A stretch of DNA of 6,155 nt from a virus. Lineage: Duplodnaviria; Heunggongvirae; Uroviricota; Caudoviricetes. A model generated the notes under the pieces. The model was given only the letters and a program-made list of their open reading frames with translations, had not been told where the DNA came from and made no database searches. The position numbers were made by a program, and so were the translations under genes. How positions within the stretch are numbered: the stretch's first letter is position 1; every line of letters starts with the position of its first letter. This document shows positions 1-6,155 of the stretch, piece by piece. The DNA is taken from IMG/VR virus record IMGVR_UViG_2541047432_000011. One strand, written 5' to 3'.

Positions 1-503
1 GCCAGACATTCGGCACCGGACATCCAGGTTTCATCCGCCAGCATGGCGGCAATTTCATCGGTGGTTTTTCCGGTTTTCTGCGCATAGGCTGGCAACAGTA
101 CCGATTCGACTTTATCCAGCAAATCGGCATAACTGCGCATATCCTCAGCATCCCCGCCACTGAATCCCCATGGCTTATGGATCATCATGAAGGCATTTTC
201 CGGCATAATGACCGTATCACCGGCCATCGCAATCACAGATGCCATCGAGGCGGCAACGCCATCCACATACACGGTAATGGTCGCCCCCTGATTTTTCAGG
301 GCATTAAAAATGGCGATGCCTTCAAAGACATCGCCACCCGGTGAATTGATATGGAGATTAATGTGGGTGATATCACCCAGTGCATTCAGTTCGCTGACAA
401 ACTGCTTCGCGGTAACTCCCCAGAAACCAATCTCGTCATAAATATAAATATCCGCGTCACCCGGCCCCCCAGCTTGCATCCTGAACCAGGATTTATTCTT
501 CAT
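1..503 (-). CDS. Prohead (head maturation) protease, ClpP/S14-like; partial, 3' end beyond window start, 167 N-terminal codons present
   Basis: My reverse-complement translation from ATG at 503..501 gives MKNKSWFRMQAGGPGDADIYIYDEIGFWGVTAKQFVSELNALGDITHINLHINSPGGDVFEGIAIFNALKNQGATITVYVDGVAASMASVIAMAGDTVIMPENAFMMIHKPWGFSGGDAEDMRSYADLLDKVESVLLPAYAQKTGKTTDEIAAMLADETWMSGAECL, open to the window edge. It carries ClpP-like motifs INSPGG, AASM (candidate catalytic Ser) and MIHKP (candidate catalytic His). It lies directly downstream of the portal, as lambda C does after B. An alternative start is the ATG at 479..477; the 503 start overlaps the portal stop by 11 nt. It is absent from the ORF track because it runs off the window. 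Confidence 0.8.
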   Translation of the reverse strand, partial: MKNKSWFRMQAGGPGDADIYIYDEIGFWGVTAKQFVSELNALGDITHINLHINSPGGDVFEGIAIFNALKNQGATITVYVDGVAASMASVIAMAGDTVIMPENAFMMIHKPWGFSGGDAEDMRSYADLLDKVESVLLPAYAQKTGKTTDEIAAMLADETWMSGAECL

Positions 504-1995
504 GCTGGCTTTCGGTGTCGCGCTGATACTGTCGTTCAGTTCCGGCACTGTTGCCTCCTTTGTCGTTGACGGGGTCAGTATCAAAGACCAGCCCCAGTCT
601 GCTGTTTTCATCAATTTCAGCCTTGCGGCGACGTTTGACCTCATCCGGATTGCGCCCACCGGCACGCACCCAGTCAGATTCTGTCGCTGCACCACCCCGG
701 ATCTGAATTCTCCAGGCTTCAGCTTCCTTAACCGGGTCGATCCACGGCATCACCGGACCGGAATACGTCGCGTTATATAGCGTTTTCATCTCCACATCCG
801 CCGGAATTTTCAGCAGACCTGCCGCAACCACCATATTCAGCCATGTCCGGTACACCGGGCGGGTTACCGCGCCAATAAAACAGTCCTGCAGGATCAGGTA
901 ACCATCCGTGGACTCGACCAGCTCCTGCCGCTGGGCGCTGTAGGTGCCGTTATAGTTACGCGCCGCACTGGAAAAACTCAGACGACTGCCTGCTGCCACT
1001 GCACGCAACTGGCCGTTGCGGAAAGTTTCAAGGTTGGGATTGGGACGGTCAGATTTGACCATGCCGATATCCTCGCCCTTGCGCAAATCGTCATAAATAA
1101 TACCCGGGGTGATATGGACTTCCCGCTCGGTCTCTTTGATCCCCGGATCTTCATAGTCCTGTCCGTCACCTTTACGGATATACAGTCCCAGCGCCGCAGC
1201 AATACGCGCCGCTGTCAGTTCCGCATCCTCATACTCCTTAAGGGCACTGATCCGCATCAGCACCCCCGATAACATGGATGAGCCTCGCGTCTGATGCAGA
1301 CGACGAGTGAACTTCAGGTGGATCATTTTTCCGGCAGCGATTTCTTTCGTATCACTCTGCCGGCCGCTGACCGGATAATTTTTATAAACCAGATATTTTT
1401 TCGGTCTTCCCCACTCATCAAGAAAAACCCCCTGATTCAGTCCGGCGGATTCATCAGTGCGCATGGGAACAAAATCCGGCTCCATCGCCTCAAGCCAGAA
1501 TGGCACTCCCGCCGTCCGTTCCAGACCGTTTCCCGCACCACTGACCATCTGCGCAAACACTTCACCATCCCGCAGCCAGGTCCGCAGCAGTAAACGTTCA
1601 AGCACAGGACGGGTATACTGCCCTGTCACATCCGGACTCACGGACCATTCAGCCCACAAACGGCGGATATCCGCAGCCAGCTCAGCCGCCATTTCCCCGT
1701 TTTTTCGTAATGGCTGAGGCTCCACAATAATTCCCCTGGCACCAATCACCCGCTCTTCCAGCTTGTCAAACACACCAATCACCAGGTCATGATTGATATC
1801 CAGAAAACGGGCCTGCTCCCGCAGGGAAACCGCACCGTATTTACTGAGCTGATCAGCAGAGCGATTTTCCCGCCGGGCTTTATGTGTCCGGGTCGGTTTC
1901 ACCGCCTCATAGGCCATGATTAACGCCCTTGAACGCAGTCTGGCTGCTTTCCACCCGGGGGAAAACACGCCGATCACATCATCAATAATTGCCAT
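493..1995 (-). CDS. Phage portal protein, lambda gpB family
   Basis: 500-aa ORF from the track. Its position between gpW-like and protease genes matches lambda W-B-C. The segment LSFSSAARNYNGTYSAQR resembles lambda gpB VSYEQLSRNYAQMSYSTAR, and SGPVMPWIDPVKEAEAWRIQIRGG resembles lambda IGSGRMAIDGLKEVQEAVMLIEAG (lambda sequence from memory). The start ATG 1995..1993 overlaps the gpW stop TAA by 1 nt (TAATG). Confidence 0.85.
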   Translation of the reverse strand: MAIIDDVIGVFSPGWKAARLRSRALIMAYEAVKPTRTHKARRENRSADQLSKYGAVSLREQARFLDINHDLVIGVFDKLEERVIGARGIIVEPQPLRKNGEMAAELAADIRRLWAEWSVSPDVTGQYTRPVLERLLLRTWLRDGEVFAQMVSGAGNGLERTAGVPFWLEAMEPDFVPMRTDESAGLNQGVFLDEWGRPKKYLVYKNYPVSGRQSDTKEIAAGKMIHLKFTRRLHQTRGSSMLSGVLMRISALKEYEDAELTAARIAAALGLYIRKGDGQDYEDPGIKETEREVHITPGIIYDDLRKGEDIGMVKSDRPNPNLETFRNGQLRAVAAGSRLSFSSAARNYNGTYSAQRQELVESTDGYLILQDCFIGAVTRPVYRTWLNMVVAAGLLKIPADVEMKTLYNATYSGPVMPWIDPVKEAEAWRIQIRGGAATESDWVRAGGRNPDEVKRRRKAEIDENSRLGLVFDTDPVNDKGGNSAGTERQYQRDTESQHEE

Positions 1996-2231
1996 TAAAA
2001 CCTCGCCAGTTTAAATCCCGGTTTTCCCCGCCTGCGGCTCACCATCGCGGCAAGCCTGCGTTCCCACTCCTGACGTCCGGCGCGGATCTGAGAAAGGCTT
2101 TCCAGCGTCAGTTGCTGCCCGTTGAAGATGACAGACTTTCCCTCCAGTACGGCCATTTCCGCTTCACGGTACCGCTGTATCATTTCTCTGGCTTCTTCTG
2201 TGCTCACAACCAGCCTCCTGATGTTATCCAT
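1995..2231 (-). CDS. Head-tail joining / head completion protein, lambda gpW-like
   Basis: 78-aa ORF ending in the basic tail SRRRGKPGFKLARF, like the lambda gpW C-terminus QRRRGPAGFYV (from memory). It sits between large terminase and portal as in lambda. The true start is probably the internal GTG at 2207..2205, giving 70 aa: it is preceded by a perfect AGGAGG (2219..2214) with a 6-nt spacer and overlaps the TerL stop as GTGA. The ATG at 2231 would overlap TerL by 28 nt behind a weak SD. Confidence 0.75.
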   Translation of the reverse strand: MDNIRRLVVSTEEAREMIQRYREAEMAVLEGKSVIFNGQQLTLESLSQIRAGRQEWERRLAAMVSRRRGKPGFKLARF

Positions 2232-4327
2232 GGATTATCTTCCGCACGCTCCGTCCGCAGTTTTTTCTTCCGGCGACGGCGTTTTTCTGCCCCGGCCGTC
2301 AGTTCCGGGGATACCGTTTCACCAGAACGCTCCTGCGGGAAGACGAGCCACGTTTCCCGCTGTGCCCAGTCCGGTGCGGAGGGCCAGCGGATCTTTTCGT
2401 AACCATGCAGAACGGCAAGCGCATCCGCATAAACCAGCAGGTCAAACGCTTCGTTAGCGCCCCTGCCCGGTTTTCGCCATTTTCCGTCACTGCCGCGCTC
2501 TTCATAGGTCAGCTCATCGTAAAACCACCGCCCCAGCCAGTCGGGAAAGTGGATATAGTTCGGCCCTGGTGTGTCACGCCACAGGGCATTATTTACACGA
2601 TCCTTAAACGCATCCGTCTGAACCAGCCACAGCGCGACATCGCCACTGGCTCTGGCACGGCGGGCACTTCTGCCGGTATTATCCGGGAAGGTTCGGTTAA
2701 TCAGCCTGTCACGGCGAAGTCCATCCCCCTTGAACAGAAACACCCTGTTGCCCAGTCCGTCACTCCGGCAACGACGCCAGAAACGATAGGCGTTATCTGT
2801 CACCCCGGCTTCCCCTCCCGTATCCACCGCCATGGCCATCAGACGCATGCGCACATCCGGATCAGAAGCCAGCGGCCATGTTTTATGGAACACATCCGTC
2901 AGCAACAAATCCCAGTCCTCCGGATATGCCGCCGGATCAACCGGCAGACTTTCACCGTTGGGACTGCAGCGCAGTGAATGCCGGATGTTGTAGCGATCAA
3001 CAATCCAGCGTTCCCCCTGCTCTCCGTATCCGGTGATCTGCACAACAAAACGGCGATTTTTACCGCCCTGTACGTCAACCGTTGCCTCAATAAAACGCAC
3101 ACCATCCGGCACAGATCGCCGGGGAAACGGCTCGGCACGCTGTTCAAGCAGTTCACTTTTACGCTGTTCCGTGGCTGAACGGGGCAGATAGGGTCGTCCG
3201 ATATCGGTGTTCACCACCGCTTTCAGGGTCTCTTCACTGCCGGTTCGCTCATACTCTTCTTCTGCCGCCAGCAGTTTAAAAATCAGTTGTTCCCAGGTCT
3301 GAAACGCCGCAGCTGGCCCCTCCATCCAAAATGACGCAATCCGGGAGTTTCGTGGCGTTCCGGTGATACTGCCGTCCGCCGCCGCCCGTTCACCTTCACG
3401 AAGCCAGATCCCCTGGTTATTCAGTTCGCGTTTCTGCTCAGGGGCAATCAGCCCGCGACAATGCGGACACATCAGACGGGCAGCCTGACCGGCAGCCACA
3501 AAATCCGGGTTATTCCGGTATCCGGTCATGTTATCCATCACCGGCTGAAAATATTCCCCGCAGTGCGGACACGGCCAGTACCACCGGCGGCGGTCTCCCC
3601 GGTTATACAGTGACAGGATCCCCGTTGTTGGCGGTGCCTCATGTGCGCCACCACAACGCCATTTGGTATCGGTGATATCCCGCCCCGGTGAACTCTCGAC
3701 CAGGGTCATCCCCGAGGACATAAAGGTGGTGGTACGCTTTGAGGCCAGCGTGAAGGCATCCCCTTCCCCGTCCACATTTTCAGGGAAACGGTCATAATCC
3801 GTCAGCGCCACACGACGGTAATCCGAAGAGGAAAAGACGGTGATCGACGGCCAGCCAATCTTCAGGAAGGAGCCGTCAAGAAACATTTTATCGTGGACGT
3901 TGTTGTCATTACGGGAAGGACTGAGGCGCTTGCTGACCTCCGGACTGTGGCGAAACGTCCTGGAAAGACGCGTTCTGGAATGCTCACGCGCCTTCGTCTC
4001 AGTCATCTGCACCACCAGCATATCCGCCGGATCACAGATGATGCCGTACACAATCCAGCCATCAATCAGCCCTTCGGTTTTCCCGGTTCGCGCAGGTCCC
4101 ACAAACACCACCGCGTCATATTCACGGGCTGATAATGTATTAATGGGGTCAATCATATAGGGCGTCAGCGATGACTCCCACGGACCGGAAGTATTGGCTC
4201 CCCGTGGAACCCGCATATAACGCCTGATGGCTTCCGCTACTGGTAACCGGCTGGGTGGGCGAAACAGCGAGGCCACTTCGCGCCAGATATCGGATGCGCG
4301 GCTATGGCTCTCGTTCACCTGATTCAC
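2204..4327 (-). CDS. Terminase large subunit, lambda GpA family (ATPase plus cos endonuclease)
   Basis: 707-aa ORF. Walker A-like GPARTGKT is encoded at 4099..4076, which I verified codon by codon. N-terminal SLFRP and the CPHCGEY motif match lambda gpA SLFRP and CPHCGEE (from memory). The start is GTG at 4327..4325, overlapping the TerS stop (ATGTGA). It lies directly downstream of the Nu1-like gene. Confidence 0.9.
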   Translation of the reverse strand: MNQVNESHSRASDIWREVASLFRPPSRLPVAEAIRRYMRVPRGANTSGPWESSLTPYMIDPINTLSAREYDAVVFVGPARTGKTEGLIDGWIVYGIICDPADMLVVQMTETKAREHSRTRLSRTFRHSPEVSKRLSPSRNDNNVHDKMFLDGSFLKIGWPSITVFSSSDYRRVALTDYDRFPENVDGEGDAFTLASKRTTTFMSSGMTLVESSPGRDITDTKWRCGGAHEAPPTTGILSLYNRGDRRRWYWPCPHCGEYFQPVMDNMTGYRNNPDFVAAGQAARLMCPHCRGLIAPEQKRELNNQGIWLREGERAAADGSITGTPRNSRIASFWMEGPAAAFQTWEQLIFKLLAAEEEYERTGSEETLKAVVNTDIGRPYLPRSATEQRKSELLEQRAEPFPRRSVPDGVRFIEATVDVQGGKNRRFVVQITGYGEQGERWIVDRYNIRHSLRCSPNGESLPVDPAAYPEDWDLLLTDVFHKTWPLASDPDVRMRLMAMAVDTGGEAGVTDNAYRFWRRCRSDGLGNRVFLFKGDGLRRDRLINRTFPDNTGRSARRARASGDVALWLVQTDAFKDRVNNALWRDTPGPNYIHFPDWLGRWFYDELTYEERGSDGKWRKPGRGANEAFDLLVYADALAVLHGYEKIRWPSAPDWAQRETWLVFPQERSGETVSPELTAGAEKRRRRKKKLRTERAEDNPWITSGGWL

Positions 4328-4800
4328 ATATCGGCCTCATCACAACAGTCAATGACTGCCTTTTCCAGTGTGTCGCGGATCTCATCAACCACAATCTGTA
4401 CTTCATTCAGTTGTGATGCAGTCCACCCCCTGTCCCTCTCCAGCCGGTCAGGCCAGGTTTCCAGTACCTGAACTATCGCTTTCACCACGACAGAAAAGGA
4501 CCGCCTGACATCACTGACTGGCACAAGCTGAACAGTTTCATGCTGAAATTTAAGACGCTCGCGCTCGGACTGATACCATGCCTTACGAGCGTGAGGATCC
4601 ATATCCTCATCTTCGGAAGATGGTGGTTTTTCCAGCAACGAAGTTATCAAATCCGTCAGGAGATACAGTTTTTTCTTTTCATTACTGCCTGGTGCAAGAG
4701 GAACATCCGCCATTCTGGCGGCAACAGTCTGCCGGTGCAGACCTGAAAGGGCTGCCAGTTGATTAATATTTAACTTCATATTTTTCAGCTCGCCGTCCAT
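4324..4800 (-). CDS. Terminase small subunit, Nu1-like (N-terminal HTH DNA-binding domain)
   Basis: 158-aa ORF. MKLNINQLAALSGLHRQTVAARMADVP aligns with lambda Nu1 MEVNKKQLADIFGASIRTIQNWQEQGMPV (from memory). It is the first gene after the cos region, and its stop overlaps the TerL start. The ATG at 4800 has GGAGGG 7 nt upstream; a second possible start is the ATG at 4779, which would align better with the lambda Nu1 N-terminus. Confidence 0.8.
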   Translation of the reverse strand: MDGELKNMKLNINQLAALSGLHRQTVAARMADVPLAPGSNEKKKLYLLTDLITSLLEKPPSSEDEDMDPHARKAWYQSERERLKFQHETVQLVPVSDVRRSFSVVVKAIVQVLETWPDRLERDRGWTASQLNEVQIVVDEIRDTLEKAVIDCCDEADM

Positions 4801-4985
4801 TTACATCCCTCCACATAAACCGCAGAACAGAAGTGACTCTGTTTTTTTGTAAAGAAATGCCGCCATATAAAGATGTCGAACAAAAAACAACCACAATCAT
4901 CATCTTTTTAATACTAACAGCATTAAAAACAACAAGTTACCATCATGATGATGATGACGATAAAATCACAAAAATGCGCCTTTTT
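4801..4985 (-). other. cosB-like region: AT-rich, A-tract-rich terminase-binding and bending segment between cosN and the small terminase start
   Basis: About 185 bp of non-coding AT-rich DNA immediately upstream of the TerS start, with multiple A/T tracts. The minus-strand reading CGTCATCATCATCATGATGGTAACTTGTTGTTTTTAATGC parallels lambda cosB CGTTCTTCTTCGTCATAACTTAATGTTTTTATTTAAAATACC (from memory). I could not assign individual R elements or an IHF site. Confidence 0.55.
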
Positions 4986-5004
4986 CCGCGCCCGCCCGCC
5001 CCGT
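4986..5004 (-). other. Candidate cosN (terminase nicking site / cohesive-end core)
   Basis: Minus-strand reading of 5004..4986 is ACGGGGCGGGCGGGCGCGG. This compares with the lambda cos junction ACGGGGCGGCGACCTCGCGGG (from memory): identical ACGGGGCGG on one side and CGCGG on the other, with a different central segment. It lies roughly 185-200 bp upstream of the TerS start, as in lambda. Exact nick positions cannot be derived from sequence. Confidence 0.5.
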
Positions 5005-5035
5005 GTTCAGGCCCACCCCACCAGGAGGACCCGCA

Positions 5036-5056
5036 AAATGATAATGGTTATCATTT
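5036..5056. repeat. Perfect 9-bp inverted repeat AAATGATAA-TGG-TTATCATTT, function unknown
   Basis: Read directly: 5036-5044 aaatgataa, a 3-nt spacer tgg, and 5048-5056 ttatcattt, the exact reverse complement. It lies about 30 bp from the cosN-like core on the side away from the terminase. Confidence 0.9.
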
Positions 5057-5260
5057 GCAACAAAATCCAGTTTCTTCCACCATCGCACCGGACTGGCGAC
5101 TATGAGGGGACAACGCCGCGCTCCGTTAACGCGGTAAACCCCGGTGTGTATCGTTTTTGATTATCCCCGCACACTCGCGCAGAGGATTCTCCCGGTCGGG
5201 CTGCGGTCTCTGTTAATGCAGGAATACGGCGACAATACCGCGCATGAATAATAAGGTCGC

Positions 5261-5485
5261 TCAACACACTGGCTGTAATGCAGCGGATACCATGCGGCAT
5301 TTAGCGGCATTCATCGTACACTCAACGGTTAGCTCTTCATTCGTGGCATTCACCTGAAAGGTCCTGGAGTGTAATTGCGTACATTTACCACTGAACGAAC
5401 CTTCAACAAGAACACGACCACGCTGCAAAATACGGAACGGAATTGTTCCCTGAAAAGGCTTTACGGTTACCAATAATTTCTTCAT
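5261..5485 (-). CDS. Hypothetical small protein, 74 aa, four Cys, function unknown; candidate moron between lysis cassette and cos
   Basis: ATG at 5485..5483 is preceded by GGAG with a 5-nt spacer; the track's longer form starts at TTG 5503. The product is MKKLLVTVKPFQGTIPFRILQRGRVLVEGSFSGKCTQLHSRTFQVNATNEELTVECTMNAAKCRMVSAALQPVC. It starts 20-odd nt after the Rz stop on the same strand. I see no signal peptide, no TM segment, and no family I recognise. Confidence 0.5.
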   Translation of the reverse strand: MKKLLVTVKPFQGTIPFRILQRGRVLVEGSFSGKCTQLHSRTFQVNATNEELTVECTMNAAKCRMVSAALQPVC

Positions 5486-5508
5486 GCATTCTCCGAATAA
5501 CAAAAATA

Positions 5509-5976
5509 CTAGTTAATACACTGAGTGCGGATATATTCCTGAAGCATTCTCAATGCTGCCTGGTCGCTGATGATTCCGTCTCTGATACCGAGAACGTTTC
5601 GTCCAGCAACCGGAGAGAGTTCGACGGCGGCATCATTGCCCACGCCGGAGGTGCCGGTGGCTTCACGCACGGTACCGGGGCAGGTGGCGTTGATCCGCAG
5701 GCGCTTACGACCAGCGGCAACATCAGCACGCAGAGTTTCATTTTCAGCTCTCGCATCGGCTAATTCCCTCGAGTATTTTGCATCGAGCGCAGCAACATCA
5801 CGCTGGCGCACCTGCATGTCAGTAATGGTGGCATTCGCCTGTTCCAGCTCTCTGGCTTTTTTATCGCGCTGCGCTTTGTAGGTGAGCGCGTTGTCACGGT
5901 AATGGTTTGTTGCCAGCCACAGCGCACCACAGCCAACCGCCATGACAATAATCACCACACACAGAACACGGTTCAT
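5509..5976 (-). CDS. Rz: Rz i-spanin (inner-membrane spanin subunit)
   Basis: 155 aa with an N-terminal TM segment ([19 protein letters not shown]) followed by [45 protein letters not shown]. This is near-identical in pattern to lambda Rz [45 protein letters not shown] (from memory). Confidence 0.92.
5550..5756 (-). CDS. Rz1: Rz1 o-spanin (outer-membrane lipoprotein), embedded out of frame in Rz
   Basis: [22 protein letters not shown] aligns with lambda Rz1 MLKLKMMLCVMMLPLVVVGCTS (from memory). It has a lipobox-like VSAC followed by a proline-rich stretch [21 protein letters not shown], and lies entirely inside the Rz reading frame in a different frame. Confidence 0.85.
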
Positions 5977-5983
5977 CTCTCTT

Positions 5984-6155
5984 TCACCCCACCAGTCCCG
6001 ATAACGTCAGGACTCGCCAGGCGGTGGAAAAGAAAATGGCAACCAGCATGACTAAAAATGAAATGCCGACAAGTACACAGAGGCTCTTCACCAGCGTTAT
6101 GAGTTTATCTGATATCATTAGCCACCCCATCAATCCGCCTTTGTTATTTTCCCTT
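5984..6155 (-). CDS. Small hydrophobic ORF immediately upstream of Rz; 5' end uncertain or beyond window
   Basis: The frame is open from the window edge to TGA at 5986..5984 and reads ...[56 protein letters not shown]. Candidate in-window starts are ATG 6130 (48 aa) and ATG 6118 (44 aa, with GGTGG 4 nt upstream). It contains one TM-like hydrophobic stretch of about 28 aa. The stop lies 7 nt before the Rz ATG. It is below the ORF-track size cutoff. Confidence 0.4.

Follow-up and report, generated by a model that had tools for sequence, protein, structure and literature searches.

The cos site and its neighborhood

The window (the whole stretch of 6,155 nucleotides analyzed here) carries on its minus strand a G/C-rich block that is likely to serve as the functional cos for a lambdoid prophage resembling VT1-Sakai/Sp15 and the long-tailed Stx phages in type. 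An earlier note on this DNA had proposed a lambda-like cos upstream of the small terminase, and cosQ, the left half of cosN, cosB-like repeats, terS and terL are indeed present in that order. The sequence readout for 5004..4986 on the minus strand is ACGGGGCGGGCGGGCGCGG, as the note had reported, and the block stands out from an A/T-rich gap in the manner it had described, with a GC fraction of 0.74 at 4975-5024 vs 0.26-0.34 across 4825-4974. The A/T-rich stretch adjoining the block extends for 175 bp, down to the small terminase start codon at 4800; on its other side the block reaches ~5037 and has cosQ inside it.

We numbered base pairs from G1, window position 5001, which is the first base past ACG. 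cosN (4986..5004, minus strand) consists of ACG, then GGGCGGGCGGGC (5001..4990), then GCGG, and its left half, CG/GGGCGG (ACG/GGGCGG at 5004..4996; slashes mark predicted nicks), is the same in lambda, mEp460, and Fels-1. By analogy with lambda, the top-strand nick is predicted between 5002 and 5001 and the bottom-strand nick opposite 4990/4989 in a 12-nt model or 4991/4990 in an 11-nt model. cosQ (GGGTCCT; 5026..5032, minus strand) matches lambda cosQ (48473-48479) exactly, and its first base lies 31 bp from the predicted top-strand nick, as compared to 30 bp in lambda. It is kept in nearly all members examined of the VT1-Sakai clade, which we defined by the flanks GGGCCTGNNCACG ... GCGGAAAAA. 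A single match in the window was obtained for GGGTCCT-N(16-28)-CGGGGCGG, a composite of cosQ and the cosN left half, which occurred in 0/200 dinucleotide-preserving shuffles.

Directly upstream of cosQ is a palindrome, AAATGATAA-cca-TTATCATTT (5036..5056), an inverted repeat with 9/9 complementary positions, which we list as a conserved neighbor of cos and not as an established component of it. In other clade members this position is occupied by a GC hairpin and a T run instead, and the equivalent place upstream of cosQ in lambda reads GATGATAATCATTATCAC, with GATGATAATCATTATC at 48450-48465. By eye, the minus-strand sequence GCAAATGATAACCATTATCATTT (5036-5058) matches the Fur-box consensus GATAATGATAATCATTATC at 16/19 positions. 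Rfam, promoter and terminator scans of the cos region returned no relevant match.

The minus-strand gene order is Rz, cos, terS, terL, W-like gene and lambda-family portal, with full-length ORFs. Rz (5509-5976) is followed by a gap of ~700 bp before the gene for the small terminase TerS (158 aa; 4324..4800, minus strand), with its ATG at bp 202 when counted from the predicted left end. Two small candidate ORFs are present on the minus strand between Rz and cos, at 5100-5300 and 5261-5503; a 66-aa ORF in this interval matches the "Rz-like spanin" PHROG (1.4e-13) and an 80-aa ORF matches phrog_2571, of unknown function (4.2e-29). The large terminase TerL (707 aa; 2204..4327, minus strand) is of the gpA type (GpA_ATPase PF05876, 1.8e-81; GpA_nuclease PF20454, 6.2e-84), has 24% identity to lambda gpA over its full length (E = 1e-18), and is the enzyme expected to nick cosN. 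The head-tail adaptor (W-like; 1995-2231) and the lambda-family portal (493-1995) follow on the same strand.

TerS matched Pfam DUF1441 (3.8e-48) and phrog_141, "terminase small subunit" (6e-66). BLASTP found no similarity between TerS and Nu1, Pfam assigned DUF1441 only, and alignment of TerS residues 9-58 to Nu1 residues 2-53 by hhalign was weak (E = 0.012, probability 3.6%). The AlphaFold model of TerS (mean pLDDT 76) has an N-terminal helix-turn-helix followed by long helices, with the N-terminal ~55 residues modeled as a winged helix-turn-helix. The best PDB neighbors of this model by Foldseek, all with E-values > 0.05, were 7LWR, 7LW0, MerR-family regulators, and lambda gpNu1 1J9I (probability 0.92, TM 0.54 on target, rmsd 2.9 Å). 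The 7LWR and 7LW0 entries have titles referring to viral DNA packaging motors, and we take them to be TerS DNA-binding domains. We found no significant sequence link of TerS to Nu1 or to any solved structure, and TerS is outside the Nu1 family by sequence, while its modeled fold suggests a protein that is Nu1-like in outline.

Putative cosB elements

From cosN toward terS, the inverted repeats, conserved blocks and I1-like sequence occur in the order R3 - I1 - inverted R2 - R1, which is the layout reported for lambda, phi80, 21, and Gifsy-1 (PMC9026076). The labels are putative and were assigned from position, repetition and conservation. In relatives these blocks recur with unchanged spacing. 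Putative R3, the TerS site nearest cosN (ATCGTCATCATCATCATGATGG; 4940..4961, bp 41-62, minus strand), forms an inverted repeat with 4896-4904 as identified by a repeat finder; the R3 block is at a fixed distance from CGCGG throughout the clade, and the equivalent place in Fels-1 and mEp460 is taken by a CATCATCATC / CATCACCAC block. The putative IHF-like site I1 (TAACTTGTTGTTTTTAAT; 4922..4939, bp 63-80, minus strand) aligns with lambda I1 TAACTTAATGTTTTTATT, is by our reading by eye one mismatch from YAANNNNTTGATW, and is placed between R3 and the inverted R2, as in lambda (PMC9026076). Putative R2 (ACCACAATCATCATCTT; 4890..4906, plus strand) takes part in inverted repeats and is oriented opposite to R3 and R1; numbered from G1, this inverted copy reads AAAGATGATGATTGTGG at bp 96-112, and it is kept in the clade as AAAGATGATG[AG]TTGTGG. 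Putative R1 (TGTTCGACATCTTTATA; 4867..4883, bp 119-135, minus strand) forms an inverted repeat with R2 and is the weakest of the three R assignments, and TTGTTCGACATC / TTGTTCATCA in its region is kept in the clade, mEp460, and Fels-1.

Relatives, distribution, and reported packaging

The cos region is 100% identical over 300 nt to that of prophage VT1-Sakai (AP000400), in which nothing is annotated at the cos position, and is 93-97% identical to a set of Stx2-converting phages. This type of cos was found in 542/5426 complete E. coli genomes (about 10%), and 270 complete-genome records, mostly O157:H7 among the matches listed, have a 76-mer around cosN with at least 99% identity. The site would place the genome ends for a very common E. 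coli prophage family (the VT1-Sakai/Sp15-type and long-tailed Stx1/Stx2 phages, ~10% of complete genomes), whose records carry no cos annotation. In the literature searched, we found neither a description of the Sp15/VT1-Sakai cos nor a paper in which GGGCGGGCGG occurs together with "terminase" in a phage context.

Many other lambdoid phages, of the Stx1a-converting and PhiR5/PhiR12 kinds, have 91-93% identity to the window on the 5026-5245 side, up to ~5026, and then diverge. That the identity to the window ends at ~5026, the cosQ edge, puts cos at a mosaic boundary where the lysis module gives way to the packaging module.

Our case for a functional site is built on what could be observed directly, namely how the sequence is laid out and conserved, which families its proteins belong to, and its identity to phages reported as packaged. 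The yecE Stx2a phage of strain 12E129 has an identical cosN and 99.3% identity to the window from cos through the portal start, and the second Stx2a phage of the same strain has the same cosN. For both of these phages, DNase-resistant DNA was reported after mitomycin C (Nakamura et al., PMC8112680). Sp15 likewise has an intact terminase and its DNA is packaged, being DNase-resistant in mitomycin C lysates, but it has head-gene defects (Asadulghani et al., PMC2669165). These reports bear on a caveat of the earlier note, that the element might be a non-inducible remnant whose G/C block is not cut by its terminase. As an objection to the cos assignment it is weakened by the packaging of near-identical 12E129 Stx2a phage DNA and Sp15 DNA (PMC8112680, PMC2669165); however, if the window comes from a prophage with head-gene defects like those of Sp15, that prophage may not produce virions of its own.

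In the assembly of phage ASU11 (ON416862.2, L246), a mitomycin-induced phage of a sister subclade, exactly 44 nt spanning cosN are missing. Such a gap is as expected if the physical ends lie at cosN, terminal sequence was lost and the ends were joined. Our search of the literature on phage ASU11 found nothing relevant.

If cutting proceeds as in lambda, an analogy from which we drew the order of events as well as the nick positions, overhang length, and R/I1 assignments, DUF1441 TerS dimers would bind R3, R2, and R1, and an IHF-type bend at I1 would fold cosB. The folded cosB complex would anchor the gpA-type TerL on cosN, where TerL would nick the top strand past ...ACG (5002/5001) and the bottom strand about one helical turn rightward. 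Strand separation would be followed by rightward packaging toward terS, terL, and the portal, and at the next cos the terminating cut would be supported by cosQ (GGGTCCT).

Divergence of the cosN core from known cos systems

The lambda genome (J02459) ends ...GGGTCCTTTCCGGTGATCCGACAGGTTACG (...GGTTACG) and begins GGGCGGCGACCTCGCGGG, in agreement with the lambda junction given in the earlier note. Read as 12 nt, the window sequence GGGCGGGCGGGC shares bp 1-6 with lambda GGGCGGCGACCT and has six differences, all at bp 7-12 (GCGGGC in the window vs CGACCT in lambda), which bears out the note's description of conserved flanks (CG/GGGCGG and CGCGG are kept) around a divergent core. The predicted cohesive end is accordingly distinct from GGGCGGCGACCT at all of bp 7-12, as had been proposed, and would be unable to anneal with lambda-type ends. 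The alignment to lambdoid cos sites that the note had suggested as a check shows that lambda, mEp460, and Fels-1 share the left half and CGCGG with the window, and it upholds the suspicion that the core is 1 nt shorter, the ACG-to-CGCGG interval being 11 nt here and 12 nt in lambda, mEp460, and Fels-1. The CGCGG right-flank motif therefore begins at bp 12 and not at bp 13, bp 13-14 are GC, and the window lacks the conserved right nick flank (CG directly after bp 12; CGC[AG]G at bp 13).

Compared over J02459 48473-48502 and 1-190, lambda and the window have in common cosQ GGGTCCT, CG/GGGCGG, a right-hand CGCGG and, by putative assignment in the window, an IHF-like site (TAACTT..TGTTTTTA) as well as three R-type repeats of which the central one is inverted; in both, terS and terL follow directly downstream, TerL is of the gpA type and the portal belongs to the lambda family. 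They differ in that putative R3 and I1 of the window lie nearer to cosN by ~10 bp, in that their R sequences show no relationship, and in that TerS is DUF1441 in the window vs Nu1 in lambda. Both mEp460 and Fels-1 share with the window the DUF1441 TerS family, the ...CACG/GGGCGG and CGCGG[AG]A.. flanks and a CATCATC-type R3 block, but have the canonical 12-nt interval (GGGCGGGAGCGG and GGGCGGCAGCGG, respectively). In mEp460, cosQ is 29 bp before the nick, and the Fels-1 terminase gene annotation cites VT1-Sakai. The same cos architecture was found in every related clade. Putative cos sites have also been presented for Sakai Sp4/Sp14 (Asadulghani 2009, Fig S8), which have the same strain background as Sp15 but are Nu1-type prophages; these sites were inferred by alignment to lambda and linked to packaging via a co-resident terminase (PMC2669165).

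[quoted passage not shown] In lambda, bp 7-12 are naturally variable and mutation-tolerant, and conservation is seen in cosQ, bp 1-6, and the CG flanks; natural variants include N15 and phiD326 at bp 9 and 12, and Gifsy-1 at bp 8, 9, and 11 (PMC4669245). The cosN of mEp213 and LLS has been inferred to be GGGCGGCGCGCT (PMC12315714). In IMG/VR, at least 12 different 12-mers start GGGCGG and have CGC[AG]G at bp 13, GGGCGGCGACCT being the commonest among the matches listed. However, N15, phiD326, Gifsy-1, and mEp213/LLS all have exactly 12 nt between the CG flanks, in contrast to the VT1-Sakai clade, which has 10, 11, or 12 before CGCGG. The divergent right half is hence ordinary variation, and the displaced right flank alone is less ordinary.

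Natural variation in cosN length

When length was counted from G1 through GCGG, the commonest form in the clade was 15 nt (GGGCGGGCGG-CGCGG; 76 among 116 IMG/VR instances), followed by 16 nt (37 among 116, of which 18 have the exact sequence of the window), the canonical length of 17 nt (3 among 116), and 12 nt (1 among 116). The metagenomes gave a similar picture, with length 15 in 22/24 loci and length 16 in 2/24. CGCGG thus follows the left nick by 10 or 11 bp, rarely 12, and by 11 in the window. By comparison, in the IMG/VR survey of flanks, in which overlapping CGCGC matches were scored as canonical, the other lambda-like cos with a right-flank motif had CGC[AG]G at bp 13 (a 12-nt interval) in all 83 among the matches listed.

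The length changes in the clade sit in G runs (GGGG / GGG / GG), and at one locus with flanks identical to those of the window a whole GGGC unit is lost. There are 27 distinct flank haplotypes for length 16 and 60 for length 15, and length 16 is represented by five different core sequences. A TerL 99.6-100% identical to that of the window adjoins length 15 in 27 loci, and one at least 95% identical (median 99.3%) adjoins length 16 in 13 loci. The 10/11/12-bp series between the nick flanks, with a TerL 99.6-100% identical to that of the window beside two of the lengths, is in effect a natural experiment on placement of the second nick by a gpA-type enzyme.

We rejected the idea that the extra G relative to the commonest form is a sequencing error, because the same sequence is present in the Sanger-era record AP000400 as well as 270 complete-genome records. 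We also rejected the idea that a second, downstream indel makes up for the one in cosN: the CGCGG-to-R3 distance is constant in the clade, and G1-to-R3 is 45 or 46 bp, shifting with the indel.

Length of the cohesive ends

The mature left end is most likely a 12-nt 5′ extension, GGGCGGGCGGGC, by analogy with lambda. We favor 12 nt because the right half is sequence-tolerant in lambda, where this holds for both bp 7-12 and the bottom-strand nick (PMC4669245), and because only a length of 12 brings the majority variant into line with the CG rule. With a fixed 12-bp stagger, variants of length 15 keep CG on both sides (GGGCGGGCGGCG/CGG) and those of length 17 are canonical. Length 16, that of the window, reads GGGCGGGCGGGC/GCGG, and the GC after the bottom-strand nick counts against a 12-nt stagger, as CG at this position is highly conserved according to Feiss (PMC4669245). 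A further point against the 12-nt reading is that G1-to-R3 varies by 1 bp in the clade, as the spacing of cosN and cosB is reported to be critical in lambda (PMC9026076).

A possible but doubtful alternative is that the site is the same functional cos, but that the bottom-strand nick tracks CGCGG, or its fixed distance to R3, and not a fixed 12-bp stagger. On this reading the cohesive ends of the window would measure 11 nt (GGGCGGGCGGG), those of the commonest clade variant 10 nt and those of the rare variant 12 nt. CGCGG and its R3 distance are constant in the clade while the ACG-CGCGG interval is 10, 11, or 12, and the occurrence of CGC[AG]G exactly at bp 13 in all 83 of the other lambda-like sites among the matches listed suggests that this motif is selected. 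The cosQ-to-CGCGG distance, 42 in the window (31+11) as in lambda (30+12), points the same way, and in lambda the bottom-strand nick is thought to be positioned by R3-bound TerS (PMC4669245, PMC9026076). Against such tracking, changes in the right half have little effect in lambda (PMC4669245), and the two nuclease centers have been proposed to act as a symmetric dimer with fixed geometry (PMC9026076). The 12-nt model also gives exact CG flanks to the majority variant, in which G1 through GCGG spans 15 nt. In the literature searched, which comprised sources other than Vahanian et al. 2017, we came across no lambda-like phage whose ends are 10 or 11 nt long; that paper (Virology 509:140) is reportedly a survey of natural cosN variants.

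A corollary for the clade as a whole, which we put forward only tentatively and think rather unlikely, is that the nick stagger is not fixed at 12 bp and that the same TerL produces 10-, 11-, or 12-nt ends depending on the length of the cosN G run; alternatively, TerL would shift one nick off the conserved flank. If the stagger does vary, co-resident and near-identical prophages would have non-interchangeable ends, and nick placement by gpA-type enzymes would depend on the flank sequence and on anchoring at cosB and not on dimer geometry.

No virion-end sequence for any member of the clade was found in the collections searched. Among phage records, IMG/VR contigs, and metagenome contigs of the clade none was found that starts or ends at the nick, and none of the 24 loci in the metagenome scan ends at G1. 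Several draft-genome contigs that stop 1-3 nt before the nick were considered as virion ends and rejected, as they belong to isolate assemblies that break where co-resident prophages diverge. The sister-clade record LR595868.1 (mEp460_4F5; L002/L228) is interrupted 5 nt to the left of the nick and, compared with mEp460, is missing 3 nt of cosN; we rejected it as an end determination and read it as an assembly artifact near real ends. The small cosN deletions of ASU11 and mEp460_4F5 are probably both artifacts of assembly across cohesive ends. A human gut metagenome contig (L258; OWZI01000003.1, 223 kb) contains a fused Nextera adapter, AGATGTGTATAAGAGACAG, at 9 nt to the left of the cosN nick and is probably a chimeric assembly.

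Alternatives to a functional cos

A reading that we consider quite unlikely is that the site is a decayed cos, in which the extra G relative to GGGCGGGCGG-CGCGG arose by slippage in a G run, went to fixation in a defective prophage passed on by vertical inheritance, and impaired or abolished cutting. The predominance of the one-base-shorter form (76/116 in IMG/VR, 22/24 in the metagenomes), the location of the length changes in G runs and the loss of a GGGC unit on flanks identical to those of the window are what such decay would leave, and exact matches to the window are mostly in clonal O157:H7 genomes, among those listed. Sp15 also has other morphogenetic defects (PMC2669165). However, the length class of the window is represented by 27 distinct flank haplotypes and five core sequences, an identical cosN is present in the two 12E129 Stx2a phages with packaged DNA (PMC8112680), and TerS, TerL, and the portal are all intact in the window.

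That the block is not a packaging site at all, and is either G/C-rich by chance or a G-rich element with a regulatory or structural role (a G-quadruplex, for example), is highly improbable: although several G3-4 tracts lie on the minus strand from 5032 to 4986 and (GGGC)n oligonucleotides are reported to form G-quadruplexes, lambda cosQ and cosN are matched base for base at critical positions and at the right distance and orientation to terS, the composite cosQ-cosN motif was absent from all 200 shuffles, the architecture recurs across the related clades and the cos region has no Rfam family match.

Packaging specificity

The earlier note had suggested that the divergent cosN would have consequences for packaging specificity. 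This is not supported, as the lambda and N15 terminases do not discriminate between cosN sequences and specificity has been located in cosB/TerS (Feiss et al., PMC4669245). Judged from their sequences, the cosB repeats and the DUF1441 TerS almost certainly confer a packaging specificity distinct from that of lambda, and they would do so because cosB and TerS differ and not because of cosN.

Paired cos sites

Two clade cos sites in direct orientation, ~2.5 kb apart, were observed in some prophage contigs, namely L093 (417-2979), L137, L156, L126, L155, L191, and L194. The interval between the two sites in L093 contains a 75-aa ORF and a 629-aa ORF whose product resembles a fusion of a ClpP-type protease with a major capsid protein, and the second cos is followed by a 93-aa ORF that starts MTEAEI and is not a DUF1441 TerS.

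Follow-up and report, generated by a model that had tools for sequence, protein, structure and literature searches.

The 74-aa open reading frame (ORF) found on the minus strand at 5261..5485, stop codon included, of the 6,155-bp window (the whole stretch of phage DNA that was analysed) is a real protein-coding gene under purifying selection. We consider it quite probable that this is an accessory cargo gene standing outside the lysis and packaging machinery, and it behaves as cargo of the lambdoid phages of Enterobacterales. The fuller statement, in which a horizontally mobile lambdoid cargo gene, outside lysis and packaging, is made late and its product serves as a binder in conflict, is in our view an even call. 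The functional part of it, a binder used in phage-host or phage-phage conflict, is put forward as a tentative possibility.

The first-pass annotation had placed a 74-aa product at 5261-5503. Such an ORF exists, but those coordinates span the TTG-to-stop frame of 80 aa in the ORF listing (5261..5503, minus strand), and the 74 aa start at an internal ATG at 5485. The same ATG is the start in the RefSeq and GenBank annotations of the identical protein. The TTG at 5503, reached by an in-frame upstream extension (5486..5503, minus strand), is unlikely to be the real start since it lacks a preceding Shine-Dalgarno (SD) sequence, and since all homologues and annotations begin at MKKLL. The ATG lies 23 nt downstream of the Rz stop and is preceded, with a 5-nt spacer, by the SD sequence GGAG (5494-5491, minus strand). 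The earlier description of a compact ORF with a good SD, co-oriented with the late operon, was thus accurate, and every gene in the window is on the minus strand. Translation and hydropathy also confirmed the four cysteines at positions 35, 56, 63 and 74 and the lack of a transmembrane segment or signal peptide (maximum 19-residue Kyte-Doolittle mean of 0.76). The protein has a mass of 8.2 kDa and a pI of 9.69; no lipobox, catalytic motif or DNA-binding motif was found in its 74 residues.

Directly upstream of the ORF is the gene for a 155-aa Rz i-spanin (5509-5976, minus strand; PF03245, E 1.5e-39; phrog_13, E 7e-73), with an Rz1 o-spanin frame embedded in it (5550-5756, minus strand; lipobox-like LVVSAC), and a 49-aa hydrophobic ORF is found at 5984-6133 (minus strand). 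On the other side of the ORF, local alignment to the lambda genome ends located a cosQ-like block that includes GGGTCCT (5026-5054, minus strand; 26 of 29 matches to the lambda right end) and, 24 nt after it, a candidate cosN, GGGCGGGCGGGC (4990-5001, minus strand). The lambda counterpart, GGGCGGCGACCT, lies 23 nt after cosQ. The cosQ-like block is invariant in the four related phages that were aligned (the window, Stx2_95, VT1-Sakai and Stx2_112808), and the candidate cosN is about 200 bp from the ATG of the terminase small subunit gene (TerS), vs. 191 in lambda. By resemblance, 4990..5054 is a putative lambda-like cos. TerS, of the DUF1441 family (4324-4800, minus strand; PF07278, E 3.8e-48; phrog_141 "terminase small subunit," E 6e-66), is the next gene downstream of the target ORF, on the other side of cos. 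The terminase large subunit gene (TerL; 2204-4327), a small W-like gene (1995-2231) and the portal gene (493-1995) are all on the minus strand as well. The target ORF occupies part of the 708 bp between the Rz stop and the TerS start and ends 260 bp from the candidate cosN, with no overlap with cos. The distance from the Rz stop to the candidate cosN is 508 bp, vs. 2,075 bp in lambda. These measurements agree with the first-pass annotation, which had put the ORF between the spanins and cos in an interval of about 500 bp, compared with roughly 2 kb in lambda.

Searched against 5.8 billion proteins, the ORF product gave 66 relatives or sequence clusters with the frame intact, ranging from 100% down to 56% identity, mostly of exactly 74 aa and from Escherichia and Salmonella. 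Further relatives, of 70–81 aa and at 25–40% identity, came from a profile search over 1.84 billion cluster representatives, and the motif MKxLxVT...F.V.Q.G.VLvED..SGK...Y.VDA.D..L.V. is common to this wider family. Three giant repeat proteins were set aside as unrelated: P0073 (cystatin), P0085 (HYR_4C) and P0098 (TQ), which carry unrelated Pfam repeats whose weak matches sum up. Among nine DNA copies (Nei-Gojobori, codons 1–57), dN/dS was 0.19–0.54 at dS up to 0.75, and substitutions were biased to third codon positions (e.g., 12/4/20). The ratio in the other frames was about 0.8–3 with the exception of one antisense frame, which has its third positions in register with the third positions of the sense frame and is interrupted by stops in the window. 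AlphaFold2, run on a 22-sequence alignment, gave a model with a mean pLDDT of 91 and a pTM of 0.78, in which seven strands and one short helix form a compact all-beta sandwich; the product is predicted to be a small soluble beta-sandwich protein. We concluded from the homologues, the dN/dS values and the confident model that the ORF is a real gene. The reverse view, that the frame is open by chance or marks a non-coding element (an RNA, for instance, or part of the late-operon 3' end), could appeal to its short length, the lack of a Pfam family and annotations that never go beyond "hypothetical." It is effectively refuted already and we give it almost no probability, as purifying selection acts in the sense frame only (the low-ratio antisense frame being broken by stops), homologues of the same length persist at 25–40% identity, the structure prediction is confident and the SD is good. 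An RNA element was rejected because an Rfam scan produced no relevant match (best PrrF, 22.8 bits vs. a gathering score of 90).

The gene is already catalogued as an ordinary annotated hypothetical phage gene that belongs to no characterised family. RefSeq WP_000735655.1 and GenBank BCI50138.1, which carry the name "hypothetical protein," have the same sequence as its product, and so does UniRef A0A0D6ZJZ6 ("Uncharacterized protein"), which has been seen on at least 1,000 contigs. Among 5,426 complete E. coli genomes, 1,280 (∼24%) contain DNA of the ORF region, at 2,795 places in total and at up to 7 in a single genome. The one profile match is to PHROG 2571 ("unknown function"; E 2.8e-28, 99.9 bits), where residues 1–73 align to positions 100–172 of 291, and all relatives found, the distant ones and a 280-aa form included, match the same profile. 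The alignment is partial because the profile was built around that 280-aa three-part form (P0076), which matches it over the whole length; the window protein corresponds to the central beta-sandwich domain only. The partial match had suggested a fragment of a longer gene, an idea that was rejected because most members are full length at 68–81 aa. No match to the 74-aa protein was found in Pfam (E up to 1) or NCBIfam, and a PDB sequence search returned nothing significant. In PADLOC, the ORF and five relatives had no match at E up to 0.1; the only hit was that of P0068, a weak ZorA match (E 0.0063, 13.2 bits) mostly in its C-terminal extension. A search of a literature library yielded no mention of the protein's accessions or PHROG number, and the term mEp237 returned unrelated DOIs only. 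The first-pass annotation had not recognised the family and had proposed HMM and structure searches; with these now run, its remark was a fair one, and the known domain of mundane function that it had thought might turn up is not among the matches.

Foldseek searches of the model against PDB and BFVD gave nothing at E below 0.09. Generic jelly-roll or beta-sandwich binding modules were among the closest known systems, including CBM6/35/36, PNGase F domains, the hemocyanin C-terminal domain and a domain of the lambda tip protein J. XepA/YomS-type proteins of Bacillus prophage lysis cassettes were also matched, but the identity to XepA, which is 276 residues long and comes from a Gram-positive element, is 5%, its match ranks below many generic sandwiches, and the window family is not confined to lysis cassettes.

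The cysteines and the basic N-terminus, both stressed in the first-pass annotation, were found to have little to do with the family as a whole. Among close relatives Cys35 never varies and the conservation of Cys56 is 90% or higher, while Cys63 and Cys74 are restricted to one subgroup; the wider family has no conserved Cys column. What the wider family does share is M1, V6 and G33 (invariant) and K2, F17, Q21, K34, V45 and A68 (at least 90% conserved), and its conserved polar residues are only scattered. Most other members are acidic, with a pI of 5.0–5.7, and the pI of 9.69 is peculiar to the window variant. Since no Cys is conserved family-wide and the other members are acidic, the cysteines and the charge appear from the alignments to be variant traits that lie outside the functional core. 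A Cys-based metal-binding or disulfide mini-protein was rejected because there is no family-wide Cys pattern, and nucleic-acid binding, as suggested by the basic pI, because that pI is specific to the variant.

Four-way DNA alignment of the related phages delimited a gene-sized cassette of ∼260 bp (about 5248..5508, minus strand) made up of spacer, SD, ORF and stop. The cassette is present in the window and in Stx2_95 and absent from VT1-Sakai and Stx2_112808, where the Rz stop is joined directly to the cos-proximal DNA. All four phages have the same terminase and cos region, the latter being more than 95% identical in VT1-Sakai and Stx2_112808. A short imperfect repeat, CAGTGTnTTnA, is found at both edges of the cassette. 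The ORF has a GC content of 0.453 and a GC3 of 0.44, vs. 0.551 and 0.564 for Rz and 0.574 and 0.603 for TerL; TerS and the cos region are also lower in GC, at 0.48–0.49. This Rz type occurs at 12,196 places in 4,267 genomes, and the ORF adjoins only about a quarter of the related Rz copies. By consensus scan only, with counts at chance level, no sigma-70-like promoter was detected on the minus strand, and the sole terminator-like hairpin lies inside the ORF. Of the features expected of a moron, the gene-sized insertion and the base composition differing from that of the neighbours are therefore present, and a promoter and terminator of its own were not detected. The first-pass annotation had called the ORF an accessory gene in a variable pre-cos slot, which the clean indel, the lower GC and the patchy association with Rz bear out. 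It had also held that absence or frameshift in close relatives would speak against the proposal; the gene is indeed absent in some of them, but by clean deletion or insertion and not by decay. The coding signal, whose lack it had likewise named as adverse, is there.

In close relatives (at least 56% identity) the order is always Rz, then the ORF, then variable content. The content after the ORF is of three kinds: a reverse YlcI/YnfO gene, an HNH gene and an HK97-like terminase; Nu1-type terminases (Salmonella, E. coli); or, as in the window, cos and a DUF1441 TerS directly. Where Rz is 164 aa long, the SD lies inside its 3' end and the ATG of the ORF overlaps the Rz stop (ATGA).

The decisive observation came from the distant members, which showed that the family moves among three classic lambdoid accessory hot-spots, namely the post-Rz slot, the interval between Q and the holin, and the immunity side, as some of them are located between Q and holin or by the repressor and kinase region. 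The post-Rz slot is still that of the member from Yersinia phages (P0084), which have different holin, spanin and terminase families, as well as that of the 280-aa form and of gene 060 of the cultured phage mEp237, which matches the family profile with an hhalign probability of 99.5%. Two Salmonella members (P0091 and P0108) and one from Xenorhabdus (P0081) come after the Q antiterminator and before the holin, where Stx phages have stx. A Yersinia prophage member (P0071; E 1.4e-11 against the close-family profile) lies beside an S24 repressor, a protein kinase and ParDE, upstream of erf, xis and int. Across these contexts the family co-occurs with at least five types of terminase small subunit (DUF1441, Nu1, HK97-like, Terminase_2 and Terminase_4), with Phage_holin_2_1, 2_3, 3_1 and 3_3 holins, and with Rz or DUF2570/LysC spanins. 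Neighbours in the accessory slots are genes typical of conflict, among them toxin-antitoxin pairs, methyltransferases and, in the post-Rz slot of a Xenorhabdus locus (L031), an Acb2/Tad1-hairpin protein (44.5 bits vs. a cut-off of 27). The synteny comparison proposed in the first-pass annotation thus placed the family in several accessory slots, with no constant lysis or packaging partner.

A protein of ∼70 aa that belongs to PHROG 4280 comes after the family member in roughly half of the distinct contexts, encoded on the same strand with a gap of 39–94 nt. The pair was seen in Salmonella (in two different slots), Yersinia, Xenorhabdus, a metagenome contig and mEp237 (genes 060/061), and one E. 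coli lineage (L023) has a 5'-degraded copy of the partner. Applied to the small ORFs downstream, tblastn and PHROG scans detected no such partner in the window, and all O157-type copies lack it too. Further members (P0076, P0068 and P0074) stand alone or are fused to other domains. The partner is uncharacterised too, with no PADLOC match or recognisable toxin fold. Two solo lineages, the window and L008, gave a dN/dS of 0.25 at a dS of 0.63, and since solo lineages are under such selection the ORF functions without the partner.

Several other functions were weighed against these data. The first-pass annotation had proposed a packaging or lysis accessory factor, and neither half is supported: the family spans at least five TerS types and three holin/spanin types, and in more distant phages it lies away from both modules. 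The lysis half would be a cytoplasmic accessory or regulator made with Rz/Rz1, for example one that binds the cytoplasmic tail of the holin or the spanin complex, with a logic like that of cytoplasmic antiholins or of beta-sandwich proteins in other lysis cassettes. Its appeal is positional: all close relatives examined have the gene right after the spanin genes, it overlaps the Rz stop (ATGA) in the 164-aa-Rz lineages, and the position is kept in mEp237 and the Yersinia phages despite their different lysis proteins. We nevertheless regard this function as unlikely, because the gene is optional beside near-identical lysis cassettes, at least three unrelated holin and spanin families accompany it with no single conserved partner, and distant members precede the holin or are remote from the lysis genes, in the immunity-side region. 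The protein, moreover, has no membrane, SAR, signal or lipobox targeting and matches no muralytic or Pfam lysis family, and the XepA match is no better than that of dozens of generic sandwiches. For packaging, a factor aiding the terminase, cos recognition or end protection would suit the last gene before cosQ/cosN, 260 bp away, and the basic window variant (pI 9.7). This is highly improbable, as VT1-Sakai and Stx2_112808 lack the gene despite having the same terminase and a nearly identical cos region, and such natural variants already argue for normal packaging without it. The family also accompanies at least five unrelated small-terminase types, some of its members are far from cos, and most are acidic; the window protein has no DNA-binding motif.

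The recurrent pairing with PHROG 4280 raises a different prospect, that the window protein is the orphan half of a two-gene module (toxin-antitoxin-like, exclusion or sensor-effector) whose partner has been lost here, so that the window copy would either act differently or be on its way out. The same-strand arrangement with short gaps across Salmonella, Yersinia, Xenorhabdus, the metagenome contig and mEp237, the degraded partner in L023 and the frequency of toxin-antitoxin modules among the neighbours are all in its favour. We judge it quite unlikely, given that solo lineages are abundant (all O157-type copies) and still under purifying selection, that further members are solo or fused, and that neither protein has a PADLOC match or a recognisable toxin fold. 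A Bor-like lysogenic-conversion moron, expressed from the prophage and aiding host fitness, virulence or exclusion, is also to be considered. The slot is that of bor in lambda, the insertion is gene-sized and low in GC, pathogenic O157:H7 genomes have several copies of the gene (at as many as 7 places in one genome), and the Yersinia member lies downstream of repressor and kinase genes, in a region that is often expressed in lysogens. However, the scan gave the gene neither promoter nor terminator beyond chance level, and it runs in the same direction as the late lysis genes, to which it is translationally coupled in relatives; the product is neither exported nor a lipoprotein nor membrane-bound, unlike Bor, Lom and Cor, and shows no similarity to a known virulence or exclusion family. 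We would assign conversion only a slim chance.

In the explanation that we prefer, a mobile accessory gene used in conflict, the gene would have been appended in this phage to the 3' end of the holin-endolysin-Rz/Rz1 cluster and would be translated late from its own SD on the Q-antiterminated transcript. We infer late, Q-dependent expression from the SD, the lack of a detectable promoter and the coupling to Rz in relatives. The product would be an 8-kDa soluble cytoplasmic protein, a single small beta-sandwich, that may bind another macromolecule and block or titrate it, and its role might be counter-defence or inter-phage competition against a host or rival-phage target. The suggestion of a binder in conflict comes from the mobility, patchiness and neighbourhood of the family and from its non-enzymatic appearance. 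Three considerations count against it: in close relatives the gene follows the spanins and is sometimes translationally coupled, as a lysis accessory gene would be; counter-defence genes known so far are more often early than late; and guilt by association in accessory hot-spots is weak. A more specific version, in which PHROG 2571, alone or with PHROG 4280, is a new family of small phage inhibitors of host immunity or of rival prophages, is in our opinion doubtful. Such a family, which has multiple copies in Shiga-toxigenic E. coli, could have travelled between the three enterobacterial lambdoid hot-spots as a mobile cassette of one or two genes, and its mechanism, if the inhibitor reading is true, would be new, as the beta-sandwich has no informative structural neighbour.

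Two known systems are useful for comparison. Lambda Bor, an outer-membrane lipoprotein expressed in lysogens, comes from the same variable spanin-to-cos interval and is likewise dispensable and a gene-sized insertion relative to related phages. It differs in that bor is on the opposite strand, whereas the window ORF is co-oriented with the late genes and has no lipobox, signal peptide, promoter or sequence similarity to it (no Pfam match at E up to 1). The Acb2/Tad1 sponges resemble the window protein in size (about 70–80 aa), solubility, patchy distribution and slot; the hairpin protein at L031 sits directly after Rz, where the window ORF sits, and the same phage has a member of the ORF family. 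The window protein is predicted to be an all-beta sandwich, with no nucleotide-binding motif identified, and the resemblance is positional only. Neither PF24729 nor other anti-defence families matched the ORF, while the PF24729 model does detect the L031 neighbour.

The protein is among the commonest unexplained products of E. coli prophage genes, Stx-converting phages included, and the main value of the present analysis is to draw attention to a very common, structurally unassigned cargo family in prophages of pathogenic E. coli. A true counter-defence or inter-prophage factor would bring a new fold and target and could affect the spread or induction of Stx phages in polylysogens. If it is a minor accessory protein, it can still be excluded from the lysis and packaging machinery, with its cysteines and charge not being family features. 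In either case PHROG 2571 is best studied together with PHROG 4280.

Genomes that combine exactly these modules are rare: 33 have at least 80% of the window, the best of them at 95.5% identity. A 66-aa ORF at 5103-5300 matches phrog_6954, annotated as "Rz-like spanin"; it was treated as a doubtful ORF family, as it lies in cos-proximal DNA whose conservation extends to places where a gene is not expected.

The combination of this Rz gene, the 74-aa target ORF (5261-5485, minus strand) and the DUF1441 small terminase gene, carried in window 4300-6155, forms a mosaic that is uncommon in E. coli. At least 80% of this segment was present in only 33 of 5,426 complete E. coli genomes, and the best genome match was 95.5% identical. 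The 361-bp stretch at 5200-5560, which spans the ORF together with the final ∼50 bp of Rz, is 100% identical in O157:H7 prophages carrying an HK97-like packaging module. The ∼260-bp cassette holding the target ORF is bordered by the two copies of a short imperfect direct repeat (window 5512-5526 and 5261-5275, minus strand), which reads ACTCAGTGTATTAAC beside Rz and GCCAGTGTGTTGAGC on the ORF side. This repeat may reflect a recombination event by which the target gene was gained or lost, or it may have arisen by chance.

Members of the target's family, PHROG 2571, recur in a two-gene cassette in which they are followed on the same strand, after a gap of 39-94 nt, by a ∼70-aa PHROG 4280 protein. 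The pair was detected at relatives' loci L019 (4001-4471), L010 (5001-5559), L031 (1430-1951), L029 (5001-5534) and L014 (193-746), and in the cultured phage mEp237 (L035, 2696-3222). These loci come from Salmonella, Yersinia and Xenorhabdus, from one metagenome contig and from mEp237 itself, and the pair occupies two different genomic slots. The partner carries the motif DPDN.GWVLGW.VV...PW.L.GVYA...GS.R.G.DDF; searches of Pfam and PDB gave no match to this protein, which was not found in the window. Distant relatives of the PHROG 4280 partner are carried by Pseudomonas phages. Longer PHROG 2571 members have the same beta-sandwich domain set between or ahead of other uncharacterised regions. 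The 280-aa P0076 (L015/L016, 5001-5843) has a helical-looking N-terminus and an uncharacterised C-terminal part, P0068 and P0074 (181 and 169 aa) have C-terminal extensions beyond the domain, and P0078 (225 aa) shows a weak Phage_Tail_Tip match upstream of it.

In the Xenorhabdus prophage L031, the gene directly after Rz (3699-3941), in the position that corresponds to the target's slot in the window, codes for a protein with an Acb2/Tad1-hairpin domain (44.5 bits against PF24729, cut-off 27). On this score, counter-defence cargo can occupy the post-spanin slot.

Two further small ORFs lie close to the target and Rz on the minus strand. A 66-aa ORF (5103-5300) runs from the target's 3′ end, which it overlaps, into the cos-proximal DNA. 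It matches phrog_6954, labelled ‘Rz-like spanin’ (E 1.4e-13), and its DNA is conserved even among phages without the target gene; rather than encoding a spanin, it seems to belong to an ORF family that is doubtful or wrongly named. Just upstream of Rz, a strongly hydrophobic 49-aa ORF (5984-6133), for which a Pfam search gave no match, may encode a small membrane protein within the lysis cluster. In relatives, the corresponding position, with an antirepressor-like gene on one side and Rz on the other, is annotated with a ∼48-aa CDS for a ‘hypothetical protein’.

The lambda-like cos at window 4990-5054 (minus strand) was recognised by its resemblance to the ends of the lambda genome. Its cosQ-like block includes GGGTCCT and gave 26 matches in 29 positions to lambda's right end. 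The candidate cohesive-end sequence, GGGCGGGCGGGC, is located 24 nt after this block and differs from the lambda cohesive end, GGGCGGCGACCT. In alignment the cos block is unchanged in four related phages with DUF1441-type small terminases. We also observed a CAT/GAT triplet run at window 4940-4960, with the plus-strand sequence CCATCATGATGATGATGACG, which lies on the terminase side of the candidate cosN at a distance of ∼30-60 bp. Its place is roughly that of the cosB elements in lambda, and the run is kept for the most part in the four aligned phages.

What the first reader, a model, noticed from the sequence alone, without database searches (positions are those of the whole stretch)
5984..6155. 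Hydrophobic ORF directly upstream of Rz where lambda has its endolysin
In lambda the gene immediately before Rz is the soluble endolysin R. Here the frame ending 7 nt before the Rz start encodes a C-terminal hydrophobic segment of about 28 residues ([29 protein letters not shown]) and stays open to the window edge. Three readings are possible: a 44-48 aa single-pass membrane peptide inserted between endolysin and spanin, the C-terminus of a larger protein with a membrane anchor, or a holin placed next to the spanins in a rearranged cassette. Any of these departs from the lambda S-R-Rz layout.
Basis: partly seen in the sequence, partly recalled or inferred. Interest (0 to 1): 0.5.

Follow-up and report, generated by a model that had tools for sequence, protein, structure and literature searches.

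The report
Small membrane-peptide gene upstream of Rz
This is a real 44-amino-acid single-helix membrane-peptide gene sitting just ahead of the spanin gene Rz in an E. coli lambdoid prophage; the identical gene is in Shiga-toxin phage 933W and a third of complete E. coli genomes and is already catalogued as a hypothetical protein, but nobody has shown what it does.

Summary
On the minus strand, a hydrophobic ORF stops at TGA 5986..5984, 7 nt before the Rz ATG at 5976.

It is not the C-terminus of a larger protein. In a 99.9%-identical phage, the frame closes 3 codons beyond the window edge. The last 26 nt of the window are the 3' end of an Ant-N-domain gene in another frame, whose TGA overlaps the first ATG (TGATG).

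The conserved product starts at the second ATG (6118) and is 44 aa. It forms one helix and is predicted to lie N-in/C-out.

- All 115 related loci keep the same length, with no stops.
- pN/pS is 0.45 in frame and 0.58-1.17 in the other five frames.
- It matches phrog_4906 (function unknown).
- It is 100% identical to an unannotated ORF in 933W.
- It is ECs_1966 in Sakai and "XECs191" in a 2017 RIBOseq study.
- It is present in 1,749 of 5,426 complete E. coli genomes and was found only in Escherichia.
- It almost always abuts Rz, while its upstream neighbour varies.

The S21-type holin and SAR endolysin lie further upstream, so it is not the cassette's main holin.

Its function is unknown. My best guess is a late-expressed accessory lysis-module membrane peptide, translationally coupled to Rz. 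The sequence is already known, and interest is modest.

The parts
5984..6118 (-). Conserved small ORF, 44 aa plus stop: [44 protein letters not shown]. This is the family-wide core, starting at the second ATG (6118..6116) and stopping at TGA 5986..5984.
   Evidence: All Ant-less contexts have only this ATG, preceded by aaggGG, aagAGG or aagGGAGG. Three loci carry a TAG between ATG1 and ATG2. phrog_4906 matches at E 5e-30. All 115 loci have identical length and no stops, with pN/pS 0.45. AF2 predicts a single helix over residues 2-43 of the 48-aa form, pLDDT 86.7.
6116..6130 (-). Optional N-terminal extension (MGWL + M). ATG1 at 6130..6128 would give a 48-aa product. This stretch also carries the SD-like GGGGTGG (6128..6122) for ATG2.
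   Evidence: RefSeq and GenBank call the 48-aa form (BCI50136.1, WP_000539792.1, ECs_1966). ATG1 exists only where the Ant-N gene lies upstream.
6130..6155 (-). 3' end of a P22_AR_N-domain 'antirepressor' gene (189 aa in relatives), in a different frame. Its stop, TGA 6132..6130, overlaps ATG1 as TGATG.
   Evidence: L001 (99.9% identical) has CDS 4457..5026 ending at this TGA. PF10547 matches at 1.2e-45 and phrog_524 at 8e-113.
6017..6085 (-). Segment encoding the predicted transmembrane helix (S12-W34 of the 44-aa form). The conserved charges D4, K5 and K11 lie on the N-terminal side, and the C-tail is 10 aa.
   Evidence: Alignments A1 and A2 give the invariant residues D, K, L, I, C, V, V, G, I, F, V, L. 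Substitutions inside the segment are all uncharged. The published PredictProtein result for the identical peptide is inner membrane with 1 TM helix.
5977..5983 (-). 7-nt spacer (aagagag) between the small-ORF stop and the Rz start. It holds an SD-like purine run for Rz, a geometry that fits translational coupling.
   Evidence: The same 7-nt junction occurs in 81 loci. An 11-nt junction occurs in 27 loci that carry the second Rz type.
5509..5976 (-). Rz (i-spanin), 155 aa.
   Evidence: PF03245 1.5e-39 and phrog_13 7e-73.
5550..5741 (-). Rz1 (o-spanin lipoprotein) embedded in the +1 frame of Rz. It begins [15 protein letters not shown]..., and the open frame extends up to 5756.
   Evidence: ORF list. 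The same arrangement is annotated in 933W.

Best explanation
The feature is an independent, translated gene for a 44-aa peptide (48 aa if the upstream ATG is used). The peptide is essentially one transmembrane helix. SHOWN: it is a separate ORF with its own SD and ATG. It is conserved in length and hydrophobic character. It is under loose purifying selection and gives ribosome footprints in O157:H7 Sakai. It sits in the late lysis module in the order S21-type pinholin, (DUF1327), SAR lysozyme, [variable insert], this ORF, Rz/Rz1. INFERRED: the conserved D/K/K charges on the N-side and the mostly uncharged 10-aa C-tail suggest it inserts N-in/C-out, the same orientation as the Rz anchor. It is probably transcribed only by Q-antiterminated late transcription, because a terminator-like hairpin follows R and no forward promoter precedes the ORF. 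Its stop lies 7-11 nt before the Rz ATG, so it is probably co-synthesised with Rz by translational coupling. MOST LIKELY FUNCTION (inference): it is an accessory lysis-module membrane peptide. It would tune the timing or efficiency of lysis through helix-helix contacts in the inner membrane with the pinholin, the SAR anchor of the endolysin, or the Rz anchor. The invariant cytoplasmic-leaflet half (SDKLITLxKxLCVxVGISF) would be the contact surface. I put roughly 0.9 on 'real membrane-peptide gene' and roughly 0.4-0.45 on 'lysis accessory'.
For: Separate gene. Start codon and SD. Conservation: 115 of 115 loci have the same length with no stops or indels. pN/pS is 0.45 in frame, 0.85 and 1.04 in the shifted sense frames and 0.58-1.17 in the antisense frames. 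It is 0.37 in the N-terminal half. Single helix. Family: phrog_4906. Translation: XECs191 in LB gave RNA RPKM 30.0, RIBO RPKM 12.6, RCV 0.43 and coverage 0.55, and was classed 'real' with 1 TM helix in the inner membrane (PMC5597208). Position: Rz starts 7 or 11 nt downstream in 108 loci, while the upstream neighbour varies. That neighbour is a P22_AR_N gene, a 231-aa phrog_63 Ant-like gene, or the small ORFs B or C. Every locus with enough upstream sequence has the SAR-type lysozyme at 91% identity or more. A terminator-like hairpin follows R and no forward consensus promoter precedes the ORF in either of two contexts. Precedent: the 64-aa single-TMD protein ORF52 of Salmonella phage BSPM4 binds the holin and delays lysis (PMC11657625).
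Against: There are no functional data for this protein. The selection signal is only moderate, and it rests on a few deep haplotypes that recombine within the ORF. The RIBOseq signal is low, comes from uninduced cells, and may be shared among identical prophage copies. The protein has no similarity to any characterised lysis protein. Phage 21, DLP12 and lambda lyse without such a gene (my own knowledge), so it cannot be essential. Its adjacency to Rz could reflect only the need for an upstream ORF to couple Rz translation. Topology is inferred from charge distribution alone.
Confidence: 0.45

Rival explanations
1. The ORF is a membrane peptide unrelated to lysis. It would be a moron-like passenger, for example a superinfection-exclusion factor, a modulator of a host transporter or protease, or a mild membrane toxin. 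It would sit in the R-Rz gap because that gap tolerates insertions.
For: The R-Rz interval is a mosaic hot-spot. It carries two different Ant-like genes, a 255-aa methyltransferase-like ORF and several unrelated small ORFs. Terminator-like hairpins flank the 5' side of the inserts. Low-level transcripts and footprints are seen in uninduced culture. The family is restricted to Escherichia, like many accessory prophage genes.
Against: No forward consensus promoter was found and there is no terminator of its own; it runs straight into Rz. It has no PADLOC hit. It stays glued to Rz while its upstream partners change.
Confidence: 0.22
2. The ORF is mainly a translational-coupling upstream ORF. Inserts separated Rz from R, so some ORF has to end at the Rz start to deliver ribosomes. 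On this view the peptide itself is largely incidental.
For: Rz is always preceded within 1-11 nt by the stop of an ORF, whatever that ORF is. It is family A here, and family B or D in L115, L116 and Salmonella phage SPN3UB. In lambda, R overlaps Rz (my own knowledge). The near-invariant C-terminal G-L-V-G codons (GGNCTGGTGGGG) may double as an SD for Rz. Constraint on the protein is loose, with pN/pS 0.45 against 0.11-0.16 for S, R and Ant.
Against: Coupling alone does not explain the invariant residues in the N-terminal half or the strictly uncharged substitutions. It also does not explain the exact length conservation in 115 loci. All four unrelated small-ORF families found in this gap encode a TM helix. 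The ORF stays intact in L099-L101, where it is not adjacent to Rz.
Confidence: 0.15
3. The ORF is a second holin or a holin-like membrane-depolarising peptide placed next to the spanins.
For: It is small, very hydrophobic, late-expressed and part of the lysis module.
Against: A bona fide S21-type holin is present upstream (PF04971). The ORF hits no holin family in Pfam or PHROGs. It has only one TMD, no charged C-terminal tail and almost no soluble domain.
Confidence: 0.05
4. The ORF is non-coding: a chance open frame in an intergenic leader of Rz.
For: It is short. It was not annotated in 933W or in many GenBank phage records. The selection signal is only moderate.
Against: The frame is conserved in 115 of 115 loci, across alleles down to about 63% amino-acid identity. 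The sense frame has the lowest pN/pS of the six frames. The SD and ATG are conserved in unrelated upstream contexts. Ribosome footprints have been published. No Rfam family matches.
Confidence: 0.05
5. The frame is the C-terminal membrane anchor of a larger protein, either the endolysin or Ant.
For: The frame is open to the window edge. Rare natural fusions of Ant to the peptide exist, in one viral contig and in P0043.
Against: An in-frame stop lies 3 codons beyond the edge in 100+ relatives, including the 99.9%-identical one. Ant ends in another frame, and the lysozyme ends about 840 nt upstream.
Confidence: 0.01

Closest known systems
ECs_1966 (NP_309993.2) of O157:H7 Sakai prophage Sp10 = 'XECs191' of Huecker et al. 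2017 (PMC5597208); WP_000539792.1; BCI50136.1; the unannotated ORF at 27423..27566 of phage 933W (AF125520)
   Same: The amino-acid sequence is identical. The position is the same, between the Ant-N gene and Rz.
   Different: Nothing differs in the gene itself. The window is a different prophage copy, with the gene on the minus strand and a lambda-type terminase downstream instead of the HK97 type. No function is assigned in any of these records.
phrog_4906 (PHROGs v4, unknown function)
   Same: The match is full-length: residues 1-48 against profile positions 2-49 of 49, E 5.4e-30.
   Different: The family carries no annotation.
ORF52 of Salmonella phage BSPM4 (64 aa, single TMD, antiholin-like; PMC11657625)
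   Same: Both are small single-TMD phage membrane proteins with no homology to known lysis proteins. ORF52 shows that such proteins can bind a holin and delay lysis.
   Different: There is no detectable sequence relationship. ORF52 has its TMD at the N-terminus with a soluble tail, lies outside the lysis cassette and is expressed early. The peptide here is almost entirely TMD, lies inside the cassette and is probably expressed late.
Mu gp25 'releasin' (DUF2730; PMC9239132)
   Same: Both are accessory membrane-tethered factors in a SAR-endolysin lysis system encoded near the spanins (abstract seen).
   Different: gp25 has a functional cytoplasmic domain and a Pfam family. The peptide here has no Pfam hit and only about 11 cytoplasmic residues.
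P2 LysA (my own knowledge, not checked here)
   Same: It is a positional analogue: a membrane protein encoded between the endolysin (K) and the spanin genes (lysB/lysC) that affects lysis timing.
   Different: LysA is larger and polytopic, and no homology was tested or is expected.
Small R-Rz-gap ORF families B (phrog_6632) and C/D (phrog_1115/4493/3246)
   Same: They occupy the same genomic niche and are of similar size, with one C-terminal hydrophobic helix and a stop within 1-11 nt of Rz or of the next small ORF. All are of unknown function and often unannotated.
   Different: They show no sequence similarity to family A beyond composition (p = 0.35-0.85). Family B also occurs in a Salmonella phage.

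Membership tests
phrog_4906 (uncharacterised phage protein family) | Significant full-length match to the family profile | tested here: met
   E 5.4e-30, 104 bits, residues 1-48 against profile positions 2-49 of 49.
Holins (including the S21 pinholin family PF04971) | Match to a holin sequence family | tested here: not met
   No Pfam, PHROG or NCBIfam holin hit. The true S21-type holin lies upstream in relatives.
Holins (including the S21 pinholin family PF04971) | At least one TMD plus a hydrophilic, highly charged C-terminal domain | tested here: not met
   The single TMD is present. The C-tail is only 10 aa and is uncharged in most alleles, with one Arg in this one.
Holins (including the S21 pinholin family PF04971) | Timed lethal permeabilisation of the inner membrane | not testable with these tools
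   This needs expression experiments.
Endolysin or Ant C-terminal anchor | Reading-frame continuity with the upstream enzyme or regulator gene | tested here: not met
   An in-frame stop lies 3 codons beyond the window edge. Ant is in another frame and the lysozyme ends about 840 nt upstream.
Antiholin (functional class) | Binds the holin and delays triggering | not testable with these tools
   No sequence signature defines the class. Similarity to the S21-like holin is not above chance.
Releasin (Mu gp25, DUF2730) | DUF2730 domain with an N-terminal TMD and a cytoplasmic domain | tested here: not met
   No Pfam hit at E <= 0.01. There is no soluble domain.
Spanin components (i-spanin, o-spanin, u-spanin) | A periplasmic coiled-coil domain (i-spanin) or a lipobox with a Pro-rich periplasmic domain (o-spanin) | tested here: not met
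   Only about 10 residues follow the TMD and there is no lipobox. Rz and Rz1 are the next genes. Similarity to the Rz and Rz1 N-termini is not above chance.
Type I toxin-like small hydrophobic peptides | An associated antisense or regulatory RNA, or a known toxin family | tested here: not met
   No Rfam family matched in the window at gathering score or in L001 4100-5300 at E <= 1. No Pfam or NCBIfam hit. An uncatalogued antisense RNA cannot be excluded.
Known anti-phage defence proteins (PADLOC-DB) | Match to a defence-system protein model | tested here: not met
   0 families for the peptide, Ant-N, B and C.

The most novel reading that the evidence does not exclude
The gap between the endolysin gene and Rz in pinholin/SAR-endolysin lambdoid phages may be a dedicated slot for interchangeable, tail-anchored mini-proteins. 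These are family A here, plus the unrelated families B and C/D. Each would be co-translated with the i-spanin and act as a not-yet-described class of lysis regulators. They might work as a spanin-directed brake or chaperone in the inner membrane, or as a trans-acting pinholin modulator. That would set lysis timing and therefore Shiga-toxin release.
Probability: 0.22. Interest if true: 0.65.

Novelty: already known. Interest (0 to 1): 0.33.

Why it matters
Stx release from EHEC depends on phage-mediated lysis, and the lysis cassette of Stx phages is usually described as S-R-Rz/Rz1 only. A conserved and apparently translated membrane peptide sits between Ant and Rz in 933W, in Sakai prophages and in a third of complete E. 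coli genomes. If it modulates lysis, models of lysis timing and toxin release for these phages are incomplete. The experiment is cheap: one small in-frame mutation in a well-established system. If it does nothing, it is a useful cautionary example of a coupling ORF. Practically, many GenBank phage records, including the type record AF125520, still lack this CDS.

Tried and rejected
1. Paralogy or derivation. I suspected a shared S-x-K-L-I motif linking family A with the other small R-Rz ORFs, or an origin from the Rz anchor (shared 'LCV'). Shuffle-calibrated local alignments gave p = 0.25-0.91 against B, C, D, two Rz N-termini, Rz1, the S21-like holin and the SAR domain, so I rejected this.

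2. Window origin. XECs191 lies at Sakai 1,945,984-1,946,130 and the ORF lies at window 5984-6130, so I guessed the window was Sakai 1,940,001-1,946,155. The Sakai record shows the gene on the + strand in Sp10 with an HK97-type terminase downstream, unlike the window. It was a coincidence, and I rejected the guess.

3. Known RNA element. There are no Rfam hits.

4. Defence gene. There are no PADLOC hits.

5. Remote homologues.
- The word-indexed search found 53 proteins, all E. coli or Stx phage.
- An exhaustive profile search of 1.84 billion representatives found 28 hits. Most are fragments or frameshifted copies, and the named full-length divergent ones are Escherichia.
- The species-representative genomes gave only a 328-bp contig labelled Xanthomonas pisi, which looks like contamination.

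6. Literature. Searches by accession and PHROG id found nothing. The main comparative paper on Stx-phage lysis cassettes does not mention the ORF, and other Stx-phage reviews add nothing.

7. Own promoter. No forward sigma-70 consensus site lies between R and the ORF in two contexts. This is a weak test.

Full report
**1. What is in the window**

All the genes lie on the minus strand, in this order:
- the 3' end of an upstream gene (6155..6130)
- a small hydrophobic ORF (6130 or 6118..5984)
- Rz (5976..5509), with Rz1 embedded (about 5741..5550)
- a 74-aa ORF (5485..5261)
- a DUF1441-type small terminase (4800..4324)
- a lambda-gpA-type large terminase (4327..2204)
- a W-like gene (2231..1995)
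- a portal gene (1995..493)

The stop is TGA at 5986..5984. Seven nucleotides (aagagag) follow, and then the Rz ATG at 5976.

**2. What lies beyond the edge**

The last 956 nt of the window match phage PPyecE_EH1910 (LC567835.1) at 99.9% identity over their full length. In that phage the order is:
- an S21-type class II holin (PF04971)
- a DUF1327 gene
- a SAR-type lysozyme (PF00959, with N-terminus MNAKIRYGLSAAVLALIAAGAP...)
- a 270-nt gap
- a 189-aa P22_AR_N/ORF11CD3 'antirepressor'
- a 48-aa hypothetical protein
- rzpD

The antirepressor's TGA overlaps the small ORF's first ATG as TGATG and is in a different frame. In the small ORF's own frame, a TGA lies 3 codons beyond the window edge. 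This holds in that phage and in essentially all relatives. The frame therefore cannot be the tail of a large protein. The endolysin has not been replaced; it sits about 840 nt further upstream.

**3. Is it a gene?**

I assembled 115 loci from phage records, E. coli chromosomes and IMG/VR contigs.

- Every copy has exactly 42 codons from the S of SDKLI to the last codon, with no stop or indel.
- Among 20-21 distinct alleles, pooled pN/pS is 0.45 in frame.
- It is 0.85 and 1.04 in the two shifted sense frames, and 0.83, 0.58 and 1.17 in the antisense frames.
- In the same loci, Rz gives 0.56, Ant 0.16, R 0.12 and S 0.11.

Constraint on the protein is therefore real but loose. It also rests on a few deep haplotypes that recombine inside the ORF, so it should not be over-read.

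The N-terminal half (SDKLITLxKxLCVxVGISF) is the conserved part, with pN/pS 0.37. Invariant residues are D, K, L, I, C, V, V, G, I and F. All substitutions within the hydrophobic stretch are uncharged.

The start-codon evidence is clear. Contexts without the Ant-N gene have a single ATG directly before SDK, preceded by aaggGG, aagAGG or aagGGAGG. In three Ant-type loci a TAG separates the two ATGs. The conserved product therefore starts at the second ATG (window 6118) and is 44 aa. The 48-aa form annotated by GenBank and RefSeq is possible only where Ant lies upstream.

AlphaFold2 with the family alignment gives a single helix over residues 2-43, at pLDDT 86.7.

The conserved charges D4, K5 and K11 are all on the N-terminal side. 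The 10-residue C-tail is uncharged in most alleles. By the positive-inside rule I infer an N-in/C-out orientation.

There is independent experimental support. The identical peptide is 'XECs191' among the novel intergenic genes found by RIBOseq in O157:H7 Sakai. The values are as follows (PMC5597208):

| Condition | RNA RPKM | RIBO RPKM | RCV | Coverage |
|---|---|---|---|---|
| LB, 37 °C | 30.0 | 12.6 | 0.43 | 0.55 |
| BHI control | 26.4 | 1.7 | 0.13 | 0.46 |
| BHI stress | 5.0 | 0.8 | 0.16 | 0.32 |

The study classed it 'real' and predicted an inner-membrane protein with 1 TM helix. The signal is low, comes from uninduced cultures and may be shared among identical prophage copies.

**4. Distribution and neighbours**

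- The protein matches phrog_4906 (unknown function) end to end. It has no Pfam, NCBIfam or PADLOC family.
- It is 100% identical to an unannotated ORF in the ant-Rz gap of phage 933W.
- It is present in 276 phage records.
- It is annotated as hypothetical in RefSeq, as WP_000539792.1 and as ECs_1966 in Sakai Sp10.
- It occurs in 1,749 of 5,426 complete E. coli genomes, with up to 11 copies per genome.
- Word-indexed and exhaustive profile searches find only Escherichia or Shigella sequences.
- Among one-genome-per-species representatives, the only hit is a 328-bp contig labelled Xanthomonas pisi. It is 93% identical to the coliphage gene, so I read it as contamination.

In the neighbour census, Rz starts 7 nt (81 loci) or 11 nt (27 loci, second Rz type) after the stop.

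The upstream neighbour varies:
- the P22_AR_N gene in 96 loci
- a different 231-aa Ant-like gene (phrog_63) plus a short B-type ORF in 9 loci
- only small ORFs of family B or C in 7 loci

In three loci (L099-L101), a D-type small ORF and a 255-aa methyltransferase-like ORF separate it from Rz.

Every locus with enough upstream sequence has the same SAR-type lysozyme at 91% identity or more. A terminator-like hairpin follows R in both context types. No forward sigma-70 consensus precedes the small ORF. That fits expression by Q-antiterminated late transcription, although the scan is a weak test.

**5. Mechanism**

Nothing computable here assigns a function, so the following is inference. The peptide is almost entirely one membrane helix. 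It lies in the late lysis operon and ends within a ribosome's reach of the Rz start. Its conserved face is the cytoplasmic-leaflet half of the helix plus the juxtamembrane SDKLITLxK.

The most economical reading is an accessory lysis-module peptide co-synthesised with the i-spanin. It would act by intramembrane contacts with the pinholin, the SAR anchor or the Rz anchor to tune lysis. BSPM4 ORF52 shows that an unrelated 64-aa single-TMD phage protein can bind a holin and delay lysis (PMC11657625). Mu gp25 shows that SAR-endolysin systems can need extra membrane-tethered factors (PMC9239132; abstract seen).

The rivals are:
- a passenger membrane peptide with a non-lysis role
- an upstream ORF kept mainly to couple Rz translation
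- a second holin
- a chance ORF

The coupling idea has some force. Rz is always preceded within 1-11 nt by the stop of some ORF: family A here, family B or D elsewhere, and R itself in lambda. It does not explain why four unrelated families in this gap all encode a TM helix. It also does not explain the invariant residues.

**6. Comparison with what is known, and novelty**

The gene is already catalogued under several names: phrog_4906, ECs_1966, XECs191 and WP_000539792.1. It is identical in the type Stx2 phage, so it is not a new sequence feature. The departure from lambda's S-R-Rz order has been visible since the 933W genome was published.

What remains open is its function. The main comparative study of Stx-phage lysis cassettes does not mention it, and accession searches found no paper on it.

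It fails the testable membership criteria for holins, spanins, releasin, endolysin anchors, type I toxins and defence proteins (see the membership table).

**7. Verdict**

- Interest is modest. This is a well-conserved, uncharacterised mini-membrane protein in a medically important lysis cassette, with a cheap decisive experiment, but no evidence yet of an unusual mechanism.

Noticed in passing
L115 612..1175; L116 2329..2502; L003 3286..3477; L006 2283..2498; L118 (Salmonella phage SPN3UB) 1501..1659: The R-Rz interval of lambdoid cassettes holds other small ORFs, each with one C-terminal hydrophobic helix. Family B (phrog_6632) reads ...FSKLIREIRVMAEKLSTWKFILIWLVFVIM...IRWW*. Families C/D (phrog_1115/4493/3246) read ...DDISRALAFAIKWVAVGVAVSPMLYGLAKLVIALKS and ...MSAELIRAMAFAIRIVAIAVLVWAIRWW*. 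Their stops fall 1-2 nt before Rz or before the next small ORF. Most are unannotated. Family B sits in the same place in a Salmonella phage that has a different holin. They are unrelated to family A.
   Followed up: partly
One IMG/VR locus (237-aa fused ORF); P0043 (80 aa): Two independent natural variants fuse the Ant-N-domain protein in frame to the membrane peptide, giving a membrane-anchored Ant. This could be a trivial indel between overlapping genes, or a weak Rosetta-stone hint of a functional link.
   Followed up: no
L099-L101, about 3271..4038 (L100 coordinates): A 255-aa ORF with a DPPYW motif, which looks like a Dam-type DNA methyltransferase, is inserted between the small ORF (plus a D-type ORF) and Rz. 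This is the only context where family A is not adjacent to Rz.
   Followed up: no
L001 4296..4314; L003 3299..3331 (outside the window, upstream of 6155): A terminator-like hairpin lies directly after the lysozyme gene in both context types. L003 has a 14-bp stem (AAAACCCCGTTTG...CAAACGGGGTTTT). Rz/Rz1 and the small ORFs therefore lie behind a terminator-like hairpin that late transcription would have to read through.
   Followed up: partly
L002 (O157:H7 PV15-279) 840..2686: In this prophage copy the SAR lysozyme gene is split by an IS1203 insertion, while Ant, the small ORF and Rz remain intact.
   Followed up: no
L008 (NZ_JPLE01000251.1, 328 bp, labelled Xanthomonas pisi DSM 18956): A 328-bp contig in a Xanthomonas assembly is 93% identical at protein level to this coliphage ORF. 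It is almost certainly an E. coli or phage contaminant in that assembly.
   Followed up: no
window 5261..5485 (-): A 74-aa ORF lies just downstream of Rz/Rz1 (RefSeq WP_000735655.1, hypothetical). It matches only the C-terminal third (positions 100-172 of 291) of phrog_2571, so it may be a truncated remnant. It travels with this Rz in several prophages that have different terminases.
   Followed up: no
window 5984..6110 (+ strand, antisense to the small ORF; listed + ORF 5902..6051): One antisense frame has no stop in any of the 20 alleles examined and gives pN/pS 0.58 across 21 alleles. I read this as a side-effect of the hydrophobic sense codons rather than as a gene.
   Followed up: partly
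window 1..6155 compared with L001, L003 and L117: The window is a mosaic. Its small ORF and Rz are 99.9% identical to prophages with HK97-type terminases (L001, Sakai Sp10). Its DUF1441/gpA-type terminase module matches prophages such as ERL04-3476 (L003), which carry a different small-ORF allele. No complete E. coli genome in the collection matches the whole 1,356-nt junction at 99% or more.
   Followed up: partly
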